Shown: positions 1-64,000, counted from the first letter of the stretch. The stretch: 64,000 bases of DNA from Anaeromyxobacteraceae bacterium (GCA_047602405.1 JASGHJ010000002.1:608001-672000), one strand, 5' to 3'. Numbers and translations: made by a program. The notes: generated by a model from the letters alone, not told the origin.

Positions 1-695
1 ATCCACACGTCCGCGAGCGGCCCGGAGAGGCGGACCGCCTCGCCGACGTCGCGGCCCGCGATCTCGGGGGCCCGGTGGCTGTGGCGGATGGCCTCCTGGA
101 GCCCCGCCGGCAGGTTCCAGCGCTCGGCGAGGAGCTCGCCGGCCTCGAGGTGATCGACGCCGAGCCCGGCGCGCTCGGCCACCGGCAGGAGCGCGTGGTC
201 GTCCTCGGCGGCGGCCCAGATCCGGCCGTAGCCGTCCCCGAAGAGCTCGGCCAGCGCGAGCGCGCCGAGGTCCTGGAGCAGCGCGGCGAGGAAGGTCTCC
301 TCGGGGTCGAGCCCGGTGAGCTCCGCGAGCGCGCGGCCCGCGAGCCCGCAGAAGACGGCGCGCCGCCAGAACCGCCCGTGGTCGAACCGGGTGGGGCCGC
401 CCTGCCGGCGCGCGCGCACGAGCGCGAAGGAGAGCGCCGTCGTGACCGTCGCGTTCGTGCCGACGATCGCGATGGCCCGCCCGAGCGTGGTGACCTTGCC
501 GCGCGTCGCGACCGAGGCCGAGTTCGCGAGCCGCAGCAGCTTCGCGGCGATGGCGGGATCGCGCTGCACCGCCCGGCCGACCGCCTCGAGGTCGGCCTCG
601 TCGCGCTCGCAGAGCTCGAGCACCTCGAGCGCCACGGCGGGCAGCGTCGGGAGGGTCGGGCAGGCGAGCAGCCGTGCGCGGAGGAGGGGTTCCAC
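1..695 (-). CDS. HDOD domain signalling protein, 3' end runs off the window
   Basis: Not in the ORF track. Manual minus-strand translation from GTG 695: VEPLLRARLLACPTLPTLPAVALEVLELCE...VQRDPAIAAKLLRLANSA...FWRRAVFCG...FLAALLQDLG, a typical HDOD pattern. Confidence 0.85.
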   Translation of the reverse strand, partial: MEPLLRARLLACPTLPTLPAVALEVLELCERDEADLEAVGRAVQRDPAIAAKLLRLANSASVATRGKVTTLGRAIAIVGTNATVTTALSFALVRARRQGGPTRFDHGRFWRRAVFCGLAGRALAELTGLDPEETFLAALLQDLGALALAELFGDGYGRIWAAAEDDHALLPVAERAGLGVDHLEAGELLAERWNLPAGLQEAIRHSHRAPEIAGRDVGEAVRLSGPLADVW

Positions 696-704
696 GCGGG
701 GCCT

Positions 705-1121
705 CTACCCGGGCTGCATCCGCGCCTTCATGCTCTCGACGGCGCGGCGCATGGAGGCGAGGCGGACCGCCTTCGAGATCGCCTGATCCACCTCGGCGCG
801 CTCCCAGGGCTTCGGGAGGATGGCGGCCACGAGCTCGGTGGCCTTCAGGTCCATGATCTCCGGGAGGTCGGCGTACGCGGTCAGCATGAGCCGCCCGAGG
901 CCGGGGTGCTCGGCCGCCACCCGGCGCAGGAGCTCGACGCCGGTCATGCCCGGCATCGCGTAGTCGGCGATGACCACGTCGATCTCGTGGGTCGCGAGGT
1001 GCTTGAGTGCGGCCTCACCCGAGTCGGCGGTCGCGATGGCGTAGCGCCGGCCGAAGCTGCGATCGAACGCGCGGAGGAGCGAGGGGTCGTCGTCCACGAT
1101 GAGGATCCGCACCAGCGTCAC
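705..1121 (-). CDS. Single-domain response regulator (REC)
   Basis: C-terminal part of ORF 705..2321: RILIVDDD, VVIADYAMPGMTG, MLTAY, LPKPW. GGAGG precedes GTG 1121. Confidence 0.9.
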   Translation of the reverse strand: MTLVRILIVDDDPSLLRAFDRSFGRRYAIATADSGEAALKHLATHEIDVVIADYAMPGMTGVELLRRVAAEHPGLGRLMLTAYADLPEIMDLKATELVAAILPKPWERAEVDQAISKAVRLASMRRAVESMKARMQPG

Positions 1122-1340
1122 GCACACACCTCCGTCGGGCCGCAGACGGCCGGTTCCCCGTGGTGCACGCGGCAGGCCGCCGACGGGCCGGGCGGGACGC
1201 CCGGGAAAGGCCGGAAAATGCCGTTCGCACGGGGAGATGACGCAGGGCGGGGCAGGGCGCGGCCACACCCCTGGGTCGGCGAGGCCCCGGCCGGAGCACC
1301 CGGCGGCGGGCCCCGCGCGCGCGCGTGCTAGACATGCGGC

Positions 1341-2501
1341 ATGGGTCTGTTCGACATCTTTCGGGGCCGGGGGAAGCTCGAGAAGGCGCTCCGCGAGCTC
1401 GAGGCGGAGGCGCCGGCCGGCGAGGCCCTCCTCGACGAGGGCTCCGCGGACGAAGGAGCGCTCGCGCCGGCTCTCGCCGCGAAGGCCGTGAAGGCCGACG
1501 CCGCGGACGCGCCGGACGCGCGCTACGCGGAGGCGATGGGCGTCGACCCCGCGAGCCTCGGCGCGTCCCCGCCGGCGCTCGACGCGGCCGAGCGCGAGAT
1601 CGCCGGCGCCCTCCTCGAGCACTTCGAGGCGAACCGGCCGGGCCCGGCCTCGTTCCCGGCGATCGCGACCCAGGTGCTCGAGCTCGTGCGCGACCCCGAG
1701 GTGCAGGTGCCCGCCCTGGCGCGCCTCATCGAGGACGATCCCGCGCTCTCGGCCGCGGTCCTCGTGCTCGGCAACTCGGCCCTCTACCGCGGCGTGCAGG
1801 AGCTCCGCACCGTGAAGGAGGCGATCGCGCGGCTCGGGCTCACCGAGGTCGCGCGCATCGCCGCCGCGCTCTCGACGCGCTCGCTCTACCAGGCGGGCGT
1901 CCGCGCCGAGTTCGCCGCGTTCGCGCCGCAGTGGAACCGGCTGTTCTTCCACGCCGCCACGGTGGCGCGGGCGAGCGCCGATCTCGCGAAGGCCCGCCGC
2001 CTCGCCGAGGCGGAGGCGGTCTACCTCGCCGGCATGCTCCACGACGTGGGCAAGTCCCTCGCGCTGCGCTCCCTCGCGGCGCTCACGATCGCGGGCCAGG
2101 TCGAGGTGAAGGACGACGACGCGCTCGAGCGCATCCTGCACCGGGTGCACGTGGAGGTCGGCGGCGCCGCCCACCAGGAGTGGGGCCTGCCCCGGCACCT
2201 CGCCGAGGCCGCGGTGCGCCACCACGACGCCGCGATCCCGCCGGGCCCGGAGCACGCCGGGCTCCACGTCGTCCGGCTCGTCTCCGCGCTGCACCTGCTC
2301 CACGAGCGCCCCGCGCTCCACCCCGACGCCGCCGCCGAGGCCGTCCAGAGCGCCCGCGCGCTCGGCCTCGGCCCGGAGCGGGTCGCCGCGCTCGTGGCCG
2401 CCATCGGCGAGACCGAGGACTGGGTCGCGATGATGTTCGGCGACGCGGGCGGCCCGGCGAGCGCCCCACGCGGCGCCGGAGGGCCGCGCCCGGCGCGGTA
2501 G
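1341..2501 (+). CDS. HDOD domain protein
   Basis: SFPAIATQVLEL, IEDDPALSAAVLVLGNSALY, YLAGMLHDVGK, WGLP...AVRHH. Confidence 0.9.
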   Translation: MGLFDIFRGRGKLEKALRELEAEAPAGEALLDEGSADEGALAPALAAKAVKADAADAPDARYAEAMGVDPASLGASPPALDAAEREIAGALLEHFEANRPGPASFPAIATQVLELVRDPEVQVPALARLIEDDPALSAAVLVLGNSALYRGVQELRTVKEAIARLGLTEVARIAAALSTRSLYQAGVRAEFAAFAPQWNRLFFHAATVARASADLAKARRLAEAEAVYLAGMLHDVGKSLALRSLAALTIAGQVEVKDDDALERILHRVHVEVGGAAHQEWGLPRHLAEAAVRHHDAAIPPGPEHAGLHVVRLVSALHLLHERPALHPDAAAEAVQSARALGLGPERVAALVAAIGETEDWVAMMFGDAGGPASAPRGAGGPRPAR

Positions 2502-2533
2502 CCGTCCGGCCCTGGCCGCGCGGGAAGGGCTTC

Positions 2534-2710
2534 TCCGTTCGCCCCGAGCGTAGCCCGCCGCAGGCGGGCGGAGACGAGGGGCCTGGGCCTGGCCCCGAGA
2601 ACATCCGCCGATTCAAGTTACTGATGGTGAATGGTGTCCGTCGCTCGGGGAGGCCAGGGGCGCCCCTCGTCTCCGGGCCGCTGCGCGGCCCTACGCTCGG
2701 GGCGAACGGA
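2534..2710. repeat. Inverted pair of REP-like elements (REPIN-like long hairpin)
   Basis: 2534-2582 and the reverse complement of 2662-2710 both read TCCGTTCGCCCCGAGCGTAG-[hairpin]-CGGAGACGAGGGGC. The spacer is also partly self-complementary. Confidence 0.85.
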
Positions 2711-2829
2711 TCTTCACGGGCCCGCGCGGAAGGGCGGGTGGCTCCGTCGGGGCGAACGGATCTTCATGGGCCCGCGCGGAAGGGCGGGTGGTCCCGTCGA
2801 GGCGAACGGATCTTCACGGGGCGAACGGA
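2701..2829 (+). repeat. 50-bp tandem repeat seeded from the REP end
   Basis: GGCGAACGGATCTTCA(C/T)GGGCCCGCGCGGAAGGGCGGGTGG... at 2701 and 2751, with partial copies at 2801 and 2820. Confidence 0.9.
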
Positions 2830-2855
2830 TGGACCGCGCCTCGCGCGCCCTGCGC

Positions 2856-4523
2856 TCACCCGCCGCCCGCCAGCAGCTCCGTCTCCTCCGCGTCCGGCTC
2901 GCCGGGGCCGAGGAGGTCCACGCCGTTGCGCGCGAGCCGCGCGGCCGCGGCGGCGGCGCGGCGGGGGCGGCCGGCCTCGAGGCACCACTGCGCGTGCGCG
3001 GCGAGGAGCGCGACCTCGAGCGCGCGGCCGAGCGTGAGCGCGGCGCGCCGCGCACCGGCCTCGAGCGATGGGCCGCGCGCGGCGGCGAGGAACGCCCGGG
3101 CGCGCGCCGCGGCGGCGCGGGCGGCGGCGACCGCCGGCGCGAGCGCGGGGTCGCGCGCCGCGCCGAGCCGGGCCTCGAGCTCGCCCGCGAGCGCCTCGGG
3201 CGCGCCCGGGGTCGCGAGGGCGCGCAGGGCGTCCAGCGAGAGCACGTTCGTCGTGCCCTCCCAGATGGGCAGCACCTGCGCGTCGCGCAGCAGCCGCGGC
3301 ACGCCGGTGTCCTCGACGTAGCCCGCGCCGCCGAAGCACTCGACGACCTCGGAGGCGACCGCCACCGCCTGCTTGCCGGTGGTGAGCTTCGCGAGCGGCG
3401 TGAGCACCCGGAAGAGCGCGCGCTCGGCGTCGCTCGCCTCGCCGCCCTCGACGCGGCCGAGGAGCTCGCCCGCGCGGAACGCGAGCAGGAGCGCCCCCTC
3501 GCGCTCCGCCTCGAGCCCGGCGAGGGTGTCCGCGTGGAGGGGCTTCCCCGCGAGCGGCCCGCCGAACGCGCTGCGGCGGCCGGCGTAGTCGCGCGCCAGC
3601 ATGAGCGCGCGGGTCATGCCGGAGGCGGCGGCGACGGCGTTCCAGGTGCGGGTGACGTTCAGCATGGTCGCGACGTTCCGGACCCCGCCGTCGAGCCCGG
3701 CGACCGGCAGCGCCCGCGCGCCGTCGAGCGTGAGCTCCGCCGTCGGGAGCTTCCTCGTGCCGAGCTTCTCCTTCAGCCGGTTGACGAGGATCCCGTTCGA
3801 GCTGCCGTCCGGGAGCCGGGTCTCGACGTAGAAGAGCGCGAGGCCGCGCGAGCCGGTGGGCGCGCCCTCGGGGCGGGCGAGCGCGAGGGCCATCTCGGAC
3901 GTGGTCGCCGAGGAGAACCACTTCGTGCCGAAGAGGCGCCACCCCTCGCCGTCGCGCCGGGCGACCGTCTCGGTGCCGCCGACGTCCGAGCCGCCGGTGC
4001 GCTCGGTCATCCACTGGCCGCTCGTCCACATCGCCGCGGGATCGCGGGAGGTGAGCCGGGGCACCGCGCGCTCCACGAGGGCCCGGTCCCCGACGTCGAG
4101 GAGCGTCCGGGCCGCGCCGTCGGTCATCGCGAGCGGGCAGGCGTAGACGTCCGTGGACGGGTCGAGCACGTGCACGAGCGCGAGCTGGTGCGTGCGGGAG
4201 CGGGCGCCGTGCCGCCGCTCGTAGGCGGTCGCGACGAGCCCGTGGCGGGCGGCGAGCGCCTGGGCGCGGCGCCAGAGCGGCGTGAGCTCGATGCGGTCGA
4301 CCCGCCGGCCCCAGGGATCCCAGGCCACGAGCGCGGGCTCGAGCGCGCGCTCCGCGAGCTGCTGCTCGAGGAGCGGCCCCGCCGCGAGCGCGCCCAGCTC
4401 CCGCAGCTCGGGCTCGATCCCGAGGAGCTCCTCCGGCGAGAAGGTCCGCGCGAGGAGCTCCCGCAGGAGGGGGTCGGCGTCGTAGGTGTTCGGGAGGCGC
4501 GGCGGCTCCTGGAAGAAGGCCAT
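2856..4523 (-). CDS. Acyl-CoA dehydrogenase family protein (AidB-like)
   Basis: CPLAMTDGA, TSGQWMTERTGGSDV, RLKEKLGT, GGAGYVE, VLPIWEGTTNVLSLD. Confidence 0.9.
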   Translation of the reverse strand: MAFFQEPPRLPNTYDADPLLRELLARTFSPEELLGIEPELRELGALAAGPLLEQQLAERALEPALVAWDPWGRRVDRIELTPLWRRAQALAARHGLVATAYERRHGARSRTHQLALVHVLDPSTDVYACPLAMTDGAARTLLDVGDRALVERAVPRLTSRDPAAMWTSGQWMTERTGGSDVGGTETVARRDGEGWRLFGTKWFSSATTSEMALALARPEGAPTGSRGLALFYVETRLPDGSSNGILVNRLKEKLGTRKLPTAELTLDGARALPVAGLDGGVRNVATMLNVTRTWNAVAAASGMTRALMLARDYAGRRSAFGGPLAGKPLHADTLAGLEAEREGALLLAFRAGELLGRVEGGEASDAERALFRVLTPLAKLTTGKQAVAVASEVVECFGGAGYVEDTGVPRLLRDAQVLPIWEGTTNVLSLDALRALATPGAPEALAGELEARLGAARDPALAPAVAAARAAAARARAFLAAARGPSLEAGARRAALTLGRALEVALLAAHAQWCLEAGRPRRAAAAAARLARNGVDLLGPGEPDAEETELLAGGG

Positions 4524-4573
4524 GCGCGGATGCTAACCCGCGCCGGAGCCGAGGGCCGCCCGCCCAGGCGGGC

Positions 4574-5290
4574 TCAGCCCAGGTACGCCGCGATCACCCG
4601 CGCGTCCTTGCGGAGCGCGTCGGGCGTGCCGGACACGGCGATGCGGCCGCGCTCGAGCACGAAGGCGTGGTCGGCGACCTCGAGGGCCGCCTTCGCGAAC
4701 TGCTCGACGAGCAGCATCGTCACGCCCTCGGCCTTGAGCCGGCGGATGGTCCGGAAGACCTCCTGGACCACCACCGGCGCGAGCCCCATCGACGGCTCGT
4801 CGAGCAGCATGATCTTCGGGCGGGCCATCAGCGCGCGCCCGATGGCGAGCATCTGCTGCTCGCCGCCGGAGAGCGTGCCCGCCGACTGCCTGCGGCGGTC
4901 GGCGAGGCGGGGGAAGAGGCCGTAGACGCGGTCGAGGTCGGCGGTCGCCTTCGCGCGGAAGCCGAAGAAGCGGGGGAGCCGGGAGAACGCGCCGAGGAGC
5001 AGGTTGTCCTCCACCGAGAGCGGCGCGAAGACCTTCCGCCCCTCCGGCGAGTGCGCGAGCCCGAGGCGGGCGATCCGCGAGGCGGGCAGGCCCTCGACCG
5101 GCTTGCCGTCGAGCAGCACGCGGCCGCGGGACGGGGTGATCATCCCGGACACCGCGCGCATGGTGGTGGTCTTGCCGGCCCCGTTCGCGCCGATGAGCGC
5201 GACCACCGTGCCCGCCTTCACCTCGAGCGACACGCTCCGGAGCACCTCGGAGAGGCCGTAGCCGGCGTGCAGGTCCTCGACCACGAGCAT
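4574..5290 (-). CDS. livF: Branched-chain amino acid ABC transporter ATP-binding protein
   Basis: GANGAGKTT, LSGGEQQMLAIGRALM, LLDEPSMGLAP. Confidence 0.92.
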   Translation of the reverse strand: MLVVEDLHAGYGLSEVLRSVSLEVKAGTVVALIGANGAGKTTTMRAVSGMITPSRGRVLLDGKPVEGLPASRIARLGLAHSPEGRKVFAPLSVEDNLLLGAFSRLPRFFGFRAKATADLDRVYGLFPRLADRRRQSAGTLSGGEQQMLAIGRALMARPKIMLLDEPSMGLAPVVVQEVFRTIRRLKAEGVTMLLVEQFAKAALEVADHAFVLERGRIAVSGTPDALRKDARVIAAYLG

Positions 5291-5300
5291 CGCCGTCTCC

Positions 5301-7262
5301 TCAGGCGGGGGCGCCGGCCGAGGCCGGCGGCGGGTGGGCGGCGTCGTCGGCCGCGCCGAGGTACGCCTCGATGACGCGCGGGTTGCGCTTCACCTCGTCG
5401 GGCGGCCCCTCGGCGATGAGCCGGCCGCCGTCGAGCACGGTGACGGTGTCGCAGAGGGAGGTGACGACGTCCATGTGGTGCTCGATGAGCACGATGGTCA
5501 CGCCGCGCTGGTGGACGCGCCGGATGACCTCGACCTGCTTCGCCACGTCGGGCGCGGCGAGGCCGGCGGCGGGCTCGTCGAGCACGAGCAGGTCGGGCCG
5601 GCGGGCCAGCGCGCGGGCGATCTCGAGGAAGCGCTGCGCGCCGTAGGTGAGGTCCTTCGCGGGGGTGCGGGCGTGCTCGCCGAGCCCCACGAACTCGAGG
5701 AGCGCGAGCGCGGCGGCCTGGGCGCGCCGCTCCTCCCCGCGCCCGAGCCCGATGGTGATGAGCGGGAGCGGCACGCGGTACGCGCCCCGGAGCGCCACCA
5801 TCACGTTCTCGAGCGCGGACATGCCGCCGAAGAGCTGGAGGTTCTGGAACGTGCGCGCGACCCCGGCCCTCGCCGCGCGGAAGAGGCTCCCCGACGGCAG
5901 GGCCGTGCCCCTCAGGAGCGCCTCGCCCGACGTCGGCGTGTAGAGCCCCGACACGACGTTGACGAGCGTGCTCTTGCCCGAGCCGTTCGGCCCGATGAGG
6001 CCGTGGATGGTCCCCTGCCGGACCGTGAGCGAGACCCCGTCCACCGCCTTCACGCCGCCGAAGTGCCGCTTCAGCGCCTTGAGCTCGAGGAGCGGCGCGC
6101 CGTCGGCGGCGCGCGCCGGCAGCACCTCGTCGAGCGGCGCGGGGGCCGGGAGCGGCGGCGGCGCCACGTTGAAGAGGCCGGCCAGGAACCGGGTCGCGAA
6201 CCCCATCAGCCCCTCGGGCAGGCCCACCACCACCGAGAAGAGCATCAGGGCGAAGATCGCCTTGCGCCAGTCCTCGGTGCTCTGCACGAGCGCGCCGCCG
6301 ACGACGAGCGTCGCGGTGGAGGCGATGGGGGCGAGCGCCTGGAACCGGGAGAGCGTCCGGCGCGAGAGCCCGCGGACGCCGGCGAACAGCGTGATGGCGA
6401 GGCCGGCCCCGGAGAACGCGAGGAAGAGCGTGCGCGAGGAGAGGAGGTTCGGCAGGAGCGCGACGAGCGTCGCGCCGACGAAGGCGCCCCACAGGCTCTT
6501 GCGGCCCCCCAGCACCACCCCGAGGAGCAGGATGACGGTGAGCTCGTACACGAAGCTGTGCGGCTGCAGGTACTGGAAGTTGAAGGCGTAGAGCCCGCCC
6601 GCGAGGCCGCCGAGGGACGAGCCGAAGGCGAAGCCGAGCACCTTGTGGCGGTAGGTGCCGACGCCCATCGCGTCGGTCGCGATGGGGCTGTCGCGCAGGG
6701 CCTCGAAGGCGCGGCCCCACTGCGAGGACAGGAGGTTCCGCATCCCCACCCAGACGATCGCCAGCATCGCCATGCACAGCCAGTAGAACTCGCGTGGCGA
6801 GAGCACGTGGCCGAGCAGGGCCGGGCGCGAGAGCGACAGCCCCTGGGCGCCGCCGGTGAGGGACTCGAGCTCGTTGAGGGTGGTGCTCGTGAGCGCGGTG
6901 AAGGAGAGCGTGGCGAGGGCGAACTGCGGGCCCTCGAGGCGGAGCGACGGCAGCGCGAGCAGCGCGCCCAGCAGGGCGGCCGCGAGCAGCCCGGCCACGA
7001 GCGACACGAGCAGCGGGGCGCCGAGCTTCACCGCGAGGAGGCCGGCGGTGTACGCGCCGATCCCGAGGAAGGCGGCCTGCCCGAGGTTCACCTGGCCGAG
7101 GTAGCCGACGGTGACGTCGAGGCCGATGAGCAGGATGCCGTAGATGGCGAGCAGGGTGAGGAGCCCGAGGAGGTACGGGTTCGTCACCGCGAGCGGCAGG
7201 CAGAGGAGCAGGGCGACCATGCCCAGCTCGGCGCCGCGGACCAGGAGGAGCCGCTTCCACAT
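5301..7262 (-). CDS. Fused branched-chain amino acid ABC permease/ATPase (LivM-LivG)
   Basis: From MWKRLLLV (ATG 7262): GYLGQVNLGQAAFLGIGAY permease, then GPNGSGKST and LDEPAAGL ATPase. Confidence 0.9.
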   Translation of the reverse strand: MWKRLLLVRGAELGMVALLLCLPLAVTNPYLLGLLTLLAIYGILLIGLDVTVGYLGQVNLGQAAFLGIGAYTAGLLAVKLGAPLLVSLVAGLLAAALLGALLALPSLRLEGPQFALATLSFTALTSTTLNELESLTGGAQGLSLSRPALLGHVLSPREFYWLCMAMLAIVWVGMRNLLSSQWGRAFEALRDSPIATDAMGVGTYRHKVLGFAFGSSLGGLAGGLYAFNFQYLQPHSFVYELTVILLLGVVLGGRKSLWGAFVGATLVALLPNLLSSRTLFLAFSGAGLAITLFAGVRGLSRRTLSRFQALAPIASTATLVVGGALVQSTEDWRKAIFALMLFSVVVGLPEGLMGFATRFLAGLFNVAPPPLPAPAPLDEVLPARAADGAPLLELKALKRHFGGVKAVDGVSLTVRQGTIHGLIGPNGSGKSTLVNVVSGLYTPTSGEALLRGTALPSGSLFRAARAGVARTFQNLQLFGGMSALENVMVALRGAYRVPLPLITIGLGRGEERRAQAAALALLEFVGLGEHARTPAKDLTYGAQRFLEIARALARRPDLLVLDEPAAGLAAPDVAKQVEVIRRVHQRGVTIVLIEHHMDVVTSLCDTVTVLDGGRLIAEGPPDEVKRNPRVIEAYLGAADDAAHPPPASAGAPA

Positions 7263-7267
7263 GCGCG

Positions 7268-8146
7268 TCAGACCTTCCGGATGACGGCCTTGCCGAACAG
7301 GCCGGTGGGGCGGACCGCGAGGGCGAGGATGAGGAGCACGAGGCCGGGCGCCTCGCGCCAGCCCGAGCCGACGTAGAGGCTGGCGAGGCTCTCGAGCGCG
7401 CCGAGGAAGACCCCGACCACGACGACGCCGAAGCCGGACTCGAGGCCGGCGACCACCGCGACCGAGAACGCCTTCAGGACGAGGGCGGAGGCCATGGTGG
7501 GCCCGACCGTCGTGATGGGCGAGACGAGGATGCCGGCGAGCGCCGCGACGAGCCCGGAGAGCGCGTAGGAGAGCTGCACCGTGCGGGTGGCGGAGATGCC
7601 CATGAGCTCGCCCGCGTCGCGGTCGGCCGAGATGGCCTCGAAGGCCTTCCCGAGCAGGGTCTGCCGCTTGAAGACCTCCACGAGCGCCATGATGGCGACG
7701 ACGCCGAGGAGCACGGAGAGCTCGAGCGGCGTGACGCCCACCGGCCCGACCTGGATGGCGTCCTGCGGGATGGGGGTGGGGAAGGGCCGGTCGTCCCGGC
7801 CCCAGACGTTCTCCGCGAAGGAGAACAGGAACAGCCCCATGATGATGGTGAGCAGGATCCAGCCCTCGCCGCGCTGCTCGAGGGCGAGCCGCACCGCGGC
7901 GCGCTCCACGGCGAGGCCGAGGAGCGCGCCGAAGAGGAGCCCGCCCAGGACGACGAGCGGGTACGGCAGGCCGAGCCCGATGAGCGTCAGCGTGAAGAAC
8001 GCCGACACCATGACGAGCTCGCCCTGGCCGAAGTTGAGGCTTTTCGAGGTGGCGTAGGTGAGCTGGAAGCCGTACGCGACGAGCGCGTAGACGAGCCCCA
8101 TGAAGGCGCCGCTGACGGCGATCTGGGCGATGACCTCGAAGGGCAT
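7268..8146 (-). CDS. livH: Branched-chain amino acid ABC permease
   Basis: YALVAYGFQLTY...LNFGQGE, hydrophobic, operon context. Confidence 0.9.
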   Translation of the reverse strand: MPFEVIAQIAVSGAFMGLVYALVAYGFQLTYATSKSLNFGQGELVMVSAFFTLTLIGLGLPYPLVVLGGLLFGALLGLAVERAAVRLALEQRGEGWILLTIIMGLFLFSFAENVWGRDDRPFPTPIPQDAIQVGPVGVTPLELSVLLGVVAIMALVEVFKRQTLLGKAFEAISADRDAGELMGISATRTVQLSYALSGLVAALAGILVSPITTVGPTMASALVLKAFSVAVVAGLESGFGVVVVGVFLGALESLASLYVGSGWREAPGLVLLILALAVRPTGLFGKAVIRKV

Positions 8147-8170
8147 GGGGCGCGTCGGGCGCGGGAGCCG

Positions 8171-9397
8171 CTACTTCTTGGCGCCGCGGGCCTGGAGGCG
8201 GACCTTGTCGGCGTCGTTCGCGAAGACGACGCGGCCGTCCTTCACCATGCCCATCACCACCTGCTCGGCGCGGAACGCCTCGTGCGTCTCGACGTTCGCG
8301 GGGTCCCACTTCGAGTAGGGCTTCGCCCAGCGGGCGATGACGCCCTCGACCGGCTCCTTCAGGTCCTCGAGCGCGTCGCGGATCTTCAGGCTCTCCGCCG
8401 AGCCCGCCTGCTTCACGGCGGCCGCGAAGATGAGGACCGCGTCGTAGCCCTGCGCGGCCGAGACCGGGGAGGGGATGCGGTCGACGGCGTAGGCCTTGTG
8501 GTAGCTGTCGATGAAGGCCTTCGCGCGCGGCGTGATGGGCTCCTCGATGAAGGTCTGCGGCATGAGGGTGCCGTTGCCGTTCGGCCCGGCGTTGTCGATG
8601 TAGTTCGACATCGACAGCGTCCAGCCGCCGATGAGCGGGACCTTGAAGCCGATCTTCGCCATGCCGTTCGAGACCGCGGCGAGCTCGGGGCCGATGCCCC
8701 AGATCAGCACCGCCTGGGCGCCCTTCGCCTTGCCGGTGAGGAGCTGCGCGCTCATGTCCTTGTCGCCGATGTTGAACTTCTCGGTGGCGACCACCTCGAG
8801 CTTGTTGCCCTGCTTCGCGATCTGGCCCACGAGGTCGTCGCGCCCGGAGACCCCGTAGTTCGTGGCGTCGTGGAGCAGGAGCACCTTCGTGAAGCCCCGG
8901 CGGATCGCCTCCTGGACCACCATCGCGGCCTGGATGCCGTCGTGCGCGGCGAAGCGGAAGATGGAGAGCTGCTTCGGGCTCGTCTCCGGCTTCGTCCACT
9001 GCGTCATGGAGGCCGACCCGGCGGCCGGGCAGATGATCTTCGTGATGCCCTTCTCCTGCAGGTGCTTGTCGCCGGCGAGCACCACGCCGGTGTTGACCGA
9101 GCCGATGACGCCGGCGAGGTCGGTCATCGACGCGAGCTCCTGGGCGATGAGCGCGCCGCGCTCGTTCTTCGCCTCGTCGTCGCGCTCGATGATCTCGATC
9201 TTGTGCTTCTGCTTGCCGACCTGGACGCCGCCCTGGGCGTTGAGCTCGGCGATGGCGAGCTTCGCGCCGTCGCGGAACGAGGTGCCCATCGGCGCGGAGC
9301 CGCCGGAGAACGGGCCGGTGAGGGCGAGCTTCAGGGTCTGGGCGGACGCGGGCAGCGCGAGCGCGGCGGCGAGCAAGGCTCCAGCCAGTCTCATCAT
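8171..9397 (-). CDS. Branched-chain amino acid ABC substrate-binding protein (LivK-like)
   Basis: Signal peptide, LTGPFSGGSAPMG, ELNAQGG, RDDEAK, AQGYDA. First gene of the liv operon. Confidence 0.9.
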   Translation of the reverse strand: MMRLAGALLAAALALPASAQTLKLALTGPFSGGSAPMGTSFRDGAKLAIAELNAQGGVQVGKQKHKIEIIERDDEAKNERGALIAQELASMTDLAGVIGSVNTGVVLAGDKHLQEKGITKIICPAAGSASMTQWTKPETSPKQLSIFRFAAHDGIQAAMVVQEAIRRGFTKVLLLHDATNYGVSGRDDLVGQIAKQGNKLEVVATEKFNIGDKDMSAQLLTGKAKGAQAVLIWGIGPELAAVSNGMAKIGFKVPLIGGWTLSMSNYIDNAGPNGNGTLMPQTFIEEPITPRAKAFIDSYHKAYAVDRIPSPVSAAQGYDAVLIFAAAVKQAGSAESLKIRDALEDLKEPVEGVIARWAKPYSKWDPANVETHEAFRAEQVVMGMVKDGRVVFANDADKVRLQARGAKK

Positions 9398-9548
9398 CTG
9401 GTGACCCCCTTCAGGGATTGGGGTTACGTTAAGTGAAGCGACGTCGCGGGGTTGGTTAAGGATATTGCGCCAGCGTGCACGGCAACGGTGGCACGCCGGG
9501 AAGCCCTGTTGGGGCCCCCGTGCCAGGGTCCGTGCTGGACGCGGCGCG

Positions 9549-10319
9549 TCAGCGCGCGCGGGGGCGGCTGCGCGGGGCGCCCTTGCGAGCGTCGCCGGGC
9601 GCGCCCTTCCGGCCGCGGCCGGCGGCCGGCGCCGCGCCTCGGGGGCGCGGCACCGTCTTCCGCGCGAGGAAGATCACGTGGTGCGGCGACCCCGGGCCGT
9701 GCGCCTTCACCCGGCGTGCCTCGGCCTCGAGGCCGTGCCGCTGCAGCCGGGCGAGGTAGGCTTCGTCCGGCCCTGCGGACCAGACCGCGAGCACGCCGCC
9801 CGGGGCGAGCGCCGCCGCGCAGGCCTTGATCCCTCGGTCGGAGTAGAGCGAGGCGTTGGCGGCCTTCACGATGGGGGCGGCCCCGTTGTCGACGTCGAGG
9901 AGGATCGCGTCGTAGGCGCCCTTCGCCTCGCGGATGCGGCGGGCGACGTCGTCCACCTGGAGCCGCACGCGCGGGTCGTCGAGCGGTCGACCGGCGAGGT
10001 GCGCCACCGGGCCGCGGTTCCAGTCCACCACCGCCTGCGAGAGCTCGACGAGCACCACCTTCGCGTCGACAGGCAGCCGGTCGAGGAGCGCCCTGAGCGA
10101 GAAGCCGAGCCCGAGGCCGCCGAGCAGCACCGCGCGCCGCCGGTCGAGCTTCGCCAGCCCGAGCTCGGCGAGCGCGATCTCCGAGCCGTGGCTCCGGCTC
10201 GTCATGAGGATCCGGCCGCCGACCCGGAGCGCCCATTCGTCGCCGCGCCGCGCGAGCACGAGGTCGCCTTCGGGGAAGGGGTCGGTCGCGACCGTCTGCC
10301 AGGGGAGCATGGGGGCCAT
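9549..10319 (-). CDS. Spermidine synthase-like SAM-dependent methyltransferase
   Basis: VLLGGLGLGFSL, VVLVELS, YDAILLDVDNG, LAPGGVLAVWS. Start may be 10310. Confidence 0.8.
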   Translation of the reverse strand: MAPMLPWQTVATDPFPEGDLVLARRGDEWALRVGGRILMTSRSHGSEIALAELGLAKLDRRRAVLLGGLGLGFSLRALLDRLPVDAKVVLVELSQAVVDWNRGPVAHLAGRPLDDPRVRLQVDDVARRIREAKGAYDAILLDVDNGAAPIVKAANASLYSDRGIKACAAALAPGGVLAVWSAGPDEAYLARLQRHGLEAEARRVKAHGPGSPHHVIFLARKTVPRPRGAAPAAGRGRKGAPGDARKGAPRSRPRAR

Positions 10320-10414
10320 GGTGTACCCGACCCGGGCGCCGGGGGGAACCGCCCGCGGCGCCCGGGGCCCGGCCGGCTGCGCGCGAGGTCACGCACCGCC
10401 GCGGCGCGGCTCCG

Positions 10415-11419
10415 GTGAGGATGCCCCTCGCCGCCCTCGCCGCCGCCCTCCTCCTGGCCGCGCCCCCCGCCCCGCCGCTCCCGGCGGGCTCGCGCCTCGT
10501 GCCGGTCCGCGGCGCGTCGCTCCACGTCCGCACGCTCGGGGCGGACCACCCCGGCCCCGCGGTCGTGCTCCTCTCCGGCCCGACCGGCCACTGGCACGCC
10601 GACTCCGGGTGGTTCGCGCTGCTGCAGCCCCTGCTCGCGCGGAGCCACCGCGTGCACGCGATCGACCGGCCGGGCCAGGCGTTCTCGCCCCCCGCGGCGG
10701 ACGGCTCCTACCGCCGCCTCGGCGACGACCTCGCGGCGCTCCTGCCCGCGCTCGAGCGCGAGCCGGTGGTGGTGGTCGCGTTCGCGAGCGCGAACCTCGC
10801 GCTGCACCGCCTCCTCGCGGCCGGCGGTGCCCGGCACGTCCGGGCGGCGCTGCTCATCGACCCCGACGCGCTCCACCCCGACCTCGTCCGGTTCTACGCC
10901 GACCAGGCGCAGCCGTTCGCGGACCAGGCGGCGCTCCGGGCGTACGTCGAGGCGGGGAAGTACGACGCCCGCGCGGAGGGGTTCCGGACGGAGGAGCTGC
11001 GCGAGGTGCGCGCGATGGTCCCGGCGGAGGTCGCGGCCGCCATGGACTGGCCCTACTACGAGGCGGTGGCCCGCCTGCGCGCGGACCGCGCGCACGTGCT
11101 CGCCCGCTTCGCCGAGACCGCGCGCTACGGCGAGGACGTGGAGGCGGCCGCCGCGGTGCCGTGGCCGGCCGGGGTGCCGGTGTGGAGCCTCGACACGGAC
11201 TTCGAGGCGGCGGACGCCGCGCGGGCACGGGACCCGGCCGAGCGCGCGAAGCTCGAGCGCTGGCGGGCGCTCTCCACGGCCTTCATGGCCGGGCTCCCCG
11301 GCGGCTGCCGGATCGCGTCGACCTCGCAGGAGCACCTGGCGGTCGTGGCGGAGGCACCGCGGGTCGCGGCGCTCGTCGAGGGGCTCCTCGGCGAGGCGCC
11401 GTGCCCCGCCCGGCCCTGA
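10415..11419 (+). CDS. Secreted alpha/beta hydrolase fold protein
   Basis: Signal peptide, VHAIDRPGQAFS, VVVAFASAN at the nucleophile elbow, LLIDP. Confidence 0.7.
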   Translation: MRMPLAALAAALLLAAPPAPPLPAGSRLVPVRGASLHVRTLGADHPGPAVVLLSGPTGHWHADSGWFALLQPLLARSHRVHAIDRPGQAFSPPAADGSYRRLGDDLAALLPALEREPVVVVAFASANLALHRLLAAGGARHVRAALLIDPDALHPDLVRFYADQAQPFADQAALRAYVEAGKYDARAEGFRTEELREVRAMVPAEVAAAMDWPYYEAVARLRADRAHVLARFAETARYGEDVEAAAAVPWPAGVPVWSLDTDFEAADAARARDPAERAKLERWRALSTAFMAGLPGGCRIASTSQEHLAVVAEAPRVAALVEGLLGEAPCPARP

Positions 11420-11427
11420 GGGCCCGC

Positions 11428-12597
11428 TCAGCGCCGCGGCCCGAGCGCTCCGCGCAGCCGCTCGAGCGCGACCGCGAGCTCCGCCGGCGGCACCGCCGTG
11501 AAGCAGACGCGGATCGAGCGGCCGAAGTCCTTGCCGCACGCCGTGCCGGGGGTGACGAGCACGCCCGCCGCGAGGCAGCGCTCGAGGAGCGCGTCGAGCG
11601 GCTCGTCCGGCGCGAGCCAGGGCGAGGCGTCGACGAAGAGGAAGGTCCCGGCCTCGGGCGCGGGGATGCCGAACACCGCGGCGGCGGCGCGGCCGGCGGC
11701 GGCGTACTCGGCGCGGGCCTCGGCGAGCCAGGGGTCGCCCGCCTCGAGCGCGCGGGCCGCCGCGAGCTGCATGGGCCGGGAGGCGCAGTAGTGGAGGAAG
11801 GTCTGCACGCCGCGGATGGCCCCCATGGCGGCCGGGGGCCCGAAGGTCCAGCCCACCCGGGCGCCCGCGAGCGCGTGGGACTTCGAGACCGTGGTGGTCA
11901 CGATCGTCCGGTCGAGGAGGTCCTCGCGGAGCCAGGAGGGCCGGGCGCGCGCGACGTACACGAGCTCGTCGTAGGCCCCGTCGGCGAGCACCCACAGGTC
12001 GTGACGGCGGGCCACCCGAGCGATCGCGTCGAGCGTGCCGGCGTCGAGCACGCGGCCGGTCGGGTTGTGCGGGTCGTTCAGGTAGAGCGCGGCGGTGCGC
12101 GGCGTGATCGCGCGCTCGAGCGCCGCCTCGGCGTCGAAGCCCGGCTCGCCGAGCCGGGTCCAGAACGGCACCTCCACGGCGCGCGCGCCGCGGCTCGTGG
12201 TGATGCCGCGGATGAGCGGCCAGAACGGCGCCGGGAGCAGGAGCTCCTCGCCGGGGTCGAGGAGCGCCGTGACGATCGTCGCGAAGCCGCCGGTCGCGCC
12301 GGGCATGATCTGGAGCTGCCCGTCGCCGAGGGAGAGCCCGTGGCGCGCGAGGAGCCGGCGGCGCACCGCCTCGAGCAGCGCCGGCTCGCCGCCCACCGGC
12401 GCGTACGCGTGCAGCCTCGGGTGGTCGGCCGCCCGCTGGTCCTCGGCGCGCGCGCCGGCGGGCGGCGGCCGGTAGGTGTCGCCGACGTGGAGCGGGAAGA
12501 CCGGGCCGGGCAGGCTCCGCGCGCGCTCGACGAGCGCGCTGTAGACACGGTCGGAGAGGCCCTGGGCGTGGGGCGAGGTCGCGGGGGCGCGGGGCAC
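11428..12597 (-). CDS. PLP-dependent aminotransferase class I/II
   Basis: LNDPHNPTG, VLADGAY, TVSKSHALAGARVGW. Confidence 0.9.
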   Translation of the reverse strand: MPRAPATSPHAQGLSDRVYSALVERARSLPGPVFPLHVGDTYRPPPAGARAEDQRAADHPRLHAYAPVGGEPALLEAVRRRLLARHGLSLGDGQLQIMPGATGGFATIVTALLDPGEELLLPAPFWPLIRGITTSRGARAVEVPFWTRLGEPGFDAEAALERAITPRTAALYLNDPHNPTGRVLDAGTLDAIARVARRHDLWVLADGAYDELVYVARARPSWLREDLLDRTIVTTTVSKSHALAGARVGWTFGPPAAMGAIRGVQTFLHYCASRPMQLAAARALEAGDPWLAEARAEYAAAGRAAAAVFGIPAPEAGTFLFVDASPWLAPDEPLDALLERCLAAGVLVTPGTACGKDFGRSIRVCFTAVPPAELAVALERLRGALGPRR

Positions 12598-12630
12598 GGC
12601 GACGAGGATACGCGCGCCCCGCGCCGCGGC

Positions 12631-13479
12631 TCAATTCCTCAGGCCGATCCAGACGGTCCCGAGGCGGGCCCGGCCGGAGCCGTCCGACCCGAGGAGGTCC
12701 TGGTAGAGGAGGCTCGCGCCCACCTCGAGGTGCCCGGTCGCGGAGACCGAGGCGGCGAGGAGGAGCGGGACCGCGTAGCGGTCGCCGAAGTTGCCGACCT
12801 GCGGGTCGAGCTCCGCCTGGTAGGCGAGCCCGGCCGTCACCGCGAGCATGGGCAACAGCTGCAGCGTGAGCGTGGCGGGCGCGGAGAGGAAGTCGCGGTT
12901 CGAGGTCACCGGGCCCGGGAACACGAGCTGGTACGCGGCGCCGGAGACCGGGAAGGCGAGCGCGTTCCGGCGCTGGCGCGCGTCGCGGTCGTTGAGGCCG
13001 AACGTGACCGAGGGCGAGAAGCCGACCGAGACGAACGGGCCGCGGAGCTTCACGGTCACGCCGGCCTCGCCGGACCAGGCGGCGTCGTCCTGCGACGCGA
13101 TGGGCGCGGCGTTCACGGCGAGGCGCAGCGCGAGGTCGGAGCCCTCGGAGCGGCCCAGCCCGACGAGCACCTCCGCCGAGGCGTCGTTGTAGGTCCGCGA
13201 GCAGCCCCGGTCGCTGCCGCCGAGGCAGATGCCCGCGAGGTGCCGGATGCCGACGGTGAGCCCGTCGGCGACGCCGAAGTAGACGCCGGGGTGCAGCAGG
13301 AACGGTTCGCCCACCTCGCCCGAGGCGAGGTTCGCGGTGAGCGGCACCCACGCCTCGATCGCGCCACCCGGGAGCGTGGCGCCCCGCTGGGTGACGCGCG
13401 GGTCGTCGTCGAAGGCGCGCGCAGGCGCGGCGGTGGCGAGGAGCGTGAGGGCGGCGAGCCCTGCGGCGAGCTTGGTCAT
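12631..13479 (-). CDS. Hypothetical exported protein, probably outer-membrane beta-barrel
   Basis: Signal peptide (ARA/F), alternating beta-strand pattern, ends VWIGLRN. Confidence 0.65.
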   Translation of the reverse strand: MTKLAAGLAALTLLATAAPARAFDDDPRVTQRGATLPGGAIEAWVPLTANLASGEVGEPFLLHPGVYFGVADGLTVGIRHLAGICLGGSDRGCSRTYNDASAEVLVGLGRSEGSDLALRLAVNAAPIASQDDAAWSGEAGVTVKLRGPFVSVGFSPSVTFGLNDRDARQRRNALAFPVSGAAYQLVFPGPVTSNRDFLSAPATLTLQLLPMLAVTAGLAYQAELDPQVGNFGDRYAVPLLLAASVSATGHLEVGASLLYQDLLGSDGSGRARLGTVWIGLRN

Positions 13480-13667
13480 GTGGTCCCCCCGGCGCCGGCA
13501 CGTGCCGGCGCCCCCGGGGGAAAGGTGCGGACGGCCCGGCCGGGAAGCGAGGCTGTCCGGTTCCCGTGGCGGCGCCGGCGCGCGGCGGCGATAATGGCGA
13601 CCCTGCGCAGGGTCGCTCGGACGGGTCGTCGAAGTCGAGGCCGGGCGCCGGAGAGGGAGGGGGAGGC

Positions 13668-14537
13668 GTGAACGAAGGCGGCGGGAAGCGGCGCTCGTAC
13701 CTCGCCGCGGCGTTCGCCGCGCGCCCCTTCGGCATGCCCGTGCCGCCGCACCTCTTCGGCGTCGCGGCGTTCGGCCTGCTCGGCGCCGCCCTCTCGCCGG
13801 GCTTCTGGCTCATCGGCGCGGGCGCCGAGATCGCCTACCTCTGGGCCGTCTCCCGGAACGGCCGGTTCCGCGCGCACGTGGACGGCCTCGCCGCCGCCGG
13901 GGGCGCGACCGAGGCCTGGGAGCGGGAGCGGACGGCCGCGCTCGCCCGGCTCGACCCGGCCGCCCGCCGCCAGCAGGACGAGCTCGAGGATCGCTGCGCC
14001 GAGGTGCTCGAGGCGCTGCGGGCGAGCCCCGGCTCCGACCTCCAGGCGGAGAGCCTCTCGCAGCTCGCCTGGCTCCACCTGCGCCTGCTCGTCGCCCGCT
14101 CGGCGCTCGCCCGCGTGGTCGAGGAGGCGCGCCGCGACGCGCCGGAGCTCGCCCGGCAGGCCGAGCGGCTCACCGCCCGCCTGAAGGACCCGGGCCTCGA
14201 CCGCGCGCTCCGCCAGAGCCTCGAGGACCAGGCGGCGGTGATCGGCCAGCGGCAGGCGGCGCACGCCCAGGCGGTGCCGCGCCTCGAGCGCGCCGACGCC
14301 GAGCTGTCCCGCATCTCCCACCAGGTCGCGCTCGTGCGCGACCAGATCCTGCTCGCCGCCGGCGACGACGGCGCCGGCAGGGCCGTCGACGGCCTCGCGG
14401 CCACGCTCGACCAGGCCGGCGAGTGGATGCGCGAGGAGCAGGAGCTCCTCGGCGGCCTCGACCTCACCACCGCGCCGTCCCCGGAGCGCCTGCTCGCGCG
14501 CCGCCGGGCGGGCGCAGCGACCGGAGCACGTCCATGA
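13668..14537 (+). CDS. Hypothetical membrane protein with coiled-coil C-terminus
   Basis: GTG after GGAGG, N-terminal hydrophobic hairpin, helical tail, ATGA overlap with the next gene. Confidence 0.75.
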   Translation: MNEGGGKRRSYLAAAFAARPFGMPVPPHLFGVAAFGLLGAALSPGFWLIGAGAEIAYLWAVSRNGRFRAHVDGLAAAGGATEAWERERTAALARLDPAARRQQDELEDRCAEVLEALRASPGSDLQAESLSQLAWLHLRLLVARSALARVVEEARRDAPELARQAERLTARLKDPGLDRALRQSLEDQAAVIGQRQAAHAQAVPRLERADAELSRISHQVALVRDQILLAAGDDGAGRAVDGLAATLDQAGEWMREEQELLGGLDLTTAPSPERLLARRRAGAATGARP

Positions 14538-16204
14538 TCCTGCGAAAGCCCCGCGGCAGCGCCGCCGGCAACGTCCTCACGCTCCTGCTCGTCCTCGCGC
14601 TCGTCGGCCTCGGGGCCTGGCTCGTGCTGAGGAAGCCCGCCGCCGGGCCGGCCGGGGCCCCCGCCGAGGAGGCCGGGCCCGTGGCGCCGAAGGGCTCGAC
14701 GCCCCAGCCCATCGAGCCGGTCACCGGGCCCCCGCAGCTCGCGGCGCCCGCCGCCTACGAGCCGAAGAACGGCGTCGTCGAGGTCGACATCTCAGAGTAC
14801 GCGGGCTACGGCGGGCTCATCGTCGCGAACGGCGGGATGAACCCGAACCCGGACTCGTTCTTCGCGAGGACCTACGGCTTCCAGGTGAAGCTCACCCGCA
14901 GCGAAGGCGAGACCTGGTCGCCGCTCAACAACGGGCGCTTCGCGGCGATCGGCACCACCACCGACACCCTCGCCGTGCTCGGCCGGCCCTTCCAGGCCGT
15001 GGTGCCGGTGCAGATCGGGTGGTCGCGCGGCGCCGACATGGTGGTCGTGGACCAGGGCATCGCCACCGTGAACGCGCTCGCGGGCAAGGTGCTCGCCGCC
15101 TCGCAGTACAACGAGGCCGAGTTCTTCGTCCGCTACCTCGCCCGCGAGGCGGGGCTGCCGGTGAAGGTGCTCCGGGACCTCGACGCCCGCCCCGACCGCG
15201 GCGAGCTCGGGCTCGTGTTCTACGAGGACGCCTTCAAGGCCTGCGACGCCTACCAGTTCGAGCTCGCCGGGAAGCACCGGCTGGCCGGCTGCGTGGGCTG
15301 GTCGCCGCGCACCGACGAGGTGGTCGCCGCCTCGAAGGGCGCGGCGAAGGTGCTCGTCTCGAACCGCAACCTGCTCGTGATCGCGGACGTGCTCGCCGTG
15401 AACAAGGCCTTCGCCGAGAAGCACCCGGACATGGTGAAGGGGCTCGTACACGGCCTCCTCGAGGGCAACCGGCGCCTGCGCGACGAGCCCGCCCAGCACC
15501 TCGCGGTGGTGCAGAAGGCCTTCGGCTGGAGCGACGCCGACGCGAGGGAGGAGCTCGCGAAGGTCCACCTCGCGAACTACCCCGAGAACCGCGCCTTCTT
15601 CGAGGGCACCATCGACGCCGCGGGGTCGTTCGGCGGCATCTTCCAGGCGGCGGTGCTCGCCTACGGGCCCCTCATCCCGAACCCGACCGACGCGACCCGC
15701 TTCGCGTGGCCGCGCGCGCTCGACGAGCTCGGGAAGGCCGGCCTGTTCAGGGAGCAGAAGATCGCCATCGCGCCCATCCGCACCGGCGCGAGCGGCACCG
15801 TGGAGGGTGACCCGCTCCTCAAGAAGGACATCCGCTTCTTCTTCGAGCCCAACTCCGCGAAGCTCGACCAGGCGGAGAAGCGGAACCTCGACTACCTCGA
15901 CACGGTGAAGGGCTTCCTGCAGGTCTCGCCCGGCTCGATCGTGGTGCTGCGCGGCCACGTCGACAACGGCCGGGTGGAGACCTTCCGCCAGCAGGGCGGC
16001 AAGGAGCTCGTCGACGCCATGGCGCTGAAGGCGATGGAGCTCTCGCGCCAGCGGGCGCTCGCGGTCAAGCAGGCCCTGCTCACCCGCCACCCGAAGCTGC
16101 CGGCCGATCGCGTGGAGGCGGTGGGGCGCGGCTGGGAGGAGCCGGCGGGCCCGGACCCGGACCTCAACCGCCGGGTCGAGGTCCAGTGGTTCACGGTGGA
16201 GTGA
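14534..16204 (+). CDS. NMT1/THI5-like substrate-binding domain plus C-terminal OmpA-like domain
   Basis: N-terminal membrane anchor, YAGYGGLIVANGG, WSRGAD, then FFEPNSAKL, GHVD, LSRQRALAV, NRRVEV. Confidence 0.8.
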   Translation: MILRKPRGSAAGNVLTLLLVLALVGLGAWLVLRKPAAGPAGAPAEEAGPVAPKGSTPQPIEPVTGPPQLAAPAAYEPKNGVVEVDISEYAGYGGLIVANGGMNPNPDSFFARTYGFQVKLTRSEGETWSPLNNGRFAAIGTTTDTLAVLGRPFQAVVPVQIGWSRGADMVVVDQGIATVNALAGKVLAASQYNEAEFFVRYLAREAGLPVKVLRDLDARPDRGELGLVFYEDAFKACDAYQFELAGKHRLAGCVGWSPRTDEVVAASKGAAKVLVSNRNLLVIADVLAVNKAFAEKHPDMVKGLVHGLLEGNRRLRDEPAQHLAVVQKAFGWSDADAREELAKVHLANYPENRAFFEGTIDAAGSFGGIFQAAVLAYGPLIPNPTDATRFAWPRALDELGKAGLFREQKIAIAPIRTGASGTVEGDPLLKKDIRFFFEPNSAKLDQAEKRNLDYLDTVKGFLQVSPGSIVVLRGHVDNGRVETFRQQGGKELVDAMALKAMELSRQRALAVKQALLTRHPKLPADRVEAVGRGWEEPAGPDPDLNRRVEVQWFTVE

Positions 16205-16209
16205 GGGGC

Positions 16210-17625
16210 TCAGCGGCGCCGCTTGCCGCCCCACGAGCCGACGAGCTTCGGCTTCCCGCCGCCGCCCGCCCCCGCGCCTCCGGAGCCGCCGGCGTGGCCG
16301 CCGCCGGACGCCGGCGCGTGACCGCCGCCGGAGGAGGACGGGCGGTGACCGCCGCCCCCGCCGCGTGCGTTGTGCGCGGCCGCGCGGCGCCGGTTCCGGT
16401 TCATGCCCGCGGGGCGGGCGTGCGGCCCCGGGTCCGCCGCGTTCGCCGCGGCCCGCGCGAGCTCGGTCCTGAAGATCTCGCGGTCGCGGGGGACCTCGGC
16501 GCGCGGCAGCTGCCGGCGGGTGAGCTTCTCGATGTCCCGGAGCTGGTCGGCCTCCTCGGGCGAGGCGAACGACGAGGCCCGGCCGGAGGCGTCCATGCGC
16601 GCGGTGCGTCCGACCCGGTGCACGTAGTCCTCCGGCACGTGGGGCAGGTCGAAGTTCACCACGTGGCCGATCTCGGCGACGTCGATGCCGCGGGCGGCGA
16701 TGTCGGTCGCGACGAGCACACGGTACTGGCCGGAGCGGAAGCCCTCGAGCGCCTGCTTGCGCTGGCCCTGGCTCCGGTCGGCGTGGATGCGGGTGACCTT
16801 GTGCCCCGCGCGGTCGAGCGCCTTCGCGACCTTGTCGGCGCGCCGCTTCGTGCGCGTGAAGACGAGGGTGGAGAGGCCGTCCTCCTCGAGAAGCGCGAGC
16901 AGGAGCGGCAGCTTCTCGGTGGCCGTGGCGAGGAAGACCCGCTGGTCGGCGCGCTCGGCCGTGGTGCCGCTCCGGTTCATCTCGACCATGACCGGGGCCT
17001 TGAGGTGCGTCTTCGCGAACTCGCCCACCTCGCCCGCCATGGTCGCGGAGAAGAGGAGGGTCTGCCGGACCTTCGGCACCCGCTGCAGGATCCGGGTGAG
17101 CTGGGGCTTGAACCCCATGTCGAGCATCCGGTCGGCCTCGTCGAGGACCAGCACCTCGAGCCGGTCGAGCTTCGCGTTCCCCTGCGCGAGGTGATCCACG
17201 AGCCGTCCCGGGGTCGCGATGACGACCTCGTGGTGCTTGAGCTCGTCCGCCTGGCGGGCCATGCCGACGCCGCCGATCACGACGGCGCCGCGCACGGCGC
17301 CACCGGCGGCGGCGCCCCGCGCCGGCTGCCGGCCGCGGGCGAACCGGTCGAGCTGGTCGGCGATCTGCAGCGCGAGCTCGCGGGTGGGGGCGAGCACGAG
17401 CGCCCGCGGGCCGACGTGGTGGTGCGGGTTCGTCGCGAGCCGCTCGACGATCGGGAGGAGGAAGGCGGCGGTCTTCCCGGTGCCGGTGGCCGCGATGCCG
17501 ATCACGTCCTTGCCGGCGAGGGCGGGCGGGATGGCCTGGGCCTGGATGGGCGTGGGGTGCTCGAAGCCGGCCTTGTCGAGGGCGTCGAGGGTCTTCGGAG
17601 AGAGGCCGAGGGAGGCGAAGCTCAT
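16210..17625 (-). CDS. DEAD-box RNA helicase (RhlE-like)
   Basis: Q motif PTPIQ, ATGTGKT, PTRELA, DEAD, SAT, ARGID, HRVGRTAR. Confidence 0.95.
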   Translation of the reverse strand: MSFASLGLSPKTLDALDKAGFEHPTPIQAQAIPPALAGKDVIGIAATGTGKTAAFLLPIVERLATNPHHHVGPRALVLAPTRELALQIADQLDRFARGRQPARGAAAGGAVRGAVVIGGVGMARQADELKHHEVVIATPGRLVDHLAQGNAKLDRLEVLVLDEADRMLDMGFKPQLTRILQRVPKVRQTLLFSATMAGEVGEFAKTHLKAPVMVEMNRSGTTAERADQRVFLATATEKLPLLLALLEEDGLSTLVFTRTKRRADKVAKALDRAGHKVTRIHADRSQGQRKQALEGFRSGQYRVLVATDIAARGIDVAEIGHVVNFDLPHVPEDYVHRVGRTARMDASGRASSFASPEEADQLRDIEKLTRRQLPRAEVPRDREIFRTELARAAANAADPGPHARPAGMNRNRRRAAAHNARGGGGGHRPSSSGGGHAPASGGGHAGGSGGAGAGGGGKPKLVGSWGGKRRR

Positions 17626-17658
17626 GCGGGGCGCACCCTACACGATATAGAAGGGGGC

Positions 17659-18117
17659 GTGTCGAAGGCCTTCACGAGCGAGGAGACCCCGGACCTCGGC
17701 CCCGTGGTCCGCGTGCCGCCGCGGCTCGCGCCGGGCGAGGTGCGGTACGTGACGCCCGAGGGGCAGGCGGCGCTGCGGCGCGAGCTCGCGACGCTCCCGG
17801 CGAACGATCCGCGCGCCGCGGTGGTGGAGCGGACGCTCGCGGCGCTGACCGTGCTCGGCCCCGAGGCCGCGCCGGAGGGCAGGGTGGGCTTCGGCACCTG
17901 GGTCGAGGTCGAGGACGCCGCGGGCCTGCGGAAGCTCTACCGGCTCGTCGGACCCGACGAGGCCGACCCGCGCCGCGGGCTCGTGTCGGTGCACGCCCCG
18001 GTCGGCGCGGCGCTGCTCGGCCGCGAGGTGGACGACGCCGTCGAGGTGGACCTCCCCGGCGGACGCGCGGAGTACACCGTGATCGCCGTGCACCGGGCCG
18101 CCCCTCCCGAGCGCTGA
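17659..18117 (+). CDS. GreA/GreB family transcription elongation factor
   Basis: VSKAFTSEE, YVTPEG, VGFGTWV, YRLVGPDEADP, VSVHAPVGAALLG. Tail of ORF 16186..18117. Confidence 0.85.
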   Translation: MSKAFTSEETPDLGPVVRVPPRLAPGEVRYVTPEGQAALRRELATLPANDPRAAVVERTLAALTVLGPEAAPEGRVGFGTWVEVEDAAGLRKLYRLVGPDEADPRRGLVSVHAPVGAALLGREVDDAVEVDLPGGRAEYTVIAVHRAAPPER

Positions 18118-18247
18118 AGGGGCCGGGGACCCGTGCGCGGCGCCGCGCGCCCCGGATGAGCGCGCAGGGCGCCTCATGGGGCCTTGCGCCCGTCTCGCCG
18201 CTTCGGACCGAGCCTTCTGCTAGACCAAGGCAGAGAGGAAGAGCGCC

Positions 18248-19691
18248 ATGACCGCGCCCCATGCGCCCGATCGACGGCTCCGCACCGGCATCGCCGGGCT
18301 CGACGACGTGCTCGGCGGCGGCTTCCCGTCGCCGCGCATCTACCTCGTGCAGGGGGACCCCGGGGCCGGGAAGACCACGCTCTGCCTCCAGTTCCTCCTC
18401 GAGGGGCGCCGGGAGGGCGAGCGCACCCTGTACGTCTCGCTCTCCGAGTCGCGGGAGGAGCTCGAGCACACCGCGTCGGCGCACGGCTGGTCCCTGGAGG
18501 GCGTCGACGTGCTCGAGATCCCGAGCGACGGGGCGGCGGACGAGGCCGACAGCACGTTCTACACGCCCTCGGAGGTGGAGCTCGGGCGCCGCATGGAGGC
18601 GATCCTGCGGGAGGTGGACGCGCTCCGCCCGACCCGGATCGTGCTCGACTCCTGCTCCGAGCTGCGCCTGCTCGCGGAGGGGCCGCTCCGGTACCGCCGC
18701 CGAGATCCTCGCGCTCAAGCACCGGCTCACCGCGCTCGGGTGCACGATCCTCCTCATCGACAACCCGCAGCCCGGCGACCCGGACATGCTCCTGCAGAGC
18801 CTCGTCCACGGCGTCATCACGATGGAGCAGCTCTCGCCGCTGTACGGCGCCGAGCGGCGCCGCCTCCGGATCGCGAAGCTCCGCGGCATCCGCTACCGCG
18901 GCGGCTACCACGACTTCACCATCGCGGCGGGCGGCCTGCGCGTCTTCCCCAGGCTCGTGGCGGCAGAGCACCACACGGGCTTCGAGGCCGGGGCGGTCCA
19001 GAGCGGGGTGCCGGCCCTCGACGCGCTCTTCGGCGGCGGGCCGGATCGCGGCTCGAGCCTCCTCCTCATCGGCCCGTCCGGCTGCGGCAAGTCCACCGTG
19101 GCGTTCCACTACGCCGCCGCCGCCGCCACGCGGGGGGAGCGGGCGGCGGTCTTCTCGTTCGACGAGAGCGCCACGGCCTTCCGGGCACGGGCGGCGTCGC
19201 TCGGGCTCGGCCTCGAGGCGCACGTCCTCGACGGCCGCGTCGCGGTGCGGCAGGTCGATCCGGCCGAGCTCTCGCCCGGCGAGTTCTCCCACGCCGTGCG
19301 CGAGGAGGCCGAGACGGGCGGCGCGCGCGTCGTGGTGATCGACAGCCTCAACGGCTACCTCAACGCCATGCCGGAAGAGCGCTTCCTCGCGCTCCAGCTC
19401 CACGAGCTGCTCATGTACCTCGCGCAGCGCGGCGTCCTGACCGTGCTCACCGTCGCGCAGACGGGCCTGGCGGGCGCGCCGGGCGAGTCGCCGGTGGACG
19501 TGAGCTACCTCGCCGACTCCGTGCTGCTGTTCCGCTACGGGCGGCCCGAGCGCCGGGTCGTGAAGACCCTTTCGGTCGTGAAGAAGCGCACCGGCGTTCA
19601 CGCCACCACCCTCCACGAGCTCACGCTCGACGGCGGCCTCCGGATCGGGCCCCCGCTCGACCGGTCCGAGGCCGGGGGAGTCCAGGATTGA
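18248..19691 (+). CDS. KaiC-like double RecA-fold ATPase, frameshift near 18701
   Basis: N-half TGIAGLDDVLGGG, GDPGAGKTT in frame 18248. Continues EILALK...GPSGCGKST, VIDSLNGY, KKRTG in frame 18261 after an extra C. Confidence 0.88.
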
Positions 19692-21244
19692 GCGCGGATC
19701 CCGGCCTGCGGGTGGTGGTGCTCGCCCCGTCCATGCGCGACGGGCCGCTCACGGTCGAGCTCCTGGGCCGCGCCGGCGTCGCCTGCGACATCGCGGAGGA
19801 CGCGCCGCACCTCTTCGCTGCGCTGGAGGAGGGGGTGGGCGCGGCGGTGATCGCCGACGAGGGGCTCTCCCCCGATTCGCTCGCGAGGCTGACCGCGCTC
19901 CTGCGCCGGCAGGCGCCGTGGTCCGACCTGCCGGTGCTGCTGCTCACCCGGTCGCGCGCGCGGGGCGGGCCGCCGCCGGAGGCCCTGGAGGCGCTCTCGG
20001 GAAACTCGAACGTCGTGCTCCTGGAGCGGCCGATCCAGGGGGTGACGCTCGTCGCCGCGGTCCGGTCGGCGCTCCGCGCGAGGGCGCGCCAGTACGCGAC
20101 CCGCGACCTGCTCGACCGCCTGGCCGGATCCATCCGCTCGCGCGACCAGTTCCTCGCGCTCCTCGGGCACGAGCTGCGCAACCCGCTCGGCGCCATCACG
20201 CTCGCGAGCGAGCTCCTCGATCGCGGCGCGGACCCGGGTCGGCCGCGCGAGATCATCGCCCGGCAGAGCCGGAAGCTCTCCCGGCTCGTCGACGACCTCC
20301 TCGAGGTCTCCCGGGTGACCTCCGGCAAGATCGAGCTCCGGCCCGCGAGGCTGGACCTGCGGGAGGTAGTCGCCTCCTCCCTCGCGCTCGTGGAGTCCAC
20401 CGCAGCCCAGCGCGGCGTCGTGCTCGAGGTCTCGCTGCCCGACCGGCCGGTCGCGCTCGAGGGCGACGCCGTCCGGCTCGAGCAGGTCACCGGCAACCTG
20501 CTCGTGAACGCGGTGAAGTACACGCCGCCGGGCGGGCGGGTCACCGTGCTCCTCGACGCCGCGGGCGGGCGTGCCCGCCTGCGGGTGCGGGACACCGGCG
20601 CCGGCATCCCGCCCACCGAGCTCGAGCGGATCTTCGAGCCGTTCGCGCAGGCCCGCACGACGCTCGCCCGCAGCGAGGGCGGCCTCGGGCTCGGCCTCGC
20701 CCTCGTGCGGGGGCTGGTCGCCATGCACGGCGGAGAGGTCGTGGCGCGCAGCGACGGCGAGGGCCTGGGCAGCGAGTTCGAGGTCTCCCTGCCGCTCGAG
20801 CGGCCCGCGGCGCTCACGCCCGTCGCCGTCGCCGCCCCCGCCGCGCCCGGGCGCGGGGCCGCGCGCGCGCGCCGAGTCCTCGTCGTCGAGGACAACCCCG
20901 ACAACGCGGACGCGCTGAGGCTCCTCCTCGAGCGGATGGGCCACGCCGTGGAGGTGGCCGGCGACGGTCCGGGCGGGGTCTCCTGCGCGCTCGCCCACCG
21001 CCCCGAGGTGCTCCTCGTGGACATCGGGCTGCCGGGCTTCGACGGCTACGAGGTCGCCCGGCGGGTGCGCGCGGCCCTGGGCCCGGCGCCCTACCTCGTC
21101 GCGCTCTCCGGCTACGGTCAGGCCCGCGACCGGGAGCAGGCGCGCCAGGCGGGCTTCGACCTGCACCTCACGAAGCCGGCCACGCCCGAGCGCCTCGAGC
21201 AGATCGTGGGCCGCCCCGCGATGGCGCGCGGCGCGTCCGCCTGA
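19688..21244 (+). CDS. Hybrid sensor histidine kinase/response regulator
   Basis: Degenerate N-terminal REC, LGHELRNPL, NAVKYTP, DTGAGI, GLGLGL, C-terminal REC VVEDN...DIGLPGFDG. TTGA overlap with the KaiC-like gene. Confidence 0.9.
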   Translation: MSADPGLRVVVLAPSMRDGPLTVELLGRAGVACDIAEDAPHLFAALEEGVGAAVIADEGLSPDSLARLTALLRRQAPWSDLPVLLLTRSRARGGPPPEALEALSGNSNVVLLERPIQGVTLVAAVRSALRARARQYATRDLLDRLAGSIRSRDQFLALLGHELRNPLGAITLASELLDRGADPGRPREIIARQSRKLSRLVDDLLEVSRVTSGKIELRPARLDLREVVASSLALVESTAAQRGVVLEVSLPDRPVALEGDAVRLEQVTGNLLVNAVKYTPPGGRVTVLLDAAGGRARLRVRDTGAGIPPTELERIFEPFAQARTTLARSEGGLGLGLALVRGLVAMHGGEVVARSDGEGLGSEFEVSLPLERPAALTPVAVAAPAAPGRGAARARRVLVVEDNPDNADALRLLLERMGHAVEVAGDGPGGVSCALAHRPEVLLVDIGLPGFDGYEVARRVRAALGPAPYLVALSGYGQARDREQARQAGFDLHLTKPATPERLEQIVGRPAMARGASA

Positions 21245-21245
21245 G

Positions 21246-22346
21246 TCACGACCGCCCCTCCGCGGGTGCGAGCGCCGCGGCCCTGCGCGCGCGGCGCCAG
21301 CCGAGCACGCGGTCGCGCAGCCCGAGGGCGGGCCGCTCCACGAGCCGGTACGAGAGCTCGGCCACGGCGAGCGCCGCGAGCACGTTCAGGGGGAACCGCC
21401 CGAGCGCGAGGTTCCGCGCCTCGCCGGAGAAGAACGGCTGCTGCCAGAGGTACAGGCTGTACGACAGCACGCCCACGTGTGCGACCGCGGGCAGGTTGAG
21501 GAGCCGGCCGACCGCGGAGGCGGGGTTGCGCAGCGCCCACACGAGGATGCTCGCGACCGCGAGCGCCTCGAGCGTGTAGCGCACCGGGTACTCGTACCAG
21601 CCGTGGAAGCGCAGGACCAGCAGGGGGGAGGCGACCGCGAGGAACGCCGCCGAGAGGAGCGCCGCGGGCCCGCTCGCGGCCGTCGCGAGCGCGCGCGACG
21701 GCGCCGGGCCGAGGAGCCGGCCGCGCTCCAGCGCGACGAGGCAGCCGACCGCCAGCGCGTCCATCCGCGCGTGGAACATGAACGAGAGGCTCTCCCAGGG
21801 CGACAGGAGGTGGTGCACGGAGCGGATGACGGGCGAGGCGAGCAGCACCAGGAGCGCCACGCGGACGCCGCGGCGCCCCGCGACCGCGAGGGTCGCCGGC
21901 CAGAGCAGGTAGAACTGCTCCTCGACCGAGAGCGACCAGGTGTGCCCGAGCCACCAGCCCGCGCGCAGGTAGTCGGTCAGGAACAGGAGCGTGTGGCGGA
22001 ACGCACCTTCCGGCGGCGGCGGCGCGAGGAGCGCCACCGCGGCCACGTAGACCCAGAGCGGGGGCAGGATGCGGAACGCCCGGCGCAGGTAGAACTCGCC
22101 GAGCGAGATCCGGCCCCGCCGGGCCTGCTCGCGGGCGAGCAGCGTCGTGATGATGAACCCGCTGATCCCGAAGAAGAGCGTGACCCCGAGCGGCCCGAGG
22201 TTCTCGAGGAGCGCGATCGGGACCGATTCGGGGTGCTCCCGGCCGGCCGCGAAGAACGAGTGCGCCACGAGGACGCAGGCGATCGAGACGGCCCGGAGCC
22301 CGTCGAGCGACGGGACGCGGTCGCCGACCGGCGGCGTGCTGGACAT
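21246..22346 (-). CDS. Acyltransferase 3 family (OafA-like)
   Basis: SLDGLRAVSI, FFGISGFII, FYLRRAFRILPP, HTWSLSVEEQFY, SYSLYLWQ. Confidence 0.92.
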   Translation of the reverse strand: MSSTPPVGDRVPSLDGLRAVSIACVLVAHSFFAAGREHPESVPIALLENLGPLGVTLFFGISGFIITTLLAREQARRGRISLGEFYLRRAFRILPPLWVYVAAVALLAPPPPEGAFRHTLLFLTDYLRAGWWLGHTWSLSVEEQFYLLWPATLAVAGRRGVRVALLVLLASPVIRSVHHLLSPWESLSFMFHARMDALAVGCLVALERGRLLGPAPSRALATAASGPAALLSAAFLAVASPLLVLRFHGWYEYPVRYTLEALAVASILVWALRNPASAVGRLLNLPAVAHVGVLSYSLYLWQQPFFSGEARNLALGRFPLNVLAALAVAELSYRLVERPALGLRDRVLGWRRARRAAALAPAEGRS

Positions 22347-22443
22347 GCGCGGGCTCCCCCGTCGAGGAACCTGCGCCCTGCGAGGGCGACCGCCCAGCCT
22401 CCCCGCGAGACGTCCCGCCCCGGGGTGCGGCCGCGCCGGCGGG

Positions 22444-23157
22444 TCACTCCGCGGCGAAGCGGAGCGGCATCACCACCCAGAGCGAGACCGGCTGGCCGGA
22501 CGGGTCGGCCCCGGCGACCCAGCGGCAGTCCTGCACCGCCTGCCAGATGGCGGCGGCGATGCGGTCGGGGACGCCGCCGGTGAGCGTGGAGAACCGCGCG
22601 GGCGTGCCGTCCCGGCCGACCGCGAACTTCACGGTCACGGGCCCGGACACGAAGCCGGCGAGGTCGCGCGGTACGCGCAGGCCCTGCTGCACGCACAGGC
22701 GCTGCGCCAGGGCGGGCGCGCGGAACCCGGCCTGCGCGTAGAGCGTCTCCTCGGTCACGCCGCCCGCGCCGTTGCCGCCCGCGATGGGCGCGGTGCCCGG
22801 CACGAAGTCCGGATCGGCCGGGCCGTCGCCCACCGGCGCCGGATCGGGCGGGCCGGGCTCCGTCGCGGCGACGGGAGGGACGTCGACGGGCTGGACGATC
22901 GTGTCGCGCGGCGGCGTCGGCCGCGCCAGGCGCGGGGCGGGCTGCGAGGCCGGCCGGGGAGCTGCCGGCGGCCTCGAGGGGAGGATCACCGGCTGGCCGA
23001 TGGGCACGGGCGGCTGCTCGGGCGGAGGCCGGGCGACGAGCGTCGCGAGCACGAGGGCGGCGACGAGGATCCCCTGCAGGCCGGTCGAGCCGAGCAGGTA
23101 GAGGGCGCGGGTCGCCGTCTGGCGACCGGTCTCGCGGGCGGTGACGTCTGCGAACAT
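22444..23157 (-). CDS. Energy transducer TonB-like protein
   Basis: GAGGAGG RBS, N-terminal TM segment, Pro-rich linker, C-terminal VTVKFAVGRDG...PLRF. Confidence 0.7.
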   Translation of the reverse strand: MFADVTARETGRQTATRALYLLGSTGLQGILVAALVLATLVARPPPEQPPVPIGQPVILPSRPPAAPRPASQPAPRLARPTPPRDTIVQPVDVPPVAATEPGPPDPAPVGDGPADPDFVPGTAPIAGGNGAGGVTEETLYAQAGFRAPALAQRLCVQQGLRVPRDLAGFVSGPVTVKFAVGRDGTPARFSTLTGGVPDRIAAAIWQAVQDCRWVAGADPSGQPVSLWVVMPLRFAAE

Positions 23158-23265
23158 GGGGCCTCCTCGTGGGCGCACCTAGCGTGAAGGAGCCGGATCG
23201 CTCCCGTCAACGGGCCCGCCCATGAGGGTCCAACGCGCGGCCGCCCTGGAGGATCTGCGCCTCGT

Positions 23266-24207
23266 TCACGGGGGAGGGCACGGCGGGGTGAGCCCGAGCG
23301 CGGCGGCGTCCACCCGGTAGACGTCCCTGAGGCCGTTGCCGGGCCCGCGCAGCGCTGCCGCGAGGCCGGCCGCGTCCCGGCGCACGCCGCGCCGCCGCCT
23401 GAAATCGTTCCTGTTGCTCGTGAAGTAGAACGTCCGGCCGTCCGGCGAGAGCCGCGGCCCGAAGTCCCACCCCTCGGAGTTCACCCCTGCGCCGAGGGGC
23501 CGGGGAGGGGTGAAGCCGCCGGCGCACGCGAAGCTGACGAAGAGGTCGTACTGCCCCGCGCCGCCCGCGCGGCCCCGGGCGGCGAAGACGAGCGTCCGCC
23601 CGTCGCCGGACACGAGCGGCTCGATCTCCGCGTCCGGGCCGTTCACGGCCGGCCCCAGGTTCTCCGGCGGGCCGAAGCGGTCGCCCAGCCAGCGGGCGCG
23701 CCACAGATCCGACTTCCCGGCGCCGCCCGGCCGCTCGGAGCCGAAGTAGATCGTCCCGTCGTCGGAGAGTGTCGGGAACCACTCGTCCGCGGGCGACGAG
23801 AGCTCCTCCAGGTGCCGGGGCGGTCCCCACCGCCCGTCCGCCCGGCGATCCATGACCCAGAGCTCGGTGTCCGGCCGCGGGAGGTCCCCGCCGTCGGTCG
23901 GGCGGTTCGAGATGAAGTACAGGTGCGCCCCGTCCCGGGTGACGAAGACGTCGCCGTCGTCCCACTCGCCGCTCCAGGGCGCGACCTCGGGCGGTGTCCA
24001 GCCCGCGCCCGACCGCCGGCTCTCCATCACCGTCCAGTGCGCGAAGTCCGGCGTGCTGCGCAGGAAGTACATGGTCTGGCCGTCCGGCGTGAATGCGACG
24101 TGCGCGTCGTCGTCGCCCGTCGACACGACGCCCTCGAGGAAGCGCGCGGGTGGCGCGTGCGGCGCGGCGGCGGCGACGAGGAGCGAGAGCGCGGCGAGGG
24201 CGAGCAT
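23266..24207 (-). CDS. Secreted PD40/TolB-like beta-propeller protein
   Basis: Signal peptide, repeated FTPDG, LSDDG, SPDGRTFYFTSNR, ENLGPAVN. Confidence 0.8.
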   Translation of the reverse strand: MLALAALSLLVAAAAPHAPPARFLEGVVSTGDDDAHVAFTPDGQTMYFLRSTPDFAHWTVMESRRSGAGWTPPEVAPWSGEWDDGDVFVTRDGAHLYFISNRPTDGGDLPRPDTELWVMDRRADGRWGPPRHLEELSSPADEWFPTLSDDGTIYFGSERPGGAGKSDLWRARWLGDRFGPPENLGPAVNGPDAEIEPLVSGDGRTLVFAARGRAGGAGQYDLFVSFACAGGFTPPRPLGAGVNSEGWDFGPRLSPDGRTFYFTSNRNDFRRRRGVRRDAAGLAAALRGPGNGLRDVYRVDAAALGLTPPCPPP

Positions 24208-24217
24208 GCCCCCGACG

Positions 24218-25021
24218 CTAGCCGCGCCCGCCGCGCCGCGCTTCCAGGAACGTGCGCGGCGCGGAGCCCAGCACGCTGCGGAACGCATCGGTGAGGTGGG
24301 CGTGGTGCGCGAAGCCGAGCTCGAGCGCGAGCCGCGCGAGCGCGCCGCGCCCGCCCTCGAGCGCCTCGAGGGCGGCGAGCACCCGGAGCTGCCGGCGGTA
24401 CGCGCGGACGGGCATGCCGGTCGTGGCGCGGAAGACGCGCATGAGGTGGAACGGGGAGGCGCCGACCCCGGCGGCGAGCGCCCCGATCGGCAGGTTCCGG
24501 TCGAGCTCCGCCGCGAGCCGGGCCTTCACCGCGTCGACGAGCCGCCGGTCCCGCCGGCCCGGCGGAGGGTCCCCGCGGCGCCCGCCGGCCCGGGCGATCT
24601 CGCCGACGAGCTCGAGCGCGGCCTCCTCGCCGGGCAGGCCCGAGGTCCCGGCCGCCAGCGCCGCGCGGAGGCGCGCGAGCAGGACGTGGGCCCGCGGGGT
24701 CGCGCCGAACGCCACCCGGGGCGAGGCGCCGAAGGCCTCGTCGGCGAGCCCGGGCGCGAGCTCGAGGACGGTCAGGTCGTCGCCCCCGTCGACGGGGTGG
24801 CTCACCCGGTAGGCGTCGCCTCCCCGGTGGAGGAGCGCGGTGCAGGCGTCGCCGAGGTGCGCCCGGGCGCCGAGGTGGTAGACGAACGCGCCGCGGCGGA
24901 CGAGGGCGAGGTGGGTCGGCTCGTCGCCGCGCTCCGGGCCCGGGCCCGCGCGGGGGCTCCGGCAGCGGACGTCGAGGACGCCGACCGAGGGCGACGCGAG
25001 GCGGAGGTGGACGGCGGCCAC
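24218..25021 (-). CDS. AraC family transcriptional regulator
   Basis: SPFHLMRVFRATTG, LALELGFAHHAHLTDAFR. Confidence 0.88.
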   Translation of the reverse strand: MAAVHLRLASPSVGVLDVRCRSPRAGPGPERGDEPTHLALVRRGAFVYHLGARAHLGDACTALLHRGGDAYRVSHPVDGGDDLTVLELAPGLADEAFGASPRVAFGATPRAHVLLARLRAALAAGTSGLPGEEAALELVGEIARAGGRRGDPPPGRRDRRLVDAVKARLAAELDRNLPIGALAAGVGASPFHLMRVFRATTGMPVRAYRRQLRVLAALEALEGGRGALARLALELGFAHHAHLTDAFRSVLGSAPRTFLEARRGGRG

Positions 25022-25030
25022 CGCGGAAGC

Positions 25031-25666
25031 CTAGCGCCGGGCCCTCCCGTAGGCCCGCGGATCGAGGCCATGCCGGAACGCGACGCTCACGCGGGGGCCG
25101 GCCCGCGCGACCTTCGGGACCGCGTGCTCCCACGCGAGGTTCGCGGTCCCGCCCATCACGAGGAGGTCGCCGGCGCCCAGCGGGAACGCGAGGGAGCGGC
25201 CGCCGCCGCGGCGGCGGAGGCGGAGGGTCCGCGGGCTCCCCAGCGAGAGGAGCGCGATGACGGGCTCGGCGACCTCCCTCGCGATGCGGTCGGCGTGCCA
25301 GGCCACGCCGTCGCGACCGTCCCGGTAGAGGTTGAACCCGGCCGAGTCGAAGGCGACGCCGTACCGGGTCGAGAGCGCCTGGCGCACGGCCTCGAGCGCC
25401 GCCGGCTCGAGCGGCGCGCCGGAGGCGAGCTCCCAGTGATCGGTGAGGCGGGGCTCCGGCACCCGGCGGTCCCACATCCAGCGCGTGCGCTGGCCCCAGT
25501 CGCGCGCCGCGAGCACCGCCTCGAGGAGCCCGTCCGCGCCGGTCACCCAGCCCCGGCCGAGCTCGAGCCAGGAGGTCGCGTCGAGCGCGATCCGCTGGAC
25601 GTGCGAGAAGCCGGCGTCGAAGGCGGTCGGGCCGGCGTCGAGGAGGGAGGGCTGGAACGGCTCCAC
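25031..25666 (-). CDS. AlkB-family 2OG-Fe(II) dioxygenase
   Basis: NLYRDGRDGVAWHAD, SLGSPR, WEHAVPK, RVSVAFR. Confidence 0.9.
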   Translation of the reverse strand: MEPFQPSLLDAGPTAFDAGFSHVQRIALDATSWLELGRGWVTGADGLLEAVLAARDWGQRTRWMWDRRVPEPRLTDHWELASGAPLEPAALEAVRQALSTRYGVAFDSAGFNLYRDGRDGVAWHADRIAREVAEPVIALLSLGSPRTLRLRRRGGGRSLAFPLGAGDLLVMGGTANLAWEHAVPKVARAGPRVSVAFRHGLDPRAYGRARR

Positions 25667-25763
25667 CCGCTGTCGTTACCCGGCGGGTGCGCCGCCCGCA
25701 GGCGACGGGCGGCGGGGTGCTCGTCCTCCCCACGGGGGCGCGTCCCTTCGCTAGACTCCCCGG

Positions 25764-26465
25764 ATGCCCGCCCGACGCCGCGCCCGGAGCCCGTGGTTCA
25801 CGCCCGCGCTCTTCCGGTTCCTCGAGGAGCTGCGCCTCCACAACGACCGCGACTGGTTCGCCCGGAACAAGGACCGCTACCTCGCCGACGTCCGCGACCC
25901 GATGCTCCGCTTCGTCGCCGACGTGGGGCCGGTGCTCCGGAAGCTCGCCCCGCGCCTCGTCGCCGACCCGAAGCCCGTCGGCGGCTCGATGTTCCGCATC
26001 CAGCGGGACACCCGCTTCGCGAAGGACAAGTCGCCCTACAAGACGAACGCCGCCGCGGTGTTCCGGCACGAGGCCGGGCGCGACGTGCACGCGCCGGGGC
26101 TCTACGTCTCCCTGGGACCGGGCGAGGTCGAGGTCGGCGGGGGCGTCTGGCACCCGGAGCCCGAGCACCTCCGGCTGCTGAGGAGGTCGATGGTCGACTC
26201 GCCGGCCGCGTGGAAGAAGGCGCTGGGCGCGAAGGGCGTCTCTCGGCTCACCTGGTGCGGCGACGTGCTCACCCGCACGCCGAAGGGCTACCCCGAGGAC
26301 CACCCGCTCGACGCCTGGCTGCGCAAGAAGGACCTCGCGGCCGGCGCGACGCTCACCGAGCGCGACGCGCTCGCCCCGGACTTCCTCGACCGGTGCGCCG
26401 AGATTCGGCGGCCGCTGACGCCCGCCCTCTCGGTGATGACGAGGGCGGTCGGGCTGCGCTGGTGA
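25764..26465 (+). CDS. DUF2461 (TIGR02453) family protein
   Basis: LRLHNDRDWF, FRIQRDTRFAKDKSPYK, PKGYPEDHP. Confidence 0.88.
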   Translation: MPARRRARSPWFTPALFRFLEELRLHNDRDWFARNKDRYLADVRDPMLRFVADVGPVLRKLAPRLVADPKPVGGSMFRIQRDTRFAKDKSPYKTNAAAVFRHEAGRDVHAPGLYVSLGPGEVEVGGGVWHPEPEHLRLLRRSMVDSPAAWKKALGAKGVSRLTWCGDVLTRTPKGYPEDHPLDAWLRKKDLAAGATLTERDALAPDFLDRCAEIRRPLTPALSVMTRAVGLRW

Positions 26466-26496
26466 CGCGCCGGGCGCCGGCGGTGGCGCGCCCCGG

Positions 26497-29400
26497 TCAG
26501 AACCGGATCAGCTGCGCGCGGGCCGCCTCGGCCTCGAACGCCTCCTCCCACCGCGGCCCGGAGAGCCGCTCCGCGAGCGCGACCGCGAGGTGCTTCGGCG
26601 CGTAGCCGAGCGGCACGTTCCGGCCGAGCCCCTGGATGCAGGAGGGGCAGTTCGTCAGGATGGTCGTGGCCGGGGTCTCGTGCCTCGCCTCCGCGAGGGC
26701 GCCGCGCTTTCTGTGCAGCATGGCGTCGGTGATGTCGGGGCGCGAGAGCGCGAGCGTGCCGGCCTCCGAGCAGCAGTGCGGCACCGCGTGCACCTGGCCG
26801 AAGCCGCCGAGCCGGTCGAGCACCTTCAGCGCCTTCCCCTCGAGCGAGTCGTGGCAGGGGGCGTGGTAGAGCGCCTCGCCGTCGCCGCCGGCGGGGGCCT
26901 CGAGGCCGCGCTCGGCGGCGTAGGCCGCGACGTCCACGATGCGCCCGCCGAAGACCCGGCCCGCCTCCATCTCGGCGAGCCCCTCCCGGCAGGTGCCGCA
27001 GGTGACCACGCAGCCGTCGAAGGTGAGGTGGGCGAACATCTCCCGGATCTGGGCGAAGAGGATCGTGTCGTGCAGCTGCGTGCGGCCGTGCTGCTCGGTG
27101 CGCGCGTTCACGCGAGCCGGGAAGCCGCAGCACAGGAACGGCGGCGGCAGGATGACCCGCGTCCCGGTGGCGAGGAGGACATGCAGCGCCGCCATCGAGA
27201 TGCCGGAGTACAGCCGCTCCGAGCCGCAACCCGGGAAGTAGAAGACCGTGCGCGTCGCCGCGCCGGTGGCCGGGTCTCCGGCGGCGGGCGGCTCGAACAC
27301 GAGCACCTGGTCGGGCTCGCAGGCGGGCAGGACGTCGCGCAGGGTCCGCTGCGGCACCTTCGGCACCGGCGAGCGCAGCATGACGAGCGGGTAGGGGCCC
27401 GGGCCGCCGCCGGCGGGCTGGAGCGGCGCCGCGATCGCGCAGCCCATCCGCTGCACCGCCCCGCCGAGCTGGACCACGCCGGCGCGGAAGACCGCGTTGA
27501 AGGTGGGCGAGCGGCTGTCGAGGTACCTGAGCGTCGCGTTCGTCGCCGGGGTGCTCGACTTGTAGCCCCAGGAGGCGAGGAGCTCGCGCTCGAGGATCGA
27601 GACCTTCCCGGAGTCGATGTCGACCGGGCAGGGCGCGAAGCACTTGTGGCAGACGGTGCAGTGGTCGGCGACCTCCTCGAGCCAGCGCAGGAGCTCGAAG
27701 CGCGTCGAGCGCTCGCGCTGCGCGTCGTAGAGGAGGGCCTCGATGAGCGCGCCGATGGCGAGGTTCTTGTTGCGCGGGTGGAAGAACATCCCGCGGCCCG
27801 GGTGGTAGGTGCAGCAGTCGGGCTTGCACTTGCCGCAGCGGACGCAGTGGGCGATCGCCTTCGCGAGCGCCTCGAGCTGCCCGTGCTGCAGGATGCGCGC
27901 CTCGAGCTCGAGCAGGTTGAACGACGGCGTGTAGACCTGGTCGAGGACCGCCCGGTCCTCGAGCTTCCGCGGGTTCATCACGCCGCCGGGGTCCACCGCG
28001 GCGCGGTGGCGGGCGAGCTCCTCGACCCGGCCGGGCTCGAGGTACTTGAGCTTCGTGACGCCGATGCCGTGCTCGCCGGAGACGACGCCGCCCAGCGAGA
28101 CGACCTTCGCCATCACCTTGTCGAGCACGTGGTCGGTCCGCTCGAGCATCTCCCGGTCGTTCGAGAGCACCGGGACGTTCACGTGCACGTTGCCGTCGCC
28201 CGCGTGCATGTGGGTGGCGAGCGCGATGCGCCGGTCGCGCGCGTGGCCGTGCACCTGCTCGAGCGCCTCGACCACCCCGGGGTGGCCGCGGAAGAGCTGG
28301 CCGAGGTCCCGGCGGAGCTCGGCGGTCACCTGCAGCGCGCGCACCGCCGCGGGCCCCGCGCCGGCGAGCGCCTCCCTGGCCTTCCCGAGCCGGTCGAGCG
28401 CGGCGGGGGCCTTGTCGGCCGCCTGGCCCTTGCCGCCGTCGCCGCCGGCCGCCTGCCGCAGCACCGCCTCGGCCCGGTCGAGGAACCGGCCCTGGGCGTG
28501 GCGCTCCTCGTCGACGTTGGTCGCCTCGACCCACCGCGCGAACTCCGCGAGGGCCTCGAGCGGCAGCACGATGTCCTCGTTCATCTTGAACGCGTTCGTG
28601 CGGCGCGCGATGGCGCCGAGGCGCTTGCGGTCGTGCCAGAAGCGCTTCCCCTCCGCCGCGTCGCGCGCGACGAAGAGCTCGGTCGAGGGGTGCGGCCCGA
28701 GGATGCTCCGGATCTTCGCGATGCCGCGCTCGACCTCGGCCTCGGCGTGGCCGACGACGTCGATGAGCAGCACCGCCCGCGGCGTCTCCGCGCGCGCCGC
28801 CTTCACCTGGTAGTCGATGGCCCGGACGTACTCGTCGTCGAAGTGCTCGAGCGCCGAGAGCGCCTCGTGCCCGTCGTTCGGGAACGGGAAGGCGCGGGCG
28901 AGGTCGAGGATCACCTCGGAGGCCTCGTCGAAGTCGGGGCCGAAGAACTCGAGGCAGAGCGTGCGCTGCGCCTCGTACTGCGGGTGGAGGATGAACTCGG
29001 CGGAGGTGATGACGCCGTCGGTGCCCTCCTTCTGGAGCCCGGGCACGCCGCCGAGGGCCTTGTTCGTGATGTCCTTCCAGAGCCCCTTCTTGCGGATCTC
29101 GGCGCCGGTGAGGGCGATGCGCCGGGGGGGCGCGCCCGAGCCGTCGTCGACCTCGAAGGTGACCGGGTCCTGGGGGAGGATCTTGCGGAGCCGGTGATCG
29201 ACGCGGCGCACCGTCCAGGTCCGGCCGCTCGGCATCGCCATCCGCCAGGAGAGCAGGTTGTCGATGCAGGTGCCCCACAGGACGCAGTCCTTGCCGCCCG
29301 CGTTCTCGGCGATGTTGCCGCCGATGGTGCAGGCCCACGCGCTCGTCGGGTCGGTCGCGAACACGAGCCCGCGCTCGGTGGCGTGCTCCATCGCGCGCTC

Positions 29401-30150
29401 GGTCACGACGCCGGCCTCGACCTCGAGCACCTTCGCGGCGCGAGCGACGCCGTCGACCTCGATCGTCCGCTCGGTGACGCCGCGGATGCGGTCGAGCCGC
29501 TCGGAGTTGACGACGACGCAGCGGGGGTGGAGCGGCACGGCGCCGCCGGTCAGGCCGGTGCCCGCGCCGCGCGGGATGGCCTTGAGGCCCAGGCGCGCGA
29601 TCGCGGCGAGGAGCGGCGCGACCTGCGCCTCGTCGGTGGGGAAGGTGACCGCGAGCGGGAGGTGGAGGCGCCAGTCGGTCGCGTCGGTCGCGTGCGACAC
29701 GAGGGTGAACGGGTCGAAGCGGACCGACTCCTGCCCGACCACGCCGCCGAGCTCGCGGGCGAGGAGCCTCCTCAGCTGAGGGGCGGCCTCGACGTCGGCC
29801 CGGAAGGCCGCGAGGGCGCGGCGGCTCTCGCCGAGCACCTCGAACACGAGGGCCTCGCCGCCGGCGTTGGCCTCGACGAGCGCGAGGTCCTTCTCGACGT
29901 TGGCGAAGAAGCGGCGCCGCCGCGCGCGGGACGAGACGAGCTCCTCGAAGAGGTAGGGGTTCCGGCGGTGGACGAGCAGCTCCCCGAAGAAGCGGTTGAG
30001 GAGCCGCGCGCTCCGGCCGGTCACCCGGCGGGTGCGCAGCTCCTCGAGGTGCCTCCAGACCGAGTCGCCGAGCAGGAGCGAGACGGCGCGCCGGTCGTCG
30101 GCGGAGGTGTAGTTGAACGGGATCTCACGGTGAGGAGCGGTGTCGCGCAC
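26497..30150 (-). CDS. Large FAD-binding/Fe-S oxidoreductase (DUF3683, GlcD/GlcF-like fusion)
   Basis: REIPFNYTS, PRGAGTGLTGG, HMHAGDGNVH, SGEHGIG, CVRCGKC, CTVCHKC...CPVDID, CCG domains. Confidence 0.9.
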   Translation of the reverse strand: MRDTAPHREIPFNYTSADDRRAVSLLLGDSVWRHLEELRTRRVTGRSARLLNRFFGELLVHRRNPYLFEELVSSRARRRRFFANVEKDLALVEANAGGEALVFEVLGESRRALAAFRADVEAAPQLRRLLARELGGVVGQESVRFDPFTLVSHATDATDWRLHLPLAVTFPTDEAQVAPLLAAIARLGLKAIPRGAGTGLTGGAVPLHPRCVVVNSERLDRIRGVTERTIEVDGVARAAKVLEVEAGVVTERAMEHATERGLVFATDPTSAWACTIGGNIAENAGGKDCVLWGTCIDNLLSWRMAMPSGRTWTVRRVDHRLRKILPQDPVTFEVDDGSGAPPRRIALTGAEIRKKGLWKDITNKALGGVPGLQKEGTDGVITSAEFILHPQYEAQRTLCLEFFGPDFDEASEVILDLARAFPFPNDGHEALSALEHFDDEYVRAIDYQVKAARAETPRAVLLIDVVGHAEAEVERGIAKIRSILGPHPSTELFVARDAAEGKRFWHDRKRLGAIARRTNAFKMNEDIVLPLEALAEFARWVEATNVDEERHAQGRFLDRAEAVLRQAAGGDGGKGQAADKAPAALDRLGKAREALAGAGPAAVRALQVTAELRRDLGQLFRGHPGVVEALEQVHGHARDRRIALATHMHAGDGNVHVNVPVLSNDREMLERTDHVLDKVMAKVVSLGGVVSGEHGIGVTKLKYLEPGRVEELARHRAAVDPGGVMNPRKLEDRAVLDQVYTPSFNLLELEARILQHGQLEALAKAIAHCVRCGKCKPDCCTYHPGRGMFFHPRNKNLAIGALIEALLYDAQRERSTRFELLRWLEEVADHCTVCHKCFAPCPVDIDSGKVSILERELLASWGYKSSTPATNATLRYLDSRSPTFNAVFRAGVVQLGGAVQRMGCAIAAPLQPAGGGPGPYPLVMLRSPVPKVPQRTLRDVLPACEPDQVLVFEPPAAGDPATGAATRTVFYFPGCGSERLYSGISMAALHVLLATGTRVILPPPFLCCGFPARVNARTEQHGRTQLHDTILFAQIREMFAHLTFDGCVVTCGTCREGLAEMEAGRVFGGRIVDVAAYAAERGLEAPAGGDGEALYHAPCHDSLEGKALKVLDRLGGFGQVHAVPHCCSEAGTLALSRPDITDAMLHRKRGALAEARHETPATTILTNCPSCIQGLGRNVPLGYAPKHLAVALAERLSGPRWEEAFEAEAARAQLIRF

Positions 30151-30183
30151 GCGGGTGGGCCTCTCGGGGGGAGGCGTCAGAGA

Positions 30184-30199
30184 AGCACGATTCGTGCCC
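30184..30199 (-). promoter_or_regulatory. Putative sigma54 promoter of the FAD/Fe-S oxidase
   Basis: Minus strand GGGCACGAATCGTGCT has exact GG-N10-GC spacing and a GGCACG -24 box, ~35 nt before the start. Confidence 0.65.
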
Positions 30200-30240
30200 C
30201 GGCATGGAGCCTTCGCGTCGCGGGTTTGCCGGCGTCGACC

Positions 30241-30256
30241 CGGCGTCGCTGCTGCA
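30241..30256 (+). promoter_or_regulatory. Possible sigma54 promoter of the hemerythrin pair
   Basis: CGGCGTCGCTGCTGCA has GG-N10-GC spacing but a weaker -24 match. Confidence 0.35.
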
Positions 30257-30331
30257 AGCTTTTCGCGTCGGGTTCACGGGGTACTGGGCAAATCGACGAA
30301 TCTTTGAAATTCTCGTCCAGTTAACCCGGGG

Positions 30332-30736
30332 ATGACGATGCAGATCCAGTGGACGCCCGCACTGTCCGTAGGGCACGAGCTCATCGACGGCCAGCACCAG
30401 GAGCTCTTCAAGCGCTTCGACGCGCTGGTCGCCGCCCTGTCGCAGGCGGACCGCGCCGCGGTCGGCCAGCTCTACGAGTTCCTCGGCGAGTACGTCGTGA
30501 GCCACTTCTCCGAGGAGGAGCGGCTGATGGAGGTGGCCGGCTACCCCGCCGCCGCCATCCACCGCGCGGCCCACGAGCGCTTCATCCGCGACTACGAGGA
30601 TCTCAAGAAGCTCTACGCGCAGGCCGGCCCGTCCGCCGCGGTCACCGTGAAGACGCAGACCTGGGTCTTCGACTGGCTGAAGGCGCACATCTGCGGGACC
30701 GACATGCGCTTCGCGGAGTGGCTGCGCACGCGCTGA
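30332..30736 (+). CDS. Bacteriohemerythrin
   Basis: IDGQHQELF, HFSEEE, HRAAH, HICGTD: all di-iron ligands present. Confidence 0.92.
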   Translation: MTMQIQWTPALSVGHELIDGQHQELFKRFDALVAALSQADRAAVGQLYEFLGEYVVSHFSEEERLMEVAGYPAAAIHRAAHERFIRDYEDLKKLYAQAGPSAAVTVKTQTWVFDWLKAHICGTDMRFAEWLRTR

Positions 30737-30837
30737 GCGCGCCCCGGCGGAGGCTGTAAGCGCCGGTGGGACCGCGTGCCTTGAAGCCTCCGGCGAGCGC
30801 GTGCTTGGCTGACGGCTCCTCACCTCCAGGAGCCGCG

Positions 30838-31236
30838 ATGTCCATGCCCCAGGCCGCCGCCACCTTCGACGCCGACGCCCTCGAGCTCGAGGCCCAGCAC
30901 GTCGAGCTCGTCCGCCGCGTGAAGGCGCTCTCCGCGTCCATCGCGAAGGGCACTCCCGACCTCGCCCGCCACCTCGACTTCCTGCAGGAGCACGCGGTCG
31001 CCCACTTCGGCCTCGAGGAGGAGCACATGCGCGCCGCGGGCTACCCGGGCCTGCTGCGCCACCAGGCCGAGCACGACCGCTTCATCGAGGACCTCCTCGA
31101 GCTCGCGCAGGCGCACGAGCAGCGCGGCGCGCTCGCCTTCGCGCACCTCGACACCGAGGGCTGGCTCACGAAGTGGATCGAGCGCCACGTCGGCGGCACC
31201 GACGCCGAGCTCGCGGCCTGGATGAAGGCCCGCTGA
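30838..31236 (+). CDS. Bacteriohemerythrin
   Basis: AGGAG RBS; EAQH, HFGLEE, HQAEH, HVGGTD. Confidence 0.88.
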   Translation: MSMPQAAATFDADALELEAQHVELVRRVKALSASIAKGTPDLARHLDFLQEHAVAHFGLEEEHMRAAGYPGLLRHQAEHDRFIEDLLELAQAHEQRGALAFAHLDTEGWLTKWIERHVGGTDAELAAWMKAR

Positions 31237-31588
31237 GCCTCCCGCCTCCGTTCCCTTCTTCTGGCCGCGTTTGCGGTGGGACGCCTCACGGGGTCTCTCC
31301 GCACCGCTTGGCCTTGGGCAAAGGCCCGCCGCGTCGGGGATCCTGGAGACGGTGGAGCGCTGTGGGAGGCCCGCGGCACCACCACGTGTGCCATGCGAGG
31401 CGGGGGTGACGTCGTGGAGGGCGCAGGGCGGTGACGAAGGCGAGGCGTGACCGGCCGCCTCGCATGTCACACTTGGTGCAGGTCGCGGCTGCGATTTTGG
31501 GCGGGCCTGCCGAAAGCCGGCGGTGCGGAGAGACCCCGCGAGGCGTCCGGGGAACGTGGAGATGGGGTGAGGAAGCAGAGGCTCAGCG
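31231..31588. repeat. Long nested palindromic element (MITE/REPIN-like or structured RNA)
   Basis: Inverted arm pairs 31231-31241/31578-31588, 31279-31330/31500-31548 and 31376-31403/31455-31479. Confidence 0.75.
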
Positions 31589-31593
31589 CTCGA

Positions 31594-31636
31594 CTGAACT
31601 CAGCTGAACTCCACTGAACTCAACTCTCCCCAACTC
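31594..31636 (+). repeat. 10-bp period CTGAACTC direct repeats
   Basis: CTGAACTC at 31594, 31604 and 31614, then CAACTC at 31621 and 31631. Confidence 0.8.
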
Positions 31637-31725
31637 AACCACGCCCGCCATCCCTCCTCGACCCACCAACCCCGATCGTAGGCGGCCGGATCGCCCGGCG
31701 AACCGGCCGCCCACGGTCACCCCCA

Positions 31726-31763
31726 GAGGAAACCCGGAGGAGGAAACCCGGAGAGGAACCCGG
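31726..31763 (+). repeat. GAGGAAACCCGGA direct repeats x3
   Basis: Copies at 31726, 31740 and 31753 (third degenerate). Confidence 0.8.
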
Positions 31764-31769
31764 GGCAGC

Positions 31770-32282
31770 CTAGAGCTTGACCTGCAGCTCGTAGCGCCGG
31801 TTCTTCGCCTTCTTCGCCGGCGTGTCGTCGGGCTTCACGAGCATCTTCTCGGAGCCCATCCCGACCGCCTCGATCTCGCCCGCGGGGATCCCCTTCGCGA
31901 CGAGCTCCTTCACGACGACCTGGGCGCGCTTCTCCGAGAGCTCCTTGTTCTTGGCGGCGTCACCCGAGCTGTCGGTGTGCCCGGACACCACGAACTTGAA
32001 GTTCTTCACGCCGGCGCCGTTGAGCTTCTTCTTCGCGTCGACGAGCGCGTTCGAGAGCCGCTTCATCTTGGCGTCGCAGCCCGGCTCGAGGACGTCGGTG
32101 CCGCTCTTGAACGAGCACTGGTTCTTCTTGCCCTCGTCGAGGAGCTTCTTGTTGACCGACTTCTCGAGCTTTCCGACCGACGCATCGCCGGCGGCCTTCT
32201 TGGCGACGTCCCAGGGCGTCTGGGCGCGGGCGGCGGCGGGGACGGAGAGCAGCAGGGCGGCGGCGAGGGCGAGGGTGCGCAT
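31770..32282 (-). CDS. OmpA family peptidoglycan-binding protein
   Basis: Signal peptide MRTLALAAALL, VSGHTDSSG, NKELSEKRAQVV, KNRRYE. Confidence 0.9.
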   Translation of the reverse strand: MRTLALAAALLLSVPAAARAQTPWDVAKKAAGDASVGKLEKSVNKKLLDEGKKNQCSFKSGTDVLEPGCDAKMKRLSNALVDAKKKLNGAGVKNFKFVVSGHTDSSGDAAKNKELSEKRAQVVVKELVAKGIPAGEIEAVGMGSEKMLVKPDDTPAKKAKNRRYELQVKL

Positions 32283-32298
32283 GCCGGGGATGCTCGAC

Positions 32299-32330
32299 CG
32301 CGAGGGCGCCCCGGCGCAAGCGCCCTCGCG
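32299..32330. terminator. GC-rich hairpin after the cytochrome gene
   Basis: 11-bp stem CGCGAGGGCGC/GCGCCCTCGCG, no U-tract. Confidence 0.4.
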
Positions 32331-32338
32331 GGGGCGTG

Positions 32339-33535
32339 TCACTGTTGCCCGTGGTAGCCCTTCACGGCGTCCGCGCCGTGGCAGGTGGTGCACGCGTTCG
32401 CCGCGGTCGGGTCCGCCACCTGCACCACGTGGTTGCAGTCGTCGAACGCGTTCCCGCCGGTCGCGCCGCACGTCTTCCCGGCCGACTGGTCGAACTTCAC
32501 GTTGTCGTGGCAGGAGGTGCAGGCCGCCACCGACGGCTGCGACGCGAACCGGCCCGCGTCGTTCGAGCCCGTGTGGCAGATCGCGCAGTCGGAGACCCCG
32601 CGGTACCAGGGGACCGCGAGGTCCGAGAAGTTCACCACGGACTGGTTGAACCCGACGATGTAGTAGGGCTTCCCCTGCTGCACGCTCGGGAGGTCCGCGC
32701 CGGCGTGGATCTTGTGGACCATCACCTTGAAGTCGACGGTGCGGGAGGTCTCGGGGTCGGTCGTCGCGGGCGAGTGGCAGGTGGCGCAGAGCGCCACGCC
32801 TCGCCGGGTCCCGTGGGCCTGCACGAACCCGTGGCAGGACGCGCACGCCGCGTCGCTCACCGCGAGCTGGTTCGAGGCGGTCCCGCCGCCGGACGGCACG
32901 AAGTCGTGCGCGTCGTAGCCGATGAGGGCCTCGCCGCCCGACGCCTCGGTGCGGACCACCCAGCCCGCGACCGTGTGCGTGCGGGTCCGGTCGAGGCCGG
33001 TCACGTTCGTCGCCGGCATCGTGTACGTGTAGACACCGCCGCCCTTGTCCTGGAGGTCCGCCACCGGCCACGGCGCCGGGCCGGCCGCGGTGCGGGCCGG
33101 GGGCTCGTACTGGGCCTGCGGGAAGGTGCCGGTGGGCGGCAGGGCGCCGCCGCCGGCGGGCGGCGTGAACGCCTTCGGCGCGACGTCGGCGGAGTAGTAG
33201 CTCTTGTAGTCGCCGTGCTCGTCGAGCGCGGCGAGCGTGAAGCGCGGCACCGTGTTCGGGAACGTGGCCGGGGTCGCGTTCGCGTTCGCGAGCTCGGCGA
33301 GGAGCTCCACCGGCTTCCCGTCCGGGGTCGTCAGCTTGAAGGTGACGGTCGGGCGGCCGCTCTCCGGGACCTCCGCCGACTGGATGTCGAGGACGAGCGG
33401 CTGCTCGGGGACCGTGCCGCCGCCCCCGCCCCCGCCGCCACCCCCGCCGCCCCCGTCGTCGTCGTTCTTGCGGGAGCTGCCGCACGCCGCGAGCGCCACC
33501 GCGGCCGCCACACCGATCCACGCCCGGTAGGTCAT
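32339..33535 (-). CDS. Pentaheme c-type cytochrome lipoprotein, OmcA/MtrC-like
   Basis: Lipobox LAAC, PTVTFKLT beta domain, five CxxCH motifs, FKVMVHKIH motif. Confidence 0.85.
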   Translation of the reverse strand: MTYRAWIGVAAAVALAACGSSRKNDDDGGGGGGGGGGGGGTVPEQPLVLDIQSAEVPESGRPTVTFKLTTPDGKPVELLAELANANATPATFPNTVPRFTLAALDEHGDYKSYYSADVAPKAFTPPAGGGALPPTGTFPQAQYEPPARTAAGPAPWPVADLQDKGGGVYTYTMPATNVTGLDRTRTHTVAGWVVRTEASGGEALIGYDAHDFVPSGGGTASNQLAVSDAACASCHGFVQAHGTRRGVALCATCHSPATTDPETSRTVDFKVMVHKIHAGADLPSVQQGKPYYIVGFNQSVVNFSDLAVPWYRGVSDCAICHTGSNDAGRFASQPSVAACTSCHDNVKFDQSAGKTCGATGGNAFDDCNHVVQVADPTAANACTTCHGADAVKGYHGQQ

Positions 33536-33596
33536 GTGTTCACCTTGCGTCGCGAGGGCCGGGCGGGAAGGGGAGGGGCCCTGCGGGGTAGCGCTC

Positions 33597-33626
33597 TTGA
33601 CATAAAAATTATGACGGTGCGAGAGT
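33597..33626 (+). promoter_or_regulatory. sigma70-type promoter with overlapping palindromic operator
   Basis: TTGACA at 33597, palindrome CATAA-AAA-TTATG at 33601-33613, TGc-GAGAGT extended -10-like element, GTG 7 nt later. Confidence 0.6.
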
Positions 33627-33633
33627 GGCGCCC

Positions 33634-34212
33634 GTGCCTGGTTCGCGCGCCGCCTTCTCCGCCGTCTTCCGGCCGACCCGCCTGAAGGTGCTCCGCGCGC
33701 TCGGCAGCCCGGCCACTGCCTCGGGCGTCGCCCGGGCGCTCGGCCTCCCGCGCCAGCAGGTCGCGTACCACCTGAAGGCGCTCCGCGCGGACGGGCTCGT
33801 CGAGGAGCTCGAGACCCGGCGGCGCGGCTCGGTCACCGAGCGGCTCCTGCGGGCCACCGCCCGGGCGTACCTCGTCGCCCCGGAGGTCCTGGACGCGCTG
33901 GGCCGCGAGCCCGACCAGGTCCGCGATCGCTTCTCCTCCGGCTACCTCGTCGCCGCCGCGGCCGACGCGATCCGCGACGTCGCGGCCGGCCGCGCCCGCG
34001 GGAAGGTCGCGACGCTCACGCTCCAGGCCGACGTGGCGCTCGCGACGCCGGCCGCGCGGAAGGCGTTCGCCGAGGAGCTCGCGAACGCCGTCGCGCGCGT
34101 CGTCGCGCGCCACCACGACGCCGCGGCGCCCGCGGCCGCACGCCACCGCCTGCTCGTCTCCGCCTGGGCCTCGCCCGGGCCTGCCCCAGCCCCCGAGGAG
34201 GATCCCGCATGA
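33634..34212 (+). CDS. ArsR-like winged HTH regulator
   Basis: PTRLKVLRAL, ARALGLPRQQVAYHLKALRADGLV. Start could be 33625. Confidence 0.85.
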   Translation: MPGSRAAFSAVFRPTRLKVLRALGSPATASGVARALGLPRQQVAYHLKALRADGLVEELETRRRGSVTERLLRATARAYLVAPEVLDALGREPDQVRDRFSSGYLVAAAADAIRDVAAGRARGKVATLTLQADVALATPAARKAFAEELANAVARVVARHHDAAAPAAARHRLLVSAWASPGPAPAPEEDPA

Positions 34213-35000
34213 GTCCCGAGAAGAAGGCGAAGAAGCCGTCCGGCCGCATGGAGCGCAGCGTCACGCTGCGCGCGACGCCCGAGGAGGTCTGGAAGGCCGT
34301 CAGCGAGGCGGAGGGCATCGCCCGCTGGTTCGCGCCGGAGGTGAGCGTGAAGCCCGGCCCCGGCGGCGAGCTCTTCCTCGCCTGGGACGGGCAGGGCTTC
34401 CCGACGCCCATCACCATCTGGGAGCCCGGGCGCCGGCTCGTCTGCCGGGATCCGGACGCGGCGGACGGGGTGCACCTCGCGACCGAGTACGTGCTCGAGG
34501 CGAAGGGCGGCACGACGGTGCTGCGGGTCGTGCAGTCCGGCTTCGAGGAGGGCAGCGACATGGAGCAGGGGCTCGACCGCGGCTGGGCCGTGTTCCTCTC
34601 GAACCTCCGCCACGCGCTCGAGCGCGCGAAGGGGCTGCCGTGCGCGTACGGCTACGCGCAGATCCAGCCCGCGGCGGCGGAGGGCGCGTTCGCGCGGCTC
34701 CTCGGGCCGGGCCTGCTCGGCCTGGAGGGCGATCCGGGGGCGCTCGAGGCCGGCGCGCGGGTGACGCTCGCGCCGGGCGGCGAACGCTGCCAGGTGGAGG
34801 TCGACCTCTGGAAGCCGGGCCTCGCCTTCGGCGCGGCGCGGCTCGGCCGGAACGAGCGGTTCGCCCTCGTCCTCGAGCCCTGGGGCTTCGCGACGGCCTA
34901 CAGGCTCGCGTACGGGCTCGCGCCCGGCGAGGTCGCGGGTCACCTCGCGCGGTGGAAGGCGCTCGCCGCAGCGGCCGGCCCCGCCGCCTCCGGGGCTTGA
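34209..35000 (+). CDS. SRPBCC/AHSA1 domain protein
   Basis: ATPEEVWKAV, IARWFAPE, TTVLRVVQSGF, GWAVFLSNL. ATGA overlap with the regulator. Confidence 0.85.
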   Translation: MSPEKKAKKPSGRMERSVTLRATPEEVWKAVSEAEGIARWFAPEVSVKPGPGGELFLAWDGQGFPTPITIWEPGRRLVCRDPDAADGVHLATEYVLEAKGGTTVLRVVQSGFEEGSDMEQGLDRGWAVFLSNLRHALERAKGLPCAYGYAQIQPAAAEGAFARLLGPGLLGLEGDPGALEAGARVTLAPGGERCQVEVDLWKPGLAFGAARLGRNERFALVLEPWGFATAYRLAYGLAPGEVAGHLARWKALAAAAGPAASGA

Positions 35001-35031
35001 CGGAACGTCCGGGGGGTGGGCCCATGGCCGC

Positions 35032-35466
35032 ATGGCCCCGCAGTGGTCCGCCGCGCTCGCCGTCGGCGTCGAGGACATCGACGAGCAGCACCGGGAGCTC
35101 TTCCGGCGCGCGGGCGACCTCGTCCTCGCGCTGAAGGGCGGGCGGCGCGGCGACGTGGGCGCCCTCGTCGAGTACCTCGGCGAGTACGCCGACCGGCACT
35201 TCGCCGCCGAGGAGGCGCTCATGCGCGAGACGGCCTACCCGGACCTCGAGCGCCACCAGGCGCGCCACGAGGAGTTCCGTGCGGGGCTCCGCCGGTACGT
35301 GGGCGAGTACGAGCGGAAGGGCGCCACACCCCTCGTGACCCTGACGCTCCACAACTGGCTCTCCGACTGGCTCCGCGGCCACGTGTCGACGGCCGACGTG
35401 GACGTGGGCGCCCACGTGGCCCGGGTCCGGGCGGGAGGCACGTGTTCCTCGCCGCGCTCATCCTGA
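35032..35466 (+). CDS. Bacteriohemerythrin
   Basis: IDEQHRELF, HFAAEE, HQARH, HVSTAD. The stop codon lies within a REP-like element. Confidence 0.9.
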   Translation: MAPQWSAALAVGVEDIDEQHRELFRRAGDLVLALKGGRRGDVGALVEYLGEYADRHFAAEEALMRETAYPDLERHQARHEEFRAGLRRYVGEYERKGATPLVTLTLHNWLSDWLRGHVSTADVDVGAHVARVRAGGTCSSPRSS

Positions 35467-35510
35467 GCGTAGGCCCCCGCTGCACTGCAGCGGGGGCCGA
35501 AGTCGAAGGA
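35456..35510 (+). repeat. REP-like element (same family as 2534)
   Basis: TCCTGAGCGTAG-GCCCCCGCTGCA c TGCAGCGGGGGC-CGAAGTCGAAGGA. Confidence 0.8.
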
Positions 35511-35562
35511 CCGCGGCCGCCCGCGTGCTAGATTCGGCCCGGTCACACCCCGGAAGCGCACC

Positions 35563-36365
35563 TTGGCCCGCGACCTCCTCGCCTTCCCCCGCGCCGTCGG
35601 CGGCGCCGTCGTCGACACGACGGCGTACGTGCTGCGCGTCTCCTCGATCATCGGCACGACGCTCGCCTCGCTGCTCGGCCGGCGCGGGCGGATGCGCCCC
35701 GCGGTGCGCGGGGTCTGGCGCGCGCAGGTCTACTTCACCGGCGTGCAGGCCATCCCGTTCGCGACGCTGCTCGCGCTCCTCGTCTCGATGATCGTCGTCG
35801 TGCAGGCGCGGCTCGCCGGTGCGGCGGCGGAGGGAGGGCCGCTCGGGCGGCTCCTCGTGATCGTGGTCGTGCGCGAGCTCGGGCCGCTCGCGGTCGCGAC
35901 CGTGGTCATCGCCCGCAGCTGCAGCGCCATCGCCGCGGAGCTGGGCGCGATGCGGGTCTCGGGCGAGGTGGACGGCCTCGCCGGCATGGGCATCGATCCC
36001 TTCGAGTACCTCGTGGTGCCGCGGGTGATTGGGGTCGCGACCGCGGTCGCGTGCCTGGGGGTCCTCTTCGCCACCGTCTCGGTGCTCGCGGGCGCCGCGA
36101 TGACCGCCTTCGTGGGCGCCAGCACCTCGGCCGACGCGGTCCTCGAGATCGTCGGCAGGAACCTCAGCCGGTGGACCACCTCGTGGTCCTCGCGAAGACC
36201 GCCGTGCCCGGGCTCCTCATGGCCGCGATCTCCTGCGAGGAGGGGCTCTCCGCCGCCCGCTCCATCACCGCCGTGCCGCCGTCGGTCTCGCGCGCGGTGG
36301 TCCGCTCCATGACCGCGGTCTTCGTCTGGGACGGGCTCGTCTCGGCCCTCGCCTACGCCCTGTGA
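35563..36365 (+). CDS. MlaE-type ABC permease, frameshift near 36170
   Basis: QVYFTGVQA, VRELGP, SAIAAELGAMRVSGEVD, PRV. C-terminus (ISCEEG...VSRAVVRS) is in frame 36051. Confidence 0.85.
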
Positions 36366-36369
36366 CCCC

Positions 36370-37035
36370 GTGAGCGCCGCCGTCCAGCTGAGCGGGGTCA
36401 CGCTCCTCGATCGCTCGGGCCGGCCGCTCGTCGAGGGCCTCGACCTCGAGGTCGCCGCCGGCGAGGCGGTCGTCATCTCCGCGCCGCCGGAGATCGGCTC
36501 GGTCATCCTGCGGTCGCTCGTGGGCCTCGAGGTGCCGGCGCGCGGCGCCGTGCGGCTCCTGGGGGAGGACGTCCTCGCGCTGAGGAAGGGCGCCGGCGAG
36601 CAGCTCCTCGCCGGCGTCGGCTACCTGCCGCGCCACGGCGCGCTGGTCTCGAACCTGCCCATCCGCGAGAACCTCGTGCTGCCCGTGCTCTGGCACCGGC
36701 ACGTCCCGCGGGCGCAGGCGCTCGAGGCGGCGGCGCGGAGCGCCGCGCGGTTCGGGCTCGAGGAGCTGCCCGCGGTCATCCCGCCGCTCGCGTCGGTGTC
36801 GGTCCGCCGGCGCGCCGCGCTCGCCCGCGCCGCGGTGCTCGATCCCTCGGTGCTGCTCCTCGACGACCCCACCGAGGACCTCGACCCCCACGACGCCGGC
36901 GACGTCGCCGGCCGCCTCGCCGCCACCGCGAAGGCGCTCGGCGCCGCGGTGCTCGCCACCTCGCACGAGTACGACGTGCCGATGGCGCTTCAGGCGCGCG
37001 TCCTCCACCTCCGCCACCCCCCGAGGCAGCCATGA
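36370..37035 (+). CDS. MlaF-like ABC ATP-binding protein, degenerate
   Basis: LPIRENLVLP, RAALARA, LLLDDPT, TSHE. No GK in the Walker A position. Confidence 0.75.
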   Translation: MSAAVQLSGVTLLDRSGRPLVEGLDLEVAAGEAVVISAPPEIGSVILRSLVGLEVPARGAVRLLGEDVLALRKGAGEQLLAGVGYLPRHGALVSNLPIRENLVLPVLWHRHVPRAQALEAAARSAARFGLEELPAVIPPLASVSVRRRAALARAAVLDPSVLLLDDPTEDLDPHDAGDVAGRLAATAKALGAAVLATSHEYDVPMALQARVLHLRHPPRQP

Positions 37036-38078
37036 GCCTGCGCGAGCCCTTCCAGTTCCGCTACATGCGCGAGATCGTCGGCCTGTTCGTCCTCGGCTCG
37101 ATGCTCGTCGCGCTCGGCAGCATCGTCGTGCTCGGCAACGCGCAGCGCTGGTTCGAGCGGCGCGTGGAGGTCCAGGCGCTGTTCGCCGCCGAGAAGGCCA
37201 CCGTGATCCACCCGGGCGTCCCGGTGCGGCTCGCGGGCGAGAGCGTGGGGCAGGTCGAGGAGGTGAAGAACGAGAAGGACGGCCACGCCCGGGTGCGCAT
37301 GCGCGTGCGGCACGCCGCGCGCACCTCCCTGCGCGCCGACTCGAAGGCGATCCTGCGCGTGCCCATCGCCGGCCTCGTCGGCGACCTCGCGATCGAGCTC
37401 ACCCCGGGCGGCGACGCGCCGGCGGTGCCCGACGACTTCGAGCTCCCCGGCATCACCCAGGGCGACCTCCTCGCCGAGCTCGAGGGCGTGCTCCGCGAGC
37501 TCGGCACCGACCTGCCGGCGCTCACCGCGGAGGTGACCGAGCTCCTCCACCACACGAACGCGCTCCTCGCCCAGGCCGAGCAGGGGAGGGCCGGCACGCA
37601 CGCGGCCGCCCTGCTCGCGCGCGGCTCCGCGCTCGCCGCGCAGGCGGAGGACGCTCGCGTCATCGCCCGCGCCGCCGGCGTGGTGGGCGAGCTCGAGGCG
37701 CTGCTCGCCTCGGTGCGCAAGGGGGAGGGGACGGCCGGCAAGCTCGTCAGCGACCCCGCGATGCACGAGCGGGTGACGCGCCTGCTCGACGACGTCCACC
37801 ACAGCTGGGGCGACGTCCAGAAGCTCCTCGTCGCGGCGGGGAAGATCGGCGACGACGGCTCGGTGGTCTCCGCCGAGCTGCGCAAGCGCGCCGACGACCT
37901 GCCGGCGATGCTCGACCAGACGCAGCGGCTGCTCCTGCGGACCAACCAGACGCTCGAGGCCGTGCAGCGCCACTGGCTGCTCCGCGGCAACGTGGAGGAC
38001 CCGGCGCCGCTCCCCGAGCCGCCCGCAGTCCTCGATCGCGCAGAGCCCGTGCCCGCGAAGGGCGAGGTGAAGCCGTGA
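37032..38078 (+). CDS. MlaD/MCE family protein
   Basis: IVGLFVL TM segment, PGVPVRLAGESVGQV, IELTPG, GEGTAGKLVSD. Confidence 0.88.
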   Translation: MSLREPFQFRYMREIVGLFVLGSMLVALGSIVVLGNAQRWFERRVEVQALFAAEKATVIHPGVPVRLAGESVGQVEEVKNEKDGHARVRMRVRHAARTSLRADSKAILRVPIAGLVGDLAIELTPGGDAPAVPDDFELPGITQGDLLAELEGVLRELGTDLPALTAEVTELLHHTNALLAQAEQGRAGTHAAALLARGSALAAQAEDARVIARAAGVVGELEALLASVRKGEGTAGKLVSDPAMHERVTRLLDDVHHSWGDVQKLLVAAGKIGDDGSVVSAELRKRADDLPAMLDQTQRLLLRTNQTLEAVQRHWLLRGNVEDPAPLPEPPAVLDRAEPVPAKGEVKP

Positions 38079-38969
38079 GGCCGCTCCTCCTGGCGGGCTG
38101 CCTGGCCGCGGCCGCCTGCGGCGCCCCGCAGCGGCCGCCGTCGCCGGTCGAGCAGGCGCGGCTCCTCGGCGCCTCGGGCGACGAGGCCCGCGCGCTCGGG
38201 GACCCGGGCGGCGCCGCGCGCTCGTACGCCCGGGCGCTCGCCTCCGCCCGGGCGGGCGACGACCGCCGGCTCGCCGCCGACCTCGGCTACCGGCTCGGGA
38301 TCGCGTACCTCTCGGCCGGGCTCGCCCGCGAGGCGGCGGTGGCGCTCGACGACGCGGCCCGCACCGCCGCCGCGGTCGGCGAGGCGAAGCTCGAGGTGAG
38401 GGCGCTCCTCGCGCTCGCGCGCGCCCGGCAGGACGCGGGCGACGCGGCGGTGGGGGCCGCGCTCGATCGCGCCCTCCTGGCCGCTCGCTCGTCGGGCGAC
38501 CGGCCGGGCGAGGCGCTCGCGCACGTGGGCCTCGCCGCGCTCGGCGACGACGCCTCCGCGCGCGGCCACCTCGACGCCGCCCAGGCCCTCGCCGGCAAGG
38601 AGCCGGCGGTCGCCGCGCCGCTCGCGCTCAACCGCGCGCGCCGCGCCGAGCGCGCGAACGACGGGGCTGCCGCGGGGCTCTACCGGACCGCGGCCGACGG
38701 CTTCCGCGCCCTCGAGGACGGCGCCGGGCTGTACGAGGCGCTCGCCGGGGCCGCCCGCGCCGCGGATCGCACCGGCGGTGCGCCCGGGGAGGCCGCCGAG
38801 CTCCACCGGCGGGCGGCCGACGCCGCGGTGCGGATTCGGGGCCATCCCGCGGGCGGCGGCCGAGCTGCGCCTCGCCGCCGCAGCCCACGCGCGCGCCGGC
38901 GAGCCGGGGCAGGCCGCCCGCCGCGAGGAAGAGGCCCGCCGGCTCGAGGCCGACGCCGCGGCGCGGTAG
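38075..38969 (+). CDS. TPR-like lipoprotein, frameshift near 38835
   Basis: Lipobox AAAC, Ala-rich helical repeats. Tail GAIPRAAAELRL... is in frame 38778. Confidence 0.65.
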
Positions 38970-39034
38970 CGCACGGACGTCACGTCCGGGCCCCCCTCGT
39001 GACTTCGGGGGAACCCGCCGTTAGAACCCGGGCC

Positions 39035-40825
39035 GTGCCTTCCATCAACGATCTGTCGATCCAGGTGGCGACCGCGAACGGGTCGGGCTCCCAGAGCTCG
39101 AACTCCGTCCTCCTGCGGGCCCTGTTCCAGATGGGCATCCCGGTCTCCGGGAAGAACCTCTTTCCCTCCAACATCGCCGGGCTCCCGACCTGGTACACGA
39201 TCCGCGCGTCGAAGGACGGGTGGATCGCGCGCAAGAAGGAGATCGACGTCCTCGTCGCGATGAACCCCGACACCGCGAAGGAGGACGTCCGCGGCCTCGC
39301 GCCCGGCAGCGCCGTCGTCTACGACGCGCCGCTCGCGCTCGAGGCGGTGCGCGACGACGTGGTCCTCTACCCCGTCGCGTTCGACAAGGTGGTCGACGGG
39401 CTGGGGGCCGACGCCAAGGTCAAGAAGCTCCTGCGCAACATGGCGTACGTGGGCGTCCTCGCGCGCCTGCTCGGCATCGAGATGGCCGAGGTCGAGAAGG
39501 CCATCGGGCGGGCCTTCGAGAAGAAGGTGAAGGCGCGCGACCTCAACGTCGCCGCAGCGCGCGCGGGCTTCGAGCACGCCGGGAAGCTCGAGAAGAAGGA
39601 CCGCTTCGCGGTCGAGCGGATGGACCGCACCGCCGGCAAGATCATGGTCGACGGCAACGAGGCGTGCGCCCTCGGCGCGCTCTTCGCGGGCGTGACGGTC
39701 GTGACCTGGTACCCCATCACGCCCTCCTCGTCGCTCGTCGAGCGGCTCATCGGCCACCTCCGGCGGCACCGCACCGGCCCCGACGGCAAGGCGACCTACG
39801 CGGTCGTGCAGGCCGAGGACGAGCTCGCCGCGATCGGCATGGTGCTCGGCGCCGGCTGGGCCGGCGCGCGCGCGATGACCGCGACGAGCGGCCCCGGCAT
39901 CTCCCTCATGTCCGAGTTCGCCGGCCTGGGCTACTTTGCCGAGATCCCGGCCGTCGTGTTCGACGTGCAGCGCGTCGGCCCGTCCACGGGCCTGCCGACC
40001 CGGACCGCGCAGGGCGACCTCCTCTCCACCGCGTTCCTCTCCCACGGCGACACCCGCCACCCCATCCTCCTGCCGGGCTCCGTCGAGGAGTGCTTCTCGA
40101 TGGGCACGCAGGCGTTCGACGTCGCGGAGCGGCTGCAGACGCCGGTGTTCGTGCTCACCGACCTCGACCTCGGCATGAACGTCTGGATGGGCGAGCCGTT
40201 CGAGTACCCGGACCGGCCCATGGACCGCGGCAAGGTGCTCGACGCCGCGGCTCTCGAGAAGGCCGGCGGGTTCGCCCGGTACCGCGACGTGGACGGCGAC
40301 GGCGTCGGCTGGCGCACGCTGCCCGGCACCCGCCACCCGAAGGCCGCGTACTTCACGCGCGGCACCGGCCACGACGACGCGGCGGTGTACTCGGAGAACC
40401 ACGAGATCTTCGAGCAGAACATGGCCCGCCTCGCGAGGAAGCTCTCCGCCGGGCGCGCCCACCTGCCCGCGCCGGTCCGGAGCGGCGCCGGCGCCCGGGT
40501 CGGCGTCATCTCCTACGGCTCCTCGCAGTTCGCCGTCGACGAGAGCCGCGCGCAGCTGCGCGCCGAGCGAGGCCTCGAGACCGACCACCTGCGCGTGCGG
40601 GCCTGGCCGTTCCACGACGAGGTCGAGGCCTTCGTGCGCGAGCACGACCGCGTCTACGTGGTCGAGCAGAACCGCGACGCGCAGCTCGCCGCGCTCCTGA
40701 AGATCGACCTGCCGGCCGCGCTCGTGGTGCGCCTCAGGCCCGTGGCCCACGTCCACGGCCTGCCGCTCGACGCGCGCAGCGTGACCGACGAGATTGCCGG
40801 CCTCGAAGCGAAGGAGGGGAAGTAG
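39035..40825 (+). CDS. 2-oxoacid:ferredoxin oxidoreductase alpha subunit (KorA-like)
   Basis: ATANGSGSQS, FPSNIAGLPTW, WYPITPSS, QAEDELAA, TATSGPG, VVEQN. Confidence 0.93.
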   Translation: MPSINDLSIQVATANGSGSQSSNSVLLRALFQMGIPVSGKNLFPSNIAGLPTWYTIRASKDGWIARKKEIDVLVAMNPDTAKEDVRGLAPGSAVVYDAPLALEAVRDDVVLYPVAFDKVVDGLGADAKVKKLLRNMAYVGVLARLLGIEMAEVEKAIGRAFEKKVKARDLNVAAARAGFEHAGKLEKKDRFAVERMDRTAGKIMVDGNEACALGALFAGVTVVTWYPITPSSSLVERLIGHLRRHRTGPDGKATYAVVQAEDELAAIGMVLGAGWAGARAMTATSGPGISLMSEFAGLGYFAEIPAVVFDVQRVGPSTGLPTRTAQGDLLSTAFLSHGDTRHPILLPGSVEECFSMGTQAFDVAERLQTPVFVLTDLDLGMNVWMGEPFEYPDRPMDRGKVLDAAALEKAGGFARYRDVDGDGVGWRTLPGTRHPKAAYFTRGTGHDDAAVYSENHEIFEQNMARLARKLSAGRAHLPAPVRSGAGARVGVISYGSSQFAVDESRAQLRAERGLETDHLRVRAWPFHDEVEAFVREHDRVYVVEQNRDAQLAALLKIDLPAALVVRLRPVAHVHGLPLDARSVTDEIAGLEAKEGK

Positions 40826-40827
40826 CC

Positions 40828-41877
40828 ATGGCCGACCCGACCACCCCCGCGGGGCCCGCCCTCAAGGTGAACCGCCTCGGCCTCGCGGTGCTCGACTACC
40901 GCGGCGGCAAGACCACGCTCTGCGCCGGCTGCGGCCACAACGCCATCTCCGAGCGGATCGTCGACGCGTTCTACGACCTCGGCGTCCAGCCGGAGCGCGT
41001 GGCGAAGCTCTCCGGCATCGGCTGCTCGTCGAAGAGCCCGGCCTACTTCCTCTCGCGCTCCCACGCGTTCAACTCGGTCCACGGGCGCATGCCGTCGGTC
41101 GCGACCGGCGCGGTGCTCGCGAACACGGGCCTGCTCGCCCTCGGCGTCTCCGGCGACGGCGACACGGCCTCCATCGGCATCGGCCAGTTCGTGCACCTGA
41201 TGCGCCGCAACGTGCCGATGATCTACGTCGTCGAGAACAACGGCGTGTACGGCCTCACGAAGGGCCAGTTCTCGGCCACCGCCGACGTCGGCTCGACGCT
41301 GAAGGGCGGGGTGGCGAACGATCTCCCGCCCATCGACGTCTGCGCGATGGCGATCCAGCTCGGGGCCACCTTCGTGGGCCGCAGCTTCTCCGGCGACAAG
41401 CGCCAGCTCTCGGCGATGCTGAAGGGCGCCATCGCCCACCGCGGCACCGCGCTCCTCGACGTGGTCTCGCCCTGCGTGACCTTCAACGACCACGAGGGCT
41501 CGACGAAGTCCTACGAGTACATGAAGGACCACGACGCCCCGCTCCAGGAGCTGAGCTTCATCCCGGCCTACGAGAACATCGAGGTCAGCTACGAGCCCGG
41601 GACGACCATCGACGTCGACATGCACGACGGCTCGAAGCTGCGCCTCAAGAAGCTCGAGGAGGGCTACGACCCCACCGACCGCATCCGCGCCGTCGCGCGG
41701 CTCATGGAGGCGGGCAGGAAGGGCGAGGTCCTCACCGGCGTGCTCTTCGCCGACACGAAGGCGCCCACGTTCGTCGACGGCCTCAAGCTCGTGGACGCGC
41801 CGCTCGCGACGCTGCCCGAGTCCGCGACGCGGCCTTCGCGCGCGGCGCTGGACGAGATTGTGGCGCGGCTGAGGTAG
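40828..41877 (+). CDS. 2-oxoacid:ferredoxin oxidoreductase beta subunit (KorB-like)
   Basis: LCAGCGH, SGIGCSS, HGR, GDGD, NNGVYGLTKGQFS, SPCVTFN. Confidence 0.93.
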   Translation: MADPTTPAGPALKVNRLGLAVLDYRGGKTTLCAGCGHNAISERIVDAFYDLGVQPERVAKLSGIGCSSKSPAYFLSRSHAFNSVHGRMPSVATGAVLANTGLLALGVSGDGDTASIGIGQFVHLMRRNVPMIYVVENNGVYGLTKGQFSATADVGSTLKGGVANDLPPIDVCAMAIQLGATFVGRSFSGDKRQLSAMLKGAIAHRGTALLDVVSPCVTFNDHEGSTKSYEYMKDHDAPLQELSFIPAYENIEVSYEPGTTIDVDMHDGSKLRLKKLEEGYDPTDRIRAVARLMEAGRKGEVLTGVLFADTKAPTFVDGLKLVDAPLATLPESATRPSRAALDEIVARLR

Positions 41878-42757
41878 CCGCGGCCGTCCCGACCCCGGCC
41901 GCCAGCGTGTCCGCGAGCCAGCGCACGAGGTGCGGCGCCGGCTGGCCGGCCCCCCACAGCGCCCAGTAGCGGCGCGGCCCGTCCACGGTGAGGGCGAACG
42001 GCGCGACGAGCGCGCCGCCCTCGACGAGCGGGCCGTAGAGCACCGGGCACAGCAGCGCCACGCCGACGCCCGCCACCGCCGCCGCGGCCTCGAGCTCGTA
42101 GCTCGCGAAGCGGGCGGCCGCGGAGCGTGGGGCGCCGCCCCGCAGGCCGGCGCGGGTGAACCAGCCCGGCCACCGATCGTCGGCGAGCAGCGGCAGGTCG
42201 AGGAGCCTGCGCGGCGACGGCGTACCCGGGGTCGCGCGGCGAGGGGAGCCCCACAGCGCCGGCGAGAGCATGGGCGTGCCCCGATCCTCGAGGAGGGCGA
42301 GCGCGGCGTACCCGGGGGGTGGCGCGACGGCGCTCCGGATCGCGACGTCGAAGCGATCGGGCGGCAGCGCGGCGTCGGTGGCGTCGAGCGCGATCGGGAC
42401 GGCGCCGGCCGTCGCGTCGTACGCGGAGAGGCGGGGCACGAGCCAGCGCGTCGCGAACGCCGGCGCGCACGTCACCCGGAGCGCACGGCGCAGCGTGCGG
42501 GCCCGATCGACGGCGGTGCGCACGGCGGCGACCGCCTCGTCGACGGTGCCGGCGAGCAGGCGGCCCTGGGCCGTCGCCGTGAGGCGCGGCCCGCGGCGCT
42601 CGAACAGCGACACGCCGAGGAGCGCCTCGAGGTTGCGGATCCGCGCGCTCACCGCGCTCGGGGTCAGGCACAGCTCCCTTGCCGCGCGCGAGAAGCTCCC
42701 GTGGCGCACGCAGGTCGCCAGCACGTGGAGGGCGTCGAGGGGAGGTGGGGGCGCCAT
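41783..42757 (-). CDS. LysR family regulator (GcvA-like)
   Basis: GSFSRAARELCLTPSAVSARIRNLE, WLVPRL, FDVAIR. The 3' end overlaps korB. Confidence 0.88.
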   Translation of the reverse strand: MAPPPPLDALHVLATCVRHGSFSRAARELCLTPSAVSARIRNLEALLGVSLFERRGPRLTATAQGRLLAGTVDEAVAAVRTAVDRARTLRRALRVTCAPAFATRWLVPRLSAYDATAGAVPIALDATDAALPPDRFDVAIRSAVAPPPGYAALALLEDRGTPMLSPALWGSPRRATPGTPSPRRLLDLPLLADDRWPGWFTRAGLRGGAPRSAAARFASYELEAAAAVAGVGVALLCPVLYGPLVEGGALVAPFALTVDGPRRYWALWGAGQPAPHLVRWLADTLAAGVGTAAATSAAPQSRPAPRAKAASRTRAASRAARPRA

Positions 42758-42831
42758 TTCAAGCCCGGTTCACGATCACGTCGAGAAGTCCTCGTTTTGA
42801 GCCGGCGGGCGGGGCGCCCAGGATGCGCGCC

Positions 42832-43446
42832 ATGAACCACCTACCACACCTCCTCGCAGCGCTGACCCTCACGCTGGCCGCCTGCAGCCACGCCGGCACC
42901 CCCGCCGGGGCCTCCGCCCCCGTCCCGCCCGGCTTCACGATGGAGCGCCAGGGCGCCATCGACGACTTCGCGTACTTCGAGGGCGGGTGGCAGACCGTCC
43001 AGCACCGGCTCGCCGCGCGCGGCGTCGGCAGCAAGGACTGGAACGACTTCCCCGCGACGCTGTGCGCGACCCCGTACCTCGACGGCGCGTCCACCATCGA
43101 CGAGCTGTACATGCCCACCCAGAAGCGCGCCGGGCTCACGGTGCGCACCTTCGATCGCGAGCGCCGCCAGTGGTCGATCTACTGGGTCAACGGCGCGAGC
43201 GGTCGGCTCGACCCGATCCCGACCGTCGGCGGCTTCCAGGGCGACCGCGGCGAGTTCTACGCGCGCGATCGCGACGGCGATCGCCCGGTCGAGGTCCGCT
43301 ACCTGTGGACGAAGCTCGACCGCGACCACGCGCGCTGGGAGCAGGCGTTCTCGTACGACCACCGGACCTGGGAGACCAACTGGAGCGCCGACTTCACCCG
43401 CGGCGACGCCGCGGCGCTGTGCGACCGCGGCCGGCCGAGGAGGTGA
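42832..43446 (+). CDS. Hypothetical lipoprotein
   Basis: Lipobox LAAC, DFAYFEGGW, WSIYW, RWEQAFS, WETNW. Divergent from the LysR gene. Confidence 0.75.
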   Translation: MNHLPHLLAALTLTLAACSHAGTPAGASAPVPPGFTMERQGAIDDFAYFEGGWQTVQHRLAARGVGSKDWNDFPATLCATPYLDGASTIDELYMPTQKRAGLTVRTFDRERRQWSIYWVNGASGRLDPIPTVGGFQGDRGEFYARDRDGDRPVEVRYLWTKLDRDHARWEQAFSYDHRTWETNWSADFTRGDAAALCDRGRPRR

Positions 43447-43459
43447 GCGGCGGGCGGAG

Positions 43460-45463
43460 TCACCACCCGCCACCTCCGCCGCCGCCGGAGCTCGAGGAGG
43501 ACGAGCTCGAGGAGAAGGAGCCGGACGAGCCGGAGGACGAGCTCGACGGCGCGGAGACGCCAGCGGACACCGACGCGAGCGCGCTCCAGGTCCCGCTCGC
43601 GCCGCCGCCCGAGAACGCGCCGCCGCCGCCGGTCCAGGTGGAGCCGAGGCCGCCGGACGGGCCAGCGCGGTTGCCGAGGGTGTCGCTCCCGATCCCGGTG
43701 TTCGGGACGATCCGGGTCGCGGACGCGCCGCCGTAGGCGCGCAGCCAGCGGTCGATGCCCGGCCCGAGCCCGAGGGCGATGAGGTACGGCAGCGCCTGGT
43801 CGGTGAGGGCCGGCTGCGGCTTCGCGAGCTCGGCGGCGAGCCACGCGCGCGCGGCGGACAGCCGGCTCCGCACGGTGACCTCGCCCGGGAGGAGGCGCGA
43901 GCGGGCGGCGCCGGCGGTGGCGAACACGGCCGCCGCCCAGAAGAGCGCGCTCTCGAGGACGGCCCAGCGGCCCGCCACGAGGCCGCCCTCCTCGTCGAGC
44001 ACCGGGTTCCAGGCGATGGACAGCACGAAGGCCAGGAACAGGAGGAGCGGGAGCGCGGCGAGGAAGAGGAGGGTGCCGCGCCGGGTGACCGCGCGCGCGT
44101 GCGCGCTCGCGCCGAGGGCGGCGAAGGTCACGAGGAAGGCGCCCACGAACGGCGGGCCGAAGACCAGCACGGGGTGCTCGCCGGCGAACAGGCCCACGCC
44201 GGCGGCGACGACGCCTGCCGCCGTGAGCGCAGCGGCGACCCAGCGGGGCCAGCGGGCCGGCTTCGTGGTGGTGCCCGGCGCCGGCGAGCCGCCCGCGCGC
44301 GCGTACATCGCGTGGACCTTCGACGCGAGGTCGCTCGAGATGCGCGTGGAGGGATCGAAGCCGCGGCTCGAGTAGTGGGAGCGGATGGCGGCCGAGCTCG
44401 TCTCGTCGCCGTTCGGGAAGAGCCCCGCCACGAGCGCGTTCTCGTAGCCCGGGAGCTTCCTGCGGTCGACCTTGAGCTTCATGCGGACGTCCTGCACGAG
44501 CCCCATCAGCTTCGAGGTCGAGCTGACCTCGATCTTGCCCTCCGCGGCCATGCGCGCGAGCACGGCCGAGACCTCCGGCGAGCCGACCTTGTCGTCCCAC
44601 GCGGCGCCGACGACCTCGGGCGGCAGCGACCAGACGTGCTGGTCCAGGAAGGCGGCGTCGACCGGGCCGGCGGGCGCGCCGCCGAGGCCGCGCAGCCCGG
44701 CGTCGCGCCGCAGCCAGCCCCACGCGCCCACGAGCAGCGCCGCGGCGAAGCAGAGGAGGGGCAGCCTGAAGCGCGGCTCGAACGGCGGCGCGGGCTCCGG
44801 GGGCGGCGGTGGCGTCCAGACGTCCGGCGCGACCGACCCGTCGTGCACGAGCACCTGGGAGAGCGTCACGCTCTGGCCGGGCGAGACGTTCTCGGTCTCG
44901 TAGGTGATCGGGCCGGCGTCGCCGCCCTCCGTCTTCCAGGCGGGGTCGAGCACGAGGCGCAGCGTGAACGCCTCGATGACGCCGCTGCGGTCCGGCATCC
45001 CGAAGTCGTGCTCGAGGTAGAGGAGCCCGGGCTCGTTCCGCTCGGACGGCCGGACAACGCGCGTGAGCACGTAGCGGAGCTCGTAGGTGAGTTCGGTGCC
45101 GGAGAACGGCGGATCCGACGCCTTCCGCGCGCGCCAGCGCACGGTCGAGGCATCGGTCATCCTGAAGTGATCGACCGCGTCGAGGTCGCCCTCGACCAGC
45201 GGCACCGCCCGGGAGGGCCCGTCGAGGCGCGCCATCCCCTCGAACAGCACCGCACGGCCCTCCTGCAGCGTCCACCTCCGCTCGCCGCCGTTCCAGTCGC
45301 CGGTGAGGACCATCACCTGGCGTTCCTTCACGTGCAGGAGCCCCTTCGCGTCGAGCGTCGCCTCGACGTCGAGCCGCTTCCAGTGGAGCTCCTTCCCGGC
45401 GGCGCGGGCCGTGCCGGGGAGGGAGAGGAGCGCCGCCAGGATCGCCGTGAGACGGAGCGTCAT
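43460..45463 (-). CDS. DUF2207-like membrane protein
   Basis: Signal peptide, LHVKERQ, TM segments, LPYLIALG, Gly/Ser tail ending GGGGGGW. Confidence 0.75.
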   Translation of the reverse strand: MTLRLTAILAALLSLPGTARAAGKELHWKRLDVEATLDAKGLLHVKERQVMVLTGDWNGGERRWTLQEGRAVLFEGMARLDGPSRAVPLVEGDLDAVDHFRMTDASTVRWRARKASDPPFSGTELTYELRYVLTRVVRPSERNEPGLLYLEHDFGMPDRSGVIEAFTLRLVLDPAWKTEGGDAGPITYETENVSPGQSVTLSQVLVHDGSVAPDVWTPPPPPEPAPPFEPRFRLPLLCFAAALLVGAWGWLRRDAGLRGLGGAPAGPVDAAFLDQHVWSLPPEVVGAAWDDKVGSPEVSAVLARMAAEGKIEVSSTSKLMGLVQDVRMKLKVDRRKLPGYENALVAGLFPNGDETSSAAIRSHYSSRGFDPSTRISSDLASKVHAMYARAGGSPAPGTTTKPARWPRWVAAALTAAGVVAAGVGLFAGEHPVLVFGPPFVGAFLVTFAALGASAHARAVTRRGTLLFLAALPLLLFLAFVLSIAWNPVLDEEGGLVAGRWAVLESALFWAAAVFATAGAARSRLLPGEVTVRSRLSAARAWLAAELAKPQPALTDQALPYLIALGLGPGIDRWLRAYGGASATRIVPNTGIGSDTLGNRAGPSGGLGSTWTGGGGAFSGGGASGTWSALASVSAGVSAPSSSSSGSSGSFSSSSSSSSSGGGGGGGW

Positions 45464-45512
45464 GGCGGGAGGATAGCGGAAACGGGCGATGCGGGGGCGG
45501 TACGCGCCGTGC

Positions 45513-46415
45513 TCACGCGAGCCGCGCGCGCGCGTACCGGCCCGGTGGCTGGCCCACGTGGCGGCTGAACGCGGTGCTGAACGCGCTCGCCGAGCCGTAC
45601 CCGACCCGCTCGGCCACGTCGCCGAGGGCGAGTCCGTCACGCCGAAGAAGCTCCTTCGCGACGGCCATGCGCCACGCGAGCAGGTACTCCATGGGCGGCA
45701 GGCCGACCGTGCGCGCGAAGCGCTCGAAGAAGGCCGAGCGGGACATGCCCGCGGCCTTCGCGAGCTGCGCCACGGTCCAGGAGCGGGCGACCTGGTCGTG
45801 CAGCTGTCGCAGCGCCCTCGCCAGCTGCGGGTCGGCCAGCCCGCGGACGAGCCCCGGCGGCGCGTCCTCACCCGTCACGGTCCGCAGCGCCTCGACGAGC
45901 AGCACCTCCACCAGGCGGGTGAGCACGAGCTCTCGCCCGGGTCGCCGCGCTCGCGCCTCGTCGCCGACGAGCCGCGCCAGGAGCGAGAGGCGCTCGGCGC
46001 CGCGCACGTGCACCACCGCGGGCAGGAGCGAGACCAGCAGCTTCGCGTCGGGTGTGGCGAACTCGAAGTAGCCCCCGAGCATCCGGACGTCGGGCGGACC
46101 GGTGCGGGTCCCGTGGCGGACCTCGCGCGCCGGCGCGGGATTCGCCCTCGGGTCCAGGCGGTCGGGCGTCACCGGCTGGAAGCCCGAGAGGGTGAAGCCC
46201 GGCGTCGCGGGGAGGAGCAGGAAGTCGCCGGCCTCCAGCGTGAGCGGGGGCTGGCCCTCGACGGCGAGCCGGCAGCGGCCCTCGAGCACGAGGCAGAAGC
46301 TCGGCTCGCCGAACTCCGAGTACCGGACGCCCCAGCGGCCCGCGCCGCTGATCAGCTTCGACGCGACCGCGCGGGGGCGCAGGAGCGCGATGACCTCCTC
46401 GAGTGGATCGCTCAT
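45513..46415 (-). CDS. AraC family regulator with cupin domain
   Basis: MSDPLEEV, WTVAQLAKAAGMSRSAF, PMEYLLAWRM, VGYGSASAFS. Confidence 0.92.
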   Translation of the reverse strand: MSDPLEEVIALLRPRAVASKLISGAGRWGVRYSEFGEPSFCLVLEGRCRLAVEGQPPLTLEAGDFLLLPATPGFTLSGFQPVTPDRLDPRANPAPAREVRHGTRTGPPDVRMLGGYFEFATPDAKLLVSLLPAVVHVRGAERLSLLARLVGDEARARRPGRELVLTRLVEVLLVEALRTVTGEDAPPGLVRGLADPQLARALRQLHDQVARSWTVAQLAKAAGMSRSAFFERFARTVGLPPMEYLLAWRMAVAKELLRRDGLALGDVAERVGYGSASAFSTAFSRHVGQPPGRYARARLA

Positions 46416-46488
46416 CCTGGACGCTCGCGAATGAAACGTGGACTGTGCATGATAGCGAGTCCAGAGACCGGCCGCTAACGTCTCCCGC

Positions 46489-47244
46489 ATGAAGAACGTG
46501 CTCATCACCGGTTGCTCCTCCGGCTACGGCCTCGAGACCGCGCGGCGCTTCCTCGCCGAGGGGTGGAACGTGGTCGCCACGATGCGGACGCCGCGGGAGG
46601 TCGCGCTGCCCCGGTCGGAGCGGCTGCGGGTCGTGGCGCTCGACGTGACGAGGCAGGGCAGCGTGTCCGCCGCGCTCGAGGCGAGCGGCCCGGTCGACGT
46701 GCTCGTCAACAACGCCGGCATCGGGGTCGTCGGCGCCTTCGAGGCCACCCCGATGGCGACGACGCGGGAGCTGTTCGAGACCAACACCTTCGGCGTCATG
46801 GCCATGGTGCAGGCGGTGCTGCCCGGGTTCCGCGCGCGCGGGTCGGGCGTGGTGGTGAACGTGACCTCCAGCGTCACGCTCGCGCCCATGCCGCTCGCGT
46901 CCGTGTACACGGCGAGCAAGATGGCCATCGAGGGCTTCACCGCCTCGCTCGCCCTGGAGCTCGAGGCGTTCGGGGTGCGGGTGAAGCTGGTCGAGCCCGG
47001 GTACTGCCCGACCACCCGCTTCGCGAGCAACGGCGGGGAGCGGATGCAGGGGCTGATCCCGGCGGCCTACGCGCCGTTCGCGGAGCCCATCTTCGCCGCG
47101 TTCGCTCACCCGGCCGCCGTGACCACCGAGGCCGACGTGGCCGAGGCGGTCTTCCAGGCTGCCAACGACACCTCGGGCCGGCTCCGCTTCCCGGCCGGGC
47201 CCGACGCCGTGGCCCTGGCGCAGGCGGCGTCGCCGGGGCGGTGA
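46489..47244 (+). CDS. Short-chain dehydrogenase/reductase
   Basis: ITGCSSGYG, NNAG, YTASK. Confidence 0.93.
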   Translation: MKNVLITGCSSGYGLETARRFLAEGWNVVATMRTPREVALPRSERLRVVALDVTRQGSVSAALEASGPVDVLVNNAGIGVVGAFEATPMATTRELFETNTFGVMAMVQAVLPGFRARGSGVVVNVTSSVTLAPMPLASVYTASKMAIEGFTASLALELEAFGVRVKLVEPGYCPTTRFASNGGERMQGLIPAAYAPFAEPIFAAFAHPAAVTTEADVAEAVFQAANDTSGRLRFPAGPDAVALAQAASPGR

Positions 47245-47264
47245 GGCTGCGGGCGAGGGGTGCG

Positions 47265-48899
47265 TCAGCGCTCCGGCTCGCCCGGGTGCGGCTTCACGAG
47301 CAACAGGTCCCCACCCTCGTCCGCGATCCGCTTCTGCCAGTGCGCGGGGTAGGGCGGGTGCGTGACCTTGCCCTGGGCGTCCCGGACGTTGCCGTCGAGG
47401 TACTTCCAGACGAGCCGCTCGCCGAGCTTCCGCCACCGCGCGGTCACGAGGTCGCCCTGCGCGACCGAGTACGCCGTGAGGTGATCGCGCGCGAGCCCGG
47501 GCGACTGCGCCCAGAGCGCGAGCGCGGCCTTCTCGAGCTCGGCCTGCCGGGCGACGAAGCCGCCCTCGAGCTCCTGCTGGACGGCCTTCACGTCCTGGAT
47601 CACGTCCACGTACCGGCTGCCGTAGGCCCAGTTCGCGACGAAGTTGAAGACCCAGAACGCGGAGTCCCAGGAGAACTCCTCGAAGCTGCCGGCGCCGACC
47701 GCGAAGGTCCTCGGGGCGGAGCGGTTGCCCGCGTACTGCGGCACGTAGACCGTGGAGTAGGTGTCGTCGAGGCCGAACCAGAGCACGCCGCCGATCGGCC
47801 CCGGCAGCGCGGCGCGCGCCTGCGCGACGAGCGAGTAGCCGGTCTGCTGCGTCGAGATGGCGCGCTCGTGGACGTACTTCTTCCCGTCGACGGCGAAGTT
47901 CATCGGCCGCCAGCGGTAGGGCAGCTCGAACGGCCCCGCGCCGACGCCCTTCGAGAGGTCGAGCGGCGTGCCCTCGAAGTGGTCGCGCATGAGCGTCATG
48001 ACGTCGCGCACGCCGAGCGGCTTCTCCGCCTTCACCCACAGCGGCAGGCGGGGCGCGCCGGGGGCGCCGAGCGCGTACTCCGGCCCGAGGGCCAGGGACG
48101 GCGCGACGCGGCGGAACACGCTCCACACCCGCGCCTCGCAGCCGCGCAGCGCGCCGAACGAGAGCGGCGCGTAGGCGTCGGCGAACGAGAACTCGGCGTC
48201 GGGGCCCTTGAAGAAGCCCTTCTCGCGCGCGAAGGAGATGACATCCTTCGCGTAGAGGGTGTTCCTCGCGTCGTCGAGCGGGAACTGGCGGATGCGGGCG
48301 TAGTTCGCGTGCGCGAGCACGTGGCCGTCGGGGAGGCGGCGGGCGACCCAGACCGCGCCCTTCCGGTCCGGGCCCTTGCCGATCATCTCGAGGACCCAGG
48401 CCTCCTTCGGATCGGCGATCGAGAAGGACTCGCCGGTCGAGGCGTAGCCGTGCTGCTCGACGAGCGACGTCATCACCTGGATCGCCTCGCGCGCCGTCCG
48501 GGCGCGCTCGAGGCCGAGCCACATCAGGCTCCCGTAGTCGACGCCGCCCTTCGGGTCCTGGAGCTCCTTGCGGCCGGTGAACGTGGACTCGGCGATCGAG
48601 ACCTGGTGCTCGTTCATGTGGCCGACGACGTTGTAGGTCACCGGGGCCTGCGGGATGCGGCCGAGCGACCTCCCGGAGTCCCACTCGATGATCTCCCGCG
48701 TCTCGCCCGGCTGGTGCGCGCCGGCCGGGGTGAGGACGAGCTCGCCGTAGAGCTCGTGCGAGTCGGCCGCGTAGGTGAGGTACGAGGAGCCGTCGGTGGT
48801 CGGGCCCGGCGCGACGACGATGCTCGTGCAGGGGACGGCCGCGGCGGGCAGGACGAGGGCGGCGGCGGCGAGGAGGTGGGCGAGGGTCTTCAGGCGCAT
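47265..48899 (-). CDS. Peptidase C69 family dipeptidase
   Basis: Signal peptide followed by the Ntn nucleophile CTSIVV, MNEHQVSIAESTF, GESFSIAD, ERAIS. Confidence 0.88.
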   Translation of the reverse strand: MRLKTLAHLLAAAALVLPAAAVPCTSIVVAPGPTTDGSSYLTYAADSHELYGELVLTPAGAHQPGETREIIEWDSGRSLGRIPQAPVTYNVVGHMNEHQVSIAESTFTGRKELQDPKGGVDYGSLMWLGLERARTAREAIQVMTSLVEQHGYASTGESFSIADPKEAWVLEMIGKGPDRKGAVWVARRLPDGHVLAHANYARIRQFPLDDARNTLYAKDVISFAREKGFFKGPDAEFSFADAYAPLSFGALRGCEARVWSVFRRVAPSLALGPEYALGAPGAPRLPLWVKAEKPLGVRDVMTLMRDHFEGTPLDLSKGVGAGPFELPYRWRPMNFAVDGKKYVHERAISTQQTGYSLVAQARAALPGPIGGVLWFGLDDTYSTVYVPQYAGNRSAPRTFAVGAGSFEEFSWDSAFWVFNFVANWAYGSRYVDVIQDVKAVQQELEGGFVARQAELEKAALALWAQSPGLARDHLTAYSVAQGDLVTARWRKLGERLVWKYLDGNVRDAQGKVTHPPYPAHWQKRIADEGGDLLLVKPHPGEPER

Positions 48900-48953
48900 G
48901 GCGGCGCAGGATAGCCGAAAGTCGGGCCGGGACGGTGGTCCCGGGGACCGATC

Positions 48954-49014
48954 CGGCGCAGACGTCTGCGCTCGGGGCCTTGGGGGCCGGTCCTGACGGC
49001 GCAGACGTCTGCGC
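48954..49014. repeat. Two perfect 16-bp palindromes GCGCAGACGTCTGCGC
   Basis: Copies at 48956-48971 and 48999-49014. Confidence 0.85.
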
Positions 49015-49019
49015 ACGGC

Positions 49020-49460
49020 TCACTTCGCCTTGGGCTTGCGCTCCCAGAGGACGTTCACGATCACCCAGCGCCCGTCGAACTTCGCGAGGTGCAGGTAGTC
49101 GATCCAGTCGGAGGCGACGACCTTCACGCTCGCGGCGTTCTCGAAGCGGTCCAGGAGGGTGACGTCCTTCTGTCGCCGCTCGGCTGGCGTGTCCTTCCCG
49201 CCGCCGCGGCGGACGCTGGCGACGAGCTTCGAGGCGCCCATCTGCTCGACCCGGCTCGCGCCGTCCTCGGTGACCACGATGCGCTTCGCGAGCTCGGGAT
49301 GCACCGCGCGCGCCATTCGCGCGGGGTCCGCCTCGTACCAGCCCTCGATGTAGTCGAGCGCCGCGCGCCGGATGGCCTCGGCCTCCGGGTCGGCCTCGGC
49401 CCGTGCGGGCAGGGCGGCGGTGGCGAGCGCGAGGGCGAGCAGTGCGGGGAGGGGGCGCAT
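49020..49460 (-). CDS. NTF2-like (lumazine-binding type) exported protein
   Basis: AALDYIEGWYEAD, HPELAKR, DYLHLAKFDGRWVIVNVLW. Confidence 0.85.
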   Translation of the reverse strand: MRPLPALLALALATAALPARAEADPEAEAIRRAALDYIEGWYEADPARMARAVHPELAKRIVVTEDGASRVEQMGASKLVASVRRGGGKDTPAERRQKDVTLLDRFENAASVKVVASDWIDYLHLAKFDGRWVIVNVLWERKPKAK

Positions 49461-49523
49461 GGGGACTCCGGGCGGGGGTTCTCGGAGGGAGGCGGGCCGG
49501 GTCCGGGCGTGACCGCGGGACCC

Positions 49524-49669
49524 CAGAGGTCCGCCGTTCAGAGGTCCGCCGTTCGGCCGCCCCCGTCCGTCCCTCTCCCCCCGCCCGTCCCTCTCCACCC
49601 CGGGTCCGTCCCTCTCCCTCCGTCCGTCCCGAGCGTAGCCCCCGCGCAGCGGGGGCGGAGACGAGGGAC
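49524..49669 (+). repeat. Short tandem repeats followed by a REP-like element
   Basis: CAGAGGTCCGCCGTT x2, CCGTCCCTCTCC x3, then GTCCCGAGCGTAG-CCCCCGC gca GCGGGGG-CGGAGACGAGGGAC. Confidence 0.8.
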
Positions 49670-49725
49670 AGGGGCCCGGGGGCTCAGATTCCTCCCTGAG
49701 CCCCAGCCGGATCCTGCGATTTCAC

Positions 49726-49747
49726 TGTCAGACCGGGGTGGCAGGAT
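49726..49747 (+). promoter_or_regulatory. Putative PafBC/RecA-NDp-like promoter
   Basis: TGTCAG-N10-CAGGAT, 7 nt before ATG 49755. Confidence 0.5.
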
Positions 49748-49754
49748 CGCGGGC

Positions 49755-51578
49755 ATGGACGCGTGGGCGGCCAGCGAGATTCGTCGGCGGAGTGGCACCG
49801 GAGCTCGCCCCGGCGGCTGCCTCGAACGACGCCGTCTCCGCGCAGGCCGCGAGCAGCATCGCCCGCCGCGACCCGCTCGGCGACCGCTGGGACCTCCGCG
49901 CGCCGCGGTGGGATCTCCCGACCTTCACGCTGTTCGAGCTGCGCGAGCTCTGGCTGCGCGGCGACGGCGGCCTCGAGAAGTACGAACGCGCTCTCGCCCA
50001 GGGCGCTCGCATGCTGCGGGCGCTGCAGGTCAGCCGCGCCGCGGTGCTGGCCAAGTTCACGGAGGGTGACCGGCTCGCCCGGCTGGGCTTCTCGAGCCTC
50101 GGGGACTTCACCGAGAACCTCCTCGGCACCCGCCGGCGCGCCGCGCAGGTGGAGGTCCAGCTCTCGAAGGCGCTACGGGAGCGGCCGCTCCTCAGGGCCG
50201 CGGTGCACGCCGGCACGGTGAGCCCGTCGGCGGCGCTCGCGGTCCTGCCGGTCACGCCCGGAGACGACGAGGCGCGCTGGGTCGAGCGCGCGGCGGAGCT
50301 GCCGGTCCGCAGGCTCAAGCAGGAGGTGAAGCGGGCGCTGAAGGAGCGGAAGGCGCTGCCCGGGCCCGACGCCGCGGAGGAGAAGAGGGAAGAGGACGAG
50401 GCACCCTGGGTGCACCTCGACGTGCCGATCTCGGACCGGGCCAGCGAGCGGCTCCACAAGGCCCTCGCCCTCGCCGGCGAGCTCGTCGAGAGCCCGCACC
50501 GGTTCGTCCAGCTCGAGGCGCTCGGGCAGGAGTTCCTCTCCGAGCACCCGGGGGACGAGTGGGACGTGAAGGGCGCCGAGCTCGCCCTCGATCGAACGCT
50601 GCATCCCCTCGACGTCCCGACGAAGCGGAACGCCGCGGAGGCGAAGCTCGAGTCGGAGACCTCCTCCTGGGAGTTCCTCGACCCGGTCGTCCCGGTCCCG
50701 GCCGTCGAGCTCGACCCGCTCGACGCCGCGACGGACGACGACCTGTACGGCACGGCGCTCGGCCTCTCCCTGGAGATCAAGAGCTGGGAAGACCTCATCG
50801 GCTTCTGCTCGGCGGTCGTGAAGGGCGCCCGGCTCCACAAGGAGGCCGGCTTCGTCGACTTCCGTCACTACGCGACCGAGCGGCTCGGCGTCCCGGCCCG
50901 CACCATCGAGACCCGCGCCGCGCTCGAGAAGCACCTCTGGGAGAAGCCCGAGCTCAAGGTCGCCAAGGAGATGGGCCTCAGCTACTCGAAGCTGCTCCTG
51001 AGGTCCCGCAGGACCAGATCCTGGAATTCGCGAAGCGGGCCGAGACCCTGACGGTGGTCGAGCTCAAGGAGGCCGTCCAGGCGCGGACGGACGCGCACAT
51101 GTCTGCGTCGAAGCGATTCCGGGTGTGGGTCCCCCGCCGGGTCGCCTTGCTGCTCCACCAGGCGTTCCTGGCCTCCTTGGCGCTTCCGGTTCCGCCGGAG
51201 GAGGCGCAGACACCGCAATCCTGCACCCTGGACGGCGCCTTTCTCGGGAAGCTCGCGGACCACTTCATCGCGGTCTGGGGCGGCGACGTGATGGAGCCGA
51301 AGACCGTGTCCCAGAAGCAGCGCGCGAAGTACCCGCGCTGCTGCTTCCCGGGCTGCAGCCGCCGCAGCGACCACGGCCACCACATCGAGTTCCGCAGCCA
51401 CGGCGGCTCGGAGGACGCCTGGAACCGCATGCCGCTCTGCGCCTTCCACCACCACGTCGTCGTCCACGGCGGCCACGCCACCATCACCGGCATCTTCCCC
51501 GACGCCGTCGAGTTCCGCGTGAACGGCGTCGTCTGGAAGGACGGGCAGTTCGGCCGAACGCGCGCGGAGCGGGTGTGA
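49755..51578 (+). CDS. DUF222-like HNH endonuclease, frameshifts near 49780 and 51000
   Basis: Two repeated units (LARLGFSSLGDFTENLLG, HKEAGFVDFRHYATERLG). C-terminal CCFPGC...HHIEFRSHGG...NRMPLCAFHH is in frame 50559. Confidence 0.8.
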
Positions 51579-51588
51579 GCCTCGCCTC

Positions 51589-52776
51589 CTACCCTCCGTG
51601 CACCTTCACCCTCGCCGCGACGGCCTGCGCCTGCGCGACGAGCGCCTTCGGGTCCGTCCCGACCGGTGCGTTCACGAGCGCGACGCCCATCCGGCGGTAG
51701 GGCCGCGTCGTCGGCTTCCCGAAGATGCGGACGTCCACGCCCGTCCCCGCGGCGCCCGGCACGGGCGCGAGCGCCTCCTCGAGCCCGCTCACCTCGGGCA
51801 CGCCCTCCTTCGACGCGAGGATGACGGCGCTCGCCCCCGCCCGCAGCAGCTCCGGCTCCGGGATCGGCAGGCCCAGCACGGCGCGCGCGTGCAGCTCGAA
51901 CTCCGAGAGCGGCAGCGTCCCGGCGAGCGTCACCATCCCGGTGTCGTGCGGGCGGGGCGAGAGCTCGGAGAAGGTGACGCCGTCCTTCTCGGAGAGGAAG
52001 AACTCGACGCCCCAGAGCCCGGCGCCGCCGAGCGCGGCGGTGACCGCGCCCGCCATCCGCCGCGCCTCCGCGAGGTGCGCCGCGCTCATCGCGTGCGGCT
52101 GCCAGGACTCCTGGTAGTCGCCGCGCTCCTGCCGGTGGCCGATGGGCGGGCAGAAGAGCGTGGGGCGGCCGTGCTGCTGCGTCACCGTGAGGAGCGTGAT
52201 CTCCGAATCGAAGTGGACGAAGGCCTCGACGATGACCTCGCGCAGGTCCCCGCGCGTGCCGCTCATCGCGTAGCTCCAGGCCTTCTCGACGCCGGCCTCG
52301 TCCCGCACGACGGACTGGCCCTTCCCGGACGAGCTCATGAGCGGCTTCACCACGCAGGGGAGGCCGACCTCCTTCACCGCGGCGCGGAACGCCTCGAGCG
52401 TCGAGGCGTAGGCGTAGGGCGCGGTCTTGAGGCCGAGCTCCTTCGCCGCGAGGTCGCGGATGGCCTTGCGGTTCATCGTGAAGTTCGCGGCGCGCGCGCT
52501 CGGCACGACCTGGATGCCCTGCCGCTCGTGGGCGTGGAGCCGCTCGGTCCGGATGGCCTCGATCTCGGGCACGATGAGGTCCGGCCGGTGCTTCGCGACG
52601 ACGGCGTCGAGCGCGTCCCCGTCGAGCATGTTCACGACCTCGCGCCCGTGCGCGACCTGCATCGCCGGGGCGTCGTCGTAGGAGTCCACCGCGATGACGC
52701 GCTGCCCGAGCCGCTGGCAGGCGATGACGAACTCCTTGCCGAGCTCGCCGGAGCCGAGGAGCAGGATGGTCTTCAT
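51589..52776 (-). CDS. purT: Formate-dependent phosphoribosylglycinamide formyltransferase
   Basis: [54 protein letters not shown]. Confidence 0.96.
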
Positions 52777-52838
52777 GGGGGGCGTACGCTACCGGAGGGC
52801 GCCGGCCCCGGCCAGCCGGAACCGAGGGGGCGACCCCG

Positions 52839-55512
52839 TCACTGCCAGCGATCGAGGCGTCGGGCCCGGGGCGTGAAAGTCGCCGAGAACGCCCGCGCCC
52901 GCGCCCGGAGGAGGAGCTGGCGGCCTTCGGCCGTGCGGGTCGGGTGCAGCCGCCCAGTCCCGATCCGGCGTCGGAACGCCTCGAGGAGCAGCCTCGCCGT
53001 CTCCTCGCGGGCGCCGAGCACGGCCGGGACCGCGTGGAAGTCGCTCCGGGCGCCGACGAGCGGGAGGTCGCCCTCGCGCTCCAGGAGGAAGCGCGGGTTC
53101 TCGATCTGGCCAAGGAGCTCGTCGAGGCAGTCGGCGTACACCGAGGAGTCGCGGTAGGACGCCCCGGCGAGGCTGACCGCGAACTCGCCGGGGGCGACCT
53201 CGTTCACCCGGAGCGCGCCATCCCCGACCTCGTGGAGGACGCCCGCCTCGACGAGCGCGTCCCGGAGCGCCAGGGCCAGCTCCCGGACGCTCCCGTCGAC
53301 CGGGAGGTGCCGGGCGAGACCGACCGCCGCCCGCGCGAGGGCGGGGAGCGAGAAGGCGAGCCCGATGGCGCAGGCACCGCCCAGAAAGAGGAGCGTGGTC
53401 CTCAGGTCCGCCCCCTGGGGCGCGCTCCGCATCACGAGCGACCAGCCCGCGCCGAAGGCGGTGGCCGCGGTGGCGAGGAGGTAGGTGAGCGTGTTCCGGA
53501 AGAAGCGGCGACGGAAGCGGGGCGGGTCGAGAGGCTCCACCGCGGGCAGCACGCGCCCGAAGTGTCCCTCGCCGACGGCCCGCCGCCAGCGAGCGCGGAC
53601 GTCATCGAGCCTCCGGAGCCGAAGCGCCGAGGTCTCGTCGACCGCGGCGATCCAGCCCGCCCCGGGCGGAGGCAGCCGCAGCCTCGCGAGGCCGCTCTCG
53701 AGCACGGGCTCCTCCGCGTCGAGCCCGACGAAGGAGTCGAAGCGCCGCGAGAGGTCGTCGAGGTCGTGCCAGCCGGCGCGGGCGCGGGGCGCGATTGCCA
53801 CGAGGTGCCAGATGCTCGCGACCTTGTCGGGTGAGGCCGCGTGGTGACGGATGGCCCGGCCGCGGAGTTGGTTGGTGAGCACGAACGACCCCGCGTAGGT
53901 GGCGAGCACCAGCGAGTTCACCGCGGGCGCGTCCCAGCCCTCGCCGAGCAGCGCGCGGGTCCCGACGAGCACCCGCAGGGCGCCGTCCTCGAGCGCGAGT
54001 GTGAGCGGGTGCACCGCCGCGCTCCCCGGGGCGGAGAGCCGTACGAAGCCCTCCGGCAGGTCTCCACCGGTGACCCACTCCGACGCGGCGGAGCCGAGGA
54101 GCGGCAGGAGGGCGCGGTGGACCACCGTGAGACGGCCCGTCACGAGGGCCAGGTACGGGTGCTCCTCGGGCGACACGGCCGCTGCGAGCGCGCGGAAGAT
54201 CGGCCACGCGCCGAGCCGTGGCGCCGCAGCGGGTTCCTCCTCGCGGATGTGGTCGGCGAGGAAGACCTGCCGCAGCGCGGTGCCGCGTGCCGCGGCCTCG
54301 AGCGTGTGGATCCGCACGCACGCGTCGAGCTTCGAGGGCGATGCGGAGAGCTCGGCCTCGGCGGTGGCCGGGCGTTCCATGCGAAGGCTCCGGCCGTGGA
54401 GGAGCCGTTCCGCGCGCAGGCGTCGCGCGAGCGCGTCGCGGCGGGCGAGCCGCGCCGGATTGGGGGCCCAAGCCTCGCCGTGCAGGTGATGGTCGAGGAG
54501 GGCGGTCCAGGTGCGCAGATCGAGGGCGGGGACCTCGGCGGGCGCGACGCCGAGCAGCGCCAGGAGTGGGCCGTCGCCGGCGAGGACGCCGCGGGCCCGG
54601 CAGTAAGCAAGGAGGGCCACCGCCGCCTCGACGTCCTCGAGCACCTCCGCGGGGTCCGGGGCGACGAGCCAGGGGTGAACGCGCACCGCCTGGAGCAGCC
54701 CCTCGTCGCGGAGCAGCTCGGCGAAGAGGGCCCTCACACGCGCCTCGTGGCGCTCGAGACGTGCGGCCGCCTCCGCGGTGGCCTCGACCGCCCACACGAG
54801 GTCGAGGTGCGGGCAGAGCGCGCCGGAGCGCACGAGCTCGGGCGCGGAGATCTCCTCGTCGATCGGGCCGCACAGCGCCTCGTAGCGGCGCCACTCCCGT
54901 GCGGTCACGTCGTAAGGCGGCGTCGCGGTGAGCGACACCACGGTCACGTTCTCTCCGAGCGCCTCGGCGAGGGACGTGAGCGCCTTCCACCAGGCTTGCC
55001 GGAGGTGGTGCGCCTCGTCGAGCACGAGCGTCCCGACCCCGGCCGCGCGGAGCTGGGCGGCGAGCGCCTCGAGCTCCGCTCCGGTCGGGAGCTCGGGGTC
55101 ATCCCCTCCCGCGCCGGCGTCGGCTGCCTCTTCGTCTCCCGGCTCGCCGGCGGCCGCCAGGCCCGCGCCGCGGTGAAGCGCCTGGTAGGTCACCGAGGTG
55201 AGGACGCCCGGTGCGCGCAGGTCCGTCGTCGCCCACGCGGGCGGCGGGGCCCCCTCGGGCAGGAAGTCACCGAGCCGTCGGAGCCACTGGTCCCGGATGG
55301 CCGTCGTGGGCGCCAAGACGAGCGCGGGCTTCCCGATGCGGCGGAGGATTCTCGAGCCCGAGGATTGTCTTGCCGGAGCCCGGCGCGGCGACGACGTGCA
55401 CCCGCCCATCGGCGAGGTGCGCGTCGAGGGCCTCGAGAACGCGCGCCTGGTAGGGCCGCCACGCGTGCCGGAACCGCAACGTGTCGGAGATTGAGGGAGC
55501 GGACGCGAGCAT
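52839..55512 (-). CDS. SF2 DEAH helicase with C-terminal TM segments, frameshift near 55350
   Basis: WRPYQ and APGSGKT in ORF 55267..55512; DEAHH, LTATPP, LLGEGWDAP, QLRGRAIR in ORF 52839..55583. Confidence 0.85.
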
Positions 55513-55557
55513 CCTTGGGCCATCATCTCCGGGAAGGGCCCGGCCGGCCAGCGCCCA

Positions 55558-55579
55558 TGTCCGACCCGCCGTCTAGGAT
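55558..55579 (+). promoter_or_regulatory. Putative PafBC/RecA-NDp-like promoter
   Basis: TGTCCG-N10-TAGGAT, 7 nt before GTG 55587. Confidence 0.5.
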
Positions 55580-55586
55580 GCACCCC

Positions 55587-57076
55587 GTGGAAACCCTCGT
55601 CCTCGCTGGCCTCCTCGTCGTCGCCGCCCTCGTGGCCTACGTCGCCTTCGCGGTCTCCCGCAGGCCCGCGGGGAGCTCTCCGCCGAGGCCTCGGCCGAGC
55701 TCGCGGCGGCGCTGACGGCGCAGGTGACCGCCCAGGTGACCGCCGCCCTCGCCCCGCGGCTCGACGCCCTCGACCGCTCCGTCGAGCGGCTCGAGCGCGA
55801 GATGCGCGACGAGCTCGCCCGGGGGCGCGGCGAGGCGACCCGGACGGCCCAGGCGCAGCGCGAGGAGCTCCGGGAGGCGCTCGCCGAGTCGTCGCGCGCC
55901 ACCGCCGAGCGGCTCGACCGCGGCCGCGACGAGGCGGGCCAGGCCTCGAAGGCGCTCGCCGACACGGTCTCGAAGCGGCTCACCGAGACGCAGGCGCTCC
56001 TCAAGCACGAGCTCGAGGCCGCCGGCGCGCGCATCCAGCAGCTCTCGCAGTCGAACGAGAACCGGCTCGACAAGCTCCGGGTCGCGGTCGACGAGCGCCT
56101 GCAGAAGCTCCAGGCCGACAACGCCGAGAAGCTCGAGCAGATGCGCGCGACGGTCGACGAGAAGCTCCAGGGCACGCTCGAGAAGCGGCTCGGCGAGTCC
56201 TTCAAGCTCGTCTCCGAGCGGCTCGAGGCGGTGCAGCGCGGCCTCGGCGAGATGCAGACGCTCGCCACCGGCGTCGGCGACCTCAAGAAGGTGCTCTCGA
56301 ACGTGAAGGTCCGCGGCACGCTCGGCGAGGTCCAGCTCGGCGCGCTCCTCGACCAGATCCTCGCGCCCAGCCAGTACGCCGTGAACGTCGCGACGCGTGG
56401 CGAGGGCGGCGAGCGCGTCGAGTTCGCGATCCGCATGCCCGGCCAGGAGGACGGCTCGGGCGAGGTCTACCTGCCCATCGACGCGAAGTTCCCCATCGAG
56501 GACTACCAGCGGCTCGTCGACGCCTCCGAGCGCGGCGACGCCGCGGCGGTCGAGGTGGCCTCGAAGGCGCTCGAGGTCCGCGTGAAGGGCTGCGCGAAGG
56601 ACATCCACGACAAGTACCTCGGCCCGCCGCGCACCACCGAGTTCGGCATCCTCTACCTGCCGGTGGAGGGGCTCTTCGCCGAGGTCGTGCGCCGGCCCGG
56701 GCTCGTGGAGGCGCTGCAGCGGGATTTCAAGGTCCTCGTGGCCGGGCCGACCACGCTCACGGCGATCCTCTCGTCGCTGGAGATGGGCTTCCGCACGCTC
56801 GCCATCACGAAGCGCTCGAGCGAGGTCTGGAAGGTGCTCGGCGCGGTCAAGACCGAGTGGGGCAAGTTCGGGGACGTGCTGCAGAAGGTGGAGAAGAAGC
56901 TCACCGAGGCTTCGAACACCGTCGCCGAGGTCCACAAGCGCCAGCGCGTCATCGGGCGGAAGCTCCAGTCCGTCGAGGAGCTCCCCGCGGCGGGCCCCGA
57001 GCAGCCGCTCCTCTTCGCGCCGGTGGACGCGGGGGACCCGGACAAGGACGGCGACGAGTCGCGGCGGCCGGCGTAG
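55587..57076 (+). CDS. rmuC: DNA recombination protein RmuC, frameshift near 55670
   Basis: N-terminal TM segment in an upstream frame; KVRGTLGEVQL, LPIDAKFP, AGPTTL, MGFRTLAI. Confidence 0.92.
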
Positions 57077-57138
57077 GGCCCCCTCGACATGCTCGGGGTG
57101 AGCGGGGCCTGGCGTCCGGCCGTGGGCTGGGCTAACCC

Positions 57139-58117
57139 ATGCGCATGCCCAGGGCCATCAGGATCCACGAGACCGGCGGGCCGGAGGTGCTCCGGCTCGA
57201 GGACGTCCCCGTCGGCGCGCCGGGCGCGGGCGAGGTCCGCCTGCGCCACACCGCCATCGCGGTGAACTTCGTCGACACCTACCACCGCACCGGGCTCTAC
57301 CCGATGAAGCTCCCGCTCATCATGGGCGTCGAGGCGGCGGGCGTGGTCGAGGCGGTCGGGCCGGGCGTGCAGGGGCTCTCGCCGGGCGACCGGGTGGTCT
57401 ACCTCACCGCCTCGGGCGCCTACGCCGAGGTGCGGCTCGCCCCCGCCGACCGCTGCATCCGGCTCCCGGACGGCGTCTCCGACCTCACGGCCGCCGCCAC
57501 CTTCATGAAGGGGCTCACGGTCGACGCGCTCGTGCGCCGCACCCACCCGGTGAAGGCGGGCGAGACGGTCCTCGTGCACGCCGCGGCCGGCGGCGTCGGG
57601 CTCCTCATGGTGCCGTGGCTGAAGTCGCTCGGCGCGACCGTCATCGGCACCGCGGGCTCCGACGAGAAGGCGGCCACCGCCCGCGCGGCCGGGTGCGACC
57701 ACGTGATCGTGTACTCCCGGGAGCCCTTCGCACCGAAGGTGCGGGAGCTCACCGGCGGGGAGGGCGTCCCGGTCGTGTACGACGGGGTGGGGAAGGCGAC
57801 GTTCGAGGGTTCCCTCGACAGCCTCGCGCCCTTCGGCCTCCTCGTCGCCTACGGCAACGCCTCCGGGCCCGTGCCGCCCTTCGATCTCCGCACGCTCGCT
57901 GCGAAGGGGTCGCTGTTCGTCACGCGCCCGACGGTCTTCGGCTACGTCGCGAAGCGGCCCGATCTCGAGCGCGGCGCGAAGGAGCTTCTTCGACCGGCTC
58001 CTCGACGGACGCGTGAAGGTGCCGGCGCCGCGCACGTGGCCGCTCGACGGGGTGGCGGACGCACACCGCGCGCTCGAGGCGCGCGCCACGACCGGATCGG
58101 TCGTGCTCGTTCCCTGA
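57139..58117 (+). CDS. qor: NADPH:quinone oxidoreductase, frameshift near 57988
   Basis: TGGPEVL, VNFVDTYHRTGLY, HAAAGGVG, YDGVGK, KGSLFVTRP. The true end AHRALEARATTGSVVLVP* is in the shifted frame. Confidence 0.9.
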
Positions 58118-58318
58118 GCAGCGCGCCCGCCCGGCCGGCATCACCAGCACCCTCCGTCAGGCTGCGCCCCGCTGGCGCGCTGCGCGCGGGCGCACGCGAC
58201 GGGATCGCAGAGAGGCCGTGTCGCAGAGAGACGGTGTGGCAGCGGCGCCCGTGTCGCAACGGGGCGCGTCACCTCGCCGCGCGGGCGTTGACGGTTCGTG
58301 ATGGCAGGATTGCCGGTC

Positions 58319-58753
58319 ATGAAGCCGGGTATCGCGTCGTTCCTGGAGTGCCATCGCATCGCGGTCGTCGGCGTGTCGCGCACCTCGGGGTTCGCGAACG
58401 TCGCGCTCAAGGAGCTGCGCGAGCGCGGCTACGAGGCGTTTCCGGTGAACGAGGTCGCCGACGCCTTCGAGGGCGAGCCCTGCTACCACTCGGTGGCGCA
58501 GGTGCCGGGGCCGGTGGACGGCGTGCTGTGCGTGGTGCCGCCCGCAGAGGCGGTGCGGGTGGTGGAGGACTGCGCCCGCGCGGGCGTGAAGCGCCTCTGG
58601 CTGCAGCGCGGGAGCGAGTCCGACGAGGCGGTCGCGCGGGCGCGCGCCGCCGGCATCGAGCCGGTCGCCGGCGCGTGCATCCTGATGTACGCGCGGCCCC
58701 GGGGCATCCACCGGTTCCACGCGCTGGTCGAGCGCGCGCTCGGGCGGCTGTAG
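58319..58753 (+). CDS. CoA-binding protein (YccU-like)
   Basis: IAVVGVSR, FPVN, VDGVLCVVPP, LWLQRG, CILM. Confidence 0.88.
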   Translation: MKPGIASFLECHRIAVVGVSRTSGFANVALKELRERGYEAFPVNEVADAFEGEPCYHSVAQVPGPVDGVLCVVPPAEAVRVVEDCARAGVKRLWLQRGSESDEAVARARAAGIEPVAGACILMYARPRGIHRFHALVERALGRL

Positions 58754-58757
58754 TTTC

Positions 58758-58804
58758 GGAGGGGGCTCGGAGCCCCCCTCCCCGCGGAGCGGAGCTCCGC
58801 GGGG
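58758..58804. terminator. Double hairpin between convergent genes
   Basis: GGAGGGGGCTC/GCCCCCCTCC and CCCCGCGGAGC/GCTCCGCGGGG. Confidence 0.5.
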
Positions 58805-58825
58805 CCCCACCCCGGCAGCACCGCC

Positions 58826-60214
58826 TCAGGCCTGCTTCATCTCGTGCACGAGGTTCGCGAGGCTGGCCTTCGCGTCGCCGAAGAGCATCGAGGTGTTCTC
58901 CGCGTAGAAGAGCTCGTTCTCGATGCCCGCGAAGCCGGGGTTCATCGAGCGCTTCATCACGATGACCTGCTTCGACTGGTCCACGTTGAGGATCGGCATG
59001 CCGTAGATCGGCGAGCTCTTGTCGTTGCGGGCGGCCGGGTTCACGACGTCGTTCGCGCCGATGACGAGCGCCACGTCGGCGTTCTTGAACTCGTCGTTGA
59101 TCTCCTCCATCTCCTTGAGCTTGTCGTAGGGGATGTCGGCCTCGGCGAGGAGCACGTTCATGTGGCCGGGCATGCGGCCGGCCACCGGGTGGATGGCGTA
59201 GAGCACCTCGCCGCCGTTCTTCTCGACGAGCTGCGCGAGCTCGCGGACCTGGTGCTGGGCCTGGGCGACCGCCATGCCGTACCCGGGCACCACGATCACG
59301 AGGCGGGCGAAGCCGAGCTGGATGGCCGCGTCCTCCGGCGTGATGGAGCGGGTGGTGAGGTTGGCGGCGGACTTCGTGCTCGCCTCGGGCGCCGACCCGA
59401 ACGCGCCGAAGAGCACGTTCGTGAAGGACCGGTTCATCGCCTTCGACATGATGATCGAGAGGATGAAGCCGGAGGCGCCGTCGAGCGCGCCCGCGATGAT
59501 GAGCACGTTGTTGTTGATCGCGAAGCCGGTCGCGCTCGCGGCGAGGCCCGCGTACGAGTTGAGGAGCGAGATCACGACCGGCATGTCGGCGCCGCCGATG
59601 GGCAGCACGAGCGAGACGCCGAACACCAGCGCGAGCGCCACCATGGCGTAGAAGGCGTGCGCGTTCGACGGGTCGTAGACGAGCCAGCCGAAGAGCCCCG
59701 CCGCGGCGGCGAACATGCCGACCGAGACGAAGTTCTGGCCCTTGAAGGTCAGCGGCTTCGAGGGCAGGAACTCCTGCAGCTTCCCGAACGCCATGAACGA
59801 GCCGGTGATGGTGAGCGCGCCGAAGAGGACCTCGAAGCCGATGGCGCCCATCACCGAGCGGGGCACGCCCCCGGTCTCGTGGAGGTGGCCGTACTCGGCG
59901 ACGCCGACGAGGGTCGCCGCGACGGCGCCGAACATGTGCGAGATGGCGATGCGCTGGGGCATCGCGGTCATGGGCACGTAGACGCCGAGCGGGTAGCCGA
60001 TGACCGTGCCGAGCACGAGCCCGCCCAGGATCCACTGGTAGGAGACGATCTCCTCCTTCACGAGCGTCCCGGCGATGGCGACCACCATGCCCATCGCGGC
60101 GAGCTGCATGCCCCGGCGCGCCTTGTCCGGGATGGTGAGGGAGCGCAGGCCCAGGATGAAGAGGATGGAGGCGAGGAGGTACGCCGCCTCGATGAACACG
60201 ATGCGGGCGTTCAC
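58826..60214 (-). CDS. pntB: NAD(P) transhydrogenase beta subunit
   Basis: PMTAMPQ, IGGADMPVVIS, VPGYGMAVAQAQ, HPVAGRMPGHMNVLLAEA, GANDVVNP. Confidence 0.96.
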   Translation of the reverse strand: MNARIVFIEAAYLLASILFILGLRSLTIPDKARRGMQLAAMGMVVAIAGTLVKEEIVSYQWILGGLVLGTVIGYPLGVYVPMTAMPQRIAISHMFGAVAATLVGVAEYGHLHETGGVPRSVMGAIGFEVLFGALTITGSFMAFGKLQEFLPSKPLTFKGQNFVSVGMFAAAAGLFGWLVYDPSNAHAFYAMVALALVFGVSLVLPIGGADMPVVISLLNSYAGLAASATGFAINNNVLIIAGALDGASGFILSIIMSKAMNRSFTNVLFGAFGSAPEASTKSAANLTTRSITPEDAAIQLGFARLVIVVPGYGMAVAQAQHQVRELAQLVEKNGGEVLYAIHPVAGRMPGHMNVLLAEADIPYDKLKEMEEINDEFKNADVALVIGANDVVNPAARNDKSSPIYGMPILNVDQSKQVIVMKRSMNPGFAGIENELFYAENTSMLFGDAKASLANLVHEMKQA

Positions 60215-60514
60215 TTGGCGGCCCCCTTCTTCTCGTTGCGCTTGAACATCTTGAGCATGCGGTCGGTGATGATGAAGCCGCCGACCACGTTGATGGTCGC
60301 GCAGGTCACCGCCACGAAGCCGAGGACGCTCGCGAAGAGCGAGTAGCCGGCGCCGGCGATCACGAGCGAGCCGACGAGCGAGATTGCCGAGAGGGCGTTG
60401 GTGGCCGACATGAGCGGCGTGTGGAGGAGGGCCGGCACGCGGGTGATCACGAAGAACCCGACGAAGCCGGCGAGGATGAAGACGTAGAGCTGGATGATTC
60501 TCGAGGGAGGCCAT
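60211..60514 (-). CDS. pntAB: NAD(P) transhydrogenase alpha subunit part 2, frameshift near 60499
   Basis: VPALLHTPLMSATNALS, INVVGGFIITDRMLKMF. ATG 60514 is offset by one extra base. Confidence 0.9.
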
Positions 60515-60532
60515 GGTGGTTTGTGGTTCCCC

Positions 60533-61630
60533 TTACGCGCGGACCTTGCCGTCGTGGACGACCAGCATCGGGCCGGCGATGTCGTCCGCCGGGTCCACGA
60601 GCTTCCCGTCCTTCCAGAGGTGGGTGAGGAGCGTCACGACGTTGCGGCCGTACATCTGGCTCGCGTGGAACGCGACCGAGGACGGCACGTTCACGGCGCC
60701 GATGATCTGCACCCCGTGCTCGACCACCGTCTCGCCGGCCCTCGTGAGCTCGCAGTTGCCGCCGGTCTCGGCGGCGAGGTCCACGATGACCGAGCCGGGC
60801 CGCATGGTGCGGACCATGTCCGCCGTGACGAGCCGCGGGGCGGGCTTGTTCGGGATCTGCGCGGTGGTGACCACGAGGTCCATGTCGCGGATGTGGCCCG
60901 CGATGGCGCCGAGCACGCGCTCCTGCTCGGAGGCGCCCAGCTCCTTCGCGTAGCCGCCCTGGCCCTCGGCGGCGACCGCCGGGACCTCGACGAACGTCGC
61001 GCCGAGCGACTGGACCTGCTCCTTCACGACCGGGCGCACGTCGAAGGCCGACACGACCGCGCCGAGGCGGCGCGCGGTGGCGATGGCCTGCAGGCCGGCG
61101 ACGCCGGCGCCCATGATGAAGGCCTTCGCCGGCGCGAGCGTGCCCGCGGCGGTGGTCATCATCGGCAGGATGCGGGGCAGGGCGCTCGCGCCCATCAGCA
61201 CCGCCTTGAAGCCGGCGAGCGTGGCCTGCGAGGACAGCACGTCCATCGACTGGGCCCGGGTGGTGCGGGGCACCCGCTCCATCGAGAGCGCCGAGACGCC
61301 GCGGGCGGCGATCCGATTGAGGAGCGGCCCGCTCTGGGCGGGCGCGAGGAGCCCGAGCAGCAGCGCCCCCTGCGGGAGGAGGCCGAGCTCGGCCTCGGTG
61401 GGCTTGCCCACCTTCGCGAGCAGGTTCACGCCCTCGAGGGCCGCGGCCGGGGTGGGGGCGAGGGTCGCGCCCGCGGCCTCGTAGGCCTGATCGGCGAAGC
61501 CGGCCGACAGCCCGGCGCCGCGCTCCACCCTGACCTCGTGCTTCGCCTTGACCAGCCGGGCGACGTTCTCCGGGACGAGCGCGACGCGGCGCTCGCCCGG
61601 GGCGGTCTCCTTGACGACTCCGATGCGCAT
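60533..61630 (-). CDS. pntAA: NAD(P) transhydrogenase alpha subunit part 1
   Basis: GERRVALVP, RAQSMDVLSSQ, GAGVAGLQAIATA, VDLAAETGGNC. Confidence 0.95.
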   Translation of the reverse strand: MRIGVVKETAPGERRVALVPENVARLVKAKHEVRVERGAGLSAGFADQAYEAAGATLAPTPAAALEGVNLLAKVGKPTEAELGLLPQGALLLGLLAPAQSGPLLNRIAARGVSALSMERVPRTTRAQSMDVLSSQATLAGFKAVLMGASALPRILPMMTTAAGTLAPAKAFIMGAGVAGLQAIATARRLGAVVSAFDVRPVVKEQVQSLGATFVEVPAVAAEGQGGYAKELGASEQERVLGAIAGHIRDMDLVVTTAQIPNKPAPRLVTADMVRTMRPGSVIVDLAAETGGNCELTRAGETVVEHGVQIIGAVNVPSSVAFHASQMYGRNVVTLLTHLWKDGKLVDPADDIAGPMLVVHDGKVRA

Positions 61631-61706
61631 GCAGGCTCCCTGGGGGTGATCCCGGGGAGGATACGGGCAAATCGGGGTCGAGCGTGGGAAAAAGCCCCGC
61701 CCTGAC

Positions 61707-62144
61707 TCAGGCGGGGCGGTCCGCGGTGGGACCGCCGGTGATGTAGTCCTCGAGCTGGCGGGCCGCCCACCGCTGCTCCTCGAGCATCAGCCGGAGGATG
61801 TGACGCATGGTGACGATGCCCACCACGCCCCCGGCGTCCTCCACGAGCAGGTGGCGGGTCCGGTGGTCCCGCATGAGGGCCTGGCAGCGCTCCACGGTCT
61901 CGTCGGCGTCGACGTACGGCACGGCCCGCATGGCCTGGGTGATGGGCGCGTCGGGCGACTCGCCCTGGACCAGCACCGCCCGCACGAGGTCACCCTCCGT
62001 GACGAGGCCGACGAGCTCGCCGTCCTCGAGGACCCCCACCGAGCCGACCTTGCGCTCGTCCATCACCAGCGCCGCCGCGCGCATGCTCGCGGAGCCGTCC
62101 AGCGCCACCACGTCACGGGCCACTTCGGAGCGAATCGAGGTCAT
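61707..62144 (-). CDS. CBS domain pair protein
   Basis: LVGLVTEGDL, RHLLVED, VVGIVTMRHI. Confidence 0.88.
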   Translation of the reverse strand: MTSIRSEVARDVVALDGSASMRAAALVMDERKVGSVGVLEDGELVGLVTEGDLVRAVLVQGESPDAPITQAMRAVPYVDADETVERCQALMRDHRTRHLLVEDAGGVVGIVTMRHILRLMLEEQRWAARQLEDYITGGPTADRPA

Positions 62145-62259
62145 GGCGTCCTCCGGGGGGTGAGCACTGACCGTAGGGGCCGGCGCGGACGATCCGGAAG
62201 GGGCCCGGGCGGGGCGCCCGCGGGGCGGTCGCTCGCGATCCGATCGCCGCCGTGCGTCA

Positions 62260-62790
62260 TCAGAAGCGGTCCGGGGTCACCGCCCAGACTCCGCTCGTGA
62301 TGCCGCGGAAGCGGGCGCACGCTGGGGCCGCGTCGGGCCGGTCCCACACGATGCCCGCGAACATCCCGTCGACGTCCTGCCAGCGGGGCGCCGAGTGGAT
62401 CGGGTCGCCGAGGCGGTAGTGCCCGAGCTCGTGCAGGAGCTCGGCGGCCTCGAAGCAGGCCGGCGCGGCGTCGGGCACGTGCACCGACAGCGTCTTCTCG
62501 AGGTAGTCGGTGCAGCCCTCGTTCCGGCTCGCCATGTAGCAGAGGTACTCGGTCGTGTCGCGGTACTGGATCCGCCAGCCGTCCAGGTTCGAGAGCCCCC
62601 AGAACGGGAGCTCGACCGCGAGCACCTTCTCGACCCGCGCCCTCGCGGCCTCGAGGTCGGGCGGGTCGGTCTCGAACTCCACGCACGCGCCCCGCACGTG
62701 GAAGTCGCAGCGCCACGGCTCGCAGCCGGTCCAGAGCCCCGCACCCGCACACCACGCGAGCGCGAGGTACAGCCTCGCCTTCCGTCCCAC
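62260..62790 (-). CDS. Hypothetical lipoprotein with HExxH motif
   Basis: GGGGAG before GTG 62790, possible lipobox WTGC, LLHELGH, several Cys. Confidence 0.6.
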
Positions 62791-62894
62791 GTCTCCCCCC
62801 ACCCACTGCGAACGTGGGCACGGGCGGTGGCCGGCCGGAACGACCCCAACGCGCCCTGCCACGGCGGCGCGCGGAGCCTTACTCGATGGGACTC

Positions 62895-64000
<1,106 letters not shown>

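Follow-up and report, generated by a model that had tools for sequence, protein, structure and literature searches.

A candidate PafBC-type promoter class before DNA-repair genes and a dispersed HNH element in Anaeromyxobacter

Two similar sequences, one before an HNH-nuclease gene and one before rmuC, stand in a 64,000-nt stretch of Anaeromyxobacteraceae DNA (hereafter the window). They resemble the mycobacterial PafBC/RecA-NDp promoter, consensus tGTCgg(N10)tA(N3)T, which works by sigma adaptation in M. smegmatis/M. tuberculosis (PMC8635444, PMC11804915, PMC6789036; PDB 7P5X, 9FND, 6SJ9). Sigma adaptation by PafBC has been demonstrated in mycobacteria and suggested to be a principle of actinobacteria (PMC8635444). 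The question raised by the locus is whether such a DNA-damage regulon also operates in this organism, which the original prediction called myxobacterium-like and which is a myxobacterium (Anaeromyxobacter).

Both motifs proved to be exactly as first described. The HNH site reads TGTCAG-ACCGGGGTGG-CAGGAT (49726-49747) and is followed by 7 nt and an ATG at 49755; the rmuC site reads TGTCCG-ACCCGCCGTC-TAGGAT (55558-55579) and is followed by 7 nt and a GTG at 55587. The ACC after the first hexamer and the 7 nt between the -10 hexamer and the start codon, both noted earlier, are present at the two sites, and the strict pattern derived from them has only these two matches on both strands of the 64-kb window. 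On the plus strand, each -26 element (49726..49731 and 55558..55563) stands 10 nt before a -10 element (49742..49747 and 55574..55579), and both transcripts are predicted to be leaderless. The GTC triplet of the HNH -26 element is the predicted site of the PafB helix-turn-helix, and the first base of its -10 element CAGGAT is non-consensus. The 7-nt start distance is not peculiar to the window motif: across the genome, TAnnnT is most frequent at 6-10 nt ahead of start codons (127, 66, 65, 88 and 48 occurrences vs about 6 elsewhere); CAGRnT peaks 7 nt before starts (17 vs 0-8). A consensus sigma70 scan of 49000-57500 found no -35/-10 promoter, and a LexA box and a palindromic partner box are absent at both window sites.

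The genes after both sites are frameshifted in this assembly. The first (49755..51578, plus strand) is a broken copy of a dispersed HNH-nuclease gene, with a 1-nt insertion near 49781 and a 7-nt deletion near 51000; an intact copy of 614 aa, 96% identical to it, lies at C2:2927628-2929472. The HNH site belongs to one of 11 copies of a dispersed element, all of which (11/11) carry TGTCAG or CGTCAG at the same place, and since these are copies of one element their promoters are not independent. At the 5' end of most copies there is a REP-like hairpin with a second hairpin (49616..49704 in the window; fold z -2.85), and the REP-like hairpin occurs at about 69 places in the genome. The element carries the promoter as its own part and therefore would be expressed during host DNA damage. 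Assignment of its gene to DUF222 did not hold, as the intact copy gave no Pfam DUF222 (PF02720) match up to E 5; there is a weak C-terminal HNH match (E 0.056). In structure prediction the protein falls with Atlas HNH clusters of Myxococcota and reaches TM 0.5-0.6 to DUF222/HNH models; its resemblance to DUF222/HNH proteins is one of predicted structure only. A weak DUF222 match (E 0.0035) was obtained for a different HNH gene of the genome that also bears the motif. The window family has the 13E12-like combination of a C-terminal HNH motif and a dispersed multicopy gene.

The second gene, rmuC (55587..57076, plus strand), encodes an N-terminal hydrophobic segment and an RmuC nuclease domain (Pfam RmuC E 2e-74); compared with the closest relative, one base is missing from its reading frame near 55666, in a C/G run. 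In that relative both boxes and the GTG are unchanged and the spacer is altered. A matching site precedes rmuC in 9/11 other genomes, with TGTCCG in 7 of the 9. In E. coli, rmuC is damage-inducible.

A genome-wide scan, which had been proposed as a check, found the motif enriched at exactly N10 before repair genes. Counts of TGTCnG-Nx-TAnnnT are 21 for x=10, 11 for x=9 and 0-6 for the 11 other spacers. The class [T/C]GTC[A/G]G-N10-TAnnnT precedes radA, recN, uvrA, ruvC, ruvB, polA, recJ, recQ, xth, ssb, uvrD and imuA as well as dispersed HNH and TnpB-like nuclease genes. In more detail, the targets include ssb (2 copies), uvrD/pcrA, recN, recQ, recJ, an addAB-like fusion, imuA-imuB-dnaE2, PD-(D/E)XK and PolB-type exonucleases and carD, and the matches include the non-repair genes carB, lolA and a dCMP deaminase gene. 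By sequence, these data confirm the two window sites as members of a genome-wide set before DNA-repair genes.

A box matrix seeded on N10 sites of this same genome gave, at a cut-off of >=12 bits, 104 matches at N10. Of these, 72 are intergenic and 44 have their -10 box 5-10 nt ahead of a start codon. At ten other spacers the corresponding figures are 28-54, 8-32 and 1-8. With a matrix-free filter, GTC[ACG]G was found at N10 in 10/358 leaderless-type TAnnnT promoters, which precede xth, rnhA, radA, polA, uvrA, ruvB, ruvC, one RNase-H-like gene (judged by eye) and 2 unknowns. A TTG at -35 was present in 0/10 of these vs 43/348 of the others (small numbers), and in 2/40 matrix sites. With a relaxed -10 box, N10 accounted for 22/841 and each of eight other spacers for 1-7. 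Codon periodicity dominates the loose pattern TGTCnG-N10-nAnnnT (259 matches, with N7/N13/N16 at 210-235), which was discarded.

These distributions bear on the view that GC-rich myxobacteria use such sites as a class of ordinary, constitutive sigma70 promoters, or that the sites arose by chance and duplication of one element. Leaderless -10 boxes are indeed common (358 genes), 7 of the 12 strict matches come from copies of a single element, and there are a few housekeeping targets. The sharp N10 spacing, the concentration at repair genes, the rmuC site kept while its spacer changes and the absence of the motif from PafC-negative genomes (see below) all argue the other way and make this view very improbable.

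Among the predicted targets recA stood only in part: one recA has an imperfect site, TGTCGT-N10-TAGAGC, and the second recA has none. There is no site at lexA, nor at dinB (0/2) or priA (0/1) of this genome. A LexA-like box overlaps 7/40 non-redundant sites vs 8/5199 upstream windows, and judging from this overlap these 7 promoters would need derepression as well as activation. The same overlap could mean that TGTCAG belongs to an operator bound by a repressor, for instance a degenerate form of the myxobacterial LexA box, and that the promoters are of SOS type; TnpB-like copies read CTGAAC-N4-TGTCAG, and a published SOS-like box lies over the -10 box of Myxococcaceae recN. No box (CTRHAMRYBYGTTCAGS-like) was found, however, at 33/40 sites, both window sites among them. 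In M. xanthus, LexA gave no binding to the recN box (PMC9705874), and dinB, recX and sbcD1 were not raised in a lexA mutant (PMC12288472). Considering also that the motif is absent from PafC-negative genomes, we find an operator origin of the box hardly credible.

A candidate reader of the sites is encoded outside the window, in which, as previously stated, there is no WYL gene; all 6 WYL matches of the genome lie elsewhere. The search for an adjacent HTH-WYL-WCX pair, likewise proposed at the outset, found PafB-like and PafC-like genes at C1:2006840-2008896 (HTH_PafC E 5e-28), whose closest solved structures and sole PDB matches are PafB and PafC. Only myxobacterial names were among the named top matches listed in a homologue search, and the pair is adjacent in 30/30 relative loci. 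Its promoter in this genome reads TTGACG-17-CAGGTT, without a LexA-like box. Functional residues taken from M. smegmatis (PMC8635444) that are kept here include K5, R8, E42, A43, R46, R50, K52 and Y76 of PafB and D62 of PafC; R8, R46, R50, K52 and Y76 are invariant in 31/31 Myxococcota PafB. In the mycobacterial complex PafB W70 contacts sigma3/beta flap, and RNA polymerase contact is made by PafC D62 with SigA S446/R416/R442 (PMC8635444). W70 is not kept in this genome, and S40 and R56 of PafB are changed to Thr and Leu. The sigma70 here has both arginine motifs and, apparently, Ala at what we take to be the S446 position of SigA.

The WYL groove of mycobacterial PafB binds single-stranded DNA (PMC11804915). 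Groove residues kept here are R181, R204, R208 and R214 of PafB and R201 and R204 of PafC, whereas Y196 and R211 of this PafB are Leu and His. Position 211 is His in 55/58 parsed Myxococcota PafB and never Arg, and position 196 is Y, F, T, S or L. A Pup ligase search that was positive in the Corynebacterium control gave no match in this genome, which is 98% complete, so there is no evident proteasome link.

The reading of these data as a PafBC-type DNA-damage regulon is supported, in sequence terms, by the motif spacing, the position before repair genes and the adjacent pair. We propose, with a probability of roughly 0.8, that both window sites are hybrid sigma70 promoters, likely activated upon DNA damage by the PafB-PafC heterodimer through sigma adaptation. 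Each would consist of a -26 box with GTC and, 10 nt further on, a -10 box, and would have no -35 box. By homology to mycobacterial PafBC, single-stranded DNA would bind the WYL domains, the PafB helix-turn-helix would read GTC through R46/R50, and the PafC helix-turn-helix would occupy sigma region 4 in lieu of a -35 box; transcription by RNA polymerase would then begin about 7 nt past the -10 box and give mostly leaderless transcripts. What the sequence itself shows is the motif with its fixed spacing, its place before repair genes, a regulator pair that has the reading residues, and the co-occurrence of motif and pair across Myxococcota; from these we infer sigma adaptation by PafBC at these promoters.

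A real motif could in principle have another reader: an alternative sigma factor, or a WYL protein that acts as a homodimer, as DriD does. The genome does contain two more single WYL genes, many strong sites, including both window sites, form a short GTCnGAC palindrome, and myxobacteria have many sigma factors. The A of GAC, however, occurs in just 12/36 conserved sites, there is no conserved upstream partner box, and the second box is a sigma70-type -10 in use genome-wide. DriD places both HTH domains on DNA and works by a different mechanism (PMC13004042), whereas the motif equals the published PafBC consensus and follows the presence of PafC. Another reader thus appears quite improbable, and the PafBC reading is preferred.

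The association of the motif with PafC presence was examined at radA, recN, ruvC and ssb. GTC[AG]G-N10-TA was found within <=250 nt upstream in 36/71 regions of PafC-positive Myxococcota, carried by 15/18 genomes, and in 0/40 regions from 12 PafC-negative genomes, a set mostly of other families in which one genome comes from a positive family; in the 71 antisense regions there was none (0/71). The matrix version of the test gave 24/71 PafC-positive vs 1/40 PafC-negative regions. The genomes are related to one another, and their co-occurrences therefore do not count as independent. Three of the 18 PafC-positive genomes have no site at these four genes, and ruvC has one in only 2/18. An excess at N12 (9 regions) was not counted as a separate class, as it probably represents the same sites read through TATA. 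These gene-anchored tests took over from whole-genome motif counts, which exceeded the reversed control in 13/13 own-family genomes but not in most other Myxococcota; outside the family the counts are uninformative because the reversed control is probably common in coding DNA.

In the 36 conserved ssb/radA/recN/ruvC sites, position 5 is A in 21, G in 15 and C in 0, yet 7/9 relatives' rmuC sites read TGTCCG, a box that in sequence is typical of a second promoter class. The genome has a second PafBC-like pair (C1:232518-234.6k), and as a variant that may hold for the rmuC site while the main explanation stands, canonical PafBC might read TGTCAG at the HNH site, with the second pair or a mixed dimer reading TGTCCG at rmuC. 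Lys replaces R46 in 25/28 parsed copies of the second PafB, the mean number of TGTCCG-N9-TAnnnT sites is 5.6 in 42 genomes that have an extra copy vs 1.9 in 15 that have one, and rmuC lies directly upstream of the second pair in one genome (G133) and about 1 kb away in two others (G054 and G117). The class that goes with the second pair, however, has a 9-nt spacer (7 N9 vs 1 N10 site in 30 loci around the pair), whereas rmuC sites are N10 in every case and TGTCCG-N10 counts are nearly alike in genomes with an extra copy and with one (2.4 vs 1.5). Position 5 is C also at ruvC of this genome, and a genome outside the family carries TGTCAG-N10 at rmuC. We consider such a division of the two window sites rather unlikely; the canonical heterodimer is our preferred reader, although at rmuC the second pair may act.

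LexA-independent damage induction is documented in M. xanthus: DinB, RecX, SbcD1 and PriA were mitomycin-induced and not raised in a lexA mutant (PMC12288472, Table 1). The same 2025 proteomics study by Jung et al. describes regulators for DinB, ImuB and RecX as 'yet to be identified' and sets the PafB/PafC homologues aside because LexA controls their level. In Myxococcaceae the motif was found near the start of dinB (3/4), recX (3/4), sbcD (4/4), recJ (5/5) and priA (2/4); second recX paralogues (0/4), yebC-ruvC-ruvA (no site in 4/4) and uvrA (no site in 5/5) were without it, and imuA has an N11 spacer in 4/4. RuvC is not induced in M. xanthus (PMC12288472). An HNH-RuvA_C identity for MXAN_1651, the M. 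xanthus 'RuvA', found no support, as each genome has one RuvA_C match, at ruvA. On this sequence evidence PafBC is a likely candidate for the missing damage regulator of M. xanthus. One sentence of Sheng et al. 2021 (PMC9705874) already mentions a PafBC-binding sequence in 24/51 M. xanthus genes; the searchable text of its supplement has no match for PafBC or TGTC, and Fig. S3, which may be a picture, may list the 24 genes. Apart from that study, a search of openly accessible literature turned up no definition of a PafBC motif or of a PafBC regulon for Myxococcota. The present analysis contributes a defined motif and a target list for a candidate myxobacterial PafBC regulon.

We give somewhat better than even odds to a wider picture, in which PafBC is the main DNA-damage activator in much of Myxococcota and the LexA-/DdiA-independent regulator of M. 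xanthus. It would function independently of the proteasome, through an ssDNA groove of altered composition. In Myxococcaceae LexA would control it, making a feed-forward loop; in Anaeromyxobacteraceae it would have diverged into two pairs, each with its own type of box, and HNH and TnpB-like mobile nucleases would exploit it by carrying its promoter. If true, sigma adaptation would extend to a Gram-negative sigma70 polymerase without a proteasome, mobile nucleases would tie their own expression to host damage, and M. xanthus, a tractable and harmless model organism, would gain a regulator candidate for its LexA-independent induction.

The predicted system has in common with mycobacterial PafBC the bipartite motif and spacing, the lack of a -35 box, adjacent pafB-pafC genes of HTH-WYL-WCX architecture, retention of R46/R50 and D62, repair-gene targets and HNH repeat elements as targets. 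It differs in its Gram-negative phylum, in that no Pup ligase was found and recA is a weak target, in the PafB residues (W70 absent, R211 replaced by His, Y196 variable) and in the second paralogous pair that goes with the TGTCCG-N9 class. M. xanthus pafBC (MXAN_RS06580/06585; MXAN_1359/1360) is likely orthologous to the pair of this genome: at Myxococcaceae loci that match the latter, the SOS box published for pafBC recurs, altered by one or two changes. The available text of PMC9705874 and PMC12288472 gives no myxobacterial motif definition, target list or test of these M. xanthus genes. Unlike mycobacterial pafBC, that of Myxococcaceae has an SOS box of its own; pafBC of this genome has no LexA-like box. 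DriD of Caulobacter crescentus is similar in being a WYL protein that is activated by ssDNA and drives, in a Gram-negative organism, a damage response independent of SOS from promoters with no clear -35 box, but it is a homodimer whose two HTH domains both bind DNA, and its polymerase contacts are beta and alphaCTD instead of sigma4 (PMC13004042). Here the motif is of PafBC type, the regulator is an unequal pair, and no conserved upstream partner box, as in a DriD-type two-half-site operator, was found at the sites. The 13E12 genes carry RecA-NDp, and REP13E12/DUF222 of M. tuberculosis is likewise a dispersed HNH-nuclease family with a damage-inducible promoter (PMC3381160); the window family, with proteins of 600-660 aa, differs in having no Pfam DUF222 match and a resemblance confined to predicted structure, and its window copy in having no LexA box.

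Two matches to the strict pattern, and only two, were found in the window, one at the HNH gene (49755..51578, + strand) and one at rmuC (55587..57076, + strand). Re-reading of the sequence returned both promoter motifs exactly as they had been described: TGTCAG-N10-CAGGAT at 49726-49747, followed by the ATG at 49755, and TGTCCG-N10-TAGGAT at 55558-55579, followed by the GTG at 55587. The published PafBC consensus is tGTCgg(N10)tA(N3)T (excerpt of PMC8635444).

In the whole genome (6.16 Mb, 74% G+C, 98% complete) TGTCnG-Nx-TAnnnT occurred 21 times at x = 10, 11 times at x = 9 and 0-6 times at each of 11 other spacer lengths. Sixteen non-redundant N10 sites served as the seed for a matrix, which scored 76 sites at more than 11 bits; 64 of these fall outside our own rough gene calls (5200 genes). 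With a matrix of the two boxes only, 104 matches were obtained at N10 (72 intergenic, 44 with a start codon 5-10 nt downstream), compared with 28-54 matches (8-32 intergenic, 1-8 before a start) at ten other spacers. Because the boxes matrix is partly circular, a plain, matrix-free filter was added. Leaderless-type promoters are common in this genome: among the 3450 starts that have intergenic upstream DNA, 358 are preceded by a TAnnnT whose end lies 5-9 nt away. GTC[ACG]G stood at the N10 position in ten of these 358 genes, namely xth, rnhA, radA, polA, uvrA, ruvB, ruvC, one RNase-H-like gene (read by eye) and two unknowns. None of these ten promoters had TTG at -35, versus 43 of the 348 others. 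With a relaxed -10 filter the count was 22/841 at N10 versus 1-7 at eight other spacers; two of these 35 control sites were recognised by eye, an addB-like gene and a dnaE site representing the same N10 promoter.

Proteins encoded downstream of 40 fetched sites (36 proteins, four sites having no convincing frame) were scanned against Pfam together with the window and regulator proteins. Repair-type proteins were SSB, UvrD/PcrA, RadA, RecN, RecQ, RuvC, UvrA, RecJ, Xth and RNase HI, accompanied by an AddAB-like fusion, PD-(D/E)XK and PolB-type exonucleases, CarD and an ImuA-like protein heading imuA-imuB-dnaE2. Targets outside repair comprised CarB, LolA, a glyoxalase and a dCMP deaminase; for 13 of the 36 proteins no Pfam family was matched. 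Of the recA, uvr, ruv and HNH genes at which a test for the motif had been suggested, uvrA, ruvB, ruvC and HNH genes had it; the site at recA is imperfect and preceded by GTTCAG repeats, and no site was found upstream of the second recA or of lexA. The carD (CdnL-like) gene at C2:1252664 has a strong N10 site, and damage may thus induce a general transcription factor; sites were also seen at carB and dnaE1. Four motif-bearing genes without a Pfam family above noise (L015:86-901, L013:96-644, L041:61-576 and L017:175-486 of the fetched regions) are candidates for new damage-response proteins; L013 and L041 also bear a LexA-like box. The ssb gene with its promoter is found twice, inverted, near the contig start (C1:5296-5778 and C1:20535-21017), which represents either a duplication or an assembly artefact.

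The HNH gene belongs to a set of 11 copies scattered over the genome, which share 64-96% identity with the one in the window and all have the site in an identical place; judging by this scatter, the element would be mobile. Compared with an intact copy, the window copy has gained 1 nt near 49781 and lost 7 nt near 51000, and is therefore probably a pseudogene. The family gave a weak HNH match and no Pfam match to DUF222; its resemblance to DUF222/HNH proteins is limited to predicted structure. A REP-like hairpin (49616-49670 in the window) occurs at about 69 places in the genome and flanks most copies of the element. The motif is also carried by other HNH families, RAYT-like genes and six copies of a large (~645 aa) TnpB-like gene (C1:600318, 645844, 1538075; C2:800038, 2144439, 2703433). 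Each TnpB-like copy has CTGAAC-N4-TGTCAG-N10-TA with the start 6 nt on, so that LexA-like and PafBC-like boxes overlap. Motif-like promoters precede three RAYT-like transposase genes.

The rmuC gene (Pfam match, E 2e-74) could be located in 11 of 30 relatives. Of 11 other genomes, nine carry a site of at least 11.6 bits upstream of rmuC, another lacks it, and the last shows an in-gene match only. Compared with the closest relative, one base is missing near 55666, possibly an assembly error, because lexA and the adjoining helicase are also split. This superfamily-2 helicase gene (ResIII/DEAD matches, 52839-55530, - strand), divergent from rmuC, is frameshifted just past its Walker A motif; the short gap between the two genes holds the motif. 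lexA (C2:1748978-1749672) is split over two frames, and these several single-base indels suggest assembly errors.

As the note states, no WYL gene lies in the window: all six are elsewhere in the genome, four of them forming two adjacent pairs. The anticipated HTH-WYL-WCX pair was identified at C1:2006840-2008896, where the only PDB structure matches were PafB and PafC. Relatives of its PafB-like protein are 66-98% identical and mostly labelled Anaeromyxobacter or Anaeromyxobacteraceae. Of the residues named in the PMC8635444 excerpt, the pair retains K5, R8, E42, A43, R46, R50, K52, Y76 and PafC D62 and lacks W70, S40 and R56. R46 and R50 were invariant in 31/31 aligned PafB sequences, the 30 relatives being the best HTH_PafC matches. 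In the ssDNA groove (residues from the PMC11804915 excerpt) PafC retains both arginines and PafB four of its six residues; R211 is replaced by His in 55 of 58 parsed PafB sequences, and Y196 is variable. No Pup ligase was found in the genome. The pafBC promoter, TTGACG-17-CAGGTT, has no LexA-like box; by contrast, the SOS box described in M. xanthus (excerpt of PMC9705874) is present at many of the Myxococcaceae copies.

Across the phylum, 110 of 151 genomes gave an HTH_PafC match. Eighteen genomes with a strong match and 12 without one were picked from this list before upstream regions were inspected, and 111 regions upstream of radA, recN, ruvC and ssb were tested. GTC[AG]G-N10-TA was present in 36/71 regions of PafC-positive and 0/40 of PafC-negative genomes, which should be read as one strong pattern rather than 111 tests, since kin are not independent and the negatives are mostly other families. 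In the positive genomes the frequencies were 10/17 (radA), 12/18 (recN), 12/18 (ssb) and 2/18 (ruvC), and 15/18 had at least one site. The antisense control gave 0, and other spacers 0-2 each, save N12 with nine.

A LexA-like box overlapped seven of 40 non-redundant sites versus eight of 5199 upstream windows, and was absent from both window sites. TGTCCG-N9-TAnnnT averaged 5.6 per genome in 42 genomes with an extra PafB copy and 1.9 in 15 without (2/59 dropped for lack of a match); the corresponding values for TGTCCG-N10 were 2.4 and 1.5. Most second PafB copies have Lys at the R46 position. TGTCCG-N9-TA promoters, one preceding an addB-like gene, cluster in island-like regions (C1:102072-166203; C2:388242-392028) and probably belong to the second PafBC-like pair (C1:232518-234.6k). 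With its TGTCCG box and N10 spacer, the rmuC site may be read by either pair.

Four or five Myxococcaceae genomes, relatives of M. xanthus other than DK1622, were compared with published M. xanthus data, orthology being inferred. The motif lies upstream of dinB (3/4), recX (3/4), sbcD (4/4) and recJ (5/5), and near the start of priA in 2/4; the remaining two priA genes have weaker sites farther away. All four imuA promoters have TGTCAG-N11-TA, whereas the window's genome has N10; in two of the four, a LexA-like half site, CTGAAC, overlaps the promoter. No motif was found upstream of uvrA (0/5), the second recX (0/4) or yebC-ruvC-ruvA (0/4). According to Tables 1-2 of PMC12288472, levels of DinB, RecX, SbcD1, PriA and ImuB increase under mitomycin C and not in a lexA mutant, those of RecJ and RecN increase in either case, and RuvC shows no rise. 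Its authors call for further regulators, and in the excerpted text the PafB/PafC homologues MXAN_1359/1360 are outside their study. The recN 'SOS box' of M. xanthus, reported in the PMC9705874 excerpt not to be bound by LexA, shares bases with the -10 box of a perfect N10 site in a Myxococcus-like genome.

The motif, its spacing and position, the target classes, the regulator genes and their co-occurrence were observed directly. By analogy with mycobacterial PafBC, ssDNA would activate the complex, PafB would read GTC, PafC would bind sigma region 4, and transcripts would start leaderless. The N10 enrichment before repair genes, the adjacent pafB-pafC and the co-occurrence with PafC support the originally proposed PafBC-type DNA-damage regulon. 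Such a regulon in Myxococcota, previously hinted at in one printed sentence, is directly testable in M. xanthus. On the sequence evidence it would be a variant of the known PafBC system, and its motif-bearing HNH, TnpB-like and RAYT-like genes parallel the 13E12 genes of M. tuberculosis (excerpt of PMC3381160).
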